From a virus (Duplodnaviria > Heunggongvirae > Uroviricota > Caudoviricetes), in IMG/VR virus record IMGVR_UViG_3300045988_031537: a stretch of 44,853 nucleotides of DNA. The stretch is one strand, 5' to 3'. The translations under genes and the position numbers were made by a program. A model generated the notes under the pieces. It was given only the letters and a program-made list of their open reading frames with translations. It did no database searches and was not told the DNA's origin. Shown here one piece after another: positions 1 through 44,853 of the stretch; positions within the stretch are counted from its first letter, which is position 1, and every line of letters starts with the position of its first letter.

Positions 1-55
1 TACGGACTCACATCGGTGCATTCATACATATCTTTCATCCCAGCATCTCCGGTGA
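1..55. repeat. 55-bp terminal duplication, identical to 44799-44853 (circular or terminally redundant genome, or assembly overlap)
   Basis: Exact identity of the first and last 55 bases of the window. Confidence 0.9.
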
Positions 56-1165
56 AATAGTTAAACGTGCGACCTCGCCATATTCGGCGCTATAAGTAAT
101 TACATTCGCGCTACGGCCTGACATCCACCCGCCGCGCGAGGCGTAGGCGTCTTTAGCCGCTAAGGTTCGATGTTGCTCAACAATCATGTTACGGCTTTCT
201 ACAATCTTCTGATGGTGCAGGTGTCCTACATGGGCGTAGCTGTAAACACTCTCACCGAACGCTTTACGGAACTTGGCGATCATAACAGGCTCAATAGCGT
301 CGAAGCGTGCTTTATGCCCGTGGTGGAAGAACAGCGTCGTTTTGCCGTGTTGCACCATCTTGTAAACATCCGGCGACGTATCCACGATCACTCGGCTGTC
401 GTTTGAGTATAAAACCGTGAACATTTCGGCGAGCCATACGGAGCCGACGGGGTCGTGATTTCCTTGCACGATAAGCAAGCGAACATTTTTGTGCTTAACA
501 AGAGCCATATCAACAACACGACGCACCATACGAATCATGTAGCGAACTAGTTTCTGATAGCGAGTATCGGCGTCTAACACATGACGCGACTCAGGCGTAA
601 CGGCGTCCAGGCTATCGAAGTGCGCGAAGTCGCCAAGCAGGTTAATAACTCCAGTTCCTGCATCCGGCGCTTTCTGGAATGCCGCATCGAACCAGCGAGA
701 AAACAGGTCTTCCGCAATCTTCATATCCCAGTCGTCGCCACTCTCGTCGGCCCAGGCCAGCATACCAAGATGGAAATCAGATACAGTGTAAAGATTGAGT
801 AGTTTATCGTCACGTTTGGTGCGAACGGCTTTAACTGGTACAACGGGAGTAATCTCCGACTTCATGCCTTCGATTACGGCTTTCATCAACTCGACCTGAC
901 GTTCAGCGTCAGTGTCTGTCTTAACCCATTGCAACTTAGTGTTGCCGAACTCGTCCACAAGCGACGACGTTCCTTTAATCTTGTAGCCGTCAGGCACAAG
1001 GTGACTAACGTCGCGACCGTGGCCTACACCTTTCTTAGCCAGCTTCGCTTTACGGATACGGATAACGCGGTCTGAGATTCCGTATTTACGGGATATGTCG
1101 ATAATCTTTGTTCCGGCGTTCAATTCTTCCTGTAACTGTTCGTCGGTTATTTTAATCTGGGCCAT
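35..1165 (-). CDS. Calcineurin-like metallophosphoesterase (Mre11/SbcD-type motifs) with an N-terminal HTH-like domain
   Basis: Ordered motifs SDFHLG, GDFAHFD, GNHD, HHGH, GHLH; N-terminal ~100 aa looks like a DNA-binding HTH. Stop overlaps the start of ORF 44636-44836 across the junction (ATGA). Confidence 0.6.
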   Translation of the reverse strand: MAQIKITDEQLQEELNAGTKIIDISRKYGISDRVIRIRKAKLAKKGVGHGRDVSHLVPDGYKIKGTSSLVDEFGNTKLQWVKTDTDAERQVELMKAVIEGMKSEITPVVPVKAVRTKRDDKLLNLYTVSDFHLGMLAWADESGDDWDMKIAEDLFSRWFDAAFQKAPDAGTGVINLLGDFAHFDSLDAVTPESRHVLDADTRYQKLVRYMIRMVRRVVDMALVKHKNVRLLIVQGNHDPVGSVWLAEMFTVLYSNDSRVIVDTSPDVYKMVQHGKTTLFFHHGHKARFDAIEPVMIAKFRKAFGESVYSYAHVGHLHHQKIVESRNMIVEQHRTLAAKDAYASRGGWMSGRSANVITYSAEYGEVARLTISPEMLG

Positions 1166-1204
1166 GCTTTACTTCCTCGTGTTTAGGATTTGTCCTATAC
1201 TAGC

Positions 1205-1396
1205 TCACTTCTCTTTGACATTCGAGTTGCAAGCCCAGATTAAAATAAATACCCACGGCAGCAGAACCCAGCCAAGAAACAGATTGGCCATGAATATCGC
1301 TAATTTCGCTTTATGACCCCGCATATGGGCCACTAAAAACGGGATAAAATAAACTAAAACGATAATGATTAAGAAGAACATAGTAATACCTGTCAT
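1205..1396 (-). CDS. Small membrane protein resembling the superinfection immunity (Imm-like) family
   Basis: Internal ATG at 1396 preceded by AGGAG; product has ...YFIPFLVAHMRGHKAKLAIFMANLFLGWVLLPWVFILIWA, matching the YF.P..AH.RGH....NLFLGW..GW...IWA pattern of that family as I recall it. Upstream part of the track ORF is not protein-like. Confidence 0.5.
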   Translation of the reverse strand: MTGITMFFLIIIVLVYFIPFLVAHMRGHKAKLAIFMANLFLGWVLLPWVFILIWACNSNVKEK

Positions 1397-1438
1397 GGTG
1401 TAGCTCCTGTTTGAGTTAACATTGTTGGTGTAAGTGAA

Positions 1439-1467
1439 TAGTATCCTATTATGTTGGGGTGCGCAAG
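1439..1467 (-). promoter_or_regulatory. Sigma70-like promoter, TTGCGC-N17-TACTAT, reading leftward into the accessory island
   Basis: Reverse complement gives TTGCGC, 17-bp spacer, TACTAT; about 30 bp nearly identical to the promoter at 24103-24131. Confidence 0.45.
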
Positions 1468-1574
1468 TAATGTGATAGAATAATTTTGCGCCTAGTGTCG
1501 CACACGAAAAGCGGGTGGTTCCCGTCTGGCGCATTTACCATTAACCTGTAACCTCTTAACCAAAGGATTAAAGA

Positions 1575-1991
1575 ATGAAACTTTCTGATTTTTATTACGA
1601 AGCTGAGGCAGAAAAAGGCGCCCGTATGCCGATACCACTGAAAGACGGCACCGATTCAGGGGAATGGCTGAACGTTGTTTCACCGGAGGCAGACGTTGCC
1701 GTTAAAGCTATGAGGGCGTTTACACTTGCGTACCGCGCGGCATTAGGTAAATTGAAACCGCTTCGTGATAAATGCGAGGAACTGAAAGATTTCTCGGAAT
1801 ACAACATCAAGATGGAAGACGCCGCAACGGACCTTAACCGCCAGTTAGCGCTTGAACTGGTTAACGGTTGGAGTCTCGACGATGAATTTAATAAAGAGAA
1901 CCTGAATACTCTTTTCTCACAATATAAACGACTCGCTGAACACGTTGTTGTTTTCCACAATGAACAGCTTCACCAATTGCAGGAAAAGTAG
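1575..1991 (+). CDS. Tail assembly chaperone (lambda G-like), inferred from position
   Basis: 138-aa ORF immediately upstream of the tape measure gene; ends GAA AAG TAG. Confidence 0.5.
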   Translation: MKLSDFYYEAEAEKGARMPIPLKDGTDSGEWLNVVSPEADVAVKAMRAFTLAYRAALGKLKPLRDKCEELKDFSEYNIKMEDAATDLNRQLALELVNGWSLDDEFNKENLNTLFSQYKRLAEHVVVFHNEQLHQLQEK

Positions 1992-1996
1992 ACGCG

Positions 1997-2356
1997 TTGC
2001 TCCAGTTTGCCCGTTGGAACTTCATAACCCGCCACAAACGGCGGGAGTTTGACAGTATCGCCGACGGGCATAAAGCCGCGCTAATTGCTATGGGGGTTAT
2101 GCAAGACGCGCCGGAAGCAACGCAGGACACAGGGCCGGAATGCCCCCCTGAGCTATTAACCACCTTCGAGAAGTACAGGGAAATCAAATTCACCCGCCGA
2201 GTGGACGATGATGGCATCAAGATGTACCCGCGCGAACAGTTAAGATGGTCGGATTTAGTGGCATACAGCACCGTTTCAGGCCAGAATATATGCATGTTTG
2301 AATCTGACATCATCATGAGCTTAGACGCTATTTTCGAGGGTAGAAACGATGGCTGA
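1997..2356 (+). CDS. Probable -1 frameshift extension of the tail chaperone (lambda G-T-like)
   Basis: ORF in the -1 frame relative to 1575-1991, open from 1964, no ATG start with RBS, ends overlapping the tape measure start. Start coordinate is the track's TTG, not a claimed initiation site. Confidence 0.4.
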   Translation: MLQFARWNFITRHKRREFDSIADGHKAALIAMGVMQDAPEATQDTGPECPPELLTTFEKYREIKFTRRVDDDGIKMYPREQLRWSDLVAYSTVSGQNICMFESDIIMSLDAIFEGRNDG

Positions 2357-4688
2357 TGTAGCTAGTTTAGTTGTAAAGGTATCAGAGCAAGGCGCGAAAG
2401 CTACATCGGACCGTCTTGATAATCTCTCCAAGTCGGCAAAAGTAGCGGGGGCAGCCGTAGCTGGACTCGCTTCAATTGTCGCCGCGACAGCGTACAAGGC
2501 CGCACAGGAACTGGTAGACTCCCAACGGCAACTGGACAAGATGTCCGCCAGCCTGAAAACACTAACCGGAAGCACGCAGGGGGCAAGACAGGCGTTAAGC
2601 ATCCTGCAAGACTTCGCGCGCGACACTCCGTATGGCCTTGAACAGGCGGTAGAGGGATTCCGTAAACTGGTGGCTCTCGGCCTTACCCCCTCAGAAGAAG
2701 CGTTGCGCTCCTATGGCAACACTGCCGCTGCTATGGGTAAAGACCTTAATCAGATGATTGAGGCCGTTGCGGACGCCAGTACATTTGAATTTGAGCGCCT
2801 TAAAGAATTCGGCATCAAGGCCAAGCAAAACAAAGACGATGTTGAATTTACATTCCAGGGCACCACTACGGTAGTTAAGAAGAGCGCTGCCGACATCGAG
2901 CAATACCTGCTCAACATTGGTAACGTAAACTTCGCGGGGGCTATGGCGGACCAGGCCAACACACTTAACGGCGCCATCGCCAGTGCCAGCGACTCATGGT
3001 CGCAGTTAAAAATGACACTGGCTACCAGCCTTGATGTTGGCGCTCTTGCGGAGCCTATCCGGTACATCGATGATTTAATCCAGGAACTTAACGCACAGGT
3101 TGCATCCGGTGAACTTGCCGCGGAGATGCGTATGTGGGGTGACATCGCGTCGGAAGTAGGAAGCGCGATAGAGATGTCGTTCGACGCGGCATTTGGTTTT
3201 GTAGGTGACGCGATAAATGGACTGAATGAACTTTGGGATTTTAGCAGTAAAAGTATCACCGACAGCGGCGAACAAACGGCGACAACCATCGCGGAATCAG
3301 CTGCCGATGCGCTCGATTTCATCGCAGAAGAATTTACCGCGATGGAGCGCTTCTTTGAAGATATGGTTAAAGGGGCACAGGACGCTGGCCGGTTGGTGAA
3401 AGCTGCCTTCACACCAGGGGAATCTGTAGACGTAGCAAAAAACATTAACTTCCAGCTAGGGATGGCACTGGATACTCAGCGCGATGTTGCGGACCTGACC
3501 CGTAAAAGTTTCCGCGAACAGGTGGAGGCTCAGCAAAATATTGTCGCGCTTAAACGCGCAGCGTATGACATCGACAAAGAAGCCGCTAAGGAAGAAGGGC
3601 TTAGTAAATTTAAGGTAACTGGTACTGGTGGCGGGCCCGAAGATGATAATGCTGGTGCAAAAGCCTCCAAGAAAGCGGCGGACGCGTTCGAGCGCCAGAA
3701 GAAAGCCGCTGAGGATTTCTACTACCAGTCGATTCATCTCAATGATGACGTATTCCAGAAAATAGAAGCCAACCAGGAACAGCAGCTAACCAAGCTACAG
3801 GAGTTCTATGGTAATCAGCTTCTTAGCGACCAGCAGTACGAAAACGCTAAAACTCAGATTATGCTGGAGGCTGACACCGCACGTCAGGAAGAACTCGCCA
3901 AGCGGGAGAAAGAACGGCAGGAGAAGAACCAGAAAGGCGAGGACTTCATGGCTCAGATTATGGGCCAGAATGCTGCCGAGCTTGAGCTTCTGGAGATTCA
4001 GGAACAACAAAAACTGGACGTTGCTGATAGATACCGTGAACAGAATCTGATTAACGAGGAGCAGTACCAGGCAGCGGTTAACGCGATAAACGACCAGTAC
4101 GCATTGAAACGTGCCAACGCTACCGGTAACGCTTTTGGCATGATGGCGGACAACATTAAGTCATCGCTAGGCGAGGCGTCCTCCGCGTATAAAGCATTCG
4201 CTATCGCTCAGGCCACAATAGCCACATACACATCCGCCATCGAGGCTTATAAATCTGCGTCCGCGATTCCTATTGTTGGTTGGGTGCTTGGTCCTGTGGC
4301 CGCGGCAGCAGCAGTAGCAGCAGGTCTGGCTAACATCGGCAAGATTCGTTCGGCCCGTGAACAGGGTGGTCAGTTATCTGCGGGGCAGGCTTCCACCATC
4401 GCCGAACGCGGTAAACCAGAAGTTATCATGCCTGCTGGTGCATCGCGCGTACGAACTGCGCAGCAGATGAAAGAAATTATGGGGCAAAATGGGTCTTCTT
4501 CTGGCCCATCTAATGTTACCATTGTAAATAACACATCGAGTCAGATTGGCAACGTATCCACTGAGCAAGATGATGAAGGCCGTTTGCGTATCATCATCGA
4601 GGAGCAAGTAGCTGCGTCTTTGCAGAACAGCAACAGTAAGATTAGCAAGGCCCGCAAGGCCACAAGAAACGCGCCTGGTTTCAAGTAA
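2349..4688 (+). CDS. Tail tape measure protein
   Basis: 779 aa, Ala/Gln-rich and predicted helical, C-terminal hydrophobic segment, located between chaperone and distal tail genes. Confidence 0.85.
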   Translation: MADVASLVVKVSEQGAKATSDRLDNLSKSAKVAGAAVAGLASIVAATAYKAAQELVDSQRQLDKMSASLKTLTGSTQGARQALSILQDFARDTPYGLEQAVEGFRKLVALGLTPSEEALRSYGNTAAAMGKDLNQMIEAVADASTFEFERLKEFGIKAKQNKDDVEFTFQGTTTVVKKSAADIEQYLLNIGNVNFAGAMADQANTLNGAIASASDSWSQLKMTLATSLDVGALAEPIRYIDDLIQELNAQVASGELAAEMRMWGDIASEVGSAIEMSFDAAFGFVGDAINGLNELWDFSSKSITDSGEQTATTIAESAADALDFIAEEFTAMERFFEDMVKGAQDAGRLVKAAFTPGESVDVAKNINFQLGMALDTQRDVADLTRKSFREQVEAQQNIVALKRAAYDIDKEAAKEEGLSKFKVTGTGGGPEDDNAGAKASKKAADAFERQKKAAEDFYYQSIHLNDDVFQKIEANQEQQLTKLQEFYGNQLLSDQQYENAKTQIMLEADTARQEELAKREKERQEKNQKGEDFMAQIMGQNAAELELLEIQEQQKLDVADRYREQNLINEEQYQAAVNAINDQYALKRANATGNAFGMMADNIKSSLGEASSAYKAFAIAQATIATYTSAIEAYKSASAIPIVGWVLGPVAAAAAVAAGLANIGKIRSAREQGGQLSAGQASTIAERGKPEVIMPAGASRVRTAQQMKEIMGQNGSSSGPSNVTIVNNTSSQIGNVSTEQDDEGRLRIIIEEQVAASLQNSNSKISKARKATRNAPGFK

Positions 4689-4691
4689 TAA

Positions 4692-4710
4692 TATGGCCCT
4701 TTCGGGCCAT
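4692..4710. terminator. Hairpin between convergent genes (candidate bidirectional terminator)
   Basis: ATGGCCC-TTTCG-GGCCAT inverted repeat just after the tape measure stop. Confidence 0.4.
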
Positions 4711-4713
4711 AAC

Positions 4714-5460
4714 TTACTCGCTGCGTACTTTTCCGTTACATAGCTCCGTGAACTCAGCTATTATCTCGCTGTTGGCCACCATCCACTCACTGGCCCCATC
4801 AAAGTTGCTTAGCTCCGCCGATACGTGTGTGCGGTGAAAGTATCGCTCTAACATACGGCAACGAGCACCATTAGCGTCTTGGTATACACTAAGCACATGG
4901 AACTCAAACGGAGTGGAGCGCTCCAGTTGAGCAAGTCGTTGTTTTAACTTGTTAGTAATACCTATTTTAAGGTATTTACCACATGCAGAAAGAAGTCCGT
5001 AAATGTACCCTGGTTTGTTAGAGTCGTAGCCGTGTCTGGCGCACGACGGACAACCATGCCTGTGCACTAAAATATTATTAACCCCTGTAGCAAACACCCC
5101 GTGGTCATTACATGCGCGTATCGCTTTGGAGATTTTGTTTAGGTACGCGCCTCCTTCAAAACCCACGAACGTATATCGAACATCCGCGGATTTTATTTGC
5201 TCAATAACGGCATCTGTATTCTTGCGGTAGGCAGCCGCCGCGGCTTCTCGACTGCATTTCATACACCCGTGTCCTCCAGAGATGCTACGGGCTATAGCTG
5301 AAAATTCACCGTGGGACGGGCAAATAAGTCTAATCTTGCTAGTCGAGTCAATGTACTCACTACCGTCATAACTTGCGGATATTGTGTACTTCCCGCCGTG
5401 TTTCTTTAAATCTAACTCGACCATTTTCTTCCGTTCTTCCCAACCAATTTTAACGCTCAT
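4714..5460 (-). CDS. Putative homing endonuclease with T5orf172/GIY-YIG-like C-terminal domain and two N-terminal Cys/His repeats
   Basis: C-terminal PGYIYGLL...GKYLKIGITNKLKQRLAQL; N-terminal repeats CPSHGEF...CMKC and CNDHGVF...CPSC; AAGGAGGAG RBS before the start. Antisense to the surrounding tail genes. Confidence 0.55.
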   Translation of the reverse strand: MSVKIGWEERKKMVELDLKKHGGKYTISASYDGSEYIDSTSKIRLICPSHGEFSAIARSISGGHGCMKCSREAAAAAYRKNTDAVIEQIKSADVRYTFVGFEGGAYLNKISKAIRACNDHGVFATGVNNILVHRHGCPSCARHGYDSNKPGYIYGLLSACGKYLKIGITNKLKQRLAQLERSTPFEFHVLSVYQDANGARCRMLERYFHRTHVSAELSNFDGASEWMVANSEIIAEFTELCNGKVRSE

Positions 5461-5593
5461 ACCTACCTCGCTCCTCCTTGTTGTAGTAGCATGCTATTCG
5501 ACGACGCCCTGTTTGGCAACTTAAACGCGGTGACGCTATGCTTCTCACCATGGTAACATTGACCTTAACATCCAATCTATCGAGGTTCTAATA

Positions 5594-6094
5594 ATGGGTG
5601 ACTTATACTTCCCACGTAGCCTTAAGCCAATTGTATCGAAAGGCTACTCGATGACCAGACGTAACAACGTCTGGAGCGTTGATTTAGCCGGTGGCGGGGT
5701 GCGCCAGGGCCGTGACACGTATTACGACGTGTTCCCGATAAGCGTAACCCTGATTACCTCAGCACTAGGGCGGCAGGCGTTTCTGTCGTTCCTTGAGAAA
5801 GTCGATGGTGGTGCTTCAAGTTTCTGGATGGCGCATGACTTCGGCATGGGTATCGAGGATTATCAGGTAACTATCACGTCAACCATCGCAGAGTCCACAG
5901 AAGATGGCATTAACTGGACGATTACTTTCACGGCAACCGCTGAGAAATCGCCGTTCCAGGATGAGGATAACCAGTGCCTTGTCAACAATCTGCCTGATTT
6001 GTATGGCTGCTATGGTGACAGGCTGGGATGTTTCCTTAAAGCCTACGGAACTGCACAATCAACGTTTCCACGAATTTGGGACCCGATGCAATGA
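5594..6094 (+). CDS. Minor tail protein (distal tail, lambda M-like position)
   Basis: First gene after the tape measure region in the tail module; assignment by position only. Confidence 0.45.
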   Translation: MGDLYFPRSLKPIVSKGYSMTRRNNVWSVDLAGGGVRQGRDTYYDVFPISVTLITSALGRQAFLSFLEKVDGGASSFWMAHDFGMGIEDYQVTITSTIAESTEDGINWTITFTATAEKSPFQDEDNQCLVNNLPDLYGCYGDRLGCFLKAYGTAQSTFPRIWDPMQ

Positions 6095-6606
6095 GCCAGG
6101 AATCAGTAGAAGCCGCCTATCGCCGTAAGCTGGCCTCAAATCCCGACGGCGAGATGGACTACATCACGTTGCAAATCAGCCACCCGTTGCTGTCGAAGAC
6201 GTACTATCTTGTTCGAGGGCTACAGGAACTTACGGCAACACTGGAGACAGGCGAAACAATCACGTTCGAGCCAACACCGATGGAAGCGTCGGGAGCCGCT
6301 AACAATAACGACATGGACCAGACGACGACGTTTACACTTCCTGACGTCGGAAATTTACTGGACGATGAACTGGATAATATTCCGATGGATAGTACTGAGT
6401 TGCCGAAGTTCATATTTCGCCGTTATGTCAGCACCGACCTGTCTTACCCGGCAGACGGCCCTGTGGCATACGAGGCGCAGACCATAGCTCAGGACAAGGG
6501 GCGATTCTCCGCTAATTTAGGGACACCTATGCTTAACCAACGAAGCACTGGTATACTCATGACACCTAAAGAGATACCTTTATTACGCGGCCTGTTAATA
6601 ACATGA
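6091..6606 (+). CDS. Minor tail protein (lambda L-like position)
   Basis: ATG at 6091 overlaps the upstream stop (ATGA); synteny only. Confidence 0.45.
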   Translation: MSQESVEAAYRRKLASNPDGEMDYITLQISHPLLSKTYYLVRGLQELTATLETGETITFEPTPMEASGAANNNDMDQTTTFTLPDVGNLLDDELDNIPMDSTELPKFIFRRYVSTDLSYPADGPVAYEAQTIAQDKGRFSANLGTPMLNQRSTGILMTPKEIPLLRGLLIT

Positions 6607-6968
6607 ACATTAACGACTACACGGGAATTCCTTACGACTTTCGCAAACGCAATTGCTGGCATCACGTGCGTATTGTCCGTGCGGATGCCGGGTTAGCCAC
6701 ACCGGCGTTCGACGCTACAAGCCCAACGGCAATTAACGACGCGTTTGACGAAGGGCATCGCAACACGAAGGGGCTTACGAAAATTGATAAGCCTGAGAAC
6801 TTGTGCGCGGTTCTTATGGGTAGGCGTCGCGGCGGCAGAATCGTGTGGCACGCCGGGGTCTACTTTGACGGAATGGTGAGTCATTGCGAGATGGCCTCCC
6901 GTCAGGTACGGCTAGACCGGCTTGTTGACCTGAGCGACCTGTACACGGAGATTGAATTTTGGCGATAA
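6603..6968 (+). CDS. Tail assembly protein with NlpC/P60-like Cys/His motifs (lambda K-like)
   Basis: NCWHH...HAGVY...SHCE pattern; start overlaps the previous stop. Confidence 0.5.
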   Translation: MNINDYTGIPYDFRKRNCWHHVRIVRADAGLATPAFDATSPTAINDAFDEGHRNTKGLTKIDKPENLCAVLMGRRRGGRIVWHAGVYFDGMVSHCEMASRQVRLDRLVDLSDLYTEIEFWR

Positions 6969-9505
6969 TCCTGCACTACACGCGAAATGCCAACGGTGTT
7001 TTCGACCGCACAAAACACGTCGGGATGCCGATGGAGTTTGTCGTTAACCGTATTCCTGACGGCGTGCCTGTGCGCGTCTACCTCGGCGAAATTGGTGATG
7101 ATACAGACGTAACGGACGACTTCGAAGCGCTTAAAGACGAAGACGCGGTGTATCACATAGTAGAAGGAGCTGGTGGGGGTGCGCTTGTAGTAGGTGCGCT
7201 TGTTGCGTTGGTCGTCGTCGCGGCTACGGTTTTACTAACTAAGAAACCGAATCTGGCGGTAACAGCGACAAATAACCAAGCAAAATCCGCTAATAACAGC
7301 CTTACTGACCGCTCCAACAAGCCGCGTCCTTACGAGCGCTCCTATGACATCTGCGGGACTGTGCAGACAATCCCTAATGACCTGATGCAGACGTATAAGG
7401 CGTTCGACAATATCGGGAATTTACTAGAATACTCGTACTATGACGCCGGGCGGGGGCATCTACATATTGAGGCTGATGGGGTCACAGAGGGCGATACCCT
7501 GATAAGTGACATCACAGGCTCCTCTGTTGCCGTGTATGCGCCATATACCTCCCCGAACAACACCACATCTCCGCAGCTACAAATCGGGGACGTCATTGAC
7601 CAGAAACTCTATGTGACATACTCCAACGACGACGTTGACGGTATTGTACTGAAAGCGCCAAACGACATCGGGGCTAACCCAAGCGCCGATGGCACCGCGA
7701 AACGTATTTCAAACACCGGCTACATCTATGACCCGTCGGGTGACTCCGCTTTTTCTGAGTTTCTTAGCGTCGGTGATGTCGCGGTGCTGAGCAACTTTGA
7801 CGTTGCAGGCGTCACTAACCTTAACGGCTCGTTTGAGGTTTTATATGTCGATGACTTCGAAGTAAGACTGGCGGTGAATGGTGCTTCTAATTGGGACGCG
7901 TTAACCAGTGGGCAGACGTATACCTTAACAGAGCGTTCTGATACTTTCATTGGTCCGAGAGACACCTACGACGTATCCCTGACCGACTGGTATTACATGG
8001 TGCGCGGAGAAGTTGACCGGGTGCTTGCTAACGTTTCCGGGCAGAACGGCCTCTACAAATACGACGGTGGTTATAGCCGAGCCAATGTAACCGTAGAACT
8101 CCAGTACCAGATGATCGATTCTCAGCGTAACCCGATTGGTGATATCTACACCGTACAAGGCACCGTTACCGGTAATAGCACGGATTACGTTGGCACGTCT
8201 ATCTACGGGCAATTGCCTACTGCATCGCGTTTCCGCGCCCGTATGCGTCGTATAACGAATTTTGATAAGGACTACGACGGTACCGTAAGCGATGAGATAA
8301 CATTCATCAACCTGTACGGGCAGTCTCTGGACACAACCCCGCACTACGGCAACCGGACAACAGTACATTGCACCCGTAAACAGACACCGCGGGCCGCTAG
8401 TATTGACAACCCTGAACTGCGCATGATTGCGACTGAGATGTGTTACAAATACCTCGGAAATGGGGTATTCGATACGGTAATGACACCTAATACGCAGGCG
8501 GTGCAATCACTAATTCGACTGGCCCGCGACCCGGCGGTAGGTAACTTAGAACTGACAACCGCAAACATGGACAAGTTACTTGCCGTGCAGGAAGAGATTG
8601 AATCCTATTTTGGCAGCGAATTAGCGGGACAATTCTGCTACACGTTCGACGACTACGACACCACGATGCAGGACATCGTTCAGACTATAGCCGAAGCCGT
8701 GTTTTGTACTGCGTACCGTAAAGGTGCAGACATTATGCTGCGTTTCGACCGTCCGGTTGCAGGGCCTGAAATGGTGTTCACCCACCGCAGTAAAACTACC
8801 GGTACAGAGAAATGGACGCGCACATTCAACGATTCTACTACCTACGATAGCCTGTCGTTCTCGTACATCGACCCGGATACAAACGTACAGGAAACTATTT
8901 ATATCCCGGAAGAACTCGGTGCAAACACTGAGGAATACGAATCGAAAGGCGTGCGCAACTATCAGCAGGCGTACTGGCTGGCGTGGCGTCGCTATCAGCG
9001 CAATGCGTTAAGTAAAGTTGTCGTAGAGTTCGAAGCTACCGAAGAGGGGGCACTCGCTACACCGGGCGGCGTAATCAGTGTCGTTAAAGGCTCGCGTATC
9101 GCGCCGCAGGATGGCTATGTTGTTGCCGTTAATGGTCTTACGCTGACACTGTCACAGCCGGTTACGTTTACCCCCGGCGATGACCACTCCATCATCCTCA
9201 AGAAGCGCGATGGCTCCGTGCAGAGTATTTCTGTTATCAAAGGAAACCACGACCGCGAAGTGATTATGCTCTCCGCGCCGGAGGAAGCAATATACACGGG
9301 GAATAGCGCACTAAAAACTGAGTTTTCATTCGGCAACGAAGCAAGGCATAATGCACAGAAGATAGTTGTTTCTTCAATCGACCCGGGCGACGACCGCACG
9401 GTCAAGATTACAGGCTACAACTATGACGACGGATTCTATAAATACGACGGCGTCGCTCCATACGGTAGCGGTTTCTCCGACGGATTCAGCAATGGTTTTA
9501 ATTAA
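6959..9505 (+). CDS. Tail tip / central fibre protein (lambda J-like) with an N-terminal lambda I-like segment
   Basis: 848 aa; FRARMRRITNF resembles the lambda J IRMRRMT motif; N-terminal ~100 aa has a hydrophobic Gly/Ala/Val stretch like lambda gpI. Track start is TTG; the true start may be ATG 7025 or 7031. Confidence 0.65.
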   Translation: MAIILHYTRNANGVFDRTKHVGMPMEFVVNRIPDGVPVRVYLGEIGDDTDVTDDFEALKDEDAVYHIVEGAGGGALVVGALVALVVVAATVLLTKKPNLAVTATNNQAKSANNSLTDRSNKPRPYERSYDICGTVQTIPNDLMQTYKAFDNIGNLLEYSYYDAGRGHLHIEADGVTEGDTLISDITGSSVAVYAPYTSPNNTTSPQLQIGDVIDQKLYVTYSNDDVDGIVLKAPNDIGANPSADGTAKRISNTGYIYDPSGDSAFSEFLSVGDVAVLSNFDVAGVTNLNGSFEVLYVDDFEVRLAVNGASNWDALTSGQTYTLTERSDTFIGPRDTYDVSLTDWYYMVRGEVDRVLANVSGQNGLYKYDGGYSRANVTVELQYQMIDSQRNPIGDIYTVQGTVTGNSTDYVGTSIYGQLPTASRFRARMRRITNFDKDYDGTVSDEITFINLYGQSLDTTPHYGNRTTVHCTRKQTPRAASIDNPELRMIATEMCYKYLGNGVFDTVMTPNTQAVQSLIRLARDPAVGNLELTTANMDKLLAVQEEIESYFGSELAGQFCYTFDDYDTTMQDIVQTIAEAVFCTAYRKGADIMLRFDRPVAGPEMVFTHRSKTTGTEKWTRTFNDSTTYDSLSFSYIDPDTNVQETIYIPEELGANTEEYESKGVRNYQQAYWLAWRRYQRNALSKVVVEFEATEEGALATPGGVISVVKGSRIAPQDGYVVAVNGLTLTLSQPVTFTPGDDHSIILKKRDGSVQSISVIKGNHDREVIMLSAPEEAIYTGNSALKTEFSFGNEARHNAQKIVVSSIDPGDDRTVKITGYNYDDGFYKYDGVAPYGSGFSDGFSNGFN

Positions 9506-9517
9506 AGAGGACTCTAT

Positions 9518-11854
9518 ATGTCAAGCGGATGCGGTGACGTTTTAAGCCTGGCGGATTTACAGACCGCCAAGAAACACCAGATTTTCGAAGCCGAGGTTAT
9601 CACCGGCAAATCCGGCGGTGTTGCAGGTGGCGCCGATATTGATTACGCGACAAATGCCGTTACAGGGCAGACCCAAAAGACGTTACCAGCCGTGTTGCGT
9701 GACGCTGGTTTTTCTCCGGTGTCATGGGACTTTTCCACTGGTGGTACGTTAACCGCTAATGACCGCGACAAAGTGGTGTATGACCCTGTAAGCAAGACGT
9801 GGTACTCGTATACCGGGACTCTGCCGGTTGTTGTCCCCGCATCGTTTAACCCGGTTGGTAACGCTAACTGGAAGCCGCAGACTGACCCGGATTTGCGCAA
9901 TGATTTATCCAGCACAGACAATGCGACATTAGGTGATGCCATGGTCGGCGTCCGACAACCATTTACCGACGCTGTCGGCAGGACGCAACACGATAAAAAT
10001 AGAGAAGTAGTTTCCGTTCTGGACTTCTATTTAGGTACTGACCCTGATTACACAAACGCCCTTAACCGAGCGCTTACAGCTAGTAACGGGGTGCTTGTAC
10101 CGCAAGGGGAGTATAGTACGTCGCTACTCTCCCACCCGACATGCTCTCTATTCGGAACAGGGGGTGGGGTTTTAAAACAATCAAACGATTCTGGAAACCA
10201 CTTAATCTTTGATAAACCTGCAGGAGGGCTACTTAGCACCCTGAGTATTGTAGGAAATAAGGCAACGGACTCCACACAGGGTCAGCAGGTTTCCTTCGCC
10301 GGTGGGCGGGACGTTACTATTAAAGGTATTGATTTTAAAAATGCAAAGGGAACTGGATTTAGTTTAATAGCATACCCTAGTGATGGGGGTCCGTCTGGAT
10401 ACATTGTAAGCGGCATACGGGGCGACTACTCCGGGTATGCTACAAATAAAAAAGCGGGGTGCGTGCTGTTTGAGTCCGCAAGTAATACTATAATCAACGA
10501 TGTTATCGCCCGAAACTACCCCCAATTCGGGGCGGTTGAGTTGAAAACAGATGCTAAATGTAATGTTGTTAGTGGCGTCATTGGGCAAAGCTGTCAGCAC
10601 GTTGTTTATAATGGCACCGAGACGACCAATGCCCCTAGCAGTAATATTATCAGTAATGTTGTTGCTAATAACGCTAAGTATGCCGCTGTGGCCGCCGGCA
10701 AGGGTTCAGGTAATCTGGTGACAAATGTTGTAGCTGATTACTCCTCCTCCGAGGCCACGCAAGCACACGGCGTTACATTACAAGGCAACTATAATGCCGC
10801 TGATAATATTCTAATGGTTGGGTGCAGCGGAACTAATAGTTTAGGGCAAACGCAAACCGCGACTTCTATTAGGTTTTTAGACAGAGCTAGTAATAACTAC
10901 GCATCGGTTTTCCCTATGTATAGTGCTTCCGGGGTTGTTACACTAGAGACAGGGACTACCCGTAACTTTGTGGAAGTAAAGCACCCTGGACCCAAGAACA
11001 GTCTTCTTAGTTCACTATCTACTATAACCGGGGTCTCTAGCATTGATGGTACTACCACCAGTAACGTGGTACACGCCCCCGCTATAGGACAATACATAGG
11101 GTCCATGTCCGGTAGGTTTGAGTGGTTCACTAAGTATATAGATACTTCTGCATTGCCTTTTGTGACAGCTGATAAATTCAGACTAATTTCCGATGGGGCT
11201 ACATCTTTGGCTATTGGTGGAGGTACGACCTCTCAGATAAAATTACTCACATCTGATGGTACTTATCGAACTATTGCTCTGGTTGAGGGTAATTTACGCT
11301 TAGCCTCTGACGCATCGGCGTATATTCAAATAGCCCCGACGGCTATTACACCATCCAGTGCAAACACCGTCGCTATCGGGTCGGCAAGTCGCGCTTTGTC
11401 CGGCGGATTCACTCAAACAGCGTTTACGGTTACGTCTGACGAGAGAACCAAGACACTACCCCTGGAATTAACTGACGCTATGTTAGACGCTTGGGCTGAA
11501 GTTAATTTAGTTCAATATAAGTACCTGGATAGGGTTGCAGAGAAGGGGGAGGATGCAGCTAGGTGGCACTTTGGAGTAGTAGCCCAACGAGCAATTGAGG
11601 CGTTTACCCGGCACGGGTTGGACGCGACTAAGTACGGTTTCCTGTGCTACGATAAGTGGGAAGCGTCTCCGGAAATTATTGATGAGGAATCTGGGGAAGT
11701 ATTAACAAAAGCTACGGCGGCAGGGGAGCGGTATGGTATTCGTTATGATGAGGTATTGATATTAGAGGCTGCGTTACAGCGACGTAAAGCAGCTCAGTTA
11801 GAGAAAAGGATTATAGCGCTTGAGACATTAGTGGCTACCCTGACAAACAGTTAA
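9518..11854 (+). CDS. Tailspike / tail fibre with beta-helix-like middle and C-terminal intramolecular chaperone-like domain
   Basis: AAGAGGA RBS; Gly/Asn/Thr/Ser-rich central repeats typical of pectate-lyase-like depolymerases; C-terminus (...WHFGVVAQRAIEAF...YGIRYDEVLILEA...) resembles the self-cleaving chaperone domain of endosialidase-type spikes. Confidence 0.7.
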   Translation: MSSGCGDVLSLADLQTAKKHQIFEAEVITGKSGGVAGGADIDYATNAVTGQTQKTLPAVLRDAGFSPVSWDFSTGGTLTANDRDKVVYDPVSKTWYSYTGTLPVVVPASFNPVGNANWKPQTDPDLRNDLSSTDNATLGDAMVGVRQPFTDAVGRTQHDKNREVVSVLDFYLGTDPDYTNALNRALTASNGVLVPQGEYSTSLLSHPTCSLFGTGGGVLKQSNDSGNHLIFDKPAGGLLSTLSIVGNKATDSTQGQQVSFAGGRDVTIKGIDFKNAKGTGFSLIAYPSDGGPSGYIVSGIRGDYSGYATNKKAGCVLFESASNTIINDVIARNYPQFGAVELKTDAKCNVVSGVIGQSCQHVVYNGTETTNAPSSNIISNVVANNAKYAAVAAGKGSGNLVTNVVADYSSSEATQAHGVTLQGNYNAADNILMVGCSGTNSLGQTQTATSIRFLDRASNNYASVFPMYSASGVVTLETGTTRNFVEVKHPGPKNSLLSSLSTITGVSSIDGTTTSNVVHAPAIGQYIGSMSGRFEWFTKYIDTSALPFVTADKFRLISDGATSLAIGGGTTSQIKLLTSDGTYRTIALVEGNLRLASDASAYIQIAPTAITPSSANTVAIGSASRALSGGFTQTAFTVTSDERTKTLPLELTDAMLDAWAEVNLVQYKYLDRVAEKGEDAARWHFGVVAQRAIEAFTRHGLDATKYGFLCYDKWEASPEIIDEESGEVLTKATAAGERYGIRYDEVLILEAALQRRKAAQLEKRIIALETLVATLTNS

Positions 11855-11860
11855 ATAAAC

Positions 11861-11888
11861 AAGGCCCCAAACGGGGCCTTTTCTCTAC
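11861..11888 (+). terminator. Rho-independent terminator
   Basis: AAGGCCCC-AAAC-GGGGCCTT followed by TTCTCT. Confidence 0.6.
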
Positions 11889-12022
11889 TCTTCTGATAGC
11901 TTCTCCAGAACAAACGCCAGTTGCGCATTAGCTGCGTCTCTTTGCTGCCGTAGTCGTAGAACCTCTTCTTCAAGTTCCTTGATACGTTTTTGCAATGCTG
12001 GAATCGGGGCTATGATGTTCAT
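11885..12022 (-). CDS. Small hypothetical coiled-coil protein (45 aa)
   Basis: ATG overlaps the upstream stop (ATGA); product MNIIAPIPALQKRIKELEEEVLRLRQQRDAANAQLAFVLEKLSEE. Below the track length cut-off. Confidence 0.3.
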   Translation of the reverse strand: MNIIAPIPALQKRIKELEEEVLRLRQQRDAANAQLAFVLEKLSEE

Positions 12023-12204
12023 TTCTTACCTTCGCTTTTCTTGAAACTGCGCTTTATATCCGGCAGAGTGTAGCATCGTGACTTTTCGTATTTACCGTCC
12101 GAGCTTACCAAAACAAAGCTGTTGCCGTCTTTTGATATGTACTCGATGGTGAAAGTATTGAATGAGTGTATGCTGTATATTTCATCGCCAACATTAAGTT
12201 TCAT
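12019..12204 (-). CDS. Hypothetical protein
   Basis: 61-aa ORF coupled to the upstream helicase gene. Confidence 0.4.
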   Translation of the reverse strand: MKLNVGDEIYSIHSFNTFTIEYISKDGNSFVLVSSDGKYEKSRCYTLPDIKRSFKKSEGKK

Positions 12205-13631
12205 TTCTTACCTCGTCTCTTCATGTAATTAAGCAATTCTTCCTGTACAGATTTCTTCTCGTCGGTGCGCGCGGCAACAACCTCATCCAGCGTGTCTTTA
12301 GCGACGATGTGATAGAGGAACACCGGGCGCTCGTGTCCAGCCTGTTTCTGACGAACAGGGCCTATGCGCTCGACAACCTGCAAATAGTGCTCGAGGTTCC
12401 ACCCCTGACTTATAAACGCCAGATGATGCCCTCCATCCTGTAAATTCAAACCATGCCCGGCTGACGCGGGGTGCACGCATAAGATTTCGATTTCACCGCG
12501 GTTCCACGCTTCCATCTGCTTATTGCCCTTCGCACCTTTGGCGAACGCCTGTGCCTGAGGGAATCGCTTAAGGATACGCTCAAGTTCGTGCTTAAACTGA
12601 TAGGCCACTAGTAACGGTGCACCCTGTAGCTCCTCCACAATCGACTCTAGCGCATCCAGTTTCGTGTCGTGCACTTTCTCCCAGTCTTTGGTTGCTTCGC
12701 CGTCCGGTCCTGATACATACACAGCACCAGATGCAATCTGTAAACACTTCGACGTCTTTGCTGCCGCGTTAGCCGCTTCGACTTCTCCGCTCTCCAGCTC
12801 AGCGAATAACTTCTCCTCCATATCGATGTACGCCTGACGCGCTTTCTTCGGCAGGTCGATTTCAACCGGCACAATAATCGGCGCTTCACAACCGAACCAC
12901 TCGGCAGGGTCGATGGTCAGGCTGATGTCTTTCATCTTCTGATGAATTTCATTATCTGCACCCGGTCGCGCATGATATTCACGCACCATAGCCGACTTAC
13001 CTTTCTGTACCGAGTTAAACCAGCGGTCTGTGAATGCCGTATACGAAGAGCCGAGGCGCTCGCCAGCGTCGATAAACCAGTTCTGACCCCACAAGTCTTT
13101 GAGGCCGTTTGGTGACGGTGTGCCTGTCAGGTTGATGAAACGCTTAACCTTTCCGAACGCAACCTTGCTGAGCGCCTTTGCCCGCTTGCTACCACCCGAA
13201 CGGCTGCGGAACGATTTAAGCTTCGTGCTTTCATCGGCAACGATAACCGTAAAAGGCCAGTCGTCTTTGCCGTAGTAGTCAATTAGCCACTCGATAACTT
13301 CGTAGTTAGTGCACACCACGTTAGCATCTGACTCCAGCGCCGCGATGCGGCGCTTCTCCGAACCAGTTGCATCTACGACACGCAGACAAGGGAATTGCCA
13401 TTTCTCTTGTTCAGCGGGCCACGTACCGGACGCAACACGTAACGGGGCAAGGATTAACACGCGGTCCTCTTCCGTAAGCTGCCCGTTGCGGAACAGGCGG
13501 TTGAGCACCCACATAGTGGAGGAGGTTTTACCTCCCCCCATTCCGCACCAGATATTACAGCGCGGGTGTTGCAGCATGAACGAAGTCATGAGCTTCTGGT
13601 ACCCTCGACGGATAAATTTAGACATGTTCAA
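12201..13631 (-). CDS. SNF2/DEAD-like superfamily 2 helicase
   Basis: Walker A GMGGGKTSS, DExx box VADESTKLK and C-terminal helicase motifs. Confidence 0.75.
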   Translation of the reverse strand: MNMSKFIRRGYQKLMTSFMLQHPRCNIWCGMGGGKTSSTMWVLNRLFRNGQLTEEDRVLILAPLRVASGTWPAEQEKWQFPCLRVVDATGSEKRRIAALESDANVVCTNYEVIEWLIDYYGKDDWPFTVIVADESTKLKSFRSRSGGSKRAKALSKVAFGKVKRFINLTGTPSPNGLKDLWGQNWFIDAGERLGSSYTAFTDRWFNSVQKGKSAMVREYHARPGADNEIHQKMKDISLTIDPAEWFGCEAPIIVPVEIDLPKKARQAYIDMEEKLFAELESGEVEAANAAAKTSKCLQIASGAVYVSGPDGEATKDWEKVHDTKLDALESIVEELQGAPLLVAYQFKHELERILKRFPQAQAFAKGAKGNKQMEAWNRGEIEILCVHPASAGHGLNLQDGGHHLAFISQGWNLEHYLQVVERIGPVRQKQAGHERPVFLYHIVAKDTLDEVVAARTDEKKSVQEELLNYMKRRGKK

Positions 13632-13822
13632 TCCTTAACGTAGAGTACCAGCTCTTTACGCCCGAACGCGGTAACGTTGCCTGTTACATCTTCGATAACC
13701 AGTTTACCGTTTGACTCGACGAACACAGTATCAACGGCAACAGGCTGGCGGGTCTTAACGTTGAAAATCATGTCGCCAGGTACGATGTCACGTGCTGGCT
13801 TGCGGTCATATTCGTGTTTCAT
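13628..13822 (-). CDS. Hypothetical protein
   Basis: 64-aa ORF, stop overlaps the helicase start. Confidence 0.45.
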   Translation of the reverse strand: MKHEYDRKPARDIVPGDMIFNVKTRQPVAVDTVFVESNGKLVIEDVTGNVTAFGRKELVLYVKD

Positions 13823-13852
13823 TTCTCAATTCCTTATATTGTTGGTGTATGG

Positions 13853-14140
13853 CTAACTATAATAGTTTGCTATTAGGTCGTCAACCTGTTTAAACGAACC
13901 AACGACAAAAACATTTGCACCGCGTTTACGCATCCGCTCATGCTCACGTAACTGGTGCGGGTCAGGCTTCGTGTTTTCGTCTTTCTTAACCTCGACGAAC
14001 CAGACGATGCCGCCGGGGAGAATTACCAGCAGGTCAGGGGCGCCGGAGCGCCCCTCGTACGAAAGTTTACGAACGAGGCCCCCCAGGGCCTCGAATCGCT
14101 CTTTTGCGTATTTCTGCACACGCCCCTCAGGCGTACTCAT
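13853..14140 (-). CDS. VRR-NUC domain nuclease
   Basis: GAPDLLVILPGG...VEVKK matches the VRR-NUC PD-(D/E)XK core. Confidence 0.7.
   Translation of the reverse strand: MSTPEGRVQKYAKERFEALGGLVRKLSYEGRSGAPDLLVILPGGIVWFVEVKKDENTKPDPHQLREHERMRKRGANVFVVGSFKQVDDLIANYYS
13856..13884 (-). promoter_or_regulatory. Sigma70-like promoter, TTGACG-N17-TATAGT
   Basis: Reverse complement reads TTGACG, 17-bp spacer, TATAGT; shares the CTAACTATAATAGT block with the 20647 promoter. Confidence 0.4.
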
Positions 14141-14225
14141 CTACGCACCCCTCACGTTTCGTATGCTCAATCCCGCAGCGCGGACAGATTCGGCAGTCTT
14201 CTTCGTAGAACCAGTAAATTTTCAT
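14127..14225 (-). CDS. Small zinc-ribbon-like protein (32 aa)
   Basis: MKIYWFYEEDCRICPRCGIEHTKREGCVDEYA; start and stop overlap neighbouring genes. Below the track cut-off. Confidence 0.3.
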   Translation of the reverse strand: MKIYWFYEEDCRICPRCGIEHTKREGCVDEYA

Positions 14226-14353
14226 TCCGGCACCCACAGATAAATTGCGATGAACATACCCAATACGGCTACCATCATGCCGTATTGCCCCTCGTGACAG
14301 TAGACACCGGCGGCGAATCCCGCCAGTACCGCGATAATCAGTTTACTTAGCAT
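14222..14353 (-). CDS. Small hydrophobic peptide (43 aa)
   Basis: MLSKLIIAVLAGFAAGVYCHEGQYGMMVAVLGMFIAIYLWVPE; ATG overlaps the 3' end of the polymerase gene. Confidence 0.3.
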   Translation of the reverse strand: MLSKLIIAVLAGFAAGVYCHEGQYGMMVAVLGMFIAIYLWVPE

Positions 14354-17300
14354 AGCGCTTCATCTCCGCACCTTCCGCTACAAGAGGGAACCCCCCCGCC
14401 CACTCTGGCAACGCACACATTAATTTTTCCAGTTCAGGCACCGTGTAATCCGGCGTATCTGGAGTTTCACATACCAGTTCATCGTGTACCGAAAGCACGA
14501 TGGGATACCCGCCACCCTCAACATTAATCATCGCATATGCGAGTAAATCACGGCACAGCGCCTGAACAATGTTTTCGCAGGCTTTGCCGCCGTGTGTGTA
14601 CAGGGTAGTCCATTGGCGGGTTAACTGGTTTTCACCTTGGTACTTGATTCGCACATTCGTGTTTACCCGTCCGTCTTCGTCTGTTTCTTTTGTCACGCTA
14701 ACGCCGATTCCTGGATACGAGAGGATACGGCCCGACGGCAACTCCATACACAACCACCAACCGGGAACCTTCCTACCGGATGAATCGGTTTCTACTGTTC
14801 TCCAGATTCGGATAGCGCGCTCGCCATTCTTGCGCAGATGCGCCCCCGCCCAAAATTCACGACCCGGATTTCTTACAGCGGCTAAAATACCGTCTTTGAG
14901 GTCGCGCCAGAACGCTACTGTTTCCGGGTGTGACTCGCGCCACATACGCTTGATTGCATCGCAGGTGCGCCACACTTTCTTGTCCAGAATATACGACGGT
15001 CGGTCGTCCTTTTCACCTGGATGCGGGGGGTGCTTGGCTTCCTGGATGCGCGCCCACTCGTACCCGCGTGCAGTGGCCGACCAGATATGGTCCGGGAATG
15101 TACCGTCCATTGTTTTTGCCATCTCAATAAGGTCAAGACCTAGGTTTTTAGCAAACGTAACGAACGCTCCAACGCCGCCCTCGTAGCCGAGGCCAAGCTC
15201 GCAGTTATGCGCCACAAGAAAGCCAGAGTCTGAGGCTATAAGAAAACGGTTGCCGTCTTCCACATCAATCAGGTCGTACACCGGCTCGCAGTAGGTTAAT
15301 TTCCCGCTCAAGTTCAGCAATGCGGGCAACGGCTGCATCATACTTTCGTTGAAGCTCGGGTATTTGCCGTCTGTTTCGGCAGTTTTCAGAACGGCTGACA
15401 AACCGAATGTTTCCAGGTTCGTAGTTACCGTCTGTGTCGATTCTATCCATTTCGAGGTTCGGGTCATCCCAGCCTTCCAGAGTTTGAACATATCTAAGAA
15501 AAGACCTTTTATCAGTCCTCCACTGGTCGAATACCGTGATGCCTCTTGCCCCATAGTTTTTATAACCCTTATCCCTGGGGCTTGTTGTTCGCGTGATCGC
15601 CGCTGACAGCCGGTTGAGTAATCGCGTTCTGTGTGCATCATCCGGCATTGCGTCTTCGTAGCAGAAATACTGTTTACGATATTTTTTTGTTGCTTCAAGG
15701 GCGCAGCGGTTGCATTGAGTGGTTTTACCCGCTCTGACGTTGTCATAATAGACCCGCCCCGGCATCTCTCCGCAATCACATTGGACGAGTAGTTGTCTTT
15801 GGCCTTGTCGTTTTGGCAACTCGCGCAGGATAACCAAGCGTCCATACCTCTCTCCAGGGCTAGGCCCATCATATATCTGTTTGAAGCGAGTTGCTTTGCC
15901 TGCTTCCAGGAATGCGCCAAGATTTTGTGATCTTCGGTCATTAGCACCCCGTCCACATTTATTACCGGTTTCCACCCCATAAGGTGCGCGCCTTTTGTAT
16001 TCACCCATTTTTCACCGCTCCATACTTTATCTGTTGATGTAACCGCCATAATATCCTTAAATCCGCCATCGGTCAAAACCTGGGTATGACGGTGAAGGCA
16101 CGCTTTACCAATCTGGCGCAAGTCTTTACGTTCTTTCTTAATGTCATCAGGGTCCATACCGAACATCTTGCCTGCGGTTACACAGTAAATATCCAGTCCG
16201 GCGCGGAACGTATCGAGCGCGGTTTCTTCACCTGCCAGCCACGCAAGCCCGCGGCCTTCAACGTTAGAGTAATCGGCGACGACAAACTTATGCCCGGCTT
16301 CCGGTATTATGCAGCTACGCACAGTAGATGCCGTTAGTTTGGCTACATCAAAACGGCGATGGGCGCGGCCCTTAAGTAACGCTGAAATGCCTTTATCCAG
16401 CTCATCATCATGATAGTAACCGCGTGCCAGGTTCTGCGGCTGGAAGCCTTTACCTGCCCATCGCAGAGTACGTTTTGCCCCACCGTACTGCAAGCAACCG
16501 CGACGGCGGTCGTCCGAAGAGCGGCCCCGCAGCAGCGGGTTATATTTCGTGGACGCCGTGGACGCGGCCCCGAGGCGCATTTCGATAATCGTGCGTGCGT
16601 CGTCCGGTAAATCATCGTCGGCCAGCAGGTCATTCAGCGTTGACTTCTGCACGTTGTGGATTCGGTGCGCAGGGGCAAGTTCGCGCAGAATCGGCAGAAA
16701 GTCTTTACCAGTAAGCGAGCCGCCGTATTTGCGTTGGGCCTCTTCCTGTAACTGCGCTTTGTGTTTCTCCACGGCTTCAATCGCGGCTTCTGCCAGTGCC
16801 ACGTCAACCTTAAACCCGCGGTCGTTGATTAACTGGTCCAGTTCCAGTACACGGTCCTCGAACTCCGAGTTACCCCAACGTGGCAGCTTATGGAATACCT
16901 CACGCATCGCGGTAATATCGCTCACGGCGTACTTGATGAACAACGCCCATTCATCAGGGTGCGTCTCGGCGGTGTAGCGTCTGATTTTGTAGTTCTTCGG
17001 TGTCGGTTTAGAGAAACGCTGAATCAGCGCCTTGCCACGCTTATCCTTCGCATTGTCAGCAGACACGCCCAGCACTTCGCACAATGAGTCAAGTGAACCC
17101 GGCAATGCATGACGAAACGCCCAAATCATCGTATCAATGGTGTTGCGTACCGGAATATCAAAGCCCCAGCAGTGCTTCATTATGAGCCTGTCGAACATTG
17201 AGCCGTTGTGCCACACCATCTTAATGCGACTGTTAGGCTTAACCAGACGACGTAACGCGCGGTGCAAATCGCCCGGCATGTCACTGCCGTCGGTGCAATC

Positions 17301-17441
17301 CCACACCTGCACAGGCTCGTCGTCAAAAGCGTATGTACAGATAAGCACTTCGGTAGTTGGATGCTCGGCGTAAGCGTAGGAGCCGACTTTCTTTAAATCG
17401 GCTTCGGAGAATGTTTCAAAGTCTAAGAACAGGTAACTCAT
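14343..17441 (-). CDS. Family A DNA polymerase (3'-5' exonuclease plus polymerase domains) interrupted by an intein
   Basis: Exo motif DFETFS; polymerase motif A ADYSNVEGR, motif B RQIGKA/CELGLGYEGG split by the intein, motif C VHDELV. Confidence 0.85.
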   Translation of the reverse strand: MSYLFLDFETFSEADLKKVGSYAYAEHPTTEVLICTYAFDDEPVQVWDCTDGSDMPGDLHRALRRLVKPNSRIKMVWHNGSMFDRLIMKHCWGFDIPVRNTIDTMIWAFRHALPGSLDSLCEVLGVSADNAKDKRGKALIQRFSKPTPKNYKIRRYTAETHPDEWALFIKYAVSDITAMREVFHKLPRWGNSEFEDRVLELDQLINDRGFKVDVALAEAAIEAVEKHKAQLQEEAQRKYGGSLTGKDFLPILRELAPAHRIHNVQKSTLNDLLADDDLPDDARTIIEMRLGAASTASTKYNPLLRGRSSDDRRRGCLQYGGAKRTLRWAGKGFQPQNLARGYYHDDELDKGISALLKGRAHRRFDVAKLTASTVRSCIIPEAGHKFVVADYSNVEGRGLAWLAGEETALDTFRAGLDIYCVTAGKMFGMDPDDIKKERKDLRQIGKACLHRHTQVLTDGGFKDIMAVTSTDKVWSGEKWVNTKGAHLMGWKPVINVDGVLMTEDHKILAHSWKQAKQLASNRYMMGLALERGMDAWLSCASCQNDKAKDNYSSNVIAERCRGGSIMTTSERVKPLNATAAPLKQQKNIVNSISATKTQCRMMHTERDYSTGCQRRSREQQAPGIRVIKTMGQEASRYSTSGGLIKGLFLDMFKLWKAGMTRTSKWIESTQTVTTNLETFGLSAVLKTAETDGKYPSFNESMMQPLPALLNLSGKLTYCEPVYDLIDVEDGNRFLIASDSGFLVAHNCELGLGYEGGVGAFVTFAKNLGLDLIEMAKTMDGTFPDHIWSATARGYEWARIQEAKHPPHPGEKDDRPSYILDKKVWRTCDAIKRMWRESHPETVAFWRDLKDGILAAVRNPGREFWAGAHLRKNGERAIRIWRTVETDSSGRKVPGWWLCMELPSGRILSYPGIGVSVTKETDEDGRVNTNVRIKYQGENQLTRQWTTLYTHGGKACENIVQALCRDLLAYAMINVEGGGYPIVLSVHDELVCETPDTPDYTVPELEKLMCALPEWAGGFPLVAEGAEMKRYAK
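15204..16100 (-). mobile_element. Intein (299 aa) inserted in polymerase motif B
   Basis: Starts CLHRHTQVLTDGG (block A), has TEDHKILA (block B, TxxH), VYDLIDVEDGNRFLIA (block F) and ends LVAHN followed by Cys+1; codons checked at both junctions. Confidence 0.7.
15265..16008 (-). CDS. HNH-family homing endonuclease encoded inside the intein in a different reading frame
   Basis: Cys cluster CDCG...CNRC, AP2-like GYKNYGARGITVFDQW, HNH-like MDRIDTDGNYEPGNIRFVSRSENCRN; frame is -1 relative to the polymerase. Confidence 0.6.
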   Translation of the reverse strand: MGEYKRRAPYGVETGNKCGRGANDRRSQNLGAFLEAGKATRFKQIYDGPSPGERYGRLVILRELPKRQGQRQLLVQCDCGEMPGRVYYDNVRAGKTTQCNRCALEATKKYRKQYFCYEDAMPDDAHRTRLLNRLSAAITRTTSPRDKGYKNYGARGITVFDQWRTDKRSFLRYVQTLEGWDDPNLEMDRIDTDGNYEPGNIRFVSRSENCRNRRQIPELQRKYDAAVARIAELEREINLLRAGVRPD

Positions 17442-17500
17442 TATTTTCGACCCTTAGTAAAAAGGCCCAATGAAGGGCCTTAGTTAAATTGATTCAGAGA

Positions 17501-18127
17501 TTAACGGCGACGACGTTCGCGGCGCGGTGCTTCATCTTCTTCGTCGTCTTCCAGGTCACTAACACTTGCAGCAACTTTAGAACCACCAAACGCTTTACCT
17601 TCGCCGACGTATTTAATTGCCAGCAGGTTAACACCGAGGACTTTATATTTCTGGCTGAACCAGATTTCTACGCTTACGTTAGCAACGCAGCCACTGTAAA
17701 CCTGTTCACCTTCAATCTGTTCGCCGTCTACATTGAAGTCCTGCTCTACCTGAGTTTCGCCTTTTTTAGAGGTTACAATCAGCGGCTGTTTTTGTGCTTT
17801 CGCTTTGAAGTAGAAGCCTTCCGGGAAGTCTTCAAATGGATTGTCTCGCTCGGCAATGTCTTTAATCGCGCATTTATCCATGTGCTTACCTTCGCCGTAG
17901 TTTGACTTCATCCACTTCTCGGCAGCGGCTGCACCTAACGCTTCTTCAACCACAGCGTAAACAGTATCGTATAGCGCATCGATTTGAGCATGGTCAGACG
18001 GCAGGATTATAGTCGCGCTGTACTGGCCTTTAGTGATGGAGCCATCGTCGTTTTCACGGTCTTTTTCGCGTTCGAATACGTTAACCCAGGCAGTGTTTAC
18101 TTTACGCAGATTCAGCTTAATACCCAT
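17501..18127 (-). CDS. Putative ssDNA-binding protein (DUF2815-like) with acidic C-terminal tail
   Basis: Position and composition within the polymerase/nuclease module; acidic tail DLEDDEEDE. Confidence 0.5.
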   Translation of the reverse strand: MGIKLNLRKVNTAWVNVFEREKDRENDDGSITKGQYSATIILPSDHAQIDALYDTVYAVVEEALGAAAAEKWMKSNYGEGKHMDKCAIKDIAERDNPFEDFPEGFYFKAKAQKQPLIVTSKKGETQVEQDFNVDGEQIEGEQVYSGCVANVSVEIWFSQKYKVLGVNLLAIKYVGEGKAFGGSKVAASVSDLEDDEEDEAPRRERRRR

Positions 18128-18182
18128 ATCTCGATTCCTCAGTTTTTAGTTTACTCCGGGAAGCTGCCCGGCCAGTGATTAG

Positions 18183-18211
18183 AACTATAATAGCCAACTA
18201 TTCAGGTGTCA
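18183..18211 (-). promoter_or_regulatory. Sigma70-like promoter, TTGACA-N17-TATAGT
   Basis: Reverse complement reads TTGACA, 17-bp spacer, TATAGT; upstream of the SSB-like gene. Confidence 0.45.
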
Positions 18212-18216
18212 ACACT

Positions 18217-19458
18217 TTATTCCAAATCTTCTTCACTAACCTGATTCCACTCAGGCCGTTTGTCGTCTGCCGTTGTGATGCATGGGGCACCTGGTTTACG
18301 TGTGATGAAGTCTTTCAGTTCTTCTTCCGGCACAACTTTAACCGCTTCGGTCGGCGTCATGAGCACTTCTTTAGTCAGCTTGTCGCCGTAGAGTTCTGTT
18401 ACTTTCTCCGCGTCTTTCCACGCACGATTGCCCATCTTACCTTCAACCAGCTTGTACCCAGGAACTTTCTTACCGGAATGCAACGCGGCAGCCATAGCTT
18501 TCTCAACCTTGTCGATGTGCTGGCGCAACAACGGCAACTTCTCGTACTCAGCTACGAGTTCCTCCGGCGTAAGTTCCAGCGCAAAGTCGTCCTCCAGTTC
18601 TTCCGCCAGCACCGCGTTGACGGTTTTTGTACGCGCGGCGCACTGCTCTGAGAAACGGCACCATTGGCAACCGTCGACAGACGGCCTGAAGTCCGACGCT
18701 TTCAGGTTCTTTTTACCACGGAAATACGCATCAAGAGCTAACAGCGCCCGTTTCTGCGCAAACTTAGCGAACAGTTCCAGACCTTCAACCGAGATGTCCC
18801 ACTCCGACGCGCCGCCAGCGTATGGCTGAAAGATGACCAGACGAACGGTTGTTATGTTATAACGTCTCTTGAGTCGGCGATAAACACCTAGAGCGTAGAG
18901 CATAAGCTGCTTGTTTTCTTTCGCTTCTACACGATGCCGCCCGGTTTTCAGGTCGCCAATAATCAGCATGTGCTCGTCGGTGTTAGCCAGTTCCTGAACG
19001 GCAACAAGGTCAGCGGTTCCGAACGTCTCAACGCCTTCGTAACCAGGATGCAACACCTCAGTAAGATTTACCCGCATCTCGAGCTTGGCATAAGTCGCTA
19101 CGTCTATAATCGCTTTGCAGTAGTCGGTGTACTTTCGCACCTGCTCAATCATGTCCGCCGTAATCAGTACCGCGCCTTTCATCGGGCTGATTAGCGCCTT
19201 AATCTGGCCTTTACCCTCATCCAGCACGTAAGCGCCAACTTCACGCTCTAACGGCAACGCAGTGCCGCGGATATAGGCGTTGAGATGGACTTCAGCTATG
19301 GTGTGGCACGCTGTCCCCGTAACGGCGGATTTACCCGACGTGTTAGGAATATCTTTTTCACAGGCCAGTGATGCAGCGCATGACAGCCATTTTTTAGCAC
19401 CTGACGGCGAAAGTAAGGCGTGAACATCGTTATTGCCGCCGCGTTCTTTTAGAATCAT
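18217..19458 (-). CDS. PD-(D/E)XK exonuclease with C-terminal cysteine cluster (Cas4/RecB-like)
   Basis: GTADLVA...IIGDLKTG...QLMLYA nuclease motifs and CQWCRFSEQC cluster. Confidence 0.65.
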   Translation of the reverse strand: MILKERGGNNDVHALLSPSGAKKWLSCAASLACEKDIPNTSGKSAVTGTACHTIAEVHLNAYIRGTALPLEREVGAYVLDEGKGQIKALISPMKGAVLITADMIEQVRKYTDYCKAIIDVATYAKLEMRVNLTEVLHPGYEGVETFGTADLVAVQELANTDEHMLIIGDLKTGRHRVEAKENKQLMLYALGVYRRLKRRYNITTVRLVIFQPYAGGASEWDISVEGLELFAKFAQKRALLALDAYFRGKKNLKASDFRPSVDGCQWCRFSEQCAARTKTVNAVLAEELEDDFALELTPEELVAEYEKLPLLRQHIDKVEKAMAAALHSGKKVPGYKLVEGKMGNRAWKDAEKVTELYGDKLTKEVLMTPTEAVKVVPEEELKDFITRKPGAPCITTADDKRPEWNQVSEEDLE

Positions 19459-19802
19459 CGTAAACTCTCCAAATACAAGTTTAATGCCTGTAGCTGTTCT
19501 TCTGAGGGGGTGAAAGAATCATCGCGATGTAAGTCGCTTAACTGTTGCAACATTCCTGCGAACTGACGTCTTGCGTCAACAGCGGCCATGTGATGCTTTT
19601 CACTTTTGTATATTAATGTTTTCGGGTAATCCTCAAGCCTACCAGAAGATTTATTCACGCGGAGCGCCCGGGCTTCATGCGCAATGTGGATGTACTTTTT
19701 GCCGTTTTGTAACACAGTAGCTACGCCGCTGTTCTTTCTGCGGTCACCGACGGTGTAAACCTTGTCACCGCTGCGCAAATTAAGCCACCATTTATCCGTC
19801 AT
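19455..19802 (-). CDS. Hypothetical protein
   Basis: ATG at 19802 overlaps the upstream stop (ATGA); track start 19817 is also possible. Confidence 0.4.
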   Translation of the reverse strand: MTDKWWLNLRSGDKVYTVGDRRKNSGVATVLQNGKKYIHIAHEARALRVNKSSGRLEDYPKTLIYKSEKHHMAAVDARRQFAGMLQQLSDLHRDDSFTPSEEQLQALNLYLESLR

Positions 19803-20071
19803 ACCCTGCTCTCCCACTGGTCAATTAAATGTCTGGTCTGGTGCTGGCAATGCATGGCCCATCCATACATCGACTCGAAGACATAAAAGTCAGGCTTGGC
19901 AAAAGTCGTGCGCTTAATCTGCGACACATGACGGCCTATATCTTTAGCCCGCGGTACTTTGCCTAAGTACGCCATCTCTTCCATCTGGTGCGCACCTGAC
20001 GGCGCACGCAACAGCCACAACGCCTCTGTGTTATCCCGCCTGTCAACGGCGCGGTAGAGTTGGTAAATCAT
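19799..20071 (-). CDS. Hypothetical protein
   Basis: 90-aa ORF in the operon. Confidence 0.4.
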   Translation of the reverse strand: MIYQLYRAVDRRDNTEALWLLRAPSGAHQMEEMAYLGKVPRAKDIGRHVSQIKRTTFAKPDFYVFESMYGWAMHCQHQTRHLIDQWESRV

Positions 20072-20114
20072 AATTACGACCCTCAGTTAAAGCGGCCCGA
20101 AGGCCGCGAGATAA

Positions 20115-20615
20115 TTATTCTTCTTCGAAATACTTGTTCTTGATTGCTGTCAGGCGTTCCAGGTACTCGGCCAGGTCTTCGTCTTTAATCGCGGCAATCT
20201 TCATCTTCTTACCGGTGAACTCTTCCAGCAGTTCATCAGAATCGTCGCACGCGGCATCGCTCGGACCTTCGTTAATTGCATCGTCGATAGCCTGAATATG
20301 GTCACGAAGAGACTGGTAATCGACTTCTTCTTTCTCTTCTTCTGGTTCTGGCGTCGACTCCTCTACTTTAGCTTTACGCGGCTTACGTTTTGGCTTCTCT
20401 TCTTCTGCCGGTTTAGTGTCGACGATGTCTTCACCTTCAACCGGGATTTCTTTTGTTTCTTCTTTAATACTTTCAGAGAACTGCTCAATTTTATGAGCGG
20501 CTACTGCGGCAGCCTCTTTGGCAGTAGTTGGCGCGAACTGTTTCGCACTATTCGCAGCAATCAGTTCATGTGCAACTACGAAACGTTCCAGTAATACTAA
20601 GAATTTCTCTAACAT
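20115..20615 (-). CDS. Hypothetical strongly acidic protein
   Basis: 166 aa with long Glu/Asp-rich stretches; first gene after the 20647 promoter. Confidence 0.5.
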   Translation of the reverse strand: MLEKFLVLLERFVVAHELIAANSAKQFAPTTAKEAAAVAAHKIEQFSESIKEETKEIPVEGEDIVDTKPAEEEKPKRKPRKAKVEESTPEPEEEKEEVDYQSLRDHIQAIDDAINEGPSDAACDDSDELLEEFTGKKMKIAAIKDEDLAEYLERLTAIKNKYFEEE

Positions 20616-20646
20616 TTGTTTCTCTCCTCTCGTTTGGTATGGGCTA

Positions 20647-20675
20647 ACTATAATAGTGAACTATTCACATGTCAA
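20647..20675 (-). promoter_or_regulatory. Sigma70-like promoter, TTGACA-N17-TATAGT
   Basis: Reverse complement reads TTGACA, 17-bp spacer, TATAGT. Confidence 0.45.
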
Positions 20676-20719
20676 TGGGCTTTTCTAAAATAATTAATAT
20701 GATACTATTCACATATCAA
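20660..20719. promoter_or_regulatory. Two 16-bp direct repeats ACTATTCACAT(G/A)TCAA (candidate operators) in the divergent promoter region
   Basis: Copies at 20660-20675 and 20704-20719 overlap the leftward promoter and the TACTAT -10 of the rightward promoter for the HTH gene. Confidence 0.45.
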
Positions 20720-20739
20720 CTAACTAAGGAGTAATTGTC

Positions 20740-20955
20740 ATGCAACCATCTGAACTAGGCATCCGTGTAGAAAAACGCCGTAAAGAACTCGGCATCTCCC
20801 AGCGCCGTCTGGCGGTGCTGACCGGGGTTTCCCAGGGCGCAATTAACCAGCTGGCACTTGGGGTAACCCAGGACGTCCGCCCGGCAACGCTGTTTAAACT
20901 GGCGGAAGTGCTGGAGGTAGACGCCAAGTGGCTGGCGCTAGGTGAAGGGGCTTAA
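20740..20955 (+). CDS. XRE-family (Cro/CI-like) HTH transcriptional regulator
   Basis: LGISQRRLAVLTGVSQGAINQL helix-turn-helix; AAGGAG RBS; the only plus-strand gene inside the replication block. Confidence 0.7.
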   Translation: MQPSELGIRVEKRRKELGISQRRLAVLTGVSQGAINQLALGVTQDVRPATLFKLAEVLEVDAKWLALGEGA

Positions 20956-20969
20956 TGCCCCTTTCTTTT
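20946..20969 (+). terminator. Rho-independent terminator
   Basis: GGGGC-TTAAT-GCCCC followed by TTTCTTTTT. Confidence 0.6.
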
Positions 20970-20972
20970 TAC

Positions 20973-23213
20973 CTACTCCAAATCCTCCTCTGTCACCACC
21001 AGCATTTCATTCGGTTCGTATATTGTCTTCGGTCTTAATCTGTCGCCCATCTTTTCCGGTATCCTGTATGTGCCCGGTATAACTTCACCGTTAACATCAC
21101 ATCCAAGCATCAACTCACCGTCTTTCAGCATCTTCTCGAGATGGTGGTTGGTGATAGCGTGGTCGCCAGAGTTCGCCACTATCTGCCGTTGGGTAAAACC
21201 GCGTCCGGTGTCGTCGGCCTGCTGCAGGTCTTCCAGCGCGGCGAGTATTGATTCCTTACGCCCTTCATCCTTCCCGCGTTTTACAGCATTCTTTACGTTT
21301 TCTTTACCTTCTTTCGTCAGCCCTTCTTCCCGCTCTTTCTCCTCGTCAGTTTTGAACGGCTCGAAGCCCCACGGCATCAGCACAAGTGCCTTATGTGGTT
21401 CTGGCAGGTCGAGGTTTACGATTGTGCCGTATTCCTCTGTGCTACCCAGGAACTCAACAGCACGGTACTCTTTCGGCGGTGGCGCTTCGCGGAACTGTAC
21501 CGACTCCAGCACCATGCCAACCGTTTTCTGTTGGGGCCCGTGCTTAAATTTAGAGTGGTATACGTTTATCTGACGGTCGGTCGCGCGTTCAATTGTCAGT
21601 TCCACGTCGACGCCAGCATACAGCGCACCACTGCCGCGGGCTTTCTTTCCACCTTTCGGCGTATGGTGGACAACGCCTACTGCGGCTTTAGTCACGTCAC
21701 GTACTTCTTTCAGGATGGCAATGACTTTACCCATGCCGATTGCCGTCGATGAACTGTTCTCGTCGAACTTATCAATCGTCAAAGCCAGGGTCTGGTTTAG
21801 GGTGTCGAAGGCAACCATGCCGATGGGTTCGTCACCCGCAGTTTCACGCATCAACTTAATAAGGCTTTTCAGTTTTCCGACTTCGCCCATGTCGATGACA
21901 TGTACATAATCTTTACCTTCCTCACCATATTTAGCCGCTAGTGCGTCAATACGTGTGCGTGTAGCCGCGCCACCCTCACCGTCGATATAGAAGTGATGGC
22001 AACGCTGGGTGTCCGCCCCGGCGAACCGGTATCCGGCGGCGCTCAGGTACATCATCCCCAGCGTATAGAATGATTTGTACGTGCCGGATTCCCCGACAAT
22101 ATCCCAGATGCAATCTGACGGCATATACCCTTCTACGACGAAATCAGCCTTTACCGGTTCCGGTAGCTCGTCCTCCTCGGGGTCCTCGTCGTCTTCCAGG
22201 TCGTCGAGGCTGCATGAAACAGATTCACGTGCGCCCCAGCCGATAGCCTCAGCGACTTCACTGAACGGGAGACCAGTCGCATCACACGCATATTTCCACA
22301 CCTCTTTCGGCGACATGCCTTCGGTTGCCGTAATGTCAGTGTCGTGGATCATGGTTACGTTCGGCGCTTCGTAGCCCTCGCGCGGGAAGCACAGCAGGAA
22401 GTCGTCCGGGCGCGGCGTAGGGTCGCTGTAATTTTCTGCATGTTCCGGCGTAGCTGGCATCTTAAGGCCGCGGGGCGTCATAACACCGCCGTACTCAAAC
22501 GCCAGCGCCTCAAACGCATCAGTAAACGCGGTACGCAGTTCTTCTGGTATCTGGTAGTCAGATGCGCTGCTCACCTCGTAATCCGGGATGCCTTCCAGTA
22601 ACTCTTCCGGGTCAATCAGGTCGTTTCGGCGCGACCAGATAACGGTAGAGCCAACCGGCGGCAGGTACATAGGCTGCGACAGAGTGAAACCGCTGCGGTC
22701 CGCGCCCATGCCTTTGAAGAAGTGTTCCAGCAATCCATGGCGAACACGGATGATGTCTCCACCTTCAACCGGGCGGCCCAGCGGCATGACGACGCGAAAG
22801 CGTGGTGACTCATCGGTATGGGATGCCGTGGTGTAGAGGCACATAGCCAGGCGGCTGCGCTTAACCAGGCGCACAGCTTCCTGATACTCTTCCGGTGTTG
22901 CACCGTCGAAGTCCAGATAAGCGAGCGACGATTTGCTTACAGACGCGTCACAGCGATAGAAGAAGCCTTTACGCGCCCGCTTAAAGTCTCCTGTTTCCGG
23001 GTCTTTTACGGTGCTGTGTGTAGAGTCGCACGCAGCGGTGATATACCCGGGCGCGGTCTTAGGGTTAATCCCATCACGAACGGCATCGAGTGGCTGGATT
23101 AGCTCTTTCAGGTCGTCCAGTGTTGCCGTGTGGGTGGTTCTGACGTTTATATCCTTTTTCTCTGCCGGCGCGTTGCGACGAGACCACGAGTAGGATAAAA
23201 TTACATCGGACAT
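20973..23213 (-). CDS. Primase-polymerase / RecA-like helicase replication protein
   Basis: N-terminal prim-pol-like region (LDFDG) and C-terminal P-loop GESGTYKS. Confidence 0.7.
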   Translation of the reverse strand: MSDVILSYSWSRRNAPAEKKDINVRTTHTATLDDLKELIQPLDAVRDGINPKTAPGYITAACDSTHSTVKDPETGDFKRARKGFFYRCDASVSKSSLAYLDFDGATPEEYQEAVRLVKRSRLAMCLYTTASHTDESPRFRVVMPLGRPVEGGDIIRVRHGLLEHFFKGMGADRSGFTLSQPMYLPPVGSTVIWSRRNDLIDPEELLEGIPDYEVSSASDYQIPEELRTAFTDAFEALAFEYGGVMTPRGLKMPATPEHAENYSDPTPRPDDFLLCFPREGYEAPNVTMIHDTDITATEGMSPKEVWKYACDATGLPFSEVAEAIGWGARESVSCSLDDLEDDEDPEEDELPEPVKADFVVEGYMPSDCIWDIVGESGTYKSFYTLGMMYLSAAGYRFAGADTQRCHHFYIDGEGGAATRTRIDALAAKYGEEGKDYVHVIDMGEVGKLKSLIKLMRETAGDEPIGMVAFDTLNQTLALTIDKFDENSSSTAIGMGKVIAILKEVRDVTKAAVGVVHHTPKGGKKARGSGALYAGVDVELTIERATDRQINVYHSKFKHGPQQKTVGMVLESVQFREAPPPKEYRAVEFLGSTEEYGTIVNLDLPEPHKALVLMPWGFEPFKTDEEKEREEGLTKEGKENVKNAVKRGKDEGRKESILAALEDLQQADDTGRGFTQRQIVANSGDHAITNHHLEKMLKDGELMLGCDVNGEVIPGTYRIPEKMGDRLRPKTIYEPNEMLVVTEEDLE

Positions 23214-23270
23214 GTTGTATTTCCTTCAGCAAGTAATTTGGCCTCGGCGCTCTAACGTCGGGGCTTTCTT

Positions 23271-23504
23271 TTATTCCAGGTCTTCTAAAGTAGCAGCCAT
23301 TCCGCGAACTTCAGCAACAGCACCATATTTCCCACCAACGTTTTTCACGACACCCGATTTAACCAGTACCTTCAACGACCCTTCAATAATGGCGGAACTA
23401 TAGTACTTAAAATAACTACGGCGCAAGTCCATAACGCTGCACGACCCTTTTTTGCGGGTTAACGAAACGACCGCCGTAAATACGCGTGACTGGAACTCGG
23501 TCAT
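23271..23504 (-). CDS. Hypothetical protein
   Basis: 77-aa ORF between the HTH gene and the primase. Confidence 0.4.
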   Translation of the reverse strand: MTEFQSRVFTAVVSLTRKKGSCSVMDLRRSYFKYYSSAIIEGSLKVLVKSGVVKNVGGKYGAVAEVRGMAATLEDLE

Positions 23505-23671
23505 TTAACGTTCTCCTTAATCCACGCTTCCACTTTCTCTGGGTCAAACGTACCGGGCTGGCGGCGGCCCATAATGCGGATACAACAATCCGGGAACTTC
23601 CCACTCTTTAACCAGTTATTAAGCGTGCGGCGAGTAACCCCAATACGCTCAGCTACCTCATTCTGTGTCAT
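23501..23671 (-). CDS. Small HTH DNA-binding protein (AlpA/excisionase-like)
   Basis: ATG at 23671 with GAGGG RBS; MTQNEVAERIGVTRRTLNNWLKSGKFP. Confidence 0.5.
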   Translation of the reverse strand: MTQNEVAERIGVTRRTLNNWLKSGKFPDCCIRIMGRRQPGTFDPEKVEAWIKENVK

Positions 23672-23703
23672 TCTCAAACCCTCATTATCAGTCAACGAAA
23701 CCA

Positions 23704-23776
23704 AGTATACATTGCGAATAATGGGAAATCAAACATAATCGCACCTATTGACATTATGGAAATCTTCGTTTAAGGT
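23704..23776. promoter_or_regulatory. Divergent early promoter pair: leftward TTGATT-N17-TATACT, rightward TTGACA-N17-TAAGGT
   Basis: Hexamers with 17-bp spacing on both strands, between the leftward HTH gene and a noncoding stretch. Confidence 0.4.
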
Positions 23777-24011
23777 GCTTCTATATCTTAGTTACTTTTA
23801 TTCTTGTTCACCTTGTAAGAATGTTTAACCCGTGCGTCAAGCAAAGGGTTAAACACAGGCTTACTGAACATTAGAATTATTGTAACTTTCCTTCCTTAGT
23901 ATCTCCGGTTGCCCTGGGCAAGCTCTATTCTCATCGGCAGCATATCTCTTAAGTATCTGATTTTCTTAATGTGCCGTAGATTCGCAACCGTAAAAATGTA
24001 ACGATTAGTGG

Positions 24012-24035
24012 GCAGGCTTAGGGCCTGCCCTTTAG
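24012..24035 (+). terminator. Rho-independent terminator-like hairpin
   Basis: GGGCAGGC-TTAGG-GCCTGCCC followed by TTT. Confidence 0.5.
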
Positions 24036-24102
24036 TTACCAAGTAATAAGAATAAAGGCACAACCCTACCTGAAGAATCACAACGGCAACGTAACTATTT
24101 TC

Positions 24103-24131
24103 TTGCACACCCCAACATAATAGGATACTAT
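24103..24131 (+). promoter_or_regulatory. Sigma70-like promoter, TTGCAC-N17-TACTAT
   Basis: Consensus-like hexamers; about 30 bp nearly identical to the promoter at 1439-1467. Confidence 0.5.
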
Positions 24132-24165
24132 TCACTTATCGAAACGAGACAGATGAGTGAGGGTT

Positions 24166-24357
24166 ATGTTTAGGAAGGGTCAGTTGGTGAAAACGATGTA
24201 CGGTAGCTTAGGTATTATTGAAAAGAAATCGACAGTGTACCGAAGTTCTTATGTCGTTAGCTTACTCAGGGAGCACGGGTTAAGTTCCACGGCGTATTAC
24301 CGAGAGTATGAAATGAAGCTCATAGGCAACAATTTTAAATTCAAAGGGGCGAAGTGA
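24166..24357 (+). CDS. Hypothetical early protein
   Basis: ATG at 24166 after GAGGG. Confidence 0.45.
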   Translation: MFRKGQLVKTMYGSLGIIEKKSTVYRSSYVVSLLREHGLSSTAYYREYEMKLIGNNFKFKGAK

Positions 24358-24611
24358 TGGAAGAATTAATTTGTATTGAGTCTAAAGCAGAAATGGGCGG
24401 TTGGTTTATAAAAGGCAACGAGTATTCGTTGAAAGTACACTACGACGGTCGTCTCTACGTTTTAGACGAGGAAGGTGATGAGTGGGATTTAGAGCAATCA
24501 CATGGTGAAGCCTTTACCGTGAATGTCCTGGGCACACCAGCGGTAACATTCAGAACGGCATCGAATCATGATGCTCGTGCCGACGACTCTGAGGGAGGTT
24601 GCCGTGAATAA
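24357..24611 (+). CDS. Hypothetical early protein
   Basis: ORF start overlaps the previous stop. Confidence 0.45.
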   Translation: MEELICIESKAEMGGWFIKGNEYSLKVHYDGRLYVLDEEGDEWDLEQSHGEAFTVNVLGTPAVTFRTASNHDARADDSEGGCRE

Positions 24612-24675
24612 CTATCCGTTTATTTTAATTGTCAGCGCCGTTTATGCGGTGCACGCGTTGTGGGGGTTGGTATGA
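24604..24675 (+). CDS. Possible 23-aa hydrophobic peptide
   Basis: GTG start after GAGGGAGG; VNNYPFILIVSAVYAVHALWGLV. Confidence 0.2.
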   Translation: MNNYPFILIVSAVYAVHALWGLV

Positions 24676-24827
24676 GAATTCGAATAACTGACCGCGGGCT
24701 TATCGATTTCGGTATCTCGGTAGGTGATGTTTTTATGGCGTTCAGCAGCAACCATTATGGTTTTATGATTGAGTACAAAGGGTCATTATTGTTCGTGTAT
24801 CGGGACGAATGCGAGGTTCTGGAATGA
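24672..24827 (+). CDS. Small hypothetical protein (51 aa)
   Basis: Start and stop overlap neighbours; below the track cut-off. Confidence 0.3.
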   Translation: MRIRITDRGLIDFGISVGDVFMAFSSNHYGFMIEYKGSLLFVYRDECEVLE

Positions 24828-24985
24828 GAGAAGCATTCGAACGGTGGGCCGTCGTCGAGGGTCTGCCCGTTAATAAGGGTTCAAAGAAAGAGTACCTGAA
24901 CGTTAAGACGCGTCTCGCGTGGCGGGCGTGGAAAGCTGGTGCGAATGTAATGGCTGGTGCATTCGAAAAGAGAGGTGATTTATGA
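24824..24985 (+). CDS. Small hypothetical protein (53 aa)
   Basis: Start and stop overlap neighbours. Confidence 0.3.
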   Translation: MREAFERWAVVEGLPVNKGSKKEYLNVKTRLAWRAWKAGANVMAGAFEKRGDL

Positions 24986-25182
24986 GCGAGTGGATTAAGT
25001 GTAGTGAGATGCTACCAGGTAACGGAAGTACTGATAAAGAGTTTCTGGTGTATGAAACGTTGAATAACGCAGTTCAGCACGACTATTACATCGTTCCTGA
25101 TGACGGGAGAAAGCCGTTCTGGAATCACTATGATAAGTACGTGACACACTGGATGCCGTTACCAGAGCCGTCAGAAGTGTGA
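24982..25182 (+). CDS. DUF551-like phage protein
   Basis: C-terminal VTHWMPLPEP motif. Confidence 0.5.
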   Translation: MSEWIKCSEMLPGNGSTDKEFLVYETLNNAVQHDYYIVPDDGRKPFWNHYDKYVTHWMPLPEPSEV

Positions 25183-25216
25183 TGTTCAATAGTTTGGGAT
25201 TTTACTGAGTGACTTA

Positions 25217-25250
25217 CGCTGCTACACAGCAGCGTATCATTTTTCTCATT
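25217..25250 (+). terminator. Rho-independent terminator
   Basis: ACGCTGCT-ACAC-AGCAGCGT followed by a T-rich run. Confidence 0.55.
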
Positions 25251-25329
25251 TTTGTTCTATTTCACCAAACGCAACAATCGAAGCGACTATTGCAGGAGAT
25301 GCAACAATACAAACACCAATAAAATTTAC

Positions 25330-25358
25330 TTGCACGCTAGGATAGAATAGGTTACTAT
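25330..25358 (+). promoter_or_regulatory. Sigma70-like promoter, TTGCAC-N17-TACTAT
   Basis: Consensus-like hexamers with 17-bp spacing. Confidence 0.5.
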
Positions 25359-25387
25359 TCATTTACACAAACGAGAGGAGAGAGAAG

Positions 25388-25537
25388 ATGGTTACTTTGA
25401 TGATTATGGAGTTCGAAAACAGCGCTGCAACATATCGTGAGATGACTATGACGCAGGCGTACCACCTGGCCTCAAACGGCAACTTCTACAAGGCTCAAAT
25501 CATCAATGAGTTCGGGGTAATTGACTATGAATTTTAG
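25388..25537 (+). CDS. Small hypothetical protein (49 aa)
   Basis: ATG after GAGAGGAGAGAGAAG. Confidence 0.35.
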   Translation: MVTLMIMEFENSAATYREMTMTQAYHLASNGNFYKAQIINEFGVIDYEF

Positions 25538-25799
25538 CAGCTACACCGTGACCGTTGATTTTGAGGGGCTGGAGTTGCCCCTCCCTAACAACTACCGGTA
25601 TATAACTCGCGACCGTTTCGGGTTTATTCAGGGGTGGCGGGACAAACCGACGGACACTGAGTTCGGGATGTCAGGAGGAGAAGAGCTGCCGATCACGTTC
25701 GGGCATCAGAGTAGTAATGAAGAACTTAAAACTGTGATTCGTAAGTATCGTCGCCGCGATAACACCGGGCTTATCGCAATAACAGGCGCTGTTGAATAA
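25527..25799 (+). CDS. Hypothetical protein
   Basis: ATG 25527 overlaps the previous ORF end. Confidence 0.4.
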   Translation: MNFSSYTVTVDFEGLELPLPNNYRYITRDRFGFIQGWRDKPTDTEFGMSGGEELPITFGHQSSNEELKTVIRKYRRRDNTGLIAITGAVE

Positions 25800-25818
25800 G
25801 CGAGAGGAGAGACAGAAG

Positions 25819-26310
25819 ATGAGTAACAAAAACGAAGTATTCGAGTGGCTGATTGACCAACTACGGCAGCAGGTAAATAGCAACCCGTACAAGCAACAGT
25901 GCGAAGACCTGGCGTACGAGGTGTTGTCACTCAAGAATCAGTTACGTGATGCGTCAGAACATATTAAGGGGTTGCATAAGGCGTTGGCTACAGCTACAGG
26001 TGACGTAGGCGCTTATATAGCAGCAGAGCAATCTGGTTGCCGTAAGGAAGATACTCAGTACAACGCCTGGAGGCCTCATTATGGTGCACGACAACCTGTG
26101 CCGGATGGGACTATGGTATTTATCCGGTATCGCAACGGGGAGGAGCCGAAACACAGTGTAGCAGCAGAAAAGCGGTCGTGGATTTGGGATGGAACATACG
26201 CAGACATAGTGGAATACAAGATTGACACACAGGAATGTGAACATGACTATCGTTTGGTTCTGTGGTGTAGCGACTTACAGCAGTGCTCTAAATGCGGGGT
26301 GATCAAATGA
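25819..26310 (+). CDS. Hypothetical protein
   Basis: ATG at 25819 after GAGAGGAGAGACAGAAG. Confidence 0.45.
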   Translation: MSNKNEVFEWLIDQLRQQVNSNPYKQQCEDLAYEVLSLKNQLRDASEHIKGLHKALATATGDVGAYIAAEQSGCRKEDTQYNAWRPHYGARQPVPDGTMVFIRYRNGEEPKHSVAAEKRSWIWDGTYADIVEYKIDTQECEHDYRLVLWCSDLQQCSKCGVIK

Positions 26311-26510
26311 CCAGCATATTATTTATCTGGGTATTGTCCGCAGGCCAGATGCAGCTAGCGGCATCAGAAACGTTTTATTCGATGGAGGCGTGCCAGTCAG
26401 CGGCACGCGCCGCAGAGAACGCGCACTTTCTGTTTCAGGGTGACAAGCCCAACGACTCAGAGGTACGCGCTATCTGCTCACCTAAGCGACTTGGTAAACA
26501 GGAGAAGTGA
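26307..26510 (+). CDS. Small protein with N-terminal signal-peptide-like segment
   Basis: MTSILFIWVLSAGQMQLAASE...; ATGA overlap with upstream gene. Confidence 0.4.
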   Translation: MTSILFIWVLSAGQMQLAASETFYSMEACQSAARAAENAHFLFQGDKPNDSEVRAICSPKRLGKQEK

Positions 26511-26512
26511 TT

Positions 26513-26716
26513 ATGGTACAGAGATACTCTAAGTATGGGTCTGACAACCATTTCGGGGACCGTCACGGGGCGTGGGTTAAGTTTGAGGACTACCAGAATC
26601 TTGACCACAAGCTGTTGGAAGTTGAAGCCGAGTTACAGAAATACAAAGACCAGTTCCCTGATTACGTCGAGTGCGCGAACTGTGGGTCAGTTACACATTT
26701 GGAAGGGGTGGAGTGA
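26513..26716 (+). CDS. Hypothetical protein (MVQRY paralogue 1)
   Basis: Begins MVQRYSKYG... Confidence 0.4.
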   Translation: MVQRYSKYGSDNHFGDRHGAWVKFEDYQNLDHKLLEVEAELQKYKDQFPDYVECANCGSVTHLEGVE

Positions 26717-26910
26717 TGGTACAGAGGTATGAGGTAAAAGCGTGGGGCCTGCCAGAGCCTGAGATGGCTGAGTACGCATACGGCGATTATGTAGAATACG
26801 ACGCTTATCTTAAACTGGAAGCAAAGTTACGTGAATTCGCTGAACAGGTAATGTACGAACCTTGTTCGAAAGTTACAGAAGAAATGGCCCGCGAGATTCT
26901 CGGAATATGA
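26716..26910 (+). CDS. Hypothetical protein (MVQRY paralogue 2)
   Basis: Begins MVQRYEVKAWG...; adjacent to paralogue 1. Confidence 0.4.
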   Translation: MVQRYEVKAWGLPEPEMAEYAYGDYVEYDAYLKLEAKLREFAEQVMYEPCSKVTEEMAREILGI

Positions 26911-27200
26911 GCCTTGCAACTGACATCCTGAAACGAAGCGGCCTTGCGCCGCTGTCACCGAGAACGAACACCCGAATATACAAGCGCCGCCGTAACGCGC
27001 TGTACCCTGAGATTCAAGCCAGACGCAAAGCAGTCCGCGCCTGCGGGTTCCAGAACGGGAAGGCCGTTAACCTGGGTGAGTTTAAAACACAGGAACGCGC
27101 AGCAATCGCAAATAGGTTATTTAATTACTGGAAATCGCTGGGGTACGATGATATTCCGACGAAGCCACAGAGACGACAATACATCTGGAGACACAAATAA
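26907..27200 (+). CDS. Small protein with AP2-like DNA-binding signature
   Basis: GFQNGKAVNLGEFKTQERAAIANRLF resembles the AP2 domain of HNH endonucleases. Confidence 0.35.
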   Translation: MSLATDILKRSGLAPLSPRTNTRIYKRRRNALYPEIQARRKAVRACGFQNGKAVNLGEFKTQERAAIANRLFNYWKSLGYDDIPTKPQRRQYIWRHK

Positions 27201-27275
27201 ACCGTTATTAAGATAATTCCTACCCGTGGTATCCTCCAGTTACTGCATACTTAATACGCACCTGGAGGATTCATC

Positions 27276-27584
27276 TTGGATAAATTTACTGAAACAGTGA
27301 CAGGCTGGCTTCTCGCTGCCGCGCTAGCCGGAGGGGTAATCGGACTAAGGCAACATAAGTCCGTTATTTCTGGCCCCATCGATGGCTTCTGCTTTATCGC
27401 TACCGGCTTCACTTGCGCCGTATTTGGCGCACCTCTCGCGGCTCAATGGTTCGGCATTACCGGCGAGAGCGAGATAGCTGGCCTCGGATTCATCATTGCC
27501 ATTCTCTGGATGCCTATCTATTCCCGCCTTTCTGGCATCGTCGCCGGAGAATACATCGCACGTCGAGGAGGCCCGGATGAATGA
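27276..27584 (+). CDS. Holin (three predicted transmembrane segments)
   Basis: TTG start 7 nt after GGAGGA; hydrophobic segments; immediately upstream of the lysis genes. Confidence 0.55.
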   Translation: MDKFTETVTGWLLAAALAGGVIGLRQHKSVISGPIDGFCFIATGFTCAVFGAPLAAQWFGITGESEIAGLGFIIAILWMPIYSRLSGIVAGEYIARRGGPDE

Positions 27585-27849
27585 GTTATTCTGGTTCGGC
27601 GGTATGCTGGCAATCGGAGGCACATCGCTGTTTAATGTGTATCACCCCAGCGTTGACGACGGGCTATTTGGTCGGGTGCTCTATATCCTGACCGCTATTG
27701 TCTGCGCTGCCGGGGGCATTCACCTGTTACAGGGCAGCATGTCGCCCACGTTGCCTGAGACATTAATCACATTAGTTGCGCTGCGTCAGATTCGACAGGC
27801 GTGGCTGTCATACGGAGGACATAAGCGTGTCTCGAAACATTTCAGATAA
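27577..27849 (+). CDS. Membrane protein (second holin or antiholin candidate)
   Basis: ATG overlaps holin stop; two hydrophobic segments. Confidence 0.4.
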   Translation: MNELFWFGGMLAIGGTSLFNVYHPSVDDGLFGRVLYILTAIVCAAGGIHLLQGSMSPTLPETLITLVALRQIRQAWLSYGGHKRVSKHFR

Positions 27850-28342
27850 TGAACTTAGCCGTGACTATGTTCGTAGCGTTTTAGATTACAACCCTGACAC
27901 GGGGTTATTCACGTGGCTTAAGACGGTTAGTTCAAAAGCCCCTAAAGGGACTGTGCCAGACGGGAGAGACCCGGACGGGTATAAAGTAATCATGCTCAAA
28001 GGTAAATACCTACGGCAACACAGGCTTGCATGGTTCTATATAACAGGAGAGTGGCCCAGCGGGCAGATAGACCACAGGAACGGGGTAAGAGACGATAATA
28101 GGTTTTGTAACCTGAGAGAATGTGACTCGCAGGACAACAACCGCAACCGTGGGTTATCGCGCAACAACACCAGCGGAGTATCAGGCGTCCATAGACAGCA
28201 AGGGAAATGGATGGTGAGAATCCGTTTGCAAAAAGGTGTGCGCAAGTTTTTCGGTTACTTCGATGACCTTGAGTTCGCTGAGTTAGTAGCTAGCGAAGCC
28301 CGAGATAAATACCACAAGGAGTTCTCTTTATGCGCTCGATGA
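27827..28342 (+). CDS. HNH-AP2 homing endonuclease
   Basis: GTG start after GGAGGA; IDHRNGVRDDNRFCNLRECDSQDN HNH motif plus AP2-like GVSGVHRQQGKWMVRIRLQKGVRKFFGYFD. Confidence 0.65.
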   Translation: MSRNISDNELSRDYVRSVLDYNPDTGLFTWLKTVSSKAPKGTVPDGRDPDGYKVIMLKGKYLRQHRLAWFYITGEWPSGQIDHRNGVRDDNRFCNLRECDSQDNNRNRGLSRNNTSGVSGVHRQQGKWMVRIRLQKGVRKFFGYFDDLEFAELVASEARDKYHKEFSLCAR

Positions 28343-28815
28343 GTGACAACGGCCTCAAGTTTACTGCGGCTTGGGAAGATTTCCGCGGGACCGCCTACCG
28401 CGCGACACCTTCGGAAAAATACTTAACCATAGGCTACGGAAGCTATGGCCCTCATGTGTATGAAGGTAAGACCATCACCCCTGGCCAAGGCCTCCTGTTA
28501 CTGAATCGCGATATGGCTAAGGCCGTAGCTGCGGTTGATGCGGCAGCACACCACTCCCTGACACAGGCGCAGTTCGACGCTGTGTGTGACCTGGTCTATA
28601 ACGCGGGTGCCGGTGTGATTGCGGCTACTACCGGAACCGGTAAGGCTCTGCGTTCTGGTGATATTGCGACACTGCGGGCTAAGCTGGCGCTGTTCATCAA
28701 CCAGAACGGCAAACCATTACTCGGTCTGCGTCGCCGTACCGCCGGGCGTCTTGCGCTGTTCGACGGTAAGCCGTGGCAGGAGGCGGAGGCTATCGGGCGC
28801 GCGGTGAAAGGTTGA
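28330..28815 (+). CDS. Endolysin, phage lysozyme (glycoside hydrolase family 24-like)
   Basis: AAWEDFRGTAYRATP...LTIGYG catalytic region typical of lambda R / T4 E lysozymes. Confidence 0.75.
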   Translation: MRSMSDNGLKFTAAWEDFRGTAYRATPSEKYLTIGYGSYGPHVYEGKTITPGQGLLLLNRDMAKAVAAVDAAAHHSLTQAQFDAVCDLVYNAGAGVIAATTGTGKALRSGDIATLRAKLALFINQNGKPLLGLRRRTAGRLALFDGKPWQEAEAIGRAVKG

Positions 28816-28869
28816 CACCTGAGACTAATCCTACGATACTTAAATCACCTCCTGCTTCATCCCTCTACT

Positions 28870-28904
28870 CTCCAGTTTTATCCCGGCCCTGACCCAGCCG
28901 GGAT
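28870..28904 (+). terminator. Rho-independent terminator
   Basis: ATCCCGGC-loop-GCCGGGAT followed by a 10-T run. Confidence 0.7.
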
Positions 28905-28935
28905 TTTTTTTTTATCTATTTTCCGTAATGACTAG

Positions 28936-28964
28936 TTGACTATTATCCTAGACCCTATTATATT
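28936..28964 (+). promoter_or_regulatory. Sigma70-like promoter, TTGACT-N17-TATATT
   Basis: Hexamers with 17-bp spacing upstream of the 28999 gene cluster. Confidence 0.45.
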
Positions 28965-28998
28965 TACTCCATCAACAACGAGAACGGAGTAGAGAGAA

Positions 28999-29187
28999 AT
29001 GATGACTAAGATTAAGCATACAGATAACTGGGGGGATTACATGGAGATAGAGAAGTGCCGGGACGGGACATTATCTATAACTTGTACCGACGGTGCTAGC
29101 GACGAATCAGTTAGTGTTAACGTGAGTATGGATGATTTTATTATCATTGTTGGACAAGTGGCGGCTTTTTACGGAGATGATAAATGA
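28999..29187 (+). CDS. Hypothetical protein
   Basis: 62-aa ORF with RBS. Confidence 0.45.
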   Translation: MMTKIKHTDNWGDYMEIEKCRDGTLSITCTDGASDESVSVNVSMDDFIIIVGQVAAFYGDDK

Positions 29188-29333
29188 AAATCACAGATAT
29201 CGAAGCATTCAAAGACGCACAATTGATGGCACATATCGCTGTCAGTAACCTGAGCAACAGCATCCAGGCGGACGCGTTCTGGTTCGCCGCTATGCAGACA
29301 CTGAAAGCAGCCTATGCAGGAGAGAAGAAATGA
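29184..29333 (+). CDS. Small hypothetical protein (49 aa)
   Basis: ATGA overlaps on both sides. Confidence 0.3.
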   Translation: MKITDIEAFKDAQLMAHIAVSNLSNSIQADAFWFAAMQTLKAAYAGEKK

Positions 29334-29527
29334 AAGTTAAAGCCGCTAAAATTCTCTGGTTAGCCGCCCTTGACTATGTGACAGAGGGTAAAGTGTATGA
29401 TGTATACAACCCGACAGCTACTGGTTTCGGTTATATAGTCTCCGACGACGACTGCGATATTTTCATAGACTTTGGTAACGATGAAGGTGATGGCTTCCAC
29501 GGCGTTAAATGGGAGATTGTAAAATGA
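29330..29527 (+). CDS. Hypothetical protein
   Basis: 65-aa ORF, coupled. Confidence 0.45.
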   Translation: MKVKAAKILWLAALDYVTEGKVYDVYNPTATGFGYIVSDDDCDIFIDFGNDEGDGFHGVKWEIVK

Positions 29528-29682
29528 GCGAACAAGGTCCAGTAAGCCAGCCATTACGGGTAGGCCGTAAAGTCAGTCACACCCCGTTCCCGACACGCGA
29601 GGAACTGATGAAACGAAACAGTTTCCCGGGGCCGGACAAGAACAAGTATCTCAATCGCATGTGGGGAGAGCGTAAAGAATGA
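29524..29682 (+). CDS. Small hypothetical protein (52 aa)
   Basis: ATGA overlaps on both sides. Confidence 0.3.
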   Translation: MSEQGPVSQPLRVGRKVSHTPFPTREELMKRNSFPGPDKNKYLNRMWGERKE

Positions 29683-29915
29683 CTGACCGTGAATACGAAA
29701 AGATGATGGTAGAGGCCGTTAACGGCGGCGTAGACGTAAGCCACGTGATGCACGTTCTGAATACTAAAATCGCAGTAGCGGAGCAAATGGTAGAGTCGCT
29801 TTACGAGACTCGCCGTGAACTGATTAACCGCTTCAACCTGAACAAGGGGTGCGCTATTTCTGACGATTTCGATGGGGATTACCGAAATGGAGATTTTTAT
29901 GAGGGGGCCGAATAA
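29679..29915 (+). CDS. Hypothetical protein
   Basis: 78-aa ORF. Confidence 0.45.
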   Translation: MTDREYEKMMVEAVNGGVDVSHVMHVLNTKIAVAEQMVESLYETRRELINRFNLNKGCAISDDFDGDYRNGDFYEGAE

Positions 29916-30154
29916 TGCCTAAAATCACAATCGCGTCACTCGAGCGCCGTATTCTGGTGCTTGAGTCGGAGAAACAGACGTTAAGCGGGCAACTGTCGAT
30001 TAACGGTGAGTTTCAACTGGAGGCATTTAAGTTGTTGCTTGATAAGTTGAAAGAGGGTGAAAAGCCTTGTGCGCATGACTACTACTTACATGTGGTTGGC
30101 GGGTTACATCGAGCCACGTGCATTAAATGTGGTGAAGCGTATGGAGTCGCCTAA
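29915..30154 (+). CDS. Hypothetical protein with C-terminal Cys/His cluster
   Basis: CAHDYYLHVVGGLHRATCIKCGE. Confidence 0.45.
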   Translation: MPKITIASLERRILVLESEKQTLSGQLSINGEFQLEAFKLLLDKLKEGEKPCAHDYYLHVVGGLHRATCIKCGEAYGVA

Positions 30155-30323
30155 GCCAGTAGTAATTGATGGCGTCCTGTGGAAACCCTACTCGGTTAAC
30201 CACATCGACGCCGACGGGAAGAAGTTTAGCTTCTACATTTTTGCAATTAGCCGTGAGCACGCCGCTTGTGTGGTCGATGATATACGAGAAACGGCGTGGC
30301 TTGGCGATGAGGTAGTGGGGTGA
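30141..30323 (+). CDS. Hypothetical protein
   Basis: Start uncertain (ATG 30141 or 30075). Confidence 0.35.
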   Translation: MESPKPVVIDGVLWKPYSVNHIDADGKKFSFYIFAISREHAACVVDDIRETAWLGDEVVG

Positions 30324-30325
30324 TT

Positions 30326-30496
30326 ATGTTCAGTGACATCAACGCAGCAATCGAAGAAGCAATATGGCGGCGCTATAACGGCGAGCAACAGCGGCACTTT
30401 TGCCTCGTGCAACGCGGTAACATGATTGCCGTAGTGCAGGACCGGGATAACAAATATCCGAATGCGATGTGGTCAACGAGGAATTTCTTAGGATGA
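30326..30496 (+). CDS. Small hypothetical protein (56 aa)
   Basis: ATG after GGGGTGA; below the track cut-off. Confidence 0.3.
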   Translation: MFSDINAAIEEAIWRRYNGEQQRHFCLVQRGNMIAVVQDRDNKYPNAMWSTRNFLG

Positions 30497-30729
30497 TTAC
30501 CAGCATTCCTAACCTGATTAAAGAATTCGGCACGATGGCGGAGACATGCCGACAAACTGGCCTCAACGAAATGACGATTGCGAAGTACAGTAAAGACGTG
30601 AACTGCGAGCGCCACGTAATTTATAACAATCGTCTCATGACGCACGTTAAGACAAGCCCGGTGCTATTCACGCGCCGTGGTATCACTAAAACAGAGCAAC
30701 GTATCGCACGAGAGGAGGGTGATGTATGA
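30493..30729 (+). CDS. Small HTH-like protein
   Basis: TMAETCRQTGLNEMTIAKY. Confidence 0.4.
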   Translation: MITSIPNLIKEFGTMAETCRQTGLNEMTIAKYSKDVNCERHVIYNNRLMTHVKTSPVLFTRRGITKTEQRIAREEGDV

Positions 30730-30881
30730 AAAAGTTAACGGTGTACTGGAAGACAGGCGCTACATCAGAACTTGATGTTTTCAACGTAACGCAATGTGAG
30801 AAGTTCTGGTACGCCGAAACATTCAACGGTGAAGTGAGAATCCCGTTAGCACTGGTAGACGGCGGCGATATAACCGAATAG
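30726..30881 (+). CDS. Small hypothetical protein (51 aa)
   Basis: ATGA overlap with the upstream gene. Confidence 0.3.
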   Translation: MKKLTVYWKTGATSELDVFNVTQCEKFWYAETFNGEVRIPLALVDGGDITE

Positions 30882-30890
30882 TCACACCAC

Positions 30891-30916
30891 AAGCCCTCTA
30901 CGGAGGGCTTTTCTGT
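30891..30916 (+). terminator. Rho-independent terminator
   Basis: AAGCCCTC-TACG-GAGGGCTT followed by TTCTGT. Confidence 0.55.
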
Positions 30917-31008
30917 ACATCCTGCCTAATCCCCTTATATAATCCCTTTAGACGCGTAGGGCGCGTCTGGTGCGCTCTGATGGTCAGACGCATATGCAAG
31001 GGGATTCT

Positions 31009-31554
31009 ATGAAGCTGAAACTCAAGCAGCCATCGCCAGAGGTGGTGCAAGCTGCACATGAAGAAGCTGTTAGCGCAAACCGTCGCCGTAAACGACCGCG
31101 CGGTAAACAGAGCCTTTATCAATCGTCCCGTAATTCCGCCGCGTTGTGGGACCCGGACTATTGCGACGCGTTAATCGAGTTCTTCGACCGCACGTCATGG
31201 GAACTTGCGCCCACGTCTAAGGGTGACGAACGCCCGCTGATTCAGGATAAGCCACCGTCACTGGCCCGCTTCGCCCTACACATCGGCGTCACTATCCCGA
31301 TTATTAAGCTGTGGCTGCGTGAGATTCCCGCATTTGCCGAAGCCTATGAGACAGCACAGGCATTGGAAGAGGCATACTTCACTGAGACAGGGGCTGCAGG
31401 TATCTCTGCTACGTTTGCCGCTGCGAAACTTGGCCTTGGCAAAGAGAAACCAGTTGAATCCGCCGAAGAAACGGCACCGACTGAGATTATTTTCAGTGTT
31501 GCGGAGCCTGTAGGTAAAATTGTAACAACGAACATGGGTGAGGTAGAGGAATGA
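31009..31554 (+). CDS. Terminase small subunit
   Basis: Position directly upstream of the large terminase; basic N-terminus; stop overlaps the TerL start. Confidence 0.6.
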   Translation: MKLKLKQPSPEVVQAAHEEAVSANRRRKRPRGKQSLYQSSRNSAALWDPDYCDALIEFFDRTSWELAPTSKGDERPLIQDKPPSLARFALHIGVTIPIIKLWLREIPAFAEAYETAQALEEAYFTETGAAGISATFAAAKLGLGKEKPVESAEETAPTEIIFSVAEPVGKIVTTNMGEVEE

Positions 31555-32801
31555 GTATTCAGCTATCCGCGCCGCAGGCACTGTTCCTGAATTGTGACAA
31601 CAAATACAAGGCCTACGTAGGCGGCTTCGGTAGTGGCAAGACGTTTGTCGGCTGCCTTGACCTGCTTACGTTTATGCTCAAGCACCCTGGTACACGCCTG
31701 GGCTACTTCGGCCCTACCTATCCCGCCATCCGTGACATCTTCTACCCGACATTCGAGGAAGCGGCTAACCTGCTCGGCCTTGATGTGCTGGTTAAATCCG
31801 GAGACAAAGAGGTCGTGGTTACTCGCGGTAAGACGGTGCTCGGAACGGTTATCTGTCGTTCTATGGATAACCCCGGTTCGATTGTGGGTTTCAAAATCGC
31901 CGCCGCGGTCGTGGATGAACTGGACGTACTGAGCCGAGAAAAAGCTGAACTGGCATGGAACAAAATCGTCGCCCGTATGCGTCTGGTTATCCCTGGTGTA
32001 ACCAACCACATCTCCGTCACCACGACGCCGGAAGGGTTCAAGTTCGTCTACGCCAAGTTCAAAGAGAACCCGACACCGAGTTACTCAATGGTGCAGGCTT
32101 CCACCCACGAGAACGCGCGATTCCTGCCGCCTGACTACATTAGCTCGCTGACCGAGACTTACCCAGCGCAACTGATTAACGCGTATCTGAATGGGGAGTT
32201 CGTTAACCTGACATCCGGCAGCGTCTACTACGCCTACGACCGACGTAAGCATCGCAGCAAAGAGACAATCCAACCGGGCGACACGCTGTACATCGGGCAG
32301 GACTTCAACGTTACGAAGAACGCCAGCGCCGTGTATGTGCAACGTAAAGACGGCTGGCACGCGGTAGCAGAACTGAAGGGCCTGTTCGATACGCCAGATA
32401 CCGTGCGTGTGATTACCGAGAAGTGGAAGTCGCAAGGCCACCGCATCGTCGTTTACCCGGACGCCAGCGGCAAGAACCGCAAAACCAACTCGGCGTCAAT
32501 CTCCGATATCGCCTTACTACAGCAGGCCGGTTTTGATGTTCGCGCTAAATCCGCCAACCCACCGGTTAAAGACCGTGTTTTAGCCGTGAATACCGCGCTG
32601 GAAAAAGGTAAGCTGTGGGTTAACGACCACTTATGCCCTGAGATAGCGAAGACACTGGAGCAGCAGGCATATGATGATAACGGAGAGCCTGCTAAAGACG
32701 GCGTCATTGACCATATGGCGGATGCTCTCGGCTATCCTGTAGTTTATGAGATGCCGGTGGTTAAGCCAGTAATCAACATCCCGGTGACTTTCGCACTTTA
32801 A
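31551..32801 (+). CDS. Terminase large subunit
   Basis: Walker A-like VGGFGSGKT, ATPase then nuclease-type region. Confidence 0.8.
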   Translation: MSIQLSAPQALFLNCDNKYKAYVGGFGSGKTFVGCLDLLTFMLKHPGTRLGYFGPTYPAIRDIFYPTFEEAANLLGLDVLVKSGDKEVVVTRGKTVLGTVICRSMDNPGSIVGFKIAAAVVDELDVLSREKAELAWNKIVARMRLVIPGVTNHISVTTTPEGFKFVYAKFKENPTPSYSMVQASTHENARFLPPDYISSLTETYPAQLINAYLNGEFVNLTSGSVYYAYDRRKHRSKETIQPGDTLYIGQDFNVTKNASAVYVQRKDGWHAVAELKGLFDTPDTVRVITEKWKSQGHRIVVYPDASGKNRKTNSASISDIALLQQAGFDVRAKSANPPVKDRVLAVNTALEKGKLWVNDHLCPEIAKTLEQQAYDDNGEPAKDGVIDHMADALGYPVVYEMPVVKPVINIPVTFAL

Positions 32802-32813
32802 GAGGATTATTCA

Positions 32814-34298
32814 ATGTTAACTATGAACGGTCAGAATCAGGGTGTTAAGACAAAACACCGGGAATGGCTGCATCACTTCAATAAATGGCAGAAGGTGCGC
32901 CACGCGCTGGAAGGCGACCTCATCCGTTACCTGCGCAATGTCGGGAAGAACGAGCCTGACCCGACCTATGCGGCACAGCGCCAGGAAGAATACGAGAACG
33001 GCGCTATCTGCTACAACTTCACTAAACGTACCCTGGCGGGGATGGTCGGCAGTGTTATGCGTAAAGACCCTGAGCAGATTATCCCGCCTGAACTTGAGTA
33101 CCTGTTACGCAACGCTGACGGTTCAGGTGTCGGGCTATGGCAGCACGCGCAGGATACTTTGATGGAAATTGACTCGGTAGGTCGTGGCGGGTTGCTGGTT
33201 GATGCACCAGAGACCGCCGCAGCAACGGCAGCCGAACAGAACGCAGGATTATTAAACCCGGTCATCGCATTCTACACCGCGGAGAACATCATCAACTGGA
33301 GACTGACCCGCGTTGGTTCAGTTAACCGCGTGACAATGGTCGTGTTGCGCGAAGTATGGGAATACTCTGAACCCGGTGCAGAGTTCGAAACAAAGTTCGG
33401 CGAGCAATACCGCGTCCTTGACCTGATTGATGGGCGCTACCGCCAGCGCATTTACCGCTTCGATGCCGAAGGTGGCGCTCAGGATGAAGTAATCGAAATA
33501 TTCCCGGAACTTGGCGAACAGTTGCGCGGCAAAATCCCGTTCACGTTTATTGGCGCAAGCAATAACGACGCGACCATTGACGATGCGCCTTTGCTGCCGT
33601 TGGCCGAGCTTAATATCGGGCATTTCCGCAACAGCGCAGACAATGAGGAATCCAGCTTCGTTGTAGGTCAGCCAACTCTGTTCATCGCCCCGGGTGAGAA
33701 CATGAGCATGGAACAGTGGAAAGAGGCTAACCCACACGGTGTGCGCATGGGGTCGCGTTCAGGTCATAACATCGGCTACGGCGGCAATGCGTTTCTGGTC
33801 CAGGCCGGAGAGAATAACCTGGCCAAGCAGAACATGCTGGATAAAGAGAATCAGGCCATCCGGATTGGTGCGCAGCTTATCACCCCGACGCAGCAAATCA
33901 CTGCGGAATCAGCCCGTCTACAACGCAGCGCCGATACGTCCGTTATGGCGACAATCGCGTGTAACGTAAGCATGGCGTATACCGATGCGTTGCGCTGGGC
34001 GGCTGCCATGCTTGGGTTGCGTGATGACACAGAAATTGAGTTCAAGCTAAACATGGAGTTCTTCCTGCAACCGATGACCGCGCAGGACCGAGCGCAGTGG
34101 ATGGCGGACATTAACGCGGGCCTGTTACCGGCTACTGCCTATTACTCGGCATTGCGTAAGGCAGGCGTAACCGACTGGACGGACGAAGACATCCAGAACG
34201 CTATTGAGGACGCGCCGCTGCCGTTAGGCGCGGTTACTCAGGTAGCAGGAGAGATTCCGCAGTCGGCGCAGCAACAACAAGACACCGCTCAGCAGTAA
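32814..34298 (+). CDS. Portal protein
   Basis: 494 aa directly after TerL; acidic C-terminus. Confidence 0.75.
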   Translation: MLTMNGQNQGVKTKHREWLHHFNKWQKVRHALEGDLIRYLRNVGKNEPDPTYAAQRQEEYENGAICYNFTKRTLAGMVGSVMRKDPEQIIPPELEYLLRNADGSGVGLWQHAQDTLMEIDSVGRGGLLVDAPETAAATAAEQNAGLLNPVIAFYTAENIINWRLTRVGSVNRVTMVVLREVWEYSEPGAEFETKFGEQYRVLDLIDGRYRQRIYRFDAEGGAQDEVIEIFPELGEQLRGKIPFTFIGASNNDATIDDAPLLPLAELNIGHFRNSADNEESSFVVGQPTLFIAPGENMSMEQWKEANPHGVRMGSRSGHNIGYGGNAFLVQAGENNLAKQNMLDKENQAIRIGAQLITPTQQITAESARLQRSADTSVMATIACNVSMAYTDALRWAAAMLGLRDDTEIEFKLNMEFFLQPMTAQDRAQWMADINAGLLPATAYYSALRKAGVTDWTDEDIQNAIEDAPLPLGAVTQVAGEIPQSAQQQQDTAQQ

Positions 34299-34308
34299 GT
34301 TCACATAT

Positions 34309-34330
34309 AGCCCCGAAAGGGGCTTTCTTA
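34309..34330 (+). terminator. Terminator-like hairpin
   Basis: AGCCCC-GAAA-GGGGCT followed by TTCTTAT. Confidence 0.5.
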
Positions 34331-34334
34331 TAGT

Positions 34335-35411
34335 ATGCTATTAACTTTAGCACCACAGGGTTTAGCTATGAGCTTACTTACATCTCTAATCAGCCACCAG
34401 ATATGGCTGCAACGCACCGCATCCGGTGAAGTGAAAGACCTCGCACCGTTCCTTCAGGAGATGCGGGACGAAATCAAACGGCAGGTGCTGTTATTCGGCG
34501 ACGACGGGCGGAGCACCGCGCGGCTGAATAAATTGTTACGCGACCTCGAAGAAGCATTAACAGGACTTACAGGCGGCTGGCAGACGAAGCTGACAGAAGA
34601 CCTTAAGGAACTGGCAGCATATGAAGCGGAGTGGAACGTAAAGACACTGACCGCCAACGTAGACGCGGAATTTGTTACGCCTACCGCTGAACAGGTGTGG
34701 GCCGCTGCCGAGTTTCAGCCGCTCTCATTAAGCGACAAGCCTGTCGACTTCACTAAGCTGATGAATGGTTGGGGCGAAACAGAAGTAGCGCGCCTGGTAA
34801 CTGGCGTTAAGATGGGTTTCGTACAAGGCCAGACCACACGGCAGATTGTTAAGAATGTCGTAGGCGCGGGTGGGCTGGCTGACATCTCTGAGCGAAACGC
34901 AACTACTGTAATTCGCACCGCGCTTTCCCACGTATCCAACGAAGCCCGCAACGAGACGTACCGCCAGAACGACGACATCATCGAGAAGTACGAGTGGGTA
35001 TCAACACTGGACAGCCGTACCAGTACGATTTGCAGAGCCAGAGACGGAATGACGTGGGAAATTGGTAAGGGGCCGATGCCCCCCGCCCATCCGAATTGTC
35101 GAAGTACCACTGCACCGGTAATCAGTTCGGAGTTCGACTTCCTAGATAAAGGTGCAAAACGCGCGGCTAAGGGTGCGGACGGCGGTATGCAGGTAAGCGC
35201 AGACACCACCTATTACGAGTTCCTGAAACAGCAACCGGCATGGTTCGTGGATGAAGCACTCGGACCTACCCGCGGTGCTATATTCAGGAATAGTGGGATA
35301 TCCCCAGAGGAATTCCGGGTAATATCCGTCGACGCTTTTGGTAGACCTTTAACCTTGAAGGAGATGGCGGCGTTAGATAACAGGGTTGCTGAATATCTTA
35401 GGTCGGTATAA
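34335..35411 (+). CDS. Head morphogenesis protein (Mu F / SPP1 gp7-like)
   Basis: PPAHPNCRS motif; position after portal. Start may be ATG 34368. Confidence 0.7.
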   Translation: MLLTLAPQGLAMSLLTSLISHQIWLQRTASGEVKDLAPFLQEMRDEIKRQVLLFGDDGRSTARLNKLLRDLEEALTGLTGGWQTKLTEDLKELAAYEAEWNVKTLTANVDAEFVTPTAEQVWAAAEFQPLSLSDKPVDFTKLMNGWGETEVARLVTGVKMGFVQGQTTRQIVKNVVGAGGLADISERNATTVIRTALSHVSNEARNETYRQNDDIIEKYEWVSTLDSRTSTICRARDGMTWEIGKGPMPPAHPNCRSTTAPVISSEFDFLDKGAKRAAKGADGGMQVSADTTYYEFLKQQPAWFVDEALGPTRGAIFRNSGISPEEFRVISVDAFGRPLTLKEMAALDNRVAEYLRSV

Positions 35412-35535
35412 AGTATATCTAGTAGCTAGCTTTGGTCGGTGAACTACTAAAAATAGAGAAAGAATATAACCCCATGAAGGTATGCCTATCTCTGGCATCG
35501 ACCAATCTTCATGGGGTTTTCTTATAGGGTTTAAT

Positions 35536-36105
35536 ATGGGAATTGTTTTTGGTGTGGGTATTAACGATGTTTCACCAATAAGTTGCGGAGGGGTGCATAT
35601 AGCGTCCTACGCCGTATGGAAGAACATGTTAAAGAGGTGCTACGACAAGAAATGGCAGCAAAGAAACAGAACTTATATAGGTTGCCGCGTGTCGGACGAT
35701 TGGTTGGTGTTCAGTAATTTCAAGGTCTGGTTTGATGATTTTTATGTACCTGGGTGGCAGATAGATAAGGATTTACTTAACCCGGGAAATAAGGTTTACG
35801 ATGCTTCTAACTGTGTTTTCATCCCTAAATCCCTCAATACTTTCCTAACAGCCCACGACGCTCTTCGAGGCGAACACCCACTCGGCGTACATTTCCATAA
35901 ACAAAAGAAAAGATTCATCGCTCAAGTATCCGTGGATGGCGTATCTGAACAAATAGGCGCTTACGAAACCGCTCAAGAGGCACACGTAGCATGGTTTCAT
36001 AGAAAAATTGAATTAGCATATGAATACAAAGGTCTTTGCGATAGCATAGACCCACGCCTTTTCGAAGGCGTCTTACGTAAGATTAACTCAATGAAAGAGG
36101 TTTAG
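35536..36105 (+). CDS. HNH-AP2-like homing endonuclease, possibly degenerate
   Basis: AP2-like GVHFHKQKKRFIAQVSVDGVSEQIGAYETAQEAHVAW; HNH-like GWQIDKDLLNPGNKVYDASNCVFIPKSLN with Lys where His is expected; preceded by a 12-bp-stem hairpin at 35468-35517. Confidence 0.5.
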   Translation: MGIVFGVGINDVSPISCGGVHIASYAVWKNMLKRCYDKKWQQRNRTYIGCRVSDDWLVFSNFKVWFDDFYVPGWQIDKDLLNPGNKVYDASNCVFIPKSLNTFLTAHDALRGEHPLGVHFHKQKKRFIAQVSVDGVSEQIGAYETAQEAHVAWFHRKIELAYEYKGLCDSIDPRLFEGVLRKINSMKEV

Positions 36106-36167
36106 TTTATGGGCTTTTTTTTAAAGTAACTGATGTACCTGCGCGCCGCGTAGTCCAGTACGCCCGT

Positions 36168-36569
36168 GTGTCTGGCTCTGGTGAGAACGTGGTGTTTATT
36201 GAAGACGAAAGTGTACTAGGTACACCGGTAGATGATATGCCGTTTGCAGATAAAACCGGTATCGCACTCCCTGCGGCGGGTATGCTTTACGAGGTTCCGT
36301 ATCTGGCTGACGCTGGAGATGTGTATTTCTCTGTACAACCGCAGGGCGCTGAACTGGCGGACGGAAGTGCGACTATCACTGTCGAGGTTAAGGCGGGTAA
36401 AGCGCCGTATGTACTGACCTGGTACAAAGACGGGAAGGAAGTGGTGAACGCCCCGGAAGAGGCTCTGTCTCTGACTGTTAATGCGGCGGGTGAATACTTC
36501 GTTAAAGTTACTGATGCCGATGGCGTAGAGACGGTTAGCAAGGCGGCGAAGGTTACTAAGCCAGAATGA
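36168..36569 (+). CDS. Ig-like domain protein
   Basis: PYVLTWYKDGKEV...AGEYFVKVTDADG resembles Ig/Big-type domains. Confidence 0.45.
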   Translation: MSGSGENVVFIEDESVLGTPVDDMPFADKTGIALPAAGMLYEVPYLADAGDVYFSVQPQGAELADGSATITVEVKAGKAPYVLTWYKDGKEVVNAPEEALSLTVNAAGEYFVKVTDADGVETVSKAAKVTKPE

Positions 36570-36571
36570 TA

Positions 36572-36597
36572 AAAGGCCCCATAATGGGGCCTTAGTT
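36572..36597. terminator. Bidirectional terminator hairpin
   Basis: AAGGCCCCAT-AA-TGGGGCCTT between convergent genes. Confidence 0.55.
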
Positions 36598-37119
36598 TTA
36601 TTTAAATCGCGCAGGCATTAACACCATAAAGGCCGTGTTTGAAAATTGTATTTTGCATCCTCTGGTTTGGTCCTGGAAATCAAAACGAGCAATTTCATTT
36701 TTGTATGCCTTAGAAATCTTGTACGCGTCTGCCAAATAACGCAGGGTGAACCCTATACTATCGACAACACCCGGTGTGATGTGCGCCACGCGTCTCCAGT
36801 CAGGAAAGTTTCCTTCTACAACATCTACCGGAAGTGTACATATAAGCGCACGATTATCGTCATAGAAAGATACACTGCCGTTGTCGTGGTTTACCTCCGC
36901 GTAGTTAAATTTAGAAGGCTCTCTCCCTTTGATGTCTATGAGAGTCCCTTTCTCAACGTTGGTCTTCACATTGTCGCAGAACAATCTATGACCGTCCGTA
37001 GACACTATCAATCCTTCAGGGTCTATGTAAAAAGCGTTCAAATAGTAGCGAACATCATTTTTAGCCCTGCATATTTTCGCCCCTACATACGCAGGGAAAG
37101 TAATTACTGTAGTAACCAT
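36598..37119 (-). CDS. Truncated DNA polymerase III beta sliding clamp (DnaN)-like protein
   Basis: NDVRYYLNAFYIDPEGLIVSTDGHRLF and EGNFPDWRRV match E. coli DnaN domain II (QDVRYYLNG...VATDGHRLA; DGRFPDYRRV); C-terminus AFMVLMPARF resembles YVVMPMRL. Only 173 aa versus about 366 for DnaN. Confidence 0.6.
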   Translation of the reverse strand: MVTTVITFPAYVGAKICRAKNDVRYYLNAFYIDPEGLIVSTDGHRLFCDNVKTNVEKGTLIDIKGREPSKFNYAEVNHDNGSVSFYDDNRALICTLPVDVVEGNFPDWRRVAHITPGVVDSIGFTLRYLADAYKISKAYKNEIARFDFQDQTRGCKIQFSNTAFMVLMPARFK

Positions 37120-37146
37120 TTCTCATCTCCTGTTTAAGTTAACTGA

Positions 37147-37175
37147 ATAGTACCCTATTATGTTGGTGCGCGCAA
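37147..37175 (-). promoter_or_regulatory. Sigma70-like promoter, TTGCGC-N17-TACTAT, for the clamp-like gene
   Basis: Same family as the promoters at 1439 and 24103. Confidence 0.45.
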
Positions 37176-37448
37176 ACTATTTATTTACGTATTCCAGTTA
37201 TTCCACTCAATTGTAAATGTTGGAATAAACTATTCGAATATTTGACTTTTCACTAAAAATATGATAAGCTCCACCTGAGCTTGTGAAGTATGAGCAAGCG
37301 ACCGCGGCGCGGCAGGTAACGGAGCTGGACGTAAGTCCTGAGTGTAGTTACGCTGACGCGTTCGGAAGGGCCATACTCTATTGCTTGTGTAAAAAGTAAC
37401 TGGTTTACTGAGATTACGCCGTTTCTATGTTTAAATGATAAGGACTAG

Positions 37449-37475
37449 CGCCCCGCTTTAAGGCGGGGCTTTACT
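37449..37475 (+). terminator. Terminator-like hairpin
   Basis: GCCCCGC-TTTAAG-GCGGGGC followed by TTTACTTAT. Confidence 0.45.
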
Positions 37476-37493
37476 TATCGAGAAAGGGGAAAC

Positions 37494-37880
37494 ATGAATC
37501 TTAAAGCAACTGTCGTAGCCGGAGCATGTTTCGTCGTCCTAGCCTACGCACACGGCATCTATCAATACCGCAGCGGCTGGGGTGAAGGCCGTGCTAATCT
37601 CGTTTCGCAGCAACAGCAGAAAGCACAGGCTGAGCTGACGAAGAAAACACAACGGCAGCAGCAGGATGAATCAAAGGCCGCCGCCGCTGACAACGAAGGC
37701 AAGACGAAATCAGAGGTGATTACCCGTGAAGTCGTTAAGTACATTAAAACGCCTGGCCGCAGCGTGTGCACTTTCGACGATGCTCGCGTCCTGCTCAAGT
37801 CCCACGCCGTTGCCAACGCCAATTCCATCCCCGGATACGACGATGATGCAGCCGCCGTGCAAACTGGCACCGCCAAGTAG
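37494..37880 (+). CDS. i-spanin (Rz-like)
   Basis: N-terminal transmembrane segment, Gln-rich coiled coil, embedded o-spanin ORF. Confidence 0.6.
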   Translation: MNLKATVVAGACFVVLAYAHGIYQYRSGWGEGRANLVSQQQQKAQAELTKKTQRQQQDESKAAAADNEGKTKSEVITREVVKYIKTPGRSVCTFDDARVLLKSHAVANANSIPGYDDDAAAVQTGTAK

Positions 37881-37989
37881 CGACGCTGACGAGGATTTAG
37901 CTATCGACGTTCAGAACGCCGAATGTGTACGGCAACTGAGACTGAAAGTGTTCATGTTGCAGGATTACGTGAGGAATATTCTGGAATAG
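37726..37989 (+). CDS. o-spanin (Rz1-like lipoprotein), overlapping and extending past the Rz gene
   Basis: GTG start after GAGGTG; lipobox LASC; proline-rich mature region. Confidence 0.55.
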   Translation: MKSLSTLKRLAAACALSTMLASCSSPTPLPTPIPSPDTTMMQPPCKLAPPSSDADEDLAIDVQNAECVRQLRLKVFMLQDYVRNILE

Positions 37990-38071
37990 TTGCCTTGTAT
38001 GTTGGAATAATTTATTCTTGACATGTAAATCCGGGAGGCCCGGATTCCAACGTCCAGGGGACATACTGACT

Positions 38072-38773
38072 ATGAATCGTTTTTTACACTATCCGTTCCA
38101 GGAAGAAGCTGGGGCAGAAGATAAATCTGGCGGTGGCGACGCTCCAAAAATGTTCACAGCCGAAGAAGTTCAGGCGCTGATTGAGAAAGAAGTTGCCGGA
38201 CTTAAGGCCAATCAGGAAGCATTGCTGGCGGAGAAGAAAGAAGCCGCCCGTAAAGCAAAAGAGGCCGAAGAGGAACGTCAGCGCGCGCACCAGGAGGCGC
38301 TAAAAGCCGCCGGTAAGATGGACGAGTTCGAAAAGACGATTCGTAGCCAGTATGACCCGGTGTTAGCCGAGAAAGATGGTCGCATCTCCAAAATGGCTGA
38401 GCGCATCCTCGGCAGCGAACGTAAAGCGGTGTTAGGCTCTTTCGCAGGTGACTTTATTACCCCGGAAGCAGTAGACATTCTTGCTCCGTTCGTTAAGACT
38501 GAGTTCGAAGGTGATGATGTGGTTACTAAGTTTGTTGGGCCAGACGGCGGTGTAATCACGACTGACCCTGAACAGTTCCGCAAATACCTGCGCGAACACA
38601 AAGCGTTTTCGCATTTGATTAAAGCAAATGCAGCTTCCGGCGGCGGGGCTTCCGGTGGCAAAGGCGGCGGGGCCGCACCAGCGTTTAAAGACATGAGTGA
38701 AGCGGAGCGTTTAGCTCTGTATAAATCGAACCCTGCCGAATTTGAACGGCAACTTAAAGCCCTGAGGAAATAA
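38072..38773 (+). CDS. Scaffolding protein
   Basis: Highly charged, predicted helical (...EALLAEKKEAARKAKEAEEERQRAHQEALKAAG...); directly upstream of the major capsid gene. Confidence 0.6.
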   Translation: MNRFLHYPFQEEAGAEDKSGGGDAPKMFTAEEVQALIEKEVAGLKANQEALLAEKKEAARKAKEAEEERQRAHQEALKAAGKMDEFEKTIRSQYDPVLAEKDGRISKMAERILGSERKAVLGSFAGDFITPEAVDILAPFVKTEFEGDDVVTKFVGPDGGVITTDPEQFRKYLREHKAFSHLIKANAASGGGASGGKGGGAAPAFKDMSEAERLALYKSNPAEFERQLKALRK

Positions 38774-38775
38774 TA

Positions 38776-39825
38776 ATGGCAATTACCACTATCGGCGATA
38801 TCGTAACTGGCAACATCCCGGTCCTGGCGTCTTATATGACCGAGGACCCGGTAGAAAAAACCGCGTTCTTCCAGTCCGGTATTCTTACCCCTACTCCGTA
38901 CGCCGCCGAGATTGCCCGCGGCCCGTCCAACGTCGCTAACATTCCTTTCTGGAAAGCGATTGATACTTCTATCGAGCCTAACTACTCGAACGACGTATAC
39001 CAGGACATCGCTACCCCGCGTAACGTGCAAACCGGCGAGATGATGGCGCGCGTTGCATACCTGAACGAAGGTTTTGGCCAGGCGGACCTGACTGTCGAAC
39101 TGACCAGCCAGAACCCGCTGCAATCCGTAGCGTCCCGTCTGGATAACTTCTGGCAGCGCCAGGCGCAACGCCGTCTGATCGCTACCGCGCTCGGTCTGTA
39201 CAATGACAACGTAGCCGCTACCGACGCATACCACGAGCAGAATGACATGGTTGTAGACGTGTCTGCTACTCTGGGCTTCGACGCAGGTGCGTTCATCGAC
39301 GCCACCCAGACTATGGGTGATGCGCTGATGGGCAACGGCGGAGAAGTGCTGGGTGCTATCGCGATGCACAGCTTCGTTTATGCGCAGGCCCGTAAGCAGC
39401 AGCTTATTGACTTCATCAAAGACGCCGACAACGACACACTGTTCGCCACCTACCAGGGTTACCGCGTGATTGTTGACGACAGCATGACCGTAGTCAACAC
39501 CGGCTCTAGCCGTAAGTTCATCTCCATTATCTTCGGTAACGGCGCTATCGGTTACGGTGAAGGTTCTCCGTCCAACCCGTTGGAATACGAGCGCGAAGCG
39601 TCTCGCGGCAACGGCGGTGGGGTAGAAACCCTGTGGACCCGTAAGACCTGGTTGCTGCACCCACTGGGCTACAGCTTTACCAGCGCAGTAATCACCGGTA
39701 ACGGCACCGAGACCGTCGCACGTTCTGCTTCATGGCAGGACCTGGCGAACGCCTCCAACTGGAACCGCGTTGTTGAGCGTAAGCATGTACCGATTGCCTT
39801 CCTGGTAACTGGTGTCGGTGCTTAA
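38776..39825 (+). CDS. Major capsid protein
   Basis: 349 aa after the scaffold gene, followed by a strong terminator. Confidence 0.75.
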   Translation: MAITTIGDIVTGNIPVLASYMTEDPVEKTAFFQSGILTPTPYAAEIARGPSNVANIPFWKAIDTSIEPNYSNDVYQDIATPRNVQTGEMMARVAYLNEGFGQADLTVELTSQNPLQSVASRLDNFWQRQAQRRLIATALGLYNDNVAATDAYHEQNDMVVDVSATLGFDAGAFIDATQTMGDALMGNGGEVLGAIAMHSFVYAQARKQQLIDFIKDADNDTLFATYQGYRVIVDDSMTVVNTGSSRKFISIIFGNGAIGYGEGSPSNPLEYEREASRGNGGGVETLWTRKTWLLHPLGYSFTSAVITGNGTETVARSASWQDLANASNWNRVVERKHVPIAFLVTGVGA

Positions 39826-39840
39826 GGTTAAGCTATAATC

Positions 39841-39866
39841 GAGAGGGACTTCGGTCCCTCTTTTCA
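39841..39866 (+). terminator. Rho-independent terminator
   Basis: GAGAGGGAC-TTCG-GTCCCTCTT followed by TTTCATTT. Confidence 0.6.
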
Positions 39867-39884
39867 TTTACTAAGAGGTAAATT

Positions 39885-40256
39885 ATGGCTAAGACTGGAA
39901 AAGGCTTGCCGCGCAGCCTTCAGAATGTCGACTTCGGCGACCTGGACATCAGCGTAGGCTAGGGAGAAGTAACAGGTAAACCGGCGGTAATCGCGGCGGG
40001 GGCGACCCAAGAGGCGGCACGTACCGCTATTGGTGCAGGTACGTCAAGCCTTGCGATCGGAACAACTTCGACTACCGCAATGGCGGGAAATAAGTTCGTT
40101 CAGGGTGCTGCGGTTACAGACGTCGGCACGCAGACCGTTACGGGTGAAGAGGCTGCCGCGGTTGCTACGTCCGCACAGACTGCGGTTAACGCGGTAGGCA
40201 CTCAACTTAACGCCTTACTGGCACAACTTCGTGCCGCTAAAATCATCGCATCCTGA
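39885..40256 (+). CDS. Ala/Thr/Gly-rich protein (possible head decoration or fibre) interrupted by an in-frame TAG at 39960-39962
   Basis: ATG 39885 with AAGAGG RBS; 25 codons, TAG, then 98 further in-frame codons with no internal start and no RBS before ATG 40080. Confidence 0.4.
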
Positions 40257-40267
40257 GGAGCTTAAAA

Positions 40268-40609
40268 ATGGTTGATGTAATTAAACGTCGTATTACTGGT
40301 GTGTCCGCCGATACCGTGGGTGCTAAAATCGATATGGCAAATATCTCGCCAGCGTCTTTCTCTTCCGCGCTGGCGGCTACTACCTCCGTTACCACAGGTG
40401 GAACCATGACACTGACCGTAACCGTAACGGGCGGTCTGGAGCCGTATTCCTACCAGTGGTACAAGAACAACAACGCTATCGCCGGGGCGAACGCTGTTCC
40501 CTATGTGAAGGCGTCCACTACTACCGCAGATTCCGGTACGTATAAAGTGGTTGTTCGCGATGTGTATGGTAATATTATCTCCAGCAACACTGTAGCAACT
40601 GTGTCTTAA
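40268..40609 (+). CDS. Ig-like domain protein
   Basis: PYSYQWYKNNNAIAGA...SGTYKVVVRD. Confidence 0.5.
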   Translation: MVDVIKRRITGVSADTVGAKIDMANISPASFSSALAATTSVTTGGTMTLTVTVTGGLEPYSYQWYKNNNAIAGANAVPYVKASTTTADSGTYKVVVRDVYGNIISSNTVATVS

Positions 40610-40828
40610 TGCGACGGCCCTTCGGGGCCGTAATAAGGAAAGGTCATGGCAGATAATTATGTAATCCGCGAAAAATACACCCACGTTGATGTTGTTGACG
40701 GTCAGGTAATGCCGGTTCGCGGTGTTGTAGAAGCGGATGAACTGGTTGCGGCTCAACCGGACAACGAAGAAGCGCACAACAACGGCGGTGGTACTAAGCG
40801 TCGTCGCCGTAAGTCAGAGGAATAATTT

Positions 40829-41341
40829 ATGCCGCTAATGGTGGAAACTGGGGTGATCGTCCCAAATGCCGACAGTTACATTAGTCTGGCTGACGCCCGC
40901 GCGTTAGCAGCTAATTATGGCCTTGAGCTGCCGGAAGACGATACCGCAGCAGAGGTGGCCTTACGCAACGGTGCTACTTATGTAGGGCTTGCAGAACCGC
41001 AGATGTGCGGTCGTCGAGTATCCGCCGAACAGTCTCTTGCATACCCCCGCACCGGCGTTACGTTAAACGGGTTCCCGGTGGCCAACAACGCCATTCCGAA
41101 ACAGGTGATTCTTGCGCAGGTAATCGCTGCCGCTACATATGGCGAGGGCACCGAAGTCCGGGCTAACTCAGACGGCCGCGCCGTGCAGACTGAGCGTGTC
41201 GAGGGTGCGGTAACAGTGACCTACTTCAACAATGGCAACAGTGGCGCTACGACCGCGATTACCGCTGCTGACGACGCTTTACGCCCGTTATTGTGTGGTG
41301 GTCTTAACAATGGTTTCTCGTTTAACGTGTACCGGGGTTAA
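40829..41341 (+). CDS. Putative head-tail connector/adaptor protein
   Basis: Position between capsid and tail genes; N-terminal ...YISLADARAL... resembles adaptor proteins. Confidence 0.4.
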   Translation: MPLMVETGVIVPNADSYISLADARALAANYGLELPEDDTAAEVALRNGATYVGLAEPQMCGRRVSAEQSLAYPRTGVTLNGFPVANNAIPKQVILAQVIAAATYGEGTEVRANSDGRAVQTERVEGAVTVTYFNNGNSGATTAITAADDALRPLLCGGLNNGFSFNVYRG

Positions 41342-41343
41342 AA

Positions 41344-41958
41344 ATGGCGAAGACTAAATCAGAGATATTCACGCTAATCGGTTCCGAGCTACCGGACAAC
41401 ACGACCGGACTTATTACGCCTGCGAAGTTGCGCGGGGTATTAACCCAGATGGCTGACTCACCTATTTACGCCACTCCGGGTGTTAAAGAGGTTGAAGTTC
41501 TCCGCGCTGCGTCGACAGTAGCGCAAGCGCCTACCGCAGTAGATACGGCGTTGCAGGTATCGTTCGGCTCTGCTCAGGGTAGTGCATCTGACCCGGTAAT
41601 GATTAATGCTGCGGGGTCGGTTACGTTCAACACCGCGGGTAACTACGCCGTTCGCATCAAGTTACAGGCAGGCCGCACTGGTGCTAGCGGAACCTCTATC
41701 TTGCTATCGCGTATTCTGGTTAATGGCGCACAATACGGCTCGCCAGCCGCTACGAAACTGGTAAGCGCGGATACTACAATTCCTATTGAGTCTCGTGTTG
41801 CTATTAACCCGACCGCAGGCCAGACGTTTGCCGTTCAGATTATGCGGGATAGCGCCGGGGGTAACTTCGGCGGCGTATACCCACAAGCCGCTACCGTAAC
41901 TGCATGGGGTACAGCGCCGTCCGCGCTATTGGTTATTTCGAGACTGGAGGCCGCCTGA
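41344..41958 (+). CDS. Putative structural (neck) protein
   Basis: Synteny only. Confidence 0.35.
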   Translation: MAKTKSEIFTLIGSELPDNTTGLITPAKLRGVLTQMADSPIYATPGVKEVEVLRAASTVAQAPTAVDTALQVSFGSAQGSASDPVMINAAGSVTFNTAGNYAVRIKLQAGRTGASGTSILLSRILVNGAQYGSPAATKLVSADTTIPIESRVAINPTAGQTFAVQIMRDSAGGNFGGVYPQAATVTAWGTAPSALLVISRLEAA

Positions 41959-42056
41959 TGAATAAGTTCACATGTGGTGTAGTTTTTGGTTTTCTTACCG
42001 CGGTAGCCTTGCACAGTTACGGTGTTCTTTTGACGCTGCAAGAGGTGCTAAAATGA
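41958..42056 (+). CDS. Possible 32-aa hydrophobic peptide
   Basis: MNKFTCGVVFGFLTAVALHSYGVLLTLQEVLK with ATGA overlaps on both sides. Confidence 0.2.
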   Translation: MNKFTCGVVFGFLTAVALHSYGVLLTLQEVLK

Positions 42057-42412
42057 GCACCGCTTTCAGTAAACGTATGCAAGGCGTCGGTACACGCCTG
42101 CTAACCAAATTCGGTAGCACGGTATCTCTTGTTCGCGCTGGCTCGAAAGTGTGGGATGAAGTTCTCGGGGAGTATGTCCGGTCCGCGGATGAAGTGCTGC
42201 CGTTGAAAGCTGTTCCGGTTCCTGTTAACGCAGGACTGGTGAACGGTACGACGATTCAGGCGGGAGACGTGATTGTTAAAGCCGATTGCAGCGTCGTACC
42301 GAAGATGGAAGACAAGGTACAATTCGGCGGCGAGCAATGGTCTGTCGTAGGTATCGAGAAGAAGATGGTTAACGATGATGTCGTGGCGTATTTTATTCAG
42401 GTGAGAAAATGA
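42053..42412 (+). CDS. Putative head-closure / neck protein
   Basis: ATG at 42053 after AGAGGTG; synteny. Confidence 0.4.
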   Translation: MSTAFSKRMQGVGTRLLTKFGSTVSLVRAGSKVWDEVLGEYVRSADEVLPLKAVPVPVNAGLVNGTTIQAGDVIVKADCSVVPKMEDKVQFGGEQWSVVGIEKKMVNDDVVAYFIQVRK

Positions 42413-42804
42413 GTTTCGCGCTTGATGTCTCTAAGTTCGTGGAAAAGGCGAAGAAGAATCCTGAGAAGGTGATGCGTCAGGTGTCTATTAAGCTGTTTTC
42501 CGCTATCATAAAGGCGAGTCCGGTAGATACAGGCCGCTTTCGTATGAACTGGATGGCATCTGGCGGTACTCCTGCTTCCGGGGTTACAGATGCTACGGAT
42601 AAATCAGGAAACACGGCAACCGGAAACGCTACAAGTTTCGTACTGAAAGCCGCAGACTGGCACGAGTTCACGCTGACAAATAATCTGCCGTATGCACAAC
42701 GGCTGGAGTATGGCTGGTCGCAGCAAGCGCCACAAGGATTTGTCCGGGTGAATGTGTCCCGCTTCCAGCAACTCATTAACGAAGAAGCCAACAAGGTGAA
42801 ATGA
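42409..42804 (+). CDS. Putative tail completion protein
   Basis: Synteny, coupled to neighbours. Confidence 0.4.
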   Translation: MSFALDVSKFVEKAKKNPEKVMRQVSIKLFSAIIKASPVDTGRFRMNWMASGGTPASGVTDATDKSGNTATGNATSFVLKAADWHEFTLTNNLPYAQRLEYGWSQQAPQGFVRVNVSRFQQLINEEANKVK

Positions 42805-43217
42805 TGGGCTACTTTGAGGACTTAACCAAAGCATTTGATGCGCCGCTGGTAGCCTTCGGAACAACCAACGGCATCAAGGTCTCGCTTGAAAACATCGACG
42901 CGCCGACGTCAACCGATACGCCGTATCTGGCAAGTTACATGTTACTTGCGGATACAGAACAGGCGGATTTGTTCTTCACAGAACAACGCTCAGGTGTTTA
43001 TCAGGTCGACATTAACTACGCATCGGTGAAAGGTAGCGCGCCAATCAATAAAATGGCAGACTTACTTAACACGGCATTTAAAGCAGGTAAGTCATTTTCA
43101 CGTAACGACATCTGCGCCGAGGTTCAATCGGTAAGCCTGGGGCCGCTGATTGTAGAAAACGGATGGGCCAAACGACCATTGTCAATTAACTTTATTGCAT
43201 TCACCAAGAGGCTGTAA
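42801..43217 (+). CDS. Putative tail terminator protein
   Basis: Immediately upstream of the major tail protein gene. Confidence 0.4.
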   Translation: MMGYFEDLTKAFDAPLVAFGTTNGIKVSLENIDAPTSTDTPYLASYMLLADTEQADLFFTEQRSGVYQVDINYASVKGSAPINKMADLLNTAFKAGKSFSRNDICAEVQSVSLGPLIVENGWAKRPLSINFIAFTKRL

Positions 43218-43219
43218 AT

Positions 43220-44386
43220 ATGGCTACAACTCCTTTTAAGGGCGCGAATACAGCGCAATTCTATGTGGCGGAAGTGACCCCGGGCGTAACACCTGATAAC
43301 CCGGTCTGGTCGCCGTTGCGTAACACGGGTGGCGTTCCTGCCATTACCCGTGACACACTGACCTCCAACGAACTGGATGGCAGTCGTGAAACTACGTCCA
43401 TCCGCACCGGTAACAAACAGGTTAGTGGAGAATACGCCATCGAGCTTAGTTCGAAAAGTCAGGACGACTGGTTGGCTGGTGCCTTAGGCTCTACGTGGCA
43501 ATCCGGTGTTTCTCTGTCCGGGCTGTCTATTACCGTCGCCCCGGCGGGAAAGACGTTCACCCGTGCTGATGGCAGCTTTATTACCGACGGCGTTGAAGTG
43601 GGCGACCTGATTGCGTTTACCGACTTAACAGGTGATAACGCCAAACCGTTTATCGTAACCGAGGTAAGTGCGACTGTTGTCACCGGTGCTGGTATCCAAC
43701 ATACGCTGACCACCGAGACCGCCACTACTGCGGCTAAAACTGGCGATAAGCTGGAAACCGGTAGCCAGTGTAAGACGTTCTCTATTCTCACATGGTACAA
43801 AGGCCAGTGTGGTGGGGCTGACGCGTACACGCTGACCAAAGGCGTGGAAGTTTCTGGCTTCACTATTGAGCAGGCCGTTAACGCTATGGTAACTGGCAGC
43901 TTCCCGTTCATCGGTCGCAGTCAGGAGATTCTCGCCACGCGGCCGTCTGGTTCTGATTTCTCTAAGGTGACTTTCACTGATGAGCCGTTCTCTTCGGTTG
44001 ACGTTTCTGTGTTCGACGGTTCCACGCCGTTGCGTTGCGATAGTCTGACCATTACCAACGATAACAGCGCGTCAGCACAGTTCGAACTCGGCAATACTAA
44101 TGTGGCGTTTGTGGAGCGTAGCCGCGCGGCTAACACCTTCTCCATCTCCGGCAAGCTGTACGACATGGCTATGATTCAGAAGTTTATCAACGAACAGCAG
44201 GTAGAGATTAACTCTATTCTGGCGGGGGTGAACGGGGCTATGTCTTTCAGTTTGAAACGTGCCGAGTTGACCGCAGTTACGCCAGAGATTGGCGGGCCTG
44301 AGTCAATCACTCAGAGCATAGAAGGACAGTCCACAGGCAACCAGTACCAGTCGTCTATTGTTATCCAGCGTATCACCTACGCATAA
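43220..44386 (+). CDS. Major tail protein
   Basis: 388 aa, Thr/Ser/Gly-rich, last gene of the neck series, followed by a strong terminator. Confidence 0.65.
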   Translation: MATTPFKGANTAQFYVAEVTPGVTPDNPVWSPLRNTGGVPAITRDTLTSNELDGSRETTSIRTGNKQVSGEYAIELSSKSQDDWLAGALGSTWQSGVSLSGLSITVAPAGKTFTRADGSFITDGVEVGDLIAFTDLTGDNAKPFIVTEVSATVVTGAGIQHTLTTETATTAAKTGDKLETGSQCKTFSILTWYKGQCGGADAYTLTKGVEVSGFTIEQAVNAMVTGSFPFIGRSQEILATRPSGSDFSKVTFTDEPFSSVDVSVFDGSTPLRCDSLTITNDNSASAQFELGNTNVAFVERSRAANTFSISGKLYDMAMIQKFINEQQVEINSILAGVNGAMSFSLKRAELTAVTPEIGGPESITQSIEGQSTGNQYQSSIVIQRITYA

Positions 44387-44388
44387 AA

Positions 44389-44415
44389 CTAAGGCCCCTT
44401 TCGGGGCCTTTTTCT
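44389..44415. terminator. Bidirectional terminator hairpin
   Basis: AAGGCCCC-TTTC-GGGGCCTT flanked by A/T runs, between convergent genes. Confidence 0.6.
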
Positions 44416-44646
44416 TTACTCATCAATATTATCCCTGTACTCCCGTAACTTCTCCAGGCTTTCAATTGCTTCTGCCAAGTCTGTTCCGGTGTCTTTGTGC
44501 CCGCGCAAGCCCATACACAAAAGTTTCTTTAATGCGTGCTGTAGTGCCGGGTCCCGGATATCGAAGGCGCGGAGCACATCATAAACGTCTACAGTCATGG
44601 TGCTGCCGTGGGTGTTTGTCATTGTGCGGTTGTACTTATTTGTCAC
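44416..44646 (-). CDS. Hypothetical protein (accessory island)
   Basis: 76-aa ORF, last gene of the leftward island. Confidence 0.4.
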   Translation of the reverse strand: MTNKYNRTMTNTHGSTMTVDVYDVLRAFDIRDPALQHALKKLLCMGLRGHKDTGTDLAEAIESLEKLREYRDNIDE

Positions 44647-44836
44647 GGTTAACTCTCTTAAATCGGGCTATGCCTGACTCGTTAATGCTGCCTATTTCAA
44701 AGAAGCTGCGATATTTAGGCGAATACATTCTTACGTCGCCGTTCTCTAGGGTTACCCCTTCATATACAGCGCCTACTTCGAATCCATTTTTCTCCGCGTA
44801 CGGACTCACATCGGTGCATTCATACATATCTTTCAT
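44636..44836 (-). CDS. Hypothetical protein (accessory island)
   Basis: 66-aa ORF; start lies in the terminal duplication and overlaps the stop of the phosphoesterase gene across the junction. Confidence 0.4.
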   Translation of the reverse strand: MKDMYECTDVSPYAEKNGFEVGAVYEGVTLENGDVRMYSPKYRSFFEIGSINESGIARFKRVNRDK

Positions 44837-44853
44837 CCCAGCATCTCCGGTGA
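44799..44853. repeat. 55-bp terminal duplication, identical to 1-55
   Basis: Exact identity with the window start. Confidence 0.9.

Follow-up and report, generated by a model that had tools for sequence, protein, structure and literature searches.

Gene cassettes between structural genes of related phages

Published Guernseyvirinae phages (K1G/K1H, Schulenburg, Snoke, Ivi, Jersey and SETP3) carry a gene cassette that matches the one analysed here in position, orientation and gene order. Schulenburg possesses the same four genes plus one extra, K1G encodes a HAD phosphatase and a P-loop kinase instead of our two small genes, p66 and p76, the superinfection immunity (Imm) protein gives way to a secreted 108-aa protein in K1H-type phages, and Jersey contains an additional HNH endonuclease and a Rha/Ant protein. 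The present locus differs from these published cassettes only in its combination of optional modules.

Similar in layout are the lambdoid morons and the cor/Llp-type exclusion genes of T1-/T5-like tail regions (e.g. the leftward cor gene that follows the tail genes of T1), which, like our cassette, form autonomous promoter–gene–terminator units between structural genes and have an envelope-targeted first product. Unlike the lambdoid morons, the present cassette resides in a virulent phage, without prophage expression, and comprises multiple genes, one of them for a large enzyme and fixed in the genus. Published descriptions give both Kagunavirus and Jerseyvirus as strictly lytic (PMC8425127, PMC9825357), so that the classical moron definition is probably inapplicable. 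A preliminary description of this DNA had proposed a moron-type cassette; the label is supported in so far as a promoter and a terminator are predicted for the unit itself and its relatives display a variable cargo slot, but not in the strict, prophage-expressed sense.

Anatomy of the leftward cassette

The window—the whole analysed stretch of 44,853 nt—begins and ends with the same 55 bp (bases 1–55 are identical to 44799–44853). It thus represents a closed Kagunavirus genome of 44,798 bp, in which the four cassette genes follow one another without interruption where the window ends join. The cassette lies on the minus strand, opposite to the conserved tail genes on either side: the tail tube protein gene (43220–44386, plus strand; Phage_tube_2, E=7e-38) anchors the slot on the left, and two plus-strand tail assembly chaperone ORFs matching Pfam models (1575–1991, Phage_TAC_4; 1997–2356, Phage_TAC_18), annotated in K1G as a frameshift-joined product, anchor it on the right.

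All four minus-strand ORFs that the preliminary description had placed in this gap were recovered. The first, imm (1205–1396), encodes a 63-aa Imm-family protein and is preceded by AGGAG 7 nt upstream of its ATG. It is followed after 39 nt, and without overlap coupling, by the gene for a 376-aa HTH-metallophosphoesterase (MPE; 35–1165; phrog_704). The MPE is coupled, as had been proposed, to two small genes encoding soluble proteins of 66 aa (p66; 44636–44836) and 76 aa (p76; 44416–44646; GTG start; phrog_2452): the MPE stop and the p66 start overlap (ATGA), and p66 and p76 share 11 nt. Such coupling suggests that the two small proteins may act in a complex with the MPE. Base composition yielded no signal of recent acquisition, with a GC content of 48.1% for the cassette against 50.7 ± 2.6% for the genome. 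NCBIfam and PADLOC searches of all four proteins returned no meaningful match.

Predicted promoters and terminators

On the sequence level, the cassette is predicted to possess a promoter and a terminator of its own. The candidate promoter (1435–1466, minus strand) is σ70-like, with a –35 element TTGCGC, a 17-nt spacer and a –10 element TACTAT (1436–1441), and embeds an AATAG-N4-CTATT palindrome that has already been published as a PHIRE motif. Its near-identity over ~30 bp to the promoter at 24103 was borne out, as 1431–1470 (minus strand) and 24099–24138 (plus strand) are 95% identical over 40 nt. This sister promoter (24103–24134, plus strand) adjoins the divergent replication module and heads a rightward small-ORF cluster. 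The pattern TTGCRC-N8-ATAATAG-NN-TACTATTCA occurs four times in the window, compared to 0.00 times in 100 shuffles; the remaining copies are a more diverged one inside the rightward small-gene cluster (25330–25361, plus strand) and one at a second leftward slot (37144–37175, minus strand). All four are oriented into genes of the matching strand. The palindromic core by itself is present in nine copies (0.25 expected), and the promoter motif marked the right edge of the slot in every Kagunavirus locus examined, independent of the first gene or the cargo. Relatives outside Kagunavirus keep the MPE but not the motif.

Judging from its resemblance to the sister promoter, the cassette promoter may be of an early class. 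In the one published Kagunavirus time course, imm grouped with DNA polymerase and methylase genes and apart from the flanking tail genes (PMC12645636). The same study labels imm as ‘late’, with a peak at or after 110 min, at odds with an early promoter; its sampling was coarse and probably spanned several infection cycles.

The previously noted bidirectional terminator was also recovered as an intrinsic hairpin (44391–44410) common to the converging tail tube gene and cassette. It consists of an 8-bp stem (6 GC) and a tetraloop, and scored on both strands, with folding energies of –15.4 kcal/mol (z = –4.2) and –17.4 kcal/mol (z = –3.7). The same hairpin family recurs at 17459–17485 and at 36571–36601, the latter belonging to the second leftward slot (36598–37175, minus strand). 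This slot has the Ig-like head gene on one side and the spanin gene on the other, and comprises a 173-aa clamp-like gene (36598–37119) with its copy of the promoter; in two relatives (L132 and L135), it is occupied by the MPE instead.

An Imm homolog in first position

Imm is a true homolog of T4 Imm and, by sequence, a small inner-membrane protein, in agreement with its earlier designation as Imm-like. It matches PF14373 (Imm_superinfect) over the entire profile (positions 1–42 of 42; E=8.7e-14; 51.6 bits vs. a cutoff of 27.9), for which T4 Imm itself scores 58.2 bits, and further matches phrog_1039 (1.4e-23) and T4 Imm in BLASTP (30% over 54 aa, E=2e-12). Both are small membrane proteins of two segments, located in our candidate at ~residues 1–28 and 31–58 by hydropathy, and both exceed the Pfam gathering score. 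They differ in length (83 aa in T4 vs. 63 aa here) and in setting, the present phage being a siphovirus with another injection apparatus. To our knowledge, function has been demonstrated for T4 Imm only. Where sister phages encode a secreted protein instead of Imm, it is of one of two types, which do not align with each other; a comparison with T4 Sp revealed no similarity (E=9.2) and gave no support for Sp homologs.

A divergent HTH-metallophosphoesterase

The MPE is composed of a three-helix HTH of Sigma70_r4/GerE type (residues 8–44), a β-hairpin plus helix (61–103) and an MPE core (119–376). All five binuclear metal-ligand motifs of the calcineurin-like superfamily are present: D130, H132, G178, D179, N236, H237, H282, G314 and H317 were invariant in 59 diverse homologs, and H315 was conserved in at least 90%. 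The core forms the α/β sandwich of the superfamily's MPE fold. Despite this, the protein stays below the Pfam gathering scores (22.0 bits vs. 27 for Metallophos; 17.2 vs. 21.5 for Metallophos_2), and just 11 of the 59 homologs reach E<0.01 with these models. The family is too divergent for Pfam, so that the assignment rests on motifs and fold.

Against phrog_704, the MPE aligns almost end to end (residues 5–375 on profile positions 3–389 of 390; E=3.7e-160), the ‘DNA repair exonuclease’ name of that profile being an annotation label. Its best fold matches are the nuclease-type MPEs PolD DP1, Mre11 and SbcD, and the cyclic-nucleotide phosphodiesterase Rv0805 ranked near the top in Foldseek. A single-sequence search of the PDB gave nothing significant, and a profile search gave a weak GerE HTH match (E=0.04), with SbcD/Mre11 at a non-significant E=0.5–1.0. 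The catalytic motifs noted in the preliminary description are intact, and the best fold matches are of nuclease type, but membership in the Mre11/SbcD family did not hold: identity to Mre11/SbcD and PolD DP1 amounts to 12–18% without a significant sequence-profile match, a C-terminal capping domain is missing as the protein ends with its 258-residue core, and its N-terminal HTH plus β-hairpin module is unique. Nor did the large replication-module ORFs scanned (SNF2 helicase, PolA, SSB, PD-(D/E)XK exonuclease and primase-helicase) include an SbcC/Rad50 or DP2 partner or any SMC-type ATPase.

phrog_704 encompasses 2042 phage records and 4556 clusters at 50% identity. It was found within DNA-metabolism modules of all T1-like phages sampled and of one T7-like phage. 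In T1 (gp16) and phage tunus, the MPE comes after a helicase, VRR-NUC and Dam; the order is DNA polymerase, exonuclease, Endo VII, MPE and PNK in Lidtsur, and OB-fold protein, MPE and DNA-binding protein in a Vibrio phage. An MPE–PNK linkage as a general rule was rejected: K1G-type phages and Lidtsur show it, whereas T1 and this window do not. Our literature searches retrieved no functional work on the phrog_704 MPE family and nothing usable on T1 host-DNA degradation genes.

Among phage-encoded MPEs, A10ZJ24 gp48 of mycobacteriophage cluster A is reported to be expressed early, to damage host DNA and to counter defence (PMC12287305). It offers an experimental precedent by analogy, albeit from an unrelated family: cluster A MPEs (Bxb1 gp47/A10ZJ24 gp48) match ours at the motif level only, have ~255 aa and lack an HTH, and common membership was rejected at an hhalign probability of 8%.

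Small distal genes

p66 matched no Pfam, PHROG, NCBIfam or PADLOC entry and has no paralog within the window. p76 matches phrog_2452 (8e-37) and is predicted to fold into a β-hairpin and three helices (AF2 pLDDT 87.8). A Foldseek search of BFVD with this model retrieved SaV-like, DUF3310 and nucleotide-kinase entries (E=0.01–0.06, query TM-scores 0.55–0.70); its stronger matches (E down to 1.5e-7) are unnamed small phage proteins or domains. As a DUF3310 member, p76 is weakly supported by the fold search, but not by Pfam, whose DUF3310 profile matched none of 18 p76 homologs at E<=5.

Variation of the slot among relatives

Across 76 related loci, comprising 29 Kagunavirus-like and 47 more distant ones, the tube-to-chaperone gap ranged from 93 to 3141 bp and held modular cargo. 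The first gene of the slot encodes Imm or a signal-peptide protein; more broadly, the product of this position is always envelope-targeted, being either secreted or a membrane protein of the Imm or VLC gp44 type. Among the Kagunavirus-like loci, the MPE was universal (29/29), followed in frequency by Imm (19/29), p76 (16/29) and p66 (5/29). Their distal cargo consists of either p76 (16 loci) or a HAD-phosphatase and P-loop-kinase pair (13 loci), never both. Two IMG/VR loci (L012 and L022) contain exactly the same four genes as ours.

The notion of an island peculiar to this phage is contradicted by these data and by 271 phage records matching the cassette region; the Imm–MPE stretch shares 90–94% DNA identity with many Kagunavirus records. 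Within the genus, where none of the 29 Kagunavirus-like loci lacks the MPE, this is the outcome that the preliminary description had named as refuting its reading; imm is described as a core gene of Jerseyvirus (PMC8425127). Among the 47 more distant loci, eight have an essentially empty slot, and the complete Guernseyvirinae genome VLCpiS11a is devoid of an MPE homolog. The slot-1 MPE is missing in 36 of the 47 more distant tube relatives, two of which (L047 and L079) carry an MPE upstream of the spanin gene.

Proposed function and alternative readings

We consider it reasonably probable that the locus is an autonomous leftward cassette in a recombination-prone tube/chaperone slot, which would pair an envelope-acting exclusion protein with a DNA-directed binuclear-metal enzyme (nuclease or phosphodiesterase) and add exchangeable accessories of nucleotide metabolism. 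The layout of the cassette, the homologies of its proteins, the integrity of the MPE active site and the variation of the modules are direct observations; expression timing, substrates and biological roles are what we infer from them. Host RNA polymerase would start at the σ70-like promoter, of the same class as that of the rightward small-gene cluster, and a separate promoter of this class suggests that the cassette is expressed apart from the surrounding tail genes. Leftward transcription would end at the hairpin that presumably also terminates the tail tube gene. By the T4 paradigm, Imm most likely blocks DNA entry of later-arriving phages. The HTH-tethered MPE, of a nuclease-like branch, most likely cuts or trims DNA, for host breakdown and takeover or for phage end processing, a role suggested by its fold, the HTH fusion and the neighbouring genes in other phages. 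The distal genes may be swappable accessories of nucleotide or nucleic-acid metabolism, here p66 and the SaV/DUF3310-like p76, and in sister phages the putative PNKP-type HAD phosphatase and P-loop kinase.

More tentatively, the HTH-MPE might be a widespread phage nuclease that is tethered to DNA by its HTH and degrades or nicks the host chromosome early, silencing defences or feeding nucleotide pools, in parallel to mycobacteriophage gp48. In Guernseyvirinae, a promoter-to-terminator cassette would then hop between two leftward slots marked by the repeated promoter and terminator sequences.

Rather doubtful is the reading of the MPE as a core replication/recombination nuclease like Mre11/SbcD or PolD DP1, which would act on DNA ends, hairpins or concatemers ahead of headful packaging and owe its place in the tail module to historical accident. 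Fixation in all Kagunavirus-like loci, top fold matches to just these enzymes, a GC content of 50.3% (genome, 50.7%) and the company of helicase, VRR-NUC and Dam in T1-like phages, or of Endo VII and PNK in Lidtsur, are in line with such a role. Yet VLCpiS11a has no homolog, most of the distant tube relatives do without a slot-1 MPE, the gene shifts between slots, the large replication-module ORFs include no SbcC/Rad50-like ATPase, and the phage already encodes an exonuclease and SSB pair.

That the MPE is an anti-defence phosphodiesterase destroying immune nucleotide messengers (cyclic oligonucleotides or cNMPs) strikes us as improbable, even if Rv0805 ranks among its upper Foldseek matches and the gene adjoins an exclusion gene within a slot of variable cargo.

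The MPE domain of bacterial Pnkp heals 2′,3′-cyclic phosphate ends. MPE and PNKP-type enzymes might likewise form an end-healing module that repairs RNA or DNA after cleavage by host ribotoxins or nucleases, given that the MPE of K1G-type Kagunaviruses and that of the unrelated phage Lidtsur are both directly followed by a HAD_PNKP phosphatase (with a P-loop kinase), the phosphatases being 46% identical. This is quite unlikely, however: the window has p66 and p76 in place of PNKP or a kinase, neither the proteins scanned nor the Ivi annotation included a ligase, pnk lies ~35 kb from the MPE in T1, and the model leaves the HTH fusion unexplained.

Hardly credible, finally, is a mainly DNA-binding regulator that recognises the AATAG-N4-CTATT promoter core and uses its MPE domain as a sensor or modulator, a reading suggested by the excess of palindromic cores (one in the cassette promoter itself) and the Sigma70_r4/GerE-type domain, but opposed by catalytic metal ligands that are all invariant across a very large family, by relatives outside Kagunavirus that keep the protein without the motif, and by dedicated small HTH regulators encoded beside the early control region.

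Significance

The cassette, for which we favour an exclusion and DNA-directed role, is real and modular; its slot is a standard feature of Kagunavirus and Jerseyvirus genomes, and it is already annotated in hundreds of these E. coli and Salmonella phages rather than being a strain-specific island. To a large extent, our analysis confirms routine annotation, gene content and promoter motif both being contained in published annotations. Several database entries look wrong, namely an Imm given as 109 aa, an ORF placed across the promoter, and names such as ‘DNA polymerase II small subunit’, ‘phage RNA polymerase promoters’ and, for p76, ‘phosphodiesterase’.

The HTH-MPE belongs to the more abundant phage enzymes without a tested function, and its dispensability in at least one subfamily member implies that a knockout should be feasible. 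The tube-to-chaperone gap constitutes a bounded slot for exchangeable cargo that is convenient for mining exclusion genes, and could take engineered payloads in therapeutic Kagunaviruses while leaving the structural genes untouched.

Genome closure and cassette layout

Within-window comparison revealed an exact 55-bp repeat at both ends (1–55 and 44799–44853). This is an overlap left by assembly of a circular or circularly permuted genome, and the window is therefore a closed genome of 44,798 bp unique length. The four minus-strand ORFs are contiguous across this junction. Bases 1–1600 matched 271 phage records, headed by Escherichia phage Ivi (93.6% identity), with all named matches belonging to the Kagunavirus and Jerseyvirus phages of the subfamily Guernseyvirinae. 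The DNA polymerase ORF (14343–17441, minus strand) encodes 1032 aa, compared to 746 aa in Ivi, and contains an insertion of ~293 aa that starts at GKA/C, ends at VAHN/C and carries an intein signature (Cys1, His-Asn, Cys+1).

All four minus-strand genes of the preliminary description were recovered at their positions: imm (1205–1396; 63 aa), the HTH-fused metallophosphoesterase gene (MPE; 35–1165; 376 aa), p66 (44636–44836; 66 aa) and p76 (44416–44646; 76 aa). On the plus strand, they are flanked by the tail tube gene (43220–44386; Phage_tube_2, 7e-38) and two tail chaperone ORFs (1575–1991 and 1997–2356). The proposed translational coupling holds for MPE and p66, whose stop and start overlap as ATGA, and for p66 and p76, which overlap by 11 nt (p76 starting with GTG), but not for imm and MPE, which are spaced by 39 nt and hence lack overlap coupling. 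The GC content of the cassette is unremarkable. As suspected, its end is marked by a bidirectional terminator, a hairpin at 44391–44410 with an 8-bp stem (six GC pairs) that scores on both strands (folding energies of –15.4 and –17.4 kcal/mol; z = –4.2 and –3.7).

Cargo exchange at slot 1

With the tail tube protein as anchor, we fetched 80 IMG/VR loci, 76 of which contained both the tube and chaperone anchors; 29 were Kagunavirus-like (tube identity ≥88%) and 47 more distant. The MPE gene was present in all 29 Kagunavirus-like loci and imm in 19, with an unrelated 108-aa signal-peptide protein occupying the Imm position in at least nine of the remaining ten. Distally, 16 loci carried p76 and 13 a HAD_PNKP phosphatase together with a P-loop kinase, and no locus had both; p66 occurred in just five loci, and HNH endonucleases, a Rha/Ant protein and a 57-aa ORF were variably present. 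Among the distant loci, the tube–chaperone gap was as short as 93 bp (empty) and as long as 3141 bp, and just 11 harbored MPE. In several of these, the sole cargo was one envelope-targeted protein, i.e. a membrane protein of the Imm or VLC gp44 type, or a secreted protein of ~120–137 aa. MPE has no homolog anywhere in the complete Klebsiella phage VLCpiS11a genome.

MPE alleles are mosaic between genera. For instance, the slot 1 MPE of locus L118 is 68% identical to the window protein in its N-terminal but 47% in its C-terminal part, and locus L093 combines a Kagunavirus capsid (98%) with a Jersey-type MPE (58%) and an HNH endonuclease (95%). Slot 1, the tube–chaperone gap, is thus a genuine cargo site with defined limits and interchangeable contents; the window's own cassette, however, is genus-typical and not locally acquired.

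A second leftward cassette (slot 2; 36571–37175, minus strand) lies inside the head module, between an Ig-like head gene and the spanin gene. It encodes a 173-aa clamp-like protein with a weak DNA_pol3_beta_2 match behind a promoter of the slot 1 family, and at its end lies a bidirectional hairpin related to the slot 1 terminator (84% over 31 nt). Where slot 2 could be assessed, ~10 of 29 Kagunavirus-like loci had this cassette. In a second, capsid-anchored locus set, two loci (L132 and L135) carry an 80–81% identical MPE in slot 2. Upstream of this MPE, the Jersey-like L132 contains four copies of the repeat GGAATAATT (~7770–8030), followed downstream by the MPE promoter TTGCGT-N17-TAGTAT; the hairpin 3′ of the gene is nearly identical to the window's slot 1 terminator.

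A promoter family with a palindromic core

The near-identity of the cassette promoter to the one at 24103 was borne out at the sequence level (1431–1470, minus, vs. 24099–24138, plus; 95% over 40 nt). Four copies of the pattern TTGCRC-N8-ATAATAG-NN-TACTATTCA are present in the window (1435 and 37144, minus; 24103 and 25330, plus) vs. none in 100 shuffles, each copy being oriented toward same-strand genes. In Kagunavirus loci, the motif stands at the right-hand boundary of slot 1 regardless of the first gene and is also found at slot 2 and, in some loci, at a third leftward site.

The palindromic core TAATAG-N3-ACTATTCA is present at nine sites (1435, 13859, 18188, 20651, 20695, 24118, 25345, 28929, 37144; 0.25 expected). 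Read on the opposite strand, the sites at 18188 and 20651 fall within the spacers of near-consensus TTGACA-N17-TATAGT promoters pointing toward leftward replication genes, so that one palindrome is common to two promoter classes and may serve as the operator of a phage HTH regulator. In phage fBC-Eco01, the core was published as a seven-copy PHIRE motif and assigned to a phage RNA polymerase (PMC9825357); the annotation of the related phage Ivi lists no such polymerase. Because the core is palindromic, the plus strand at 1416–1453 can also be read as weak sigma-70-like promoters (TTAACA-N17-TAGTAT and TTGGTG-N17-TATTAT) directed into the tail chaperone genes, which may re-initiate tail gene transcription downstream of the tube terminator.

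The only published Kagunavirus transcriptome put imm, along with DNA polymerase and methylase genes, in a class whose peak came at 110 min or later, with tail genes peaking earlier (PMC12645636); sampling was coarse, so that this class does not settle early vs. late cassette expression. The separate peaks support transcription of the cassette independently of the tail genes.

Proteins encoded by the cassette

Imm proved a true T4 Imm homolog (30% identity across 54 residues, E = 2e-12; PF14373 above cutoff) with two hydrophobic segments. AGGAG lies 7 nt 5′ of its ATG, whereas the start codon of an alternative 109-aa reading lies upstream of the promoter, making the 63-aa form the credible gene. 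Databases list Imm as 109 aa or place a 30-aa ORF over the promoter (Schulenburg, L001 5205–5534; Ivi, L005 20024–20116; window, 1397–1541). Lying upstream of or across a conserved promoter, both are probably over-calls. The sequence upstream of imm is conserved even where another gene replaces it.

The phrog_704 profile covers the full length of MPE (3.7e-160), while Pfam Metallophos scores stay under the cutoffs. Relatives number 4556 among cluster representatives, most of 370–400 aa, and tblastn found MPE in 2042 phage records. In an alignment of 59 relatives (32–48% identity), D130, H132, D179, N236, H237, H282 and H317, the classical metal ligands, are among the invariant positions. In a confident AlphaFold model (pLDDT 90.8), the MPE core accounts for 258 residues and is preceded by an N-terminal domain of three helices and a conserved module of a beta-hairpin and a helix. 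The proposed HTH fusion is confirmed at the level of the family, N-termini of its members matching Sigma70_r4_2, GerE and other HTH models. Membership of Mre11/SbcD is not supported (profile E-values ~0.5, no capping domain). No SMC-type ATPase was found among the large replication ORFs, and comparison with the characterised mycobacteriophage MPE family was likewise negative. The protein is best described as a nuclease-like MPE.

In T1 (gp16) and phage tunus, MPE follows helicase, VRR-NUC and Dam genes and precedes lysis genes; in T7-like phage Lidtsur, it is flanked by Endo VII and a PNKP-type phosphatase, and in a Vibrio phage by an OB-fold and a DNA-binding protein. Together with the HTH and the fold, these neighbourhoods point to DNA as substrate. 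A PNKP-type HAD phosphatase immediately follows MPE in both Lidtsur (L163 4001–5824) and K1G (L004 3001–5167), which represent unrelated lineages (MPE 52.7%, phosphatase 46% identical). This adjacency, not seen in T1 or the window, suggests that the two genes were transferred together or are linked in function. The only experimental precedent, A10ZJ24 gp48, reported as early-expressed, counter-defensive and damaging to host DNA (PMC12287305), belongs to a different MPE family.

Of the distal proteins, p76 is a phrog_2452 member without a Pfam match; its confident model (a hairpin and three helices) retrieved small phage domains, shading weakly into SaV-like, DUF3310 and nucleotide-kinase entries. 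For p66, neither a family match nor a paralog in the window was found.

Relation to known phage cassettes

The cassette itself is already known: K1G, Schulenburg, Ivi and other GenBank records show the same gene order and flanking tail genes and label products as 'superinfection immunity protein' and 'DNA repair exonuclease/phosphoesterase' (the Jersey record shares this layout but names none of the products), imm has been termed a core gene of all Jerseyviruses (PMC8425127), and the palindrome motif is published. As far as we found, the comparative picture is new but incremental, its new parts being two-slot cargo exchange, alternation of Imm with secreted proteins as first gene, and mutually exclusive distal modules. 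The preliminary description was accurate in its observation and partly so in its interpretation, the autonomous cassette being retained while a local island and Mre11/SbcD membership are not. Most likely, slot 1 holds an autonomous cassette whose inferred functions are those of an Imm-type exclusion protein and a DNA-directed HTH-metallophosphoesterase, accompanied by optional nucleotide-metabolism accessories.

Follow-up and report, generated by a model that had tools for sequence, protein, structure and literature searches.

Phage lambda produces its G and G-T proteins from two overlapping ORFs located directly 5' of the tape measure gene; ribosomes that slip by -1 towards the end of G make a fusion, which is the minor product (Levin, Hendrix and Casjens 1993; Xu, Hendrix and Duda 2004, 2013, 2014). 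In the lambda-type model the G part acts on the tape measure and the T part recruits the tail tube protein, at a ratio of about 30:1 (PMC5009743). Another signal is found in insertion sequences of the IS3 / IS1222 type, in which a variable NNA precedes an A_AAG core and a compact pseudoknot follows at a spacing of about 5 nt (Sekine 1994; Licznar 2003; Mejlhede 2004; Sharma 2014). No tetramer is more prone to shifting in E. coli than A_AAG; alone it stays near background, and with an IS3 pseudoknot 5 nt downstream it gives 5.6% shifting (PMC4066793). NNA_AAG sites are used by IS1222 and are present in B. subtilis cdd (PMC5009743). In the cdd site (A_CGA_AAG) and in "shifty stops" (Weiss et al. 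1987; treated in PMC5009743), a stop codon lies immediately or closely 3' of the slipping codon, and ribosomes stalled at stop codons can re-pair the P-site tRNA (PMC6815119).

The locus described here lies in a stretch of 44,853 nucleotides, IMG/VR record IMGVR_UViG_3300045988_031537 (hereafter the window). By sequence identity the window is a Kagunavirus (Guernseyvirinae) coliphage genome; over positions 1400-2500 it shares 99.5% identity with phage fBC-Eco01 and 99.4% with Schulenburg. The ATG at 1575 opens a chaperone ORF, with a good AGGA 7 nt upstream as read from the sequence, and an extension follows in the -1 frame (Table 1). The chaperone ORF matched Phage_TAC_4 with 34.6 bits (gathering cutoff 21.1). 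The extension matched Phage_TAC_18 with E = 6e-18 and 65.2 bits (gathering cutoff 27). Both ORFs are also matched by one 259-position PHROG profile, annotated as "tail assembly chaperone". The extension runs 8 nt into the tape measure gene (ATGGCTGA), whose product additionally matched PF20155 (TMP_3) below threshold (35.8 bits against a curated cutoff of 41). Sequence matches support the assignment of this gene pair as a tail assembly chaperone and its -1 extension, directly 5' of the tape measure gene.

The original prediction had likened this arrangement to lambda G / G-T, and the ORF order, the -1 overlap and the Pfam and PHROG families bear it out. As in lambda, two overlapping ORFs precede the tape measure gene, the second ORF overlaps in the -1 frame and has no conserved start of its own, a slippery site (here mostly non-canonical) is conserved, and a -1 slip in the last part of the first ORF would yield a minor fusion, which in our case is predicted from sequence. 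The protein families differ from those of lambda. At E ≤ 0.1 the only Pfam matches were PF08748 and PF23812, and the families of lambda gpG and gpT, which we take to be Phage_TAC_2 and Phage_tail_T, were not among them. A second difference is that a block of antisense genes separates the chaperone gene from the tail tube gene in the window. A sequence search of solved structures gave nothing below E = 0.1, and a search of NCBIfam gave no match. A scan of bacterial genomes returned a single match, in a Jerseyvirus-like contig within a Taishania assembly; this is therefore not a prophage family.

Table 1. Coordinates of the chaperone locus in the window, and helix partner classes among the homologues (values with a plus sign count from the G of AAG, window position 1988).
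Feature	Position or pairing	Strand	Basis or carriers
G-like tail assembly chaperone ORF, 138 aa, 0-frame product	1575..1991	+	PF08748; phrog_15027 positions 1-138
-1-frame TGA, 5' limit for a shift that yields the fusion	1961..1963	+	sequence
Candidate shift site G_GAA_AAG; core A_AAG (1985-1988) on the last sense codon of G	1982..1988	+	59/59 junctions
5-nt spacer UAGAC, including the G stop TAG (1989-1991)	1989..1993	+	stop adjoins Lys in 59/59
T-like extension, -1 frame, 122 codons + TGA	1988..2356	+	PF23812; phrog_15027 positions 136-259
Predicted 260-aa G-T fusion (…LQEK/VDALLQF…)	1575..2356	+	junction match to deposited fFiEco03 protein
Helix 5' arm (GCGUUGCUCC), containing TTG 1997-1999	1994..2003	+	MFE fold, synonymous freezing, pair counts
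Internal hairpin of enclosed domain, Kagunavirus-1/Jerseyvirus clade only	2008..2070	+	z = -3.6
Helix 3' arm, GG-a-AGCAACGC, A2115 bulged	2113..2123	+	MFE fold, class A pair counts
Tape measure protein gene, start overlapping extension end	2349..4688	+	phrog_1538, E = 9e-199
Class A, 3' partner	+126..+135		this window, Jerseyvirus, three further clades
Class A pairing, Kagunavirus-1	GCGUUGCU-CC / GG-a-AGCAACGC
Class A pairing, Jerseyvirus	GCGUUGUUUC / GAAACAACGC
Class A pairing, other clades	GCGCUGU / ACAGCGC
Class B, 3' partner, codons K-F-[IV]-Q-R	+197..+209		fFiEco02, phiEap-2, many metagenomic phages
Class B pairing	GCGCUGUAUGAAU / AUUCAUACAGCGC; one lineage GCGCUGUUGAAAU / AUUUCAACAGCGC
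Class C	hairpin closing at about +82		A7-run clade

The reading frames agree with the original prediction, which had the first ORF ending CAG GAA AAG TAG and the -1 frame open from 1964 to an end overlapping the tape measure start. The 0 frame ends with CAG(1980) GAA(1983) AAG(1986) TAG(1989-1991), and no stop interrupts the -1 frame between 1964 and the TGA at 2354-2356. If the ribosome slips at the Lys codon, the protein would have 138 + 122 = 260 aa, which replaces the earlier estimate of about 258 aa. The heptamer G_GAA_AAG is not an X_XXY_YYZ site, as had been said, and we found no other slippery site within 1964-1991. In a rough length-based gene set of the window, in-frame NNA_AAG occurs at 43 of 13,518 codons (0.3%) and TAG is the rarest stop (6 of 66 genes). 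The downstream ORF had been described as having neither an ATG nor an RBS. The lack of an ATG is correct, but there is a TTG at 1997, with a weak AGGA (1981-1984) 12 nt before it.

IMG/VR was scanned twice, which gave 27 and 68 loci; the second set contained 59 distinct junctions with extension identity down to 37%. Alignment of these related chaperone pairs returned the junction arrangement proposed for the window in every case, the 0-frame stop being located directly 3' of the Lys codon in all 59. This stop is TAG in 54 junctions and TAA in 5, and never TGA. A role for this stop is hard to tell apart from plain purifying selection on G length. In 59/59 the Lys codon is preceded by a codon with A in third position, for E (44), A (8), K (4), S, V or G. 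Where this preceding codon encodes Glu it is always GAA (44/44) and never GAG, whereas a Glu column eight codons upstream mixes both. The base before GAA is likewise always G (44/44, in CAG, CTG, GCG and TTG; also TCG in fFiEco02). This makes G_GAA_AAG the commonest form of the site, and there tRNA-Glu could move to GGA, forming one G.U pair. The Lys codon itself is AAG in 55 junctions and AAA in 4, all four of these in A7 runs with the site A_AAA_AAA. Where the preceding codon varies (GCA_AAG, TCA_AAG, GTA_AAG) the run is of 3 A, compared with 4 in the window. A remote, GC-rich relative (L030) has A_AAA_AAC and then TGA at once.

The phage family thus differs from lambda in having G_GAA_AAG or NNA_AAG instead of X_XXY_YYZ; one locus alone (L087) has the lambda heptamer G_GGA_AAG. 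It also differs in the location of the site, which here falls on the last sense codon, whereas the lambda G stop lies several codons beyond its shift site. The distance over which the -1 frame is open varies among loci and in some is merely 13-16 nt before the G stop. Inside the stretch in which a shift is permitted, A_AAG (or A_AAA) with its adjoining stop is the only motif common to all homologues.

Many GenBank records annotate the extension as a separate gene. The Schulenburg (with an RBS feature), XY1 and FSL SP-101 records start it at the TTG, and the phiEap-2 annotation begins it at an internal ATG at codon 35. Under this explanation the downstream ORF would be translated from TTG 1997 by way of AGGA 1981-1984, or by termination-reinitiation after TAG, and no frameshift would occur. 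The presence of TTG in the clade of the window (16/59 junctions) agrees with these records. However, TTG1997 stands at codon 4 of the extension (Leu), where 43/59 junctions have CTG. In the distant homologues examined, the first ATG/GTG/TTG is mostly the ATG at codon 35 (GTG at codon 13 in L025), and the codon-35 ATG sits inside the conserved block KFDSIA…H.AAL.AMG (FDSI..H.AL.AMGV). Conservation of the extension begins at residue 1 (V-x-A-L), with V, x and A preserved in the -1 frame ahead of the Leu codon. Because TTG is mostly CTG and distant relatives have no start before the conserved block, independent initiation is untenable family-wide; homologues with a start of their own, the outcome that would have told against a frameshift, came out the opposite way. 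In addition, the gap between AGGA and TTG is 12 nt, compared with 7 nt for the G start, the TTG is buried in the 5' arm of a stable helix, and the lambda T part reportedly works only when fused to G (Xu et al. 2013, 2014, as cited in PMC5009743). A separate gene is very improbable; in the Kagunavirus-1/Jerseyvirus clade, initiation at TTG1997 may at most make a minor contribution.

To locate partners of the helix arm, we numbered positions from the G of AAG (0 = window 1988) and scanned the arm +4..+17. Each sequence has a partner of 10-14 bp, with a mean duplex energy of -18.3 kcal/mol compared with -11.2 for control arms. Depending on the clade, the best partner lies at one of three places, about +125-130, +198-203, or +69, and the sequences fall into three classes (Table 1). 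All three classes fold with the helix beginning at +6, i.e. 5 nt after A_AAG. In the MFE fold of 1983-2135 (-58.6 kcal/mol, z = -3.0; 1/200 shuffles folds as well), 1994-2003 pairs with 2113-2114 and 2116-2123 and closes a three-way domain of about 130 nt. A spacer of 5 nt is at the short end of known spacings, which counts against it.

The two helix arms belong to coding sequence, and invariant pairs make up half of the helix. Third positions are frozen at Ala3 (GCG in 54/58) and Leu4 (YTG in 59/59), while Ala31, Leu32 and Ala34 show 1.3-1.7 bits. The synonymous sites at +6..+11 are frozen because they form part of the helix 5' arm. Pairs were counted on gapless alignments in coding register that were not fitted to the structure. 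In class A (17 distinct sequences), 90% of cells are paired compared with 21-48% for slid partners, and both bases have changed at 4 pairs, one of them +9:+132 (C-G in 9 sequences, U-A in 8). In class B, 96.8% are paired compared with 17-52% for slid partners, with three compensatory pairs. None of 500 shuffles matched the observed pairing or covariation score, although this significance is overstated and the pair counts exaggerate independence because the sequences are related. The fixed +6 edge with three different 3' partners is a stronger argument than the pair counts, since a constant edge across three partner classes is hard to explain unless its spacing from the shift site is important. 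What we observe is the helix with its covariation; the location of the helix suggests that it acts as a stimulator.

No Rfam family matched the helix region apart from a chance snoRNA hit (E = 0.42). RNAalifold, run on all junctions pooled with a span of at most -60..+120, gave no consensus structure. This null result is misleading because the 3' partners are located at or beyond +126 and depend on the clade; it was the scan for partners that revealed the helix. The lambda frameshift, to our knowledge, is reported not to depend on downstream structure, and the conserved helix is a further difference from that system.

Other candidate stimulators were considered. The internal hairpin at 2008-2070 was rejected: it begins 19 nt past the site, a distance that precludes a proximal stimulator, it is lost in other clades and it has no compensatory changes. 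No Shine-Dalgarno-like stimulator was found upstream, as there is no peak of anti-SD affinity at -10 to -17 and the sole peak is a weak GGA inside the site itself. The SD-like element 10-14 nt upstream of the shift site in dnaX / IS911-type signals is likewise not present, and the locus differs in this respect from B. subtilis cdd, which has an upstream Shine-Dalgarno stimulator.

We conclude with high confidence that this Kagunavirus coliphage carries a programmed -1 frameshift of the lambda G/GT type, in which a helix-stimulated slip on G_GAA_AAG would lead to the predicted 260-aa fusion. Most ribosomes on the chaperone gene would terminate at TAG 1989, with the 138-aa chaperone as their product, while a minority (by analogy alone, probably a few per cent) would slip back one base on the site at 1982-1988. 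tRNA-Lys would re-pair from AAG to AAA, and in most family members tRNA-Glu can make the GAA to GGA move described above. The shifted ribosomes would then read GUA GAC GCG UUG and continue to the T-like C-terminal domain, which ends over the tape measure start. The probable stimulator is the helix 1994-2003 / 2113-2123, whose 5' edge would stand at the ribosome mRNA entrance when the P site holds GAA and the A site AAG. The G stop in the spacer may add to the effect, with the A site slow to fill; by analogy with other stop-adjacent sites, a slow A site could favour re-pairing at an A_AAG/stop junction. The favoured timing is a slip of tRNA-Lys during or just after decoding of AAG, with re-pairing of tRNA-Glu tolerated. 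A structure-stimulated slip is favoured because A_AAG has precedent and the 5-nt spacer places the helix at the entrance. We infer the shifting of the ribosome itself, its efficiency, the timing of the slip and the roles of the stop and the helix from sequence comparison. By analogy with lambda, the G part of the fusion would act on the tape measure and the T part would recruit the tail tube protein, with about 30:1 as the expected ratio of short to fused product and a need for both in tail assembly.

Judged by sequence, the signal resembles the IS3-type A_AAG with structure more than the lambda heptamer. It shares with the IS3 type the in-frame A_AAG core (1985-1988 in the window; 55/59 junctions), the variable NNA before it, the spacing of about 5 nt to a structure that is stable and conserved at +6 in all three classes, and an expected low level of shifting. 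It differs in that the compact pseudoknot is replaced by a long-range helix (nested folding) closing a domain of 75-200 nt, in that the gene is a phage chaperone instead of a transposase, and in having a 0-frame stop in the spacer. The likeness to "shifty stops" and cdd consists of A_AAG with a stop immediately 3' of the slipping codon (59/59), whereas the best known stop-dependent cases (prfB, antizyme) are +1 and the shift here is -1. The original prediction had proposed a slip of tRNA-Lys alone from AAG to AAA beside the stop. The location at A_AAG/stop holds, being the sole element common to all homologues; the conserved helix had been overlooked.

A slip that depends on the stop and not on the helix would produce the same protein and is possible, if doubtful. 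In this case peptidyl-tRNA-Lys, after translocation, would stand on AAG in the P site while UAG awaits RF1 in the A site; tRNA-Lys alone would re-pair to AAA, Val-tRNA would read GUA, and the helix would be dispensable or otherwise used. The adjoining stop in 59/59 junctions, canonical-heptamer sites included, fits such a slip. So does the variation of the codon before AAG (GAA, GCA, UCA, GUA), which means that tandem re-pairing is not conserved. Residue 2 of the extension varies widely, yet its codon always starts with R, so that TAR is kept. TAG, read by RF1 only, closes G in 54/59 even though the window uses no stop less often. On the other hand, with AAG in the P site the first helix pairs would already be melted, and the +6 edge fits better with AAG in the A site. 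That a G precedes GAA in 44/44, although the codons it ends specify four different amino acids, points to selection for re-pairing in the P site, and selection on the length of G would by itself be expected to keep the stop. We consider the classical structure-stimulated slip at least as likely as the pure "shifty stop".

The helix might also be real without being a stimulator, serving mRNA stability or processing, control of tape measure translation, or occlusion of the TTG, while A_AAG and the stop alone cause the slip. Frameshift stimulators are typically compact hairpins or pseudoknots, and enclosed domains of 75-200 nt are unusual among them; the tetramer and stop are conserved on their own and the helix matches no Rfam family. 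We nevertheless regard this as unlikely, as the +6 edge is kept in three classes whose partners are about 60, 120 and 190 nt away, and in E. coli A_AAG stays close to background when no stimulator accompanies it. Transcriptional slippage within the A run of GGAAAAG, which would give a minority mRNA one base short that encodes the fusion, can practically be dismissed. Productive slippage by bacterial RNA polymerase needs longer homopolymers than the run of 4 A in the window or of 3 A in the GCA_AAG, TCA_AAG and GTA_AAG variants.

Returning to the helix-stimulated slip, we lean, by a modest preference, towards a tripartite signal, in which A_AAG occupies the last sense codon, the 5-nt spacer includes the stop, and a helix fixed at +6 has a 3' partner that moved among about +69, +130 and +203. 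As part of the same reading, and with the same modest preference, the partner moves would have dragged amino acid changes with them (Thr/Ala at residue 45, Ile/Val in K-F-[IV]-Q-R).

The frameshift itself has been annotated before. GenBank records of vB_EcoS_fFiEco03, fPoEco01 and fFiEco02 contain a joined CDS, "putative tail assembly chaperone frameshift product"; fFiEco03 and fPoEco01 have the same genes at 98% nucleotide identity to the window, and fFiEco02 is more distant. The fusion that we predicted from fFiEco03 (L001), with the junction QEK/VDALL, is identical to the deposited QNO11663.1 / YP_010748927.1. A single substitution close to the C-terminus, C for G, sets the fusion of the window apart from it, and the version of the window is absent from the protein collection. 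As a 260-aa protein is deposited for fFiEco03 and fPoEco01, the frameshift is already a known prediction; these three records give the prediction only, without a described signal or stimulator. With tblastn, the extension was found in 496 phage records, mostly as a "hypothetical protein" and as two separate genes. The genome announcement of a sister phage, Shashou, states "no canonical slippery sequence" (PMC6776780). We found no prior description of the signal or the helix in the literature searchable outside subscription journals. Taken on its sequence, a real -1 frameshift very probably joins the tail chaperone to its extension in this Kagunavirus coliphage. This kind of frameshift is well known, and the anatomy of the signal (an A_AAG-stop junction with a long-range switching helix) appears to be undescribed.

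About 500 records of Guernseyvirinae and related phages carry the pair, with the extension often separate and sometimes truncated to the internal ATG. On the comparative evidence, all these records merit a joined CDS at A_AAG. For a reporter assay, the fragment 1950-2010 named in the original prediction excludes the helix 3' arm (2113-2123) and would probably under-report shifting; sequence to about 2135 is needed. The general picture of tail-chaperone frameshifting is already well established and is unchanged; the interest is modest in general, with some for recoding researchers. The family offers a natural variant series, G_GAA_AAG, NNA_AAG, G_GGA_AAG and A_AAA_AAA, always abutting the stop and combined with three helix partners, which could separate the contributions of P-site re-pairing, the adjacent stop and the long-range structure. 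Termination of 0-frame ribosomes right at the base of the helix could be a built-in feature of the signal. Should the helix be the stimulator, these phages would show how "partner switching" of a stimulator occurs in nature, in the frameshift of a phage chaperone.

The layout of the frameshift site was compared with that of L030, the homologous locus of a distant relative. The motif WSLDDEFNKEN is also present in its chaperone, whose 3′ end carries the canonical heptamer A_AAA_AAC, directly followed by TGA and then by a hairpin of ∼-70 kcal/mol. Therefore, the layout with the shift on the last codon and the stop in the spacer reaches beyond Guernseyvirinae.

When species genomes (n = 185,579) were scanned, the sole match was the Taishania pollutisoli scaffold that carries L102. 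The extension encoded there is Jerseyvirus-like and 86% identical to that of the window. The scaffold is probably phage contamination or carry-over, not a prophage. In L024, from another contig, the chaperone ORF is interrupted by a stop after 37 codons, but the tblastn alignment still spans all 138 residues with 85% identity. The assembly is old, and an indel or a sequencing error in it probably accounts for this early stop.

Stop codons of the window were counted in a rough, length-based gene set, where TGA, TAA and TAG occurred in 31, 29 and 6 cases, respectively. TAG is thus rare in this phage, yet it is near-universal as the chaperone stop across the family. One of the six TAG-terminated ORFs (37494–37880) ends GCC AAG TAG, without an A ahead of AAG.

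The chaperone gene does not immediately follow the tail tube-like gene; a minus-strand block (35–1534) separates them. Therefore, a separate promoter is needed for the operon of chaperone and tape measure genes, and a weak sigma-70-like match was found at 1416–1444 of the window. The distal tail genes are separated from the tape measure gene by an antisense endonuclease-like gene, which has the appearance of an insertion of the homing-endonuclease type.

Coordinates of the genes and homologous loci
Feature	Sequence	Coordinates	Strand	Remarks
Metallophosphoesterase/exonuclease gene	window	35–1165	-	part of minus-strand block
Superinfection immunity protein gene	window	1205–1534	-	part of minus-strand block
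Endonuclease-like gene	window	4714–5460	-	248 aa; phrog_681, E = 2.5e-48; HNH endonuclease match weaker
TAG-terminated ORFs	window	13955–14350, 20973–23213, 30373–30645, 30686–30892, 35482–36105, 37494–37880		rough, length-based gene set
Tail terminator gene	window	42801–43217	+	precedes tail tube-like gene
Tail tube-like gene	window	43220–44386	+	phrog_290, label “minor tail protein”
L024	IMGVR_UViG_638275545_000001	1046–1461		Jerseyvirus-like contig
L030	IMGVR_UViG_2899916314_000002	1342–1991		GC-rich; distant Phage_TAC_4-like chaperone, 103 aa
L102	NZ_JACVEL010000023.1	2106–4871		Taishania pollutisoli assembly scaffold, 13 kb

In the homologous locus L085 (IMGVR_UViG_3300033074_000010), the arms of the long-range helix lie at +6 to +18 and +197 to +209 from its own shift site. 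Extension residues 5–7 changed from Y-E-F to L-K-Y in this lineage, jointly with a change of the distant motif from K-F-I-Q-R to K-F-Q-Q-R. With these changes at both arms, 13 perfect base pairs are kept. The protein sequence at these two sites is visibly shaped by RNA pairing.

Follow-up and report, generated by a model that had tools for sequence, protein, structure and literature searches.

The stretch of DNA analyzed here (IMG/VR record IMGVR_UViG_3300045988_031537; 44,853 nucleotides, in the following referred to as the window) comes from an E. coli phage of the genus Kagunavirus (Guernseyvirinae). Among deposited genomes, vB_EcoS_fFiEco02 is closest to it, with 92.6% identity over the aligning 86% of the window. 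The plus-strand tape-measure (TMP) ORF extends from 2349 to 4688 (779 aa, TAA at 4686-4688), matches the Pfam family TMP_3 (35.8 bits) and carries the tape-measure annotation in every relative. The downstream distal tail gene (plus strand, 166 aa) begins with the ATG at 5594, and the resulting gap of 905 nt is occupied by a minus-strand ORF of 248 aa with an ATG start (Table 1). A preceding reading of the letters alone (the sequence-only reading) had described a 248-aa minus-strand gene in a gap of about 900 bp between the TMP and tail genes, and its coordinates agree with ours. As each of the elements it described is present where it was placed, the underlying observation is confirmed. Within the window, neither a second copy (paralogue) of the 248-aa protein was found by tblastn nor another copy of the 133 bp upstream of the gene, and no RNA family of Rfam was matched anywhere in the window.

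The inserted segment may carry its own transcription signals, as judged from the letters. Upstream of the endonuclease start, the minus strand reads AAGGAGGAG (complement of 5472-5480) and a second GAGG (complement of 5467-5470), bearing out the strong ribosome-binding site that had been proposed. A flanking hairpin, previously placed at 4692-4710, is likewise present. It lies between the two convergent stops, has the form TATGGCCC-TTTC-GGGCCATA and was scored by a pattern scan as terminator-like on the minus strand only (8 pairs, tail TTATTACTTG). The RNA fold is also more stable on this strand (-22.2 kcal/mol, with a GAAA tetraloop and an extended outer stem) than on the plus strand (-13.9 kcal/mol). 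The hairpin therefore looks like an intrinsic terminator of the endonuclease transcript, while late tail transcription probably passes through it, since the plus-strand hairpin is not followed by a T-run. In addition to the promoter candidate of Table 1, a second promoter-like match at 5513-5542 is directed at the tail gene; neither is individually significant. Altogether the upstream region contains five such matches, all of them weak, compared to 1.8 ± 1.4 in shuffled sequences.

Table 1. Features of the TMP/tail junction and further endonuclease-related insertions in the window.
Feature	Position	Strand	Remarks
Inserted cassette (terminator-like hairpin, endonuclease ORF, ribosome-binding site, upstream region)	4689..5593	-	alignment of occupied and empty junctions
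Putative homing endonuclease gene	4714..5460	-	248 aa
Hairpin, 8-bp stem and tetraloop, terminator-like	4692..4711	-	pattern scan and fold energies
Ribosome-binding site of the endonuclease gene	5467..5480	-	AAGGAGGAG and GAGG, read directly from the sequence
Sigma-70-like promoter candidate, TTGCCA-17-TAGCAT	5491..5519	-	9/12 positions match; weak consensus match only
Zn-ribbon repeat 1 (~aa 17-75), putative DNA-binding module	5236..5412	-	C47, H50, C66, C69
Zn-ribbon repeat 2 (~aa 85-146), CapR match	5023..5208	-	C117, H120, C137, C140
T5orf172/MUG113 nuclease domain, GIY-YIG fold (aa 150-240)	4741..5013	-	Y154, K165-IGITN-170, R175, E205, E225
TMP 3' end moving with the cassette (left co-conversion tract)	4617..4688	+	includes the last four sense codons and TAA
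First tail-gene codons co-varying with the cassette	5594..5604	+	codon 2: GGT (Gly) in carriers, AGC (Ser) at empty sites
Cassette right end GAGGTTCTAATAATG	5582..5596	+	anchored comparison of occupied and empty junctions
HNH_3 endonuclease	27776..28342		
HNH endonuclease, PHROG 953	35482..36105		
Intein-like insertion	in DNA polymerase		

Profile searches returned endonuclease-family matches (T5orf172, MUG113, PHROG 681), as the sequence-only reading had anticipated. The C-terminal part is matched by the Pfam families PF13455 (MUG113; aa 164-230, 35.3 bits, cut-off 22.3) and PF10544 (T5orf172; aa 152-237, 27.6 bits, cut-off 20), the matches of this branch spanning profile positions 2-96 of 101. 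The CapR homology domain (PF21817; aa 95-141, 25.7 bits, cut-off 24.2) falls on the second repeat, and PHROG 681, 'endonuclease', covers aa 17-244 (E = 2.5e-48). According to these Pfam and PHROG scores, 4714-5460 is not a chance ORF. The GIY-YIG-like motif noted earlier at the C-terminus holds with respect to T5orf172 and MUG113, both above their cut-offs, but not with respect to the canonical Pfam GIY-YIG model (PF01541), which stayed below its threshold (E = 0.072, 13.8 bits, cut-off 22.6) and covered aa 151-178 only. The domain is therefore assigned to the divergent T5orf172 branch. Matches to the DUF4379, DUF723 and L37ae zinc-ribbon models were weak, the former two below threshold; NCBIfam returned nothing relevant apart from zinc-ribbon noise from ribosomal protein L37ae, and a PDB sequence search yielded only insignificant ribosomal Zn-ribbon matches (E >= 0.09). 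The sole match in PADLOC is a partial one to the candidate family PDC-S57, limited to the initial 47 residues of the nuclease domain, and we do not read it as a sign of a defense system.

Among 5.8 billion proteins searched, 33 homologues were retrieved, 29 of which were aligned in order to assess conservation, and precomputed matches to PF05265, PF14311 and PF21817 are found on the homologues. The Zn-ribbon unit of about 55 residues is present in 2-4 copies per family member. In repeat 1, which forms a beta-hairpin followed by a helix in the structure model, C47, G65, C66 and C69 are invariant; in repeat 2 this applies to C117, G136, C137, P138 and C140, with H120 conserved in at least 90% of the homologues. 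The duplicated N-terminal Cys/His repeats of the sequence-only reading are thus recovered as C47/H50...C66/C69 and C117/H120...C137/C140, invariant or nearly so among the 29 sequences. Within the nuclease domain, G167, I168, E205, G222 and E225 are invariant, and Y154, K165, I166, T169, N170 and R175 are at least 90% conserved. The protein also belongs to a 98%-identity cluster of 37 members from public read assemblies.

The nuclease domain has the GIY-YIG alpha/beta fold. Among the entries listed for comparison, Slx1 and At-HIGLE stand at 6.5, a second Slx1 entry (7cq2) at 6.2, EF2693 at 5.7, PD-T4-3 and the I-TevI catalytic domain at 4.9, UvrC at 4.4, Eco29kI at 4.2 and T4 EndoII at 3.8. Foldseek against predicted viral structures (BFVD) gave 222 matches at E <= 0.001, and the named neighbors are mostly T5orf172, CapR-homology, treble-clef Zn-finger, GIY-YIG and (Hef-like) homing-endonuclease proteins. 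Hef of phage U5 may be an experimentally proven relative; the 'Hef-like' link consists solely of the UniProt name of one structural neighbor and a secondary citation. No alignment was obtained with hhalign between the family alignment and the I-TevI catalytic domain (probability 0.2%), so the correspondence of R175 and E225 to I-TevI R27 and E75 builds solely on fold and family conservation, by which these residues would be equivalent. Taken together, the Pfam, PHROG, conservation and structure matches define a protein of two putatively DNA-binding Zn-ribbon modules and a divergent GIY-YIG (T5orf172) nuclease domain with the Tyr, Arg and Glu residues in place.

In order to determine the state of the junction among relatives, phage records matching the flanks were compared. 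Only 3 of 145 contain the insert, namely fFiEco02, its RefSeq copy and vB_Ec_DUEC01. The same three were recovered by tblastn of the protein (98.8-99.2% identity), with all 800 other matching records below 60%. A scan of IMG/VR added one further carrier, UViG_3300010279_000003 (L014), the protein of which is 100% identical. At the empty site, TMP stop and tail-gene start overlap in AAATAATGAGC (TAATG), as seen in K1H, fPoEco01, UTEC10, Golestan and BCH953P1. The 905-bp cassette is missing from these empty-site relatives in the junction alignment. Most of another 498, more distant Guernseyvirinae-like records belong to Salmonella phages (Jerseyvirus-type) that share about 70% identity with the query (fPoEco01); in a spread sample of 60 of these rows, all Salmonella-phage rows were single-piece matches with no added length across the junction. 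Based on the empty, overlapping junction in relatives, we regard the uninterrupted state as ancestral and the 905 bp at 4689-5593 as an insertion. The comparison with related genomes proposed by the sequence-only reading thus shows a TMP/tail junction uninterrupted in most of them, with the gene lacking there in nearly all relatives. A length excess of 113 bp in BCH953P1 was considered as a possible cassette scar and dismissed, the junction there being of the ordinary empty type.

The flanks of the insertion differ from those of empty sites in a characteristic manner. On the left, the window and fFiEco02 agree at every position of 4617-4688. In the comparisons with DUEC01 and L014 this stretch is likewise free of mismatches, divergence setting in at 4616 and continuing leftward. 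The last four sense codons of the TMP (4674-4685) read CCT GGT TTC AAG in place of CCG GGG TTT AAA at empty sites. All four are altered at wobble positions only, keeping the C-terminus ...APGFK, while the 57 nt directly before them match UTEC10 and Golestan without exception. By our own calculation, four differences placed at random among the last 23 codons would fill the final four in 1 of 8855 cases. On the right, the tail gene of carriers is changed against empty sites in S2G and V13I only, and in DUEC01 and L014 divergence from the window resumes at 5605/5608. Of 15 anchored positions, the right end of the cassette shares 12 with the native junction GGGGTTTAAATAATG, allowing a 3-nt gap on the left copy. 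This likeness, derived from a manual anchored comparison, suggests a partial duplication of the junction at the time of the original insertion; flanking direct repeats were not recovered by a repeat search. The right end also provides the tail gene with a Shine-Dalgarno sequence (GAGG, 8 nt ahead of the ATG) that may stand in for the lost translational coupling between TMP and tail gene.

The cassette is near-identical among the carriers. The cassettes of the window, fFiEco02 and DUEC01 differ pairwise at 6, 7 and 9 of 905 bp (99.0-99.3% identity), and all differences lie within the ORF. Synonymous and nonsynonymous changes stand at 3:3, 5:2 and 6:3, and with only 6-9 substitutions purifying selection on the ORF is not demonstrable. 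Window and DUEC01 are 88% identical genome-wide, yet identity peaks at the cassette, where the 500-nt bins (4501-5500) show 98-99.2%, more than any other bins. The low-mismatch segment common to the three other carriers extends from about 4617 to 5604, with 6, 7 and 2 mismatches to the window, the 2 belonging to L014. This segment of about 990 bp is at least 99% identical in backgrounds that are otherwise 75-96% identical. Immediately to its left, L014 shows 10 mismatches in 58 nt, and to its right, DUEC01 and L014 diverge by about 10%. Identity of the TMP to that of the window is 77% in fFiEco02, 75% in DUEC01 and 96% in L014; the window TMP is TH07-like at 4383-4558, and that of fFiEco02 is fPoEco01-like at 4479-4548. 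The tail gene downstream of the junction comes in two lengths, a short form of 166 aa (window, fFiEco02) and a long one of ~465 aa (DUEC01, L014). As backgrounds and breakpoints are distinct for each carrier, several separate recombination events must have moved the same cassette. A near-identical cassette in diverged backgrounds is what would be expected of homing with short co-conversion tracts.

The junction is also occupied by a second type of element. An HNH cassette of 729 bp with a 216-aa minus-strand gene is inserted at exactly the same TMP/tail junction in VIPECOTH07 and XY1, and altogether in seven records representing five phages (VIPECOTH07, XY1, fEg-Eco19, SHAK7693 and Esher4). 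Its protein matches PHROG 953, 'HNH endonuclease' (E = 8.7e-64), with a weak AP2 match, which places it in a nuclease family unrelated to T5orf172 (HNH plus an AP2-like domain). Apart from this and its length, the HNH cassette is built like the T5orf172 cassette, with the same insertion point, antisense orientation, hairpin core, recoded flanks and a Shine-Dalgarno sequence of its own for the tail gene, in this case AGGAG before the ATG. The recoding itself is different, the TMP ending in CCT GGC TTT AAG and the tail gene beginning with MSSLKF.... The left ends of both cassettes consist of TAA-TAA-YAT followed by GGCCC-N4-GGGCC beside the TMP stop, and the 14-nt hairpin core is an exact reverse complement between the two. 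This shared left end may reflect common ancestry, with one endonuclease gene replacing another in an existing insert, or it could represent convergence on a terminator. Swapping of endonuclease classes at cognate positions in tail operons has been described previously (PMC10448857). A paralogue of the HNH-cassette protein, 35% identical, is encoded in the window itself at 35482-36105. It is one of three further endonuclease insertions which the sequence-only reading had listed (intein, 27827 and 35536) and which are all real (HNH_3, PHROG 953 HNH and the intein-like insertion in the polymerase; Table 1).

According to our analysis, 4714-5460 is very probably a free-standing T5orf172 (divergent GIY-YIG) homing endonuclease gene, carried by a self-contained cassette of 905 bp that entered a Kagunavirus in antisense orientation and precisely where the TMP and tail genes overlap. 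Direct support comes from the domain architecture and fold, the conserved residues, the presence/absence polymorphism, the unaltered TMP C-terminus and a cassette that stays about 99% identical within diverged backgrounds. The free-standing homing endonuclease proposed by the sequence-only reading is consistent with the domains, with the sporadic presence at one locus and with this near-identical cassette; the homing itself we infer from comparative genomics. Likewise, the protein would be an active nuclease with a target site at the junction, and the element is presumably still mobile today.

We posit the following course of events. In a mixed infection with an uninterrupted relative, the N-terminal Zn-ribbon pair would bind the conserved junction (...GCGCCGGGGTTTAAATAATGAGCGAC...), and the C-terminal GIY-YIG-fold domain would cut nearby, expectedly within a few tens of bp of ...GGGGTTTAAATAATGAGC.... 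Repair from the cassette-bearing genome would then copy the cassette together with tens to hundreds of flanking bp, and occasionally much more, into the recipient. Carriers would be immune, their own site being interrupted by the cassette and bordered by recoded sequence. The recoded flanks could also be hitch-hiking donor polymorphisms instead of immunity changes.

A domesticated or repurposed protein that benefits the phage, either as an anti-phage or anti-satellite weapon like ICP1 Odn or as a regulator of late tail genes like PLE CapR, appears unlikely to us. Both kinds of co-option are known from the same domain family (PMC8263062; PMC8096241), a weak PADLOC match to the candidate defense protein PDC-S57 exists (E = 2e-6, aa 151-197 only), and a DNA-binding protein encoded antisense in the late operon could affect read-through. 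However, the nuclease-type residues are intact, unlike in CapR, which has the DNA-binding domain only, and the gene is missing in the great majority of similar phages. A sharply bounded, near-identical cassette in diverged backgrounds also fits selfish spread rather than a conserved beneficial function, while exclusion of competitor markers would use the same molecular mechanism as homing. The intact ORF could also belong to a recent arrival that is already inactive, with too little time having passed for decay. Such stages are predicted by the life-cycle model of homing endonucleases, and the few substitutions among carriers, without a clear synonymous bias, would be compatible with them. We nevertheless consider a relic of this kind very improbable. 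Four independent genomes (from Finland, Egypt, a metagenome and the window) retain the ORF at full length with none of the conserved residues lost, the 98%-identity cluster comprises 37 sequences, and the carrier-specific flank breakpoints imply several separate transfers.

It is hardly credible that the gene is instead an ancestral Kagunavirus gene, precisely deleted in most lineages, with no insertion having taken place. Presence and absence alone give no polarity, and with 47.0% GC the cassette lies only a little below the genome (50.7%). Against this, the uninterrupted overlap occurs across Kagunavirus lineages that differ in TMP type, the sampled Jerseyvirus-type records are colinear too, and repeated deletions would each have to restore the identical TAATG overlap. 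An ancestral gene would also leave the far higher identity of the cassette (at least 99%) compared to its flanks (75-96%) and the different HNH cassette at the same point in other isolates to be accounted for.

Our preferred reading, a homing endonuclease cassette, may also bear on the exchange of neighboring genes. Identity between the window and fFiEco02 is about 77% across the TMP left of ~4500, rises to 97-100% from ~4560 to ~12000 and falls to 82-93% beyond. The highly identical block of about 7.4 kb comprises the cassette, all distal tail genes and the tailspike. Judged by the step in identity at its position, the cassette lies at the left border of this block, within which the host-range determinant is encoded. 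No endonuclease gene was found at the right edge, and the pattern is seen in this one pair only (window and fFiEco02). One might tentatively extend this to a shared landing pad at the TMP/tail junction, where T5orf172 and HNH cassettes interchange via their common left end (the double stop and the GGCCC-N4-GGGCC terminator) and breaks at the junction drive the transfer of the ~7.4-kb distal-tail and tailspike block. We regard this extension as rather doubtful; if it were true, the endonuclease would be an engine of host-range exchange besides being a passenger.

The element joins a class that was already described by Barth et al. (2023). In ICP1 and other phages, putative homing endonucleases combine N-terminal CapR/DUF723/DUF4379 Zn-finger repeats with a C-terminal T5orf172 domain (Netter, 2021, PMC8096241; Barth et al., 2023, PMC10448857). 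Genes with T5orf172 and CapR/DUF723 domains cluster near the TMP and other essential genes, are variably present and mark exchange boundaries (PMC10448857), the latter being echoed by the left edge of the block shared with fFiEco02. Our 248-aa protein resembles this class in its repeated N-terminal Zn-fingers and C-terminal T5orf172 domain, in being free-standing, located beside the TMP and variably present, and in being interchangeable with other endonuclease classes. It differs in sequence, with about 30-39% identity or less to members outside its own clade, and in its Zn ligands, CxxH...CxxC compared to the CxxC...CxC described for CapR. The host phage, a Guernseyvirinae siphovirus, is also unlike the phages in the main text of Barth et al. 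(2023), where neither Kagunavirus nor Guernseyvirinae is mentioned.

Biochemical precedents for parts of this model come from relatives. The CapR Zn-finger binds DNA via its four Cys residues (PMC8096241), and the T5orf172 protein Odn (ICP1 Gp88) makes double-strand cuts that require a conserved Glu (PMC8263062). Odn shares the catalytic domain with our protein and is the sole member of the domain family for which double-strand cleavage is reported in the cited papers; it differs by its RepA_N DNA-binding domain, taken from the satellite PLE, and by its anti-satellite role in place of homing. T4 SegA-G and I-TevI share the fold and the expected mechanism, but carry their nuclease N-terminally. 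In our protein it is C-terminal, no intron is involved, and the sequence is not alignable to I-TevI.

The closest counterparts of the gene are FE2_028 of fFiEco02 (QNO11589.1), XOE93248.1 of DUEC01 and the gene of L014 (98.8, 99.2 and 100% protein identity, respectively). They lie at the same junction in the same orientation, with flanking TMP and tail genes that differ from those of the window. Those of fFiEco02 and DUEC01 were deposited as 'hypothetical protein', the fFiEco02 entry noting GIY-YIG_SF similarity, and both could be re-annotated as putative T5orf172/GIY-YIG homing endonucleases. The cassette is a clean, well-bounded natural T5orf172-type element, carried by a genus of coliphages that finds use in phage therapy (K1-specific and UPEC kagunaviruses). 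With occupied, empty and alternatively occupied alleles and breakpoints mapped to a few nucleotides, the locus offers a convenient system for questions concerning the class as a whole, such as DNA cleavage, target and homing. It could also reveal whether breaks beside the tail module promote the exchange of tailspike genes, and thereby of host range. A similar arrangement is found in the Swiduovirus phage CF-SP1, where a 39%-identical homologue with three Zn-ribbon units lies antisense, with a TMP-like gene of 796 aa on one side and the next tail gene on the other, and a hairpin abuts the TMP stop here too.

The T5orf172 cassette lies within a block of ~7.4 kb (window ~4560-12000) that shares 97-100% identity with fFiEco02 (L009), a kagunavirus carrying a near-identical cassette. 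Besides the cassette, the block takes in the distal tail genes and the tailspike (9518-11854). On the left it starts 130-140 nt upstream of the cassette, and the tape-measure gene (TMP) beyond this edge displays just ~77% identity between the window and fFiEco02.

A homologue of the T5orf172 protein was found in the Swiduovirus CF-SP1, where it is likewise an antisense insert. It separates a TMP-like gene of 796 aa from the tail gene that follows, and a hairpin directly adjoins the TMP stop. The TMP/tail junction appears to have been targeted repeatedly by the T5orf172/Zn-ribbon endonuclease family across genera. A second homologue is encoded antisense within a cluster of genes for the head, connector and tail on the 44.5-kb ENA contig ctg82150, which represents an unrelated phage. 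An antisense position inside structural operons looks typical of this clade.

In the kagunaviruses VIPECOTH07 (L004) and XY1 (L007), the same junction is occupied by an unrelated HNH cassette. This cassette (L004 2490-3218, and L007) was compared with window 4686-4730. Common to the left ends of both cassettes is the motif TAATAAYAT with GGCCC-N4-GGGCC, and the 14-nt hairpin core of one is the exact reverse complement of the other. This common left end points to either the remnant of a landing pad or convergent terminators. The first distal tail gene at the junction occurs in a short and a long form, the latter with an extra C-terminal domain of ~300 aa (PHROG 11600; PHROG 5939 'tail protein'). 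Each form was found with and without either endonuclease cassette, and the short/long polymorphism therefore assorts independently of the junction state.

Features in the window and in compared loci (L-numbers)
Feature	Locus	Coordinates	Strand	Remarks
First distal tail gene, short form	window	5594-6094	+	166 aa; PHROG 384
First distal tail gene, long form	L002	3175-4572		~462-472 aa (all four loci)
	L005	2489-3877		
	L006	2488-3906		
	L007 (XY1)	3219-4619		
DNA polymerase	window	14343-17441	-	1032 aa; carries 294-aa insertion
Polymerase insertion	window	15216-16097	-	residues 449-742; missing in fFiEco02 and DUEC01
ORF nested in insertion	window	15265-16008	-	247 aa; PHROG 374 'HNH endonuclease', E = 1.1e-46
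Free-standing HNH_3 endonuclease	window	27776-28342	+	Pfam 1.2e-12; PHROG 99 1.9e-62
HNH endonuclease	window	35482-36105	+	PHROG 953, E = 3.3e-79
T5orf172 homologue	L011 (Salmonella phage CF-SP1)	3749-4630		39% identity; three Zn-ribbon repeats
Second T5orf172 homologue	L013 (ctg82150)	5001-5900		39% identity

The insertion in the DNA polymerase starts with CLHRH, contains an internal TEDHKIL and ends in VAHN followed by Cys, which together constitute an intein signature. The nested HNH ORF shares the strand of the polymerase in a different reading frame, and across it the polymerase frame continues uninterrupted for ~250 nondescript codons. No intein or HNH model of Pfam matched in either frame. 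The insertion resembles an intein overprinted with an out-of-frame HNH gene. Of 165 records matching the segment, chiefly Salmonella phages, 74 match it at 95-99% identity and a further 82 at 90-95%. Over the TMP/tail junction region, these Salmonella phages share just ~70% identity with kagunaviruses, and the difference implies that the intein-like segment is mobile between genera.

The HNH_3 gene overlaps the beginning of the next ORF downstream (28330-28815). Synteny with fFiEco02 and DUEC01, another kagunavirus with a near-identical T5orf172 cassette, identifies the region as the holin/endolysin lysis cassette. An 'HNH homing endonuclease' sits between holin and endolysin in DUEC01, and fFiEco02 has no endonuclease there. 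The PHROG 953 HNH endonuclease had no Pfam match. Its protein shows 35% identity to the junction HNH protein of VIPECOTH07 and XY1, so that relatives of both junction-invading families are present in the window.

Follow-up and report, generated by a model that had tools for sequence, protein, structure and literature searches.

The window, that is, the whole stretch of 44,853 nucleotides analyzed here (record IMGVR_UViG_3300045988_031537, a virus of the Caudoviricetes), contains three open reading frames, the existence of which was confirmed and whose products we call proteins 1, 2, and 3 (Table 1). An earlier note on this DNA, made from the sequence alone, had described them as three HNH-AP2 endonucleases, two of which lack the histidine of the HNH motif. 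The gene for protein 1 lies inside the intein of a family-A DNA polymerase (PolA) gene, and we include protein 2 as the comparison case for the other two.

Table 1. Features of the polymerase intein locus and of the three nuclease-related genes (window coordinates; slashes mark the intein junctions)
Feature	Position	Strand	Remarks
Family-A DNA polymerase precursor, 1032 aa	14343..17441	-	Host gene; frame stop-free across the nested gene
Class-1 intein, 299 aa, in polymerase motif B (RQIGKA/C...TEDH...VAHN/C)	15204..16100	-	
GGAG, Shine-Dalgarno-like site	16018..16021	-	9 nt upstream of the nested ATG; from intein codons TGG AGC (W-S)
Nested-gene ATG	16006..16008	-	Overlaps the second Trp codon of the intein W-x-G-x-x-W block (AAA TGG)
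Protein 1	15265..16008	-	Nested 247-aa gene; histidine-less His-Me-finger protein (Asp-Arg...Tyr...Asn)
Protein 1, zinc ribbon Cys77-x-Cys79...Cys99-x-x-Cys102 in an SH3/Tudor-like barrel	15703..15780	-	Putative DNA-binding module
Protein 1, beta-beta-alpha unit (residues 185-212), LEMDRIDTDGNYEPGNIRFVSRSENCRN	15373..15456	-	AlphaFold model, invariant columns, gapless PacI match
Protein 1, predicted active-site residues	D188-R189 15442-15447; Y196 15421-15423; N200 15409-15411; N209 15382-15384	-	
Protein 1, C-terminal coiled coil, residues 216-241	15286..15363	-	AlphaFold helix 216-241; putative dimerization element
Protein 2	27827..28342	+	Canonical His-type HNH_3 endonuclease, divergent AP2-like C terminus; comparison case
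Protein 2, H83	28073-28075	+	His at the HNH general-base position
Protein 3	35482..36105	+	Free-standing; Lys-type histidine-less HNH-like domain plus AP2; likely start 35536
Protein 3, predicted active-site residues	K96 35767-35769; Y106 35797-35799; N119 35836-35838	+	
Protein 3, AP2 domain	~35878-36021	+	

The intein carries the hallmarks C448...T-E-D-H...H-N746/C747 in motif B of the polymerase, and its residues C1, T55, H58, H298, and N299 show no variation across 50 relatives. The profile TIGR01445 (intein_Nterm) gave weak matches in 20 of these 50 (best E value, 0.0024) and no match in the window copy, and Pfam Vint matched weakly in 8 of the 50. We can predict that the intein is spliced out, since it interrupts motif B of an essential polymerase. 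Intein-less alleles are precise, since phage fFiEco03 lacks exactly the 897 bp of window positions 15204 to 16100 and its polymerase reads RQIGKA/CELGLGYEGG at this point, the DNA of the empty site being ...CAGATAGGCAAAGCA/TGCGAACTGGGCCTCGGC... In the polymerase frame, conservation of the intein is limited to stretches of about 90 residues at the N terminus and about 27 at the C terminus, and the central linker between them, to judge by its lack of conservation, is probably unstructured.

The intein contains the gene for protein 1, which is in the -1 (+2) frame with respect to the polymerase and intein (offset, 1433 mod 3 = 2) and overlaps the polymerase gene by 744 nt. Protein 1 had been called intein-associated, a description that has to be changed, as it is coded by a separate, out-of-frame nested gene and is neither in the intein reading frame nor a domain of the intein. 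Across the nested gene, the polymerase frame has no stop codons and the third frame has 27. When the codons of the nested gene were permuted synonymously, a mean of 5.1 stops appeared in the polymerase frame and none of the 300 permutations was stop-free; the same avoidance was found throughout the relatives, with no host-frame stops in 78 of 78 loci versus a mean of 3.9 after permutation. Purifying selection acts on the nested frame, in which amino acid identity is 57% compared to 29% in the polymerase frame and the third codon position is the most variable; the frame under selection changes along the element. An out-of-frame homolog inside the intein at the same PolA site was present in 78 of 80 IMG/VR loci, 52 of 56 genome loci, and both of the metagenome-contig loci. 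The nesting was seen in 132 of 136 related loci, and an in-frame endonuclease was found at none of the 136. A second lineage, from Firmicutes, has the nested gene in the +1 frame; the pair of intein and endonuclease has diverged to about 30% identity and occupies both alternative frames.

The start of the nested gene is also conserved. A start codon is found at exactly the same position in 58 of 59 distinct contexts (ATG in 47, GTG in 10, and TTG in 1), and at the place of the GGAG of this phage its relatives have the equivalent GGGAYGG, derived from W-D-G codons. These data bear on the possibility that the nested frame has no translation of its own and is either the fossil of a once in-frame domain or part of a -1 frameshift fusion, as could be suggested by its -1 frame and by the fact that the ORF is mostly unannotated (for example, in fPoEco01). 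We consider this highly improbable. A fossil would not be expected to remain intact in 78 of 80 loci. Nor would it retain 57% identity, with the variation at third positions, when the relatives compared are themselves only about 45% identical. A further argument is that one and the same position has a start codon, preceded by a purine-rich site, in 58 of 59 contexts. Programmed -1 frameshifting was rejected on the basis of this conserved Shine-Dalgarno sequence and start codon, the in-frame TGA found two codons upstream of the ATG in this phage, and the +1 lineage, which a -1 signal cannot explain; that TGA means that a frameshift could occur only downstream of the ATG.

Regarding the active sites, protein 2 (27827-28342) has the usual arrangement that the earlier note attributed to it, I-D82-H83...N95...N104/N107, and matches Pfam HNH_3 (PF13392) with 47.6 bits against a cut-off of 24.8 (E value, 1.2e-12). 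Within its family, D82, H83, N91, N95, R97, and N107 are invariant in 79 of 79 sequences, there is no tyrosine in the loop, where an asparagine is found instead, and many homologs contain PF00847. Of the three proteins, only this one has a histidine at the general-base position (H83). The motif of protein 1 reads M-D188-R189-I-D...Y196-E-P-G-N200-I-R-F-V-S-R-S-E-N209 and that of protein 3 reads I-D95-K96-D...Y106...N119, which bears out the observation that Arg and Lys, respectively, take the place of the histidine. In a profile-profile comparison with hhalign, Lys96 is aligned on His83 with a probability of 97.7% (E value, 1.7e-12); this result refers to the gene at 35482-36105, previously given as 35536-36105. 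The corresponding alignment for protein 1, although short (P = 9e-4; probability, 23%), also pairs Arg189 with His83, and all the invariant columns coincide in it. For the helix of protein 3, hhalign and an alignment anchored on the tyrosine disagree by three residues. No profile alignment placed a histidine at the general-base position of either protein, and the claim that two of the three lack it therefore stands.

[quoted passage not shown] In the family of protein 1, R189, Y196, and N200 are invariant in 121 of 121 sequences and D188 is present in 119, while D95, K96, Y106, and N119 are found in all 41 members of the family of protein 3. Among 147 representatives of the wider family of protein 1, the pattern gave 160 raw hits, about 152 of which were genuine matches to the motif, and 148 of these read D-R...Y. 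The acidic residue before the base position and the asparagines at the start of the helix (D188 and N209/N212 in protein 1, D95 and N119 in protein 3) are invariant or nearly so and are putative metal ligands. The Arg and Lys substitutions are not a local decay, because they are invariant family-wide and each is paired with an invariant loop tyrosine. The two domains had been suspected of being catalytically altered or inactive; "altered" is supported by the family-wide Arg (121/121) and Lys (41/41), and "inactive" finds no support, as discussed below.

A His-Me-finger nuclease that lacks the histidine and is nevertheless active is already known, the restriction enzyme PacI (PMC5714182, PMC4081073, PMC3384342), in which a loop tyrosine takes the place of the histidine and an Asp and an Asn hold the metal (PMC5714182, PMC4081073). 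PacI VDRSDSFEGYSPQNARLACFICN and protein 1 MDRIDTDGNYEPGNIRFVSRSEN align without gaps, with D92-R93...Y100...N104...N113 of PacI corresponding at the same spacing to D188-R189...Y196...N200...N209 of protein 1, where the catalytic tyrosine of PacI was assigned by deduction as the sole tyrosine in its loop. A sub-profile of the protein 1 family recovered the same register over 26 aligned residues (10.9 bits; E value, 1.5e-5 for a single comparison), and the profile of the His-type family gave no match to PacI. The sub-profile of protein 3 gave no sequence match to PacI either; in this protein the distance from Tyr to Asn (13) is the same as in PacI, that from Asp to Tyr is longer by three, and the family consensus YSP is identical to the YSP of PacI.

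An active enzyme could also take its base from a histidine located elsewhere, or the register could be wrong, so that Arg and Lys would be irrelevant to catalysis. Protein 1 has a single histidine, H126, which is conserved in 119 of 121 sequences, and the hhalign alignment of this protein is short and of low probability. We find this quite improbable, since the family of protein 3 (41 sequences) has no conserved histidine and yet shows the same D-[K/R]...Y...N pattern, while secondary structure, hhalign, and the PacI motif all agree on the register. The only other His-rich column in the family of protein 1, position 142 (101/121), is a Thr in this phage.

The rest of the architecture of protein 1 consists of an N-terminal Cys4 zinc-ribbon/SH3-like barrel, a helical region before the beta-beta-alpha unit, and the C-terminal coiled coil, for which weak DivIC, ZapB, and bZIP matches were found in this protein and in many homologs. 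It has no AP2 domain, so the label of HNH-AP2 endonuclease cannot be kept for all three proteins. In protein 3, the AP2 domain is a three-stranded sheet plus a helix, in agreement with AP2 structures and profiles, and the only invariant Cys in its family is a single residue. Proteins 1 and 3 also fall below every HNH model of Pfam and NCBIfam, even at an E value of ≤1: neither they nor any of the 93 members of the protein 1 family searched matched a nuclease family or HNH_3 at that threshold, and the returns for the protein 1 family were coiled-coil noise and a "CapR homology domain" on the N-terminal barrel. Both proteins match only PHROG families labeled HNH, in the case of protein 1 PHROG 374, "HNH endonuclease" (1e-46). 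We identified 306 homologs of protein 1 at an E value of ≤1e-3, and its wider family, in which one to five putative DNA-binding zinc-ribbon barrels are stacked, comprises >100,000 clusters at 50% identity. Searches of the PDB did not retrieve PacI, either with the family profile of protein 1, which gave only a resemblance to the Cox5B zinc ribbon, or with phmmer and the 56-aa motif, which gave no match, and Foldseek with the protein 1 model returned nothing significant from the PDB.

Among related phages, each of the three genes occurs sporadically, in the fashion of mobile elements. About 150 of 365 related records contain the intein and about 190 of 339 lack it, and the genes for proteins 3 and 2 were found in only 7 of 249 and 2 of 172 related records, respectively. 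Phages without the gene for protein 3, such as K1ind1, have at its place a junction of the head-morphogenesis and decoration genes. Intein centers are 95 to 97.5% identical even at their freely evolving positions (the third positions of the nested frame), compared to 51 to 74% at the third positions of the polymerase in the same phages. Double-coding constraint was rejected as the cause of this high identity, since positions that are the freest family-wide are still 95 to 97.5% identical, against 51 to 74% in the extein. The identity of the intein is far above that of the extein, and the intein must therefore have spread recently, which needs a working nuclease.

The absence of the general-base histidine from proteins 1 and 3 could alternatively mean that both domains are dead His-Me fingers devoted to DNA binding, for example in a regulatory role or to direct another nuclease (such as the canonical HNH protein at 27827-28342) to its target. 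Two His-Me groups that lost the histidine, SMAD MH1 and the nuclease-like domain of ENPP, are known to be inactive (PMC5714182), and the stacked barrels of the wider protein 1 family and the AP2 domain of protein 3 would suit such a role. This alternative, which includes the DNA-binding or maturase-like function proposed in the earlier note, seems unlikely to us. The inactive groups lack both the histidine and an equivalent tyrosine (PMC5714182), whereas here the tyrosine is invariant in both families, as are the Asp and the helix Asn that may hold the metal, and the motif equals that of the active PacI. Moreover, the presence/absence polymorphism of both genes is of the kind seen in homing endonucleases, and the recently spread intein of protein 1 encodes no other candidate nuclease.

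We consider it probable instead that proteins 1 and 3 are histidine-less nucleases of the PacI type and that protein 1 is a separate endonuclease nested in the PolA intein; both are most likely homing endonucleases. As members of the His-Me-finger (beta-beta-alpha-metal) superfamily, they would have a basic residue, Arg189 or Lys96, where strand 1 ends, in place of the general-base histidine. By analogy with PacI, the invariant loop tyrosine (Y196 or Y106) may activate the attacking water or itself carry out the attack, with the preceding Asp (D188 or D95) and the helix Asn (N209 or N119) holding a single metal ion, while the Arg or Lys probably lowers the pKa of the tyrosine or stabilizes the transition state. 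Protein 1 would be a polypeptide distinct from the PolA intein that it serves as endonuclease, with translation initiated at the internal GGAG-N9-ATG that is encoded by the conserved W-x-G-x-x-W block of the intein. It probably dimerizes via the C-terminal coiled coil, and its probable targets are intein-less polymerase alleles, which would be cut at motif B. The same DNA, read through by ribosomes translating the polymerase, would yield a stop-free, unconserved linker, to be removed together with the intein by splicing.

The similarity to PacI has clear limits. PacI (PDB 3LDY/3M7K), a type IIP restriction enzyme of 142 aa, has an 8-bp target and two Cys4 zinc sites around its active site. Proteins 1 and 3, in contrast, belong to mobile elements carried by phages, and their DNA-binding modules are of other kinds (a zinc-ribbon barrel and AP2, respectively). 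They lack the flanking Cys4 pair, with protein 1 having one Cys4 in the separate N-terminal barrel and protein 3 none, and protein 3 differs further in its Lys, which replaces the Arg, and in its loop, which is longer by three residues. The His-Me-finger group to which PacI belongs (group 20 of Jablonska et al. 2017) is small, with about 90 sequences, mostly from giant viruses (PMC5714182), compared to the >100,000 cluster representatives in the family of protein 1.

Another point of comparison is the group of HNH_3 or I-HmuI-type HNH(-AP2) homing endonucleases, reportedly the subject of Magnani et al. 2004. As in this group, protein 3 shares an HNH-like plus AP2 architecture with the family of protein 2 (hhalign, 97.7%), and all three genes are small, sporadic, and free-standing or intein-linked. 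Unlike in this group, the defining catalytic histidine is missing from proteins 1 and 3, and protein 1 is devoid of AP2.

The genetic arrangement also has relatives. In the system of Gosselin et al. 2025, as here, an endonuclease ORF lies on the same strand inside an intein, in another frame, with the extein/intein frame kept open and with evidence of ongoing spread. That endonuclease is EndoVII-like and retains the histidine (matched to 1E7D), whereas protein 1 belongs to another family, with only a weak match to PHROG 1035 (1.7e-5), and is histidine-less with a PacI-type motif; host phages and target genes are different. In our case, a conserved splicing block incorporates both the start codon and the ribosome-binding site, hundreds of phages have the arrangement as a fixed feature, and two different frames are used. 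The ShiLan domain, described by Arsenault et al. 2025 (PMC11855218), is likewise an HNH gene hidden out of frame within a host ORF that stays open, in that case a phage methylase gene. No splicing domain was found there (PMC11855218), while the PolA element is a bona fide intein for which exact intein-less alleles exist. In fractured genes, split inteins have a free-standing endonuclease gene between their halves (Dassa et al. 2009, PMC2677866). Intein and endonuclease are then separate polypeptides of one locus, as we propose here, but the host gene is split and the endonuclease does not overlap it (PMC2677866), in contrast to the continuous host gene and 744-nt overlap of the PolA locus.

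On a broader scale, we see about an even chance that these proteins represent a very large class of phage homing endonucleases, unrecognized in Pfam and NCBIfam, that use the tyrosine chemistry of PacI and of which one branch has become an obligate overlapping gene of the PolA intein, with the splicing block encoding its ribosome-binding site and start codon. If so, chemistry known from one restriction enzyme would be carried to a major class of mobile-element nucleases, and the PacI match points to a specific set of active-site residues that can be tested (Asp, Arg/Lys, Tyr, and Asn). Tens of thousands of phage proteins annotated as "HNH endonuclease" or "hypothetical" lack the H and would be called dead by strict annotation rules. 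Intein and homing endonuclease would form a stable two-gene symbiosis on the same DNA instead of one fused protein, a case in which 744 nt serve two frames, with selection acting on the protein sequence in one and solely against stop codons in the other. The well-studied Salmonella and E. coli phages SETP3, f18SE, SP-101, and fPoEco01 carry the polymerase intein with the out-of-frame overlapping endonuclease gene, which offers a tractable system for the model of origin in which a free-standing endonuclease invades a mini-intein. In the literature on the polymerase intein of the Jersey-like phages and Kagunavirus, inteins are mentioned and we found no reference to the nested gene. In most records, fPoEco01 among them, the nested ORF is unannotated, and gene callers either miss it or break the polymerase.

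The window belongs to a Kagunavirus/Jersey-like siphophage of the Guernseyvirinae (44.9 kb), whose polymerase gene shares 92-93% identity with its counterparts in Escherichia phages SXAU_B4 and fPoEco01 and in Salmonella phage SP-101, and ~86% with the one in Salmonella phage SETP3. The ORFs of the three proteins compared here (proteins 1 to 3) are all present. All three match PHROG families annotated as HNH endonuclease, with phrog_374 common to them, and proteins 1 and 3 have no Pfam or NCBIfam nuclease match even at E<=1. The AP2 label that the earlier note gave to protein 1 is wrong. The best-supported reading is that protein 1 is a putative PacI-type tyrosine-dependent homing endonuclease, whose gene overlaps its intein out of frame.

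Features of the window and sequence patterns of related loci and proteins
Feature	Position	Strand	Length	Remarks
Polymerase ORF	14343-17441		1032 aa	Reads through 299-aa intein, motif B
Intein landmarks in polymerase ORF				C448...TEDH...HN746 then C
Intein	15204-16100		897 bp	Exactly this segment absent from phage fFiEco03
Protein 1	15265-16008	-	247 aa	Nested in intein
Nested start codon	16006-16008			ATG
Protein 1 residues 141-142	15565-15588	-		R-T-T-S-P
Protein 2	27827-28342	+		Pfam HNH_3 match 1.2e-12
Head-morphogenesis gene	34335-35411	+		Intein-free
Protein 3	35482-36105	+	207 aa	Lys-type, HNH-AP2
+1-frame lineage loci	L102, L104-L138			e.g. L113:1332-4256, Acetobacterium carbinolicum chromosome
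Intein junctions, 35 +1-frame loci				RQKGK.AELA then CIAEG...VHN then CGYGG
Zinc-ribbon/SH3-like barrel, wider family				G.RFG.L.V...C.C.CG...L..G...SCGC

Protein 1 had been taken for an intein domain, which is incorrect, as its ORF lies inside the intein in the +2 (= -1) frame, spanning intein codons 31-279. Across the nested gene there are no stops in the polymerase frame and 27 in the third frame; synonymous-codon permutation of the nested gene gave a mean of 5.1 stops, and none of 300 trials had zero. The frame under selection changes along the element: over nested codons 1-50 conservation lies in the intein frame (45% versus 34% identity), whose third position is the most variable, and over protein 1 residues 55-215 it lies in the nested frame (57% versus 29%, the latter the same as for the non-coding frame), whose third position is then the most variable (0.62 versus 0.30-0.36). 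Only ~90 N-terminal and ~27 C-terminal intein residues are conserved in the polymerase frame, and the ~170 between them are unconserved and rich in Thr, Ser, Lys, and Leu. The nested ATG takes its A from a Lys codon and its TG from the second Trp codon in the intein's W-x-G-x-x-W motif, nine bases 3' of a GGAG derived from intein W-S codons, and 58 of 59 distinct relatives have a start codon at precisely this place (47 ATG, 10 GTG, 1 TTG). The splicing block thus doubles as the putative translation-initiation region of the endonuclease. We propose that protein 1 would be made via internal initiation and dimerize, and that the intein, with its nonsense-free filler, would be spliced out.

Regarding the active site, D82, H83, N91, N95, R97, and N107 are invariant in the His-type family of protein 2 (79 homologues). 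Profile-profile comparison of this family with that of protein 3 (97.7% probability, E 1.7e-12) placed Lys96 on His83, which settles the predicted register of protein 3. The alignment of protein 1 is short (32 columns, P 9e-4), with D188, R189, N200, R202, N209, and N212 on D82, H83, N95, R97, N104, and N107, so that invariant columns meet invariant columns. AlphaFold models of proteins 1 and 3 (pLDDT 85.9 and 89.2, respectively) contain a beta-beta-alpha unit in which Arg189 or Lys96 ends the first strand. At the residue level, both approaches bear out the missing histidine described in the earlier note. Protein 1 has a single histidine, H126, and none is conserved in the protein 3 family. 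R189, Y196, and N200 are invariant in the protein 1 family (121 homologues), with D188 in 119 and R202, N209, and N212 nearly invariant, while the protein 3 family (41 homologues) has invariant D95-K96-D97, Y106, C111, and N119. The substitution is a trait of each family and not decay. R-C141-H142-N-P is also found in most of the protein 1 family (C in 116/121 and H in 101/121 sequences); in the window phage and its close relatives the conserved Cys-His pair has given way to R-T-T-S-P, with the ORF kept.

Of three His-Me groups without the histidine, SMAD MH1 and ENPP have no equivalent tyrosine either and are inactive; the other, PacI, is active, and a tyrosine of the inter-strand loop stands in for histidine (PMC5714182). 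This tyrosine has been placed as the general base, with a single metal ion bound by one Asp and one Asn (PMC4081073, review). PacI, which also surfaced independently in fold searches, reads L-G-V-D92-R93-S-D-S-F-E-G-Y100-S-P-Q-N104-A-R-L-A-C-F-I-C-N113 (PDB), and protein 1 reads M-D188-R189-I-D-T-D-G-N-Y196-E-P-G-N200-I-R-F-V-S-R-S-E-N209. Both have Arg at the His position and share the gapless signature DRxDxxxxYxPxNxRxxxxxxN, in which the common positions coincide exactly with the columns that are invariant in the protein 1 family. A sub-profile of this family matched PacI in the gapless register (10.9 bits, E 1.5e-5, one planned comparison), and the His-type profile gave no match to PacI. 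Protein 3 resembles PacI in its Tyr-to-Asn spacing of 13 and its family consensus Y-S-P, but the loop before Tyr is longer by three residues. The His-type family differs in having an invariant Asn at the would-be Tyr position, so loss of the histidine and gain of the loop tyrosine go together. The basic residue may assist the tyrosine, either through a lower pKa or through charge stabilization, a role proposed in GIY-YIG enzymes for basic residues beside the catalytic Tyr (PMC3384342).

The genes of all three proteins behave as mobile elements. That of protein 3 occurs in 7 of 249 related phage records, and in those without it the head-morphogenesis and decoration genes abut; that of protein 2, between the holin and endolysin genes, occurs in 2 of 172. 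The intein bearing protein 1 is found in ~150 of 339-365 related records, and its exact absence from fFiEco03, where RQIGKA is joined to CELGLGYEGG, fixes its boundaries. Compared with SETP3, f18SE, and others, the window phage has 97-99% identity in the intein and 72-90% in the surrounding polymerase. Double-coding constraint does not account for this, as third positions of the nested gene, the freest across the family, reach 95-97.5% identity in cases where those of the extein reach only 51-74%. The intein has therefore spread recently among Salmonella and E. coli phages, which would require a working endonuclease. The earlier suggestion of altered or inactive enzymes is half right: it holds for an altered site, with its loop Tyr and PacI-like motif, and probably not for a dead one.

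The Lys-type gene lies immediately 3' of an intein-free head-morphogenesis allele. Relatives carry a ~900-bp intein in that gene (fEg-Eco06, per annotation; vKMB36 and Snoke, PMC11162368, PMC6776784), raising the question of competition or cooperation between both elements at one locus.

Relatives of protein 1 (as little as 41% identical) are nested in the -1 frame inside an intein at the identical PolA motif-B site in 78 of 80 IMG/VR loci (frames are broken in the other two) and in two metagenome contigs, and the arrangement is repeated at 17 bacterial-genome loci. A further 35 bacterial loci (mostly Lachnospiraceae, Clostridia, Acetobacterium, and Allobaculum), presumably prophages, have a homologous 309-311-aa intein at the motif-B site that houses a homologous D-R...Y gene shifted +1 from the host frame, versus -1 in the window and 95 other loci. 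Free-standing relatives appeared at only two loci, and an in-frame version at none of 136. In Salmonella phage SS3e, with an annotated 268-aa HNH endonuclease, both frames are interrupted within the intein, and at locus L010 the polymerase frame ends early, 3' of the intein; these breaks could be sequencing error or real decay. At L003:1078-3458 automatic gene calling retained the nested ORF at the expense of the N-terminal 700 polymerase codons, and the polymerase was represented only by an 80-aa DNA_pol_A fragment following that ORF, so the overlap systematically damages metagenome polymerase annotation. Only the polymerase is annotated in fPoEco01.

The first account of out-of-frame endonuclease inteins came in a 2025 actinobacteriophage preprint, with an EndoVII-like endonuclease "in frame 3" called not previously reported (bioRxiv 10.1101/2025.01.02.630785), and that year also brought a report of an out-of-frame HNH concealed within a methylase gene (PMC11855218). 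The PolA case belongs to another endonuclease family and other phages; its start signals lie inside the splicing block, and it occurs in two frame states. Records of Sodalis phage SO-1 (gp39) and SS3e list the nested ORF as an HNH endonuclease; neither its overlap with the intein nor its PacI-type site was described in the literature that we searched.

The protein 1 family profile, run as an exhaustive HMM search, returned 114,743 cluster representatives at E<=1e-3, a number that fell to 62,485 at E<=1e-10 and to 433 at E<=1e-30. D-R...Y is present in 148 of ~152 motif matches judged genuine (from 160 raw pattern hits; 147 newly returned representatives). Some of these proteins (P0337, P0350, P0364, and P0282 are among the examples) have one to five tandem zinc-ribbon/SH3-like barrels, and some contain two complete W..M..RC.NP...YGGRGI...DRID..G.YEPGN modules per chain, which could equip the chain with two active sites to make a double-strand break.

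Follow-up and report, generated by a model that had tools for sequence, protein, structure and literature searches.

A 14-bp inverted repeat, AATAG-N4-CTATT, is situated within the -35 to -10 region of nine predicted sigma-70-type core promoters in the window, the whole stretch of 44,853 nucleotides analysed here. The repeat probably defines a Cro-type operator regulon in a virulent phage, most likely an ordinary kind of switch that is used unusually widely across the genome. On balance, the sequence comparisons presented below lead us to regard the dyad as the operator of a small dimeric phage repressor, most likely the 71-aa homologue of phage 434 Cro encoded at 20740-20955.

By sequence comparison, the window is the genome of a Kagunavirus, a phage of Escherichia coli. 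The 3.5 kb surrounding the divergent intergenic region at the Cro-like gene match 438 phage records, all of them Guernseyvirinae. The best match is Escherichia phage vB_VIPECOMC04 (Kagunavirus, 92% identity), whose annotation corresponds gene for gene with the window. Leftward of the region follow, in order, the genes for an acidic 166-aa protein, exonuclease, ssDNA-binding/annealing protein, DNA polymerase and helicase. Rightward, the gene of the 71-aa "transcriptional regulator" converges on the helicase-primase gene, after which come small genes, lysis genes, terminase and structural genes. The largest open reading frames code for the tape measure protein, tail proteins, DNA polymerase and helicase-primase, and many small proteins are without a domain detectable in Pfam scans. 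Non-coding DNA makes up 7.8% of the window, and Rfam and tRNA scans of it gave no matches. Neither an RNA polymerase gene nor an integrase or CI-like repressor was found in the list of open reading frames, in the vB_VIPECOMC04 annotation or in Pfam scans. This gene content marks the phage as virulent and as dependent for its transcription on the sigma-70 RNA polymerase of the host.

An inverted repeat common to two classes of promoters

Perfect copies of AATAG-N4-CTATT number seven in the window against 0.03 expected, and 11 copies are present against 1.1 expected when up to one mismatch is allowed. The dyad is by far the commonest 5-N-5 palindrome of the window; the runners-up have three copies each and are mostly stems of terminators. 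Six of the seven perfect copies and three of the four one-mismatch copies are located in non-coding DNA. Nine dyads could be assigned to promoters (Table 1), 26-61 nt upstream of a start codon. The copy at 5485 is a possible extra site, about one such one-mismatch site being expected by chance.

The initial annotation had described a genome-wide family of promoters centred on ACTATTCA. Such a family is real: ACTATTCA occurs seven times against 1.22 expected, a count reached in none of 100 shuffles. The two promoter geometries attributed to it were recovered as well, TTGCRC-N17-TACTAT at four sites (class A) and TTGAC(A/G)-N17-TATAGT at three (class B). Finer details of the description agreed in part. 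The class-A sequence TACTATTCAC is exact in two of the four promoters, the other two ending in T or G. The heptamer AATAGTT, assigned to the class-B spacer, is read along transcription in two of the three promoters and lies on the other strand in the third, the element being a palindrome. Once all sites are oriented along transcription, the dyad is common to both classes, and ACTATTCA turns out to be a single dyad arm with two flanking bases.

The register of the nine dyads varies: four lie over the -10 hexamer, three in the spacer between -35 and -10, one over the -35 hexamer and one, at the regulator gene itself, over the extended -10. Class-A dyads overlie the -10 in such a way that the TA of N4 and the following CTAT form TACTAT. 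In class B, the dyad fills the spacer and adjoins TATAGT. The three class-B promoters are the top three matches to the sigma-70 consensus in the whole window, and all of them have the dyad in the spacer; class-A promoters match only 7 of 12 consensus positions. The predicted targets span operons of replication, recombination, superinfection immunity and the lysis region, a set too broad for the control of "early" transcription to which the regulator had been limited.

Table 1. Positions of dyads, promoters, repeats and genes in the window; genes given as driven by a promoter are predictions.
Feature	Position	Strand of promoter or feature	Promoter elements and register	Genes driven or remarks
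O-left AATAGTGAACTATT, perfect dyad	20652..20665	-	spacer of leftward class-B promoter, -35 TTGACA 20675..20670, -10 TATAGT 20652..20647	acidic 166-aa gene 20615..20115 and exonuclease operon
O-right AATATGATACTATT, one mismatch	20696..20709	rightward	overlaps -10 TACTAT 20703-20708	Cro-like gene
Dyad AATAGTATCCTATT	1437..1450	-	over -10 of class-A promoter, -35 TTGCGC 1466..1461, -10 TACTAT 1443..1438	superinfection-immunity gene (1396..1208) and exonuclease gene
Dyad AATAGTTTGCTATT	13861..13874	-	spacer of class-B TTGACG-N17-TATAGT (13884..13856)	64-aa gene and helicase operon
Dyad AATAGCCAACTATT	18189..18202	-	spacer of class-B TTGACA-N17-TATAGT (18212..18184)	ssDNA-binding/annealing protein and DNA polymerase operon
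Dyad AATAGGATACTATT	24119..24132	+	over -10 of class-A promoter, TTGCAC 24103-24108, TACTAT 24126-24131	small genes of unknown function
Dyad AATAGGTTACTATT	25346..25359	+	over -10 of class-A promoter, TTGCAC 25330-25335, TACTAT 25353-25358	small genes leading on to holin and endolysin genes
Dyad ACTAGTTGACTATT, one mismatch (ACTAG)	28931..28944		encloses -35 TTGACT (28936-28941) of TTGACT-N17-TATATT	small genes, NinH, terminase region
Dyad AATAGTACCCTATT	37146..37159	-	over -10 of class-A promoter, TTGCGC 37175..37170, TACTAT 37152..37147	173-aa gene 37119..36598
Dyad AGTAGCATGCTATT, one mismatch, possible extra site	5485..5498		over -10 of TTGCCA-N17-TAGCAT	inserted 248-aa gene 5460..4714
Class-A promoters TTGCRC-N17-TACTAT	1466..1438(-), 24103-24131(+), 25330-25358(+), 37175..37147(-)	
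Class-B promoters TTGAC(A/G)-N17-TATAGT	13884..13856, 18212..18184, 20675..20647	-
ACTATTCA	1435-, 18197+, 20660+, 20704+, 24127+, 25354+, 37144-	
Direct repeat 1 ACTATTCACATGTCAA	20660-20675	+		exact; reverse complement of TTGACAtgtgAATAGT
Direct repeat 2 ACTATTCACATATCAA	20704-20719	+		exact; arm of O-right and start region of the Cro-like gene's transcript
Alternative rightward promoter, N16	20664-20669, 20686-20691		TTCACA 20664-20669, TAAAAT 20686-20691	start region covered by O-right
71-aa XRE/HTH_3 protein gene, proposed repressor	20740..20955	+		monocistronic; terminator-like hairpin 20944-20964
56-aa HTH_17 (Xis/MerR-like) protein gene	23501..23671	-		first gene of the helicase-primase operon; rival candidate binder
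Predicted promoter of the HTH_17 gene	23732..23704		TTGATT-N17-TATACT	no dyad
Dyad TGTTTAACCC-N14-GGGTTAAACA	23822-23855			in the 430-bp non-coding stretch upstream of the HTH_17 gene

Between the divergent genes for the acidic and the Cro-like protein, the two 16-bp direct repeats noticed initially are exact at the positions reported for them. Repeat 1 is the reverse complement of a segment, TTGACAtgtgAATAGT, in which four variable bases separate the leftward promoter's -35 hexamer from a single operator arm. A 45-bp block at 20640-20684 agrees with another at 20684-20728 in 24 of 45 positions, which suggests that the promoter-operator module was duplicated in tandem long ago. The two operators here, 44 bp apart, are the sole exception to operators being single everywhere. 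The promoter of the regulator's own gene has a weakened dyad beside a perfect one, and the weakening is conserved: the mismatch of O-right (arm AATAT) is the same in all relatives. The underlying G-to-T change creates the TG (20700-20701) of an extended -10, TGaTACTAT. Should the alternative TTCACA-N16-TAAAAT promoter be used, the same two dyads would also block it. The inverted-repeat nature of the core, the ninth site (28931-28944) and the derivation of repeat 1 from a -35 hexamer and an arm had not been part of the initial annotation.

Conservation of the arms and divergence between genera

Conservation was followed in 38 loci, comprising 37 related loci from IMG/VR and the GenBank relative vB_VIPECOMC04. 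At orthologous sites AATAG and CTATT are essentially invariant and N4 drifts; at the site at 20652, for example, relatives have TGAA, CGAA, CTAA, CAAA, CTAG or CGAG. The arms of O-left are invariant across 36 distinct relatives, with N4 variable. Measured as information content per position, the arms are as high as the -10 hexamer and N4 is low. The stretch between arm and -35 is variable. The site at 28931 is kept in about 25 distinct relatives, with varying adjoining spacer, and has counterparts in the genera Jerseyvirus and Cornellvirus.

When up to one mismatch is allowed, Jerseyvirus wksl3 has nine sites (1.3 expected), located at orthologous promoters, and adds a further register in which the -10 TATTAT begins at dyad position 11. 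The strict positions are distributed differently in the two genera. In Jerseyvirus the outer T/A is invariant, with TAATAG...CTATTA in seven of seven sites, and inner positions tolerate change (AATCG, ATTAC), similarly to Cornellvirus. Kagunavirus sites always keep the inner G/C, with T or G as the outer base.

A search of Cornellvirus VSiP and STP-1 for AATAG-N4-CTATT gave zero copies. Counts of k-mers in intergenic regions, together with palindrome counts, revealed TAWTA-N6-TAWTA in these genomes, with 6-7 sites against 0.08 expected (a home-made PHIRE-like scan of 16-mers was swamped by GC-rich coding repeats). Each of these sites lies within a core promoter, either over the -10 or around the -35. 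Their 14-bp core, approximately ATTAG-N4-CTAAT, differs from the Kagunavirus dyad by one base in each half-site. Both Jerseyvirus and Cornellvirus infect Salmonella, and their dyads are different; the element therefore tracks phage lineage rather than host, which speaks against a host factor as well as against a direct reading by RNA polymerase.

A Cro-like protein as the candidate repressor

The 71-aa protein belongs to the XRE type and contains an HTH_3 domain (PF01381, 47.1 bits against a cut-off of 23, E = 2.5e-12). It is as long as 434 Cro and 40% identical to it over the full length; phmmer aligns residues 6-68 with E = 2.2e-6. The AF2 model has five helices (pLDDT 86), as in the 434 Cro fold. 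Foldseek superimposes it on 2cro/3cro with TM 0.77-0.85 and equally well on C proteins, P22 C2 and SinR. The 14-bp dyad operators of phage 434 are bound by dimers of 434 Cro. The glutamine with which 434 Cro reads the outermost A of its operator, according to the literature, is invariant in the alignment (column Q32), and every dyad in the window begins with A. The divergent neighbour, the acidic 166-aa protein, has no Pfam domain.

The XRE gene is found in all three genera, its product being 48% identical to the window protein in Jerseyvirus wksl3 and 41-43% in Cornellvirus VSiP and STP-1. Within the Kagunavirus type, the recognition helix (residues 29-43) is the same in 38 of the 39 sequences. 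This constancy, the presence of the gene in all three genera and the dyad at its own promoter are indirect support for the XRE protein as the candidate binder. The helices read SQGAINQL in Kagunavirus, SQSLITHL in Jerseyvirus and TQSAISHL in Cornellvirus. The Jerseyvirus helix differs from that of Kagunavirus at three of the four presumed base-contacting positions, and this speaks against the XRE protein, for the AATAG/CTATT arms are unchanged. That the Jerseyvirus helix is nearer to that of Cornellvirus, while the Jerseyvirus arms match those of Kagunavirus, is the main weakness of the assignment. The shift in strict positions, outer T versus inner G, is the only change that accompanies the helix difference and offers a partial answer. 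When genome contigs were searched for XRE homologues outside the subfamily with the same recognition helix, only relatives of at most 50% identity and two short partial matches of 65% were obtained. Upstream of these homologues no perfect dyad was present, and the few one-mismatch sites near gene starts were at chance level.

The likeness to phage 434 extends to the operators. OR1-3 and OL1-3 of 434 are likewise 14-bp dyads with A first and T last, they overlap core promoter elements, and there too one of the sites belongs to the promoter of the regulator, between divergent genes. The half-sites differ, AATAG-N4-CTATT here and ACAA-N6-TTGT in 434. The 434 operators form two clusters of three, those of the window stand singly at nine or more promoters spread over 44 kb. 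In contrast to 434 and the lambdoid lysis-lysogeny switch, the window has no CI partner, integrase or lysogeny switch, and the phage is virulent. A second comparison is offered by the C proteins of restriction-modification systems (C.AhdI, C.BclI, C.Esp1396I), small XRE-fold proteins that are among the top structural matches. They bind as dimers to dyads (C-boxes) over their own promoters and regulate themselves, and we propose the same here. C proteins, however, use paired C-boxes to activate as well as to repress, and they serve one or two promoters in a restriction-modification operon, whereas here single dyads are distributed over many operons. There is also no restriction-modification context: the XRE gene is monocistronic, ends at a terminator of its own and is convergent with the helicase-primase gene.

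A symmetric element sliding among the -35, the spacer and the -10 of ordinary sigma-70 promoters would be the signature of a repressor operator acting by occlusion. An activator needs a fixed upstream position, and a MerR-type activator needs over-long spacers; the latter is disfavoured because the spacers here are 17 bp. According to the mechanism we propose, at least nine sigma-70 promoters would each hold one operator inside the core promoter, and bound repressor would occupy the promoter and block RNA polymerase. As it accumulates, the repressor would turn down the operons for replication, recombination, immunity and the small genes, and through the weaker AATAT arm also its own gene. The helicase-primase operon and the structural-gene promoters, which are without the dyad, would stay free. 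Binding, dimerisation, repression and timing are what we infer from the excess, promoter position and conservation of the motif and from the homology of the protein.

Other binders, published labels and the meaning of the operators

One phage regulator acting on both strands, possibly the product of 20740-20955, had been suggested at the outset. The evidence fits this suggestion, with the 56-aa HTH_17 protein as a rival binder. This protein, expressed from a dyad-free promoter, is the only other HTH protein detectable in the window, and we consider it unlikely to be the one that binds the dyad. Its distribution would suit the role: homologues occur only in Kagunavirus and Jerseyvirus, both with AATAG-N4-CTATT, and are absent from Cornellvirus, which has no exact copy of the motif. 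It is also 87.5% identical between wksl3 and the window, against only 48% for the XRE protein. Cornellvirus nevertheless has a related promoter dyad without any HTH_17 protein. Kagunaviruses differ in the presumed recognition helix of the HTH_17 protein, residues 13-22; R15Q and L17I distinguish one major allele. In loci L006 and L025, TRR is replaced by STM or SPM together with N19R, yet each keeps five perfect dyads. Domain-only HTH_17 proteins, for example excisionases, are generally known to bind direct repeats as monomers in most cases, a poor fit to a perfect dyad. A dyad at the protein's own promoter is missing too.

RNA-seq of Kagunavirus K1B4 bears on the same question. An HTH gene, probably HTH_17 by gene order alone, is among the four earliest genes, which would favour that protein, and a "specific DNA binding" gene is in the middle class (PMC12645636). 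Gene order alone makes _008 probably the HTH_17 gene and _004 the XRE gene. DNA polymerase and the superinfection-immunity gene are late (PMC12645636). How these late classes fit an early shut-off of the promoters in question is not obvious, and the sampling times, 5-120 min, resolve too little for a test of the model.

Two further ideas about the HTH_17 protein were rejected. The only notable dyad in the stretch upstream of its gene, TGTTTAACCC-N14-GGGTTAAACA, was considered as its target; it lies where a mosaic segment, itself common to only about one third of relatives, is least conserved. The position of the class-B dyad between -35 and -10 also resembles that of the elements of AlpA and lambda-Q antiterminators (PMC7969949, PMC9371919) and raised the idea of AlpA-like antitermination. 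AlpA, however, exceeds 140 residues, with a ring-forming N-terminal part (the RNA-exit-channel ring domain) besides the HTH (PMC9371919), and its element is the asymmetric GGGACG, bound by one monomer and dependent on a downstream sigma-dependent pause (PMC7969949, PMC9371919). The candidates here have 71 and 56 aa, and the dyad lies also over -10 and -35.

A binder from the host (a transcription factor or nucleoid protein), or a phage-encoded one in which no DNA-binding domain is recognisable, is decidedly unlikely. Host factors often target AT-rich dyads, most small phage proteins here have no Pfam match, and the Cornellvirus screen covered 10 small proteins. The motif, however, is the same in Kagunavirus, with its E. 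coli host, and in Jerseyvirus, and differs between the two genera of Salmonella phages. To our knowledge, the dyad does not fit the E. coli operator consensus sequences of CRP, ArgR, LexA or Fur. A restriction or methylation target was rejected as an explanation, such sites being generally avoided in phage genomes and not concentrated in promoters.

Quite improbable, in our judgement, is an explanation without any regulator, in which the promoters are a paralogous family from duplication or a "phage-specific promoter" read directly by RNA polymerase. Related sequences have in fact been published under such a label. In Kagunavirus fBC-Eco01, PP1-PP7 were found with PHIRE and described as seven "phage RNAP promoters" with the consensus tgAATAGTa-ccTATTat-T; they belong to the same sequence family as our dyads (TGAATAGTATCCTATTATGT, ATAATAGTTTGCTATTATGT, TGAATAGTACCATATTAATT and others), and Table S2 of that study contains the same sites as the window, including the one at the XRE promoter (PMC9825357). 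Seven PHIRE promoters are reported for vB_EcoS-Golestan (PMC7203180), compared here by their count and not by their sequences. In the two papers, dyad symmetry, variable register in sigma-70 promoters and the link to an HTH gene are all unremarked. The spacer sequence CCAACAT, beyond the dyad, is common to three class-A promoters, as duplication would give, and in class A one arm overlaps the -10. Neither fBC-Eco01 nor Golestan has an RNA polymerase, however, and such a gene is equally absent from our list of open reading frames and from the vB_VIPECOMC04 annotation. T7-type phage promoters are asymmetric blocks at a fixed distance from the start, whereas the dyad is symmetric and occupies at least three registers relative to -10 and -35, which is impossible for a polymerase recognition element. 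In the class-B spacer, sigma-70 reads little sequence, yet the arms are conserved like the -10 while N4 drifts. The different dyads of the two groups of Salmonella phages speak against this explanation as well. The motif is thus already published, and the label "phage RNAP promoter" does not fit it. Our literature search found no binding or transcript-mapping study of these sites or proteins.

That ACTATTCA and the two 16-bp direct repeats ACTATTCACATRTCAA are themselves the recognition units, bound head-to-tail, is very improbable: both repeats are exact in the window and have related copies with two mismatches at 18197 and 24127, but a 16-bp repeat in register with at least 15 of 16 matches is kept in only 8 of 36 distinct intergenic sequences, about 15 of the 36 have a 1-bp insertion inside repeat 1, the repeat decomposes into a -35 hexamer, variable bases and one arm, and ACTATTCA is missing from the dyad at 13861, while the conserved element, AATAG-N4-CTATT, is found at every site.

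Repression by the Cro-like protein would involve no new principle, since small dimeric HTH repressors that occlude promoters are textbook knowledge. The operator reading corrects a published label, because promoters for a phage RNA polymerase are wrong for phages without such an enzyme, and it yields a testable map of nine regulated promoters together with a clear candidate for the master regulator. Few phages are isolated as frequently for therapy and biocontrol of E. coli and Salmonella as kagunaviruses and jerseyviruses, whose gene regulation is essentially unstudied. Strong, repressible promoters of the host polymerase may also be of use in phage engineering.

As a tentative extension, possible but doubtful at present, most non-structural transcription in Guernseyvirinae, a subfamily of strictly virulent siphophages, may be under one Cro-type repressor left over from a lost lysogeny module. 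Its 14-16 bp dyad would sit in about nine sigma-70 promoters, perfect or imperfect arms and placement over the -10, the spacer or the -35 would set a graded order of shut-off, and half-site (AATAG, TAATAG, TAWTA) and recognition helix would have changed together from genus to genus. The three genera would then be a natural series for the joint change of a Cro-type helix and its operator. If this is true, repressor and operators would form a compact and evolvable circuit that times transcription genome-wide and has no described precedent so far among virulent coliphages.

A second dyad and putative leaders of the late region

Besides AATAG-N4-CTATT, the 14-bp inverted repeat proposed as operator, a different dyad, ATGTTGGAATAA-NN-TATTC (GAATA-N3-TATTC), occurs in both non-coding regions preceding the spanin and structural genes, where it adjoins a TTGAC hexamer on the upstream side. 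With at most one mismatch allowed, it was matched 5 times against 0.16 expected, and its GGAATAATTTATTCTTGACA is also present in Cornellvirus VSiP (intergenic region 7644-7794). This second dyad is a possible site for late promoters or for an activator.

After the TTGACA at 38018 comes a hairpin, AATCCGGG-AGG-CCCGGATT, in place of a -10 hexamer. Its Cornellvirus counterpart, AGCCGGG-TGG-CCCGGCT, keeps the stem despite changes on both sides, and downstream of the hairpin a conserved AACGTCCAGGGGACATACTGACT reaches the ATG at 38073; the whole looks like a conserved leader structure. The stretch 37244-37493 contains a predicted promoter, TTGACT-N17-TAAGCT, and then a leader of about 210 nt, which gave no match in Rfam. 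This leader ends in a strong hairpin resembling an intrinsic terminator (GCCCCGC-TTTAA-GGCGGGGC, then TTT), immediately preceding the gene that starts at 37494, an arrangement suggestive of regulated read-through into the late genes.

A one-mismatch copy of the first dyad, TATAGTATGCTATT, directly follows a terminator hairpin and covers the ATG at 34335 that is listed for the head-morphogenesis gene. Every base of it is the same in Jerseyvirus wksl3 (L042, 42386-42399). No -35 hexamer is evident for this copy; roadblock, promoter and chance occurrence are its candidate roles.

Coordinates of the features in the window
Feature	Position	Strand
Inserted 248-aa gene	4714-5460	-
One-mismatch dyad at its promoter	5485-5498	
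DNA polymerase ORF	14343-17441	-
Acidic-protein gene	20115-20615	-
HTH_17 gene	23501-23671	-
Stretch without plausible gene	23672-24100	
Terminator-like hairpin within it	24010-24030	+
Terminator hairpin	34309-34324	
One-mismatch dyad, head-morphogenesis gene	34329-34342	
Second dyad	37222-37235, 38004-38017	
Second dyad, weaker copy	40819-40832	
Region of predicted promoter and leader	37244-37493	
Terminator-like hairpin in leader	37450-37469	
Conserved leader structure (putative)	38018-38072	

Inserted, extended and acidic products

The inserted gene codes for a protein with T5orf172/MUG113 and CapR-like domains and, running on the opposite strand, separates the tape measure gene from the distal tail genes; PQ423993, the closest relative, lacks it. 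A one-mismatch dyad overlaps the gene's own promoter, TTGCCA-N17-TAGCAT. The gene looks like a moron.

The DNA polymerase is encoded in one piece of 1032 aa, to which the Pfam family-A polymerase model matches only partially. The polymerase of PQ423993 is shorter, at 732 aa, with a separate HNH endonuclease gene on either side. The extra ~300 aa in the window may come from an intein or from fusion with a homing endonuclease.

The first gene behind the strongest promoter of the genome codes for a very acidic protein of 166 aa with a lysine-rich centre, belonging to no Pfam family. It is kept in all three genera (Kagunavirus, Jerseyvirus, Cornellvirus) at 40-80% identity, always divergent from the XRE gene of the 434-Cro homologue, and may serve in host takeover or as a DNA mimic.

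The HTH_17 gene and its mosaic surroundings

The HTH_17 operon is separated from the class-A promoter (TTGCRC-N17-TACTAT) by 430 bp that fold better than shuffled sequence (z = -2.8) and contain a terminator-like hairpin with no ORF upstream of it. This stretch, which may encode a small RNA, is mosaic, being common to only about 14 of the 38 Kagunavirus loci and to Jerseyvirus wksl3. The neighbouring 56-aa HTH_17 protein exists as sharply different alleles among Kagunaviruses otherwise ~90% identical: residues 13-15 read TRR, TRQ, STM or SPM when the window is compared with related loci (L006, L025 and others). A DNA-binding helix does not usually vary in this way; the pattern is a hint of diversifying selection, or of module exchange jointly with the mosaic upstream region.

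Follow-up and report, generated by a model that had tools for sequence, protein, structure and literature searches.

A candidate structured noncoding RNA between the replication and early operons of Guernseyvirinae phages

The interval 23748-24035 of the window (the whole 44,853-nt stretch of phage DNA that was analyzed) most likely specifies an extensively folded noncoding RNA, conserved across hundreds of related phages of E. coli and Salmonella. The first-pass annotation had recorded there a noncoding unit bounded by a promoter and a terminator, and this observation is real and lies well above chance. From the comparison of homologues, we give about an even chance to the reading in which host RNA polymerase transcribes the unit early into a structured noncoding RNA, which is either ended by termination or read through as a leader. 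We infer that this RNA is made and that it runs from ~23784 to ~24037; that it acts as a regulatory RNA of the early phase is our working guess. The features of the unit and of its surroundings are given in Table 1.

Table 1. Features of the candidate RNA unit and its neighborhood in the window
Feature	Description	Position	Strand	Basis
Helicase-primase gene	AAA_25 core; phrog_3228 match	20973-23213	-	
77-aa protein gene	phrog_5169, function unassigned; predicted winged helix	23271-23504	-	AlphaFold pLDDT 84.5
HTH gene	HTH_17	23501-23671	-	Pfam match
Leftward promoter of HTH/winged-helix/primase operon	TTGATT-N17-TATACT	23704-23732	-	Consensus scan
Promoter P1	TTGACA-N17-TAAGGT	23749-23777	+	Sequence read directly; comparison with relatives
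5' long imperfect hairpin	98 nt, 36 bp in six helices, conserved CCUU bulge	23790-23887	+	
Pyrimidine-rich linker	Predicted unpaired, UUCCUUCCUUAGUAUCUCCGG, one TAGTATC motif	23888-23908	+	MFE and centroid structures
Small hairpin H2	UUGCC-CUG-GGCAA	23909-23921	+	RNAalifold
Conserved core	CUAUUCUCAU, then helix CGGCA/UGCCG (23935-23939/23972-23976)	23924-23979	+	RNAalifold consensus
Core inner helix	UUAAG/CUUAA, loop UAUCUGAUUUU, inside CGGCA/UGCCG	23949-23953/23965-23969	+	
3' terminator-like hairpin		23998-24039	+	Two terminator scans
Early promoter P2	TTGCAC-N17-TACTAT, palindrome AATAG-N4-CTATT; neighbor, outside the RNA	24103-24131	+	
First rightward gene	ATG	24166	+	
Other P2-type copies	-10 elements	25353 (+), 20703 (+), 37152 (-), 1443 (-)		
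71-aa ORF	Cro/CI (XRE)-like HTH; behind a P2-type consensus promoter	20740-20955	+	

The window is a Kagunavirus (Guernseyvirinae) genome, and the phage is one of E. coli. The 601 nt around the unit matched ~450 phage records with 60-99% identity, from Escherichia Kagunavirus and Salmonella Jerseyvirus, both Guernseyvirinae. The unit is located in a 450-nt gap, with the HTH/primase operon reading leftward and the early genes reading rightward. The leftward HTH gene and the rightward early promoter, which had been named as its flanks, were correctly identified. In Bas73, a fully annotated relative, the leftward operon on one side of the homologous gap encodes a small HTH protein, a small hypothetical protein, the helicase-primase, a gp2.5-like SSB, a DNA polymerase, and others. 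In the rightward block, numerous small genes precede those for lysis, packaging, and structure, and the gene set as a whole contains a T7-like replisome. The GC skew across 24001-25000, directly downstream of the unit, was +0.25, the highest in the genome.

Among the relatives, the HTH gene and the next promoter were consistently ~430-480 nt apart, and the content in between was a mosaic. Class A, which includes the window, most Kagunaviruses, and the Jerseyviruses, has an AT-rich 5' hairpin. In class B, represented by 15 IMG/VR loci, the 5' domain is unrelated and G+C-rich and folds on the plus strand, with 22 consensus pairs, four double changes, and two invariant G·U pairs. Classes C and D, the latter being phage K1G, have further unrelated 5' domains. 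A core of GUCUAUU, 21 nt, AAGUnnCUGAU, and then UGCCG was common to classes A, B, and D and was degenerate in class C. In all classes, a GC-rich hairpin preceded the next promoter by ~60-70 nt. When IMG/VR and metagenomes were scanned for more homologues, just 13 class-A loci were gained beyond the IMG/VR set, and these were mostly redundant.

The sequence of the putative rightward promoter P1 was present as had been claimed, with TTGACA at 23749-23754 and TAAGGT at 23772-23777. Its hexamers were kept in the homologues, though a consensus scan did not call it because the -10 element agrees with the consensus at only three of six positions. Among 38 distinct homologues (13 of the P1 loci having been gathered with a pattern that contains the -35 element), the -35 element was always TTGACA, the -10 element was TAAGGT in 24 and TAAGTT in 14, and the spacing was 17 nt in 37, with 11 of the 17 spacer positions variable. 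The invariance was identical in the 24 class-A loci that were gathered via the HTH protein and not via the -35 pattern. This pattern of conservation is that expected of a used promoter, and its transcript would start near 23784. Sigma-70-like promoters were retained at the same place in classes B, C, and D (TTGACT-N17-TAAGCT with a preceding TG, TTGAAA-N18-TATAAT, and TTGACA-N16-TAAAAT, respectively) despite the unrelated sequences downstream. The leftward promoter and P1 are arranged back to back, and the leftward hexamers were also conserved across Kagunavirus and Jerseyvirus homologues.

The 5' hairpin begins 6-7 nt past the predicted P1 start. Its MFE was -35.9 kcal/mol (z = -6.79), and none of 200 shuffled sequences was as stable. 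A 9-bp-stem inverted repeat had been reported at 23820-23851; the repeat exists, but it is 10 bp long (23822-23831 with 23846-23855) and forms the tip of the 98-nt hairpin. The sequence of this apical part (23822-23855) differed between close relatives. There were at least five versions within Kagunavirus and another in Jerseyvirus, and the shape was the same in every homologue. Whole helices were swapped between genera, for example from UGAUUC/GAAUUA to UAAGUU/AACUUA, and three Watson-Crick types were seen at single pairs.

A covariance model (R1) was built from six sequences and used to realign 36 loci, giving alignment A4. In A4, 96.7% of the pair cells were standard and 19 of the 36 pairs had changed on both sides (218 cells); these counts are inflated by the fitting of A4 to the model structure, and the cells are not independent events. 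The covariation score was 0.449, whereas column shuffles scored 0.166 (0 of 500 reached the observed value) and slid controls, in which the partners were moved by 1-3 columns, scored 0.10 or less. The bulges and internal loops of the hairpin were conserved, which fits a selected imperfect fold. The comparison indicates that the fold is kept by compensatory change, and the helix swaps are hard to explain otherwise.

The minus strand folded nearly as well (z = -4.85 and -6.17). The plus strand was the more stable one in just 24 of 35 homologues, so the choice of strand by folding energy alone was dropped; in Jerseyvirus homologues the minus-strand fold was often the stabler one. Wobble pairs decide the strand instead, because A·C cells would be G·U on the opposite strand. 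In the model structure of the 5' hairpin, G·U occupied 47 cells at four positions and A·C occupied three cells. In the 3' half, the changes common to several sequences were from A-U or U-A to G·U or U·G (nine, five, and five sequences), and A·C mismatches were found in one or two cells at any pair, eight cells in all. The wobble bias and the position of the hairpin just past the predicted P1 start favor a predicted plus-strand RNA. Given the stability of the minus strand, a DNA hairpin or cruciform keeps some probability, and a hairpin on the displaced non-template DNA strand would give the identical wobble bias.

Several signals in the interval belong to the DNA. The CTTA(G/A)TATC-like repeats of the first-pass annotation were found as TCCTTAGTATCT at 23893-23904 and TCTTAAGTATCT at 23947-23958. 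The motif WAGTWWC, which was defined after inspecting the region, had eight copies in 23740-24140 compared with a genome mean of 0.59 per 400 nt, a 13-fold enrichment and the genome-wide maximum. The window contains the P2 consensus, cTTGCaCaCCCCAACATAATAGGaTACTATTCA, five times, and each time a Shine-Dalgarno sequence and an ATG follow ~30 nt downstream. In all five copies the palindrome AATAG-N4-CTATT, which contains the WAGTWWC core, overlies the -10 element. A PHIRE analysis of Kagunavirus fBC-Eco01 listed the P2 motif as a promoter for a 'phage-encoded RNA polymerase' (PMC9825357). The annotation of the close relative Bas73 lists no RNA polymerase gene, and P2 has the appearance of a sigma-70 promoter that incorporates an operator.

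Three small DNA-binding proteins are encoded nearby: a 56-aa HTH_17 protein, the 77-aa winged-helix protein, and the 71-aa Cro/CI-like protein. The model of the 77-aa protein had Foldseek TM scores of 0.6-0.76 to LexA-N, MotA-N, and MarR folds. All 24 class-A loci had its gene, whereas the 17 class-B and class-C loci lacked it and had unrelated small genes in its place; the co-occurrence with the class-A region may be simple linkage. The 71-aa ORF runs toward the end of the helicase-primase gene within a replication cluster that is otherwise leftward, and Bas73 has no annotation for it. The WAGTWWC motifs are putative operator half-sites for these proteins and probably overlap the DNA of the unit. 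We consider it very unlikely that the interval is nothing but a DNA-level control region, with divergent and tandem promoters and operator half-sites for small HTH proteins, in which the RNA has no function and the hairpins are by-products of inverted operator sites or of quasi-palindrome correction. Operators keep sequence and not complementarity, yet the five or more apical sequences all stay paired; operators alone do not explain pairing that is conserved while the sequence changes. The basal helices change on both sides between genera, and the excess of G·U over A·C is unexpected for double-stranded sites. The points in favor of such a region are the enrichment of WAGTWWC and the same core inside all five P2 palindromes, a perfect palindrome, GTAACTTCAAGTTAC, at the predicted P1 start of the Jerseyviruses, the three DNA-binding proteins encoded close by, and the constant company of the winged-helix gene.

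Downstream of the 5' hairpin, the linker was conserved in class-A homologues. In H2, U-A alternated with U·G in five Jerseyvirus sequences, and class B has UUUGGG-AGG-CCCAAA at the equivalent position. In the core helices, the only one-sided changes were from A-U to G·U (nine sequences) and from U-A to U·G (five sequences). The GC-rich hairpin and T-run that had been placed at 24012-24035 were confirmed as a stem at 24010-24030 followed by TTTAGTT, and this was the top-ranked terminator-like site in both the local and the 20-kb scans. The 3' hairpin (z = -3.55, compared with z = -5.15 for the whole unit) has the lower stem GUAAC/GUUAC, the upper stem GGGCAGGC(U)/(G)GCCUGCCC at 24010-24030, and the tail UUUAGUU at 24031-24037. 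A similar tail belongs to a predicted terminator elsewhere in the genome, at 37450. The terminal stem had one compensatory change, C-G to U-A. Four variants of the 3' module were found among the relatives; a usable U-tract was present only in the variant of the window, and one other had a weak one. The GC hairpin was still there in the three of four variants classed as without a U-tract. Because of these three variants, the relatives may not commonly produce a discrete terminated RNA.

These features of the 3' end bear on the form in which the RNA would act. It may be a structured 5' leader or attenuator and not a free RNA, so that P1 transcripts mainly read through 24010-24030 into the early genes and control them in cis through stability, processing (e.g., RNase III cutting of the long hairpin), or termination. 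The unit is directly upstream of the early operon, and read-through is likely in the relatives whose 3' variants lack a U-tract. In the window the U-tract is short, and pairing of the lower stem would put it in an internal loop. Even so, we regard this as rather unlikely: the strong consensus promoter P2 separates the unit from the first gene, which means that the bulk of early mRNA could be made without the leader, and the 24010-24030 hairpin is the best terminator-like site. Another terminator (25215-25236) is similarly located upstream of a P2-type promoter (25353). By sequence alone, a small RNA and a leader are inseparable.

In the reading that we prefer, the unit would be a separate early transcription unit encoding a ~250-nt structured noncoding RNA on the plus strand. 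Host sigma-70 RNA polymerase would start at P1, and the first 100 nt would fold into the long bulged hairpin. The pyrimidine-rich unpaired linker, the small hairpin, the core stem-loop displaying UAUCUGAUUUU, and the GC-rich 3' hairpin would follow. The 3' hairpin with its short U-tract would stop much of the transcription just upstream of P2, and the transcripts that escape would become a structured leader for the early operon. The conserved unpaired core or linker would bind a partner, either RNA or protein, and the two terminal hairpins would protect the RNA from nucleases. The WAGTWWC motifs in the same DNA interval would also serve as operator half-sites for the small DNA-binding proteins of the adjacent genes. 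A small RNA or a leader had been among the three roles first proposed for the unit, and both gained from the promoter, the covarying fold, the plus-strand G·U bias, the lack of an ORF, and the terminator-like hairpin.

Comparison of the homologues revealed no conserved ORF in the unit on either strand, and their alignment contained 1-nt indels. A hidden small protein was rejected, as the 79-aa minus-strand ORF at 23896-24135 was shortened or missing in many homologues and the short plus-strand ORFs were shortened or missing in relatives. The earlier statement that the interval has no credible ORF thus held. Several GenBank genomes annotate 'hypothetical protein' ORFs over the unit, e.g., Bas73_0055 (PQ850603.1 37112-37432, minus strand). 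Such an ORF is probably a gene-calling artifact because it is not conserved among the homologues.

A covariance-model scan, which had been suggested as a check, assigned the unit to no RNA family. Rfam 15 gave no match over the window at the gathering score and no match in five relatives at E ≤ 1. A permissive Rfam scan gave one chance-level match (E = 0.78), which was outside the unit, and the C4 model of Rfam did not match the unit. No tRNA or tmRNA genes were found. The unit was absent from 5,426 E. coli genomes, indicating that it is neither host-derived nor a prophage element. It is not described in the literature that could be searched, where a time-course paper on a Kagunavirus (K1B4, PMC12645636) reported annotated genes only.

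Three candidate modes of action were tried and rejected. An antisense target within the phage found no backing, as complementary matches to the rest of the genome were no more than 11-12 nt long, which is at chance level. For anti-Shine-Dalgarno pairing of the linker or a (CACU)n module with the ribosome-binding site of the first gene, the short complementarities did not co-vary between phages. A boxA/boxB-like reading of GCUCUAUU beside H2 failed in the Jerseyviruses, which have GCUAUAUU. By scan and inspection, no promoter-like site was found on the minus strand to the right of the 5' hairpin, and the unit is therefore not antisense to anything. A CACT run was observed ~90 nt upstream of P2 in two loci with the 3' variant 3c (L023 and L026), with ~6-7 copies versus three. 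This run is predicted to be unpaired and is complementary to GAGUGAG of the ribosome-binding site of the first early gene.

A replication origin, the other role first proposed, was weakened and is circumstantial, drawing on low GC content, a GC-skew minimum, and repeated motifs. Here P1 transcription into the AT-rich hairpin region would open or prime the DNA for a T7-like replisome, and the repeated WAGTWWC motifs would be initiator-binding sites. The unit adjoins the replication operon and contains the genome maximum of these motifs, and its GC content over 23783-23889 is 33%. The cumulative GC skew has its minimum near 24000, although this is confounded by the switch of coding strand with which it coincides. 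The hairpin is nearly all Watson-Crick and folds on both strands, and its wobble bias would also fit the displaced DNA strand. We nevertheless consider an origin unlikely. The conserved bulges and internal loops of the hairpin fit a selected imperfect fold. In class-B2 phages the primase-helicase is 94-97.5% identical to that of the window, yet an unrelated G+C-rich domain replaces the hairpin, which disfavors an origin. Conversely, Jerseyviruses keep the hairpin with a primase that is just 62% identical, and class-B1 phages have a quite different primase (29% identity). With the intergenic class thus independent of the primase, an origin loses two things that it predicts: a conserved element for unwinding and a hairpin specific to the primase.

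Known types of origin gave the same picture. At a T7- or T4-type origin an AT-rich element is kept wherever the same replisome is used, and here the G+C-rich domain was found beside primases of 94-97% identity. An iteron or ssi-type origin, as in RSF1010 or P4, did not fit, as no tandem repeat or iteron array was found and the intergenic class did not follow the primase. A transcription-primed origin that needs just a promoter keeps some probability. The octamer TGTTCACC at 23805-23812 resembles the P4 iteron. A P4-type origin based on it was rejected: the octamer occurs once, the Jerseyviruses have TGTTTCACC, and the primase of the window is AAA_25-type, not P4-alpha-like.

The unit was also compared with known phage and plasmid systems. 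Like lambda oop and the lambda PR'-tR' 6S RNA, it has a predicted host-polymerase promoter, no ORF, and a terminator-like hairpin at most a few hundred nt downstream, and it is located in a control region beside the start of an operon. Unlike them, it has no sequence or Rfam match and is much more structured, with its 98-nt 5' hairpin. Furthermore, oop is antisense to a gene and the unit is antisense to none, and no Q-type antiterminator is annotated in a close relative. The predicted RNA also resembles HK022 put, a structured RNA encoded directly after an early promoter and before a terminator, in a phage where no protein antiterminator is obvious. Put consists of two adjacent stem-loops, ~70 nt in total, that act in cis on terminators. 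The unit instead has a single 98-nt hairpin followed by further elements, and the strong P2 after its predicted terminator means that antitermination is not needed for the early genes.

With the early leader of T7, the unit shares T7-like replisome genes, tandem host promoters before small early genes, and a long bulged hairpin resembling an RNase III substrate. With the T7 primary origin, it shares a promoter followed by AT-rich DNA beside replication genes. However, the hairpin of the unit is at the extreme 5' end of the predicted transcript and is followed by a terminator, not a gene, and there is no sequence similarity to T7. The AT-rich element is also replaced by GC-rich sequence in relatives with the same primase. 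CopA, RNA I, P1 c4, and P22 sar resemble the predicted RNA unit in their long bulged stem-loop, their own promoter and terminator, and their location beside replication genes, but for the unit neither a conserved promoter on the opposite strand nor a target transcript overlapping it was found, and the C4 family did not match. The unit resembles oop and 6S in kind and put and the T7 RNase III hairpins in position, and it fits the definition of none of them.

Guernseyvirinae (Kagunavirus and Jerseyvirus) rank with those phages that are most frequently isolated and proposed for use in therapy and food safety. In some 450 GenBank genomes the region is present, either with no annotation or with dubious 'hypothetical protein' ORFs. 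If the preferred reading of an early structured noncoding RNA is true, the unit would represent a new phage RNA family, would likely be a regulator of the early program, and would correct current annotations. The RNA would sit where the genome switches from the replication operon to the early operon. The modular diversity behind a fixed promoter is unusual and raises its interest, and the replacement by unrelated structured RNAs in sister phages would provide natural swap variants for tests of function.

The region 23950-24049 was 92-98% identical to Salmonella Jerseyvirus, and this identity reached past the 3' hairpin. The primase gene was 60-80% identical to those of the Salmonella Jerseyviruses in DNA and 62% in protein. 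The near-identity of the 3' half across genera points to very strong constraint or to a recent swap of the module; it may come from recent exchange or from DNA-level constraint and not from the function of an RNA. As for the mosaic itself, the locus could be a hot spot for interchangeable early noncoding RNAs ('RNA morons') in virulent Guernseyvirinae, with their diversity driven by an arms race, an idea that we hold to be improbable. The idea would draw on four or more mutually unrelated 5' domains, each structured, and on four or more 3' modules, combined with one conserved promoter and core, and on modules exchanged between E. coli and Salmonella phages. Example roles would be decoys or inhibitors of host defense or RNA-processing factors, or exclusion specificity between competing phages.

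Some further observations were made on the individual loci. Over 23950-24099, three Salmonella loci (L020, L022, and L037) were 92-98% identical to the window, with one 50-nt block reaching up to 100%, and the genes flanking this stretch were 60-88% identical between E. coli and Salmonella phages. The replication module was a mosaic, with loci L023, L026, L027, L032, L035, and L044 on one side and L019, L031, L041-L043, and L045 on the other. In class-B Kagunaviruses, the helicase-primase was 29% identical to that of the window in some and 94-97% in others. Class D corresponds to locus L085 (phage K1G), positions 1160-1440 read on the minus strand of the locus, with a near-consensus TTGACA-N16-TAAAAT promoter before it. 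Its 5' domain was joined to the shared core and a 3b-type 3' module.
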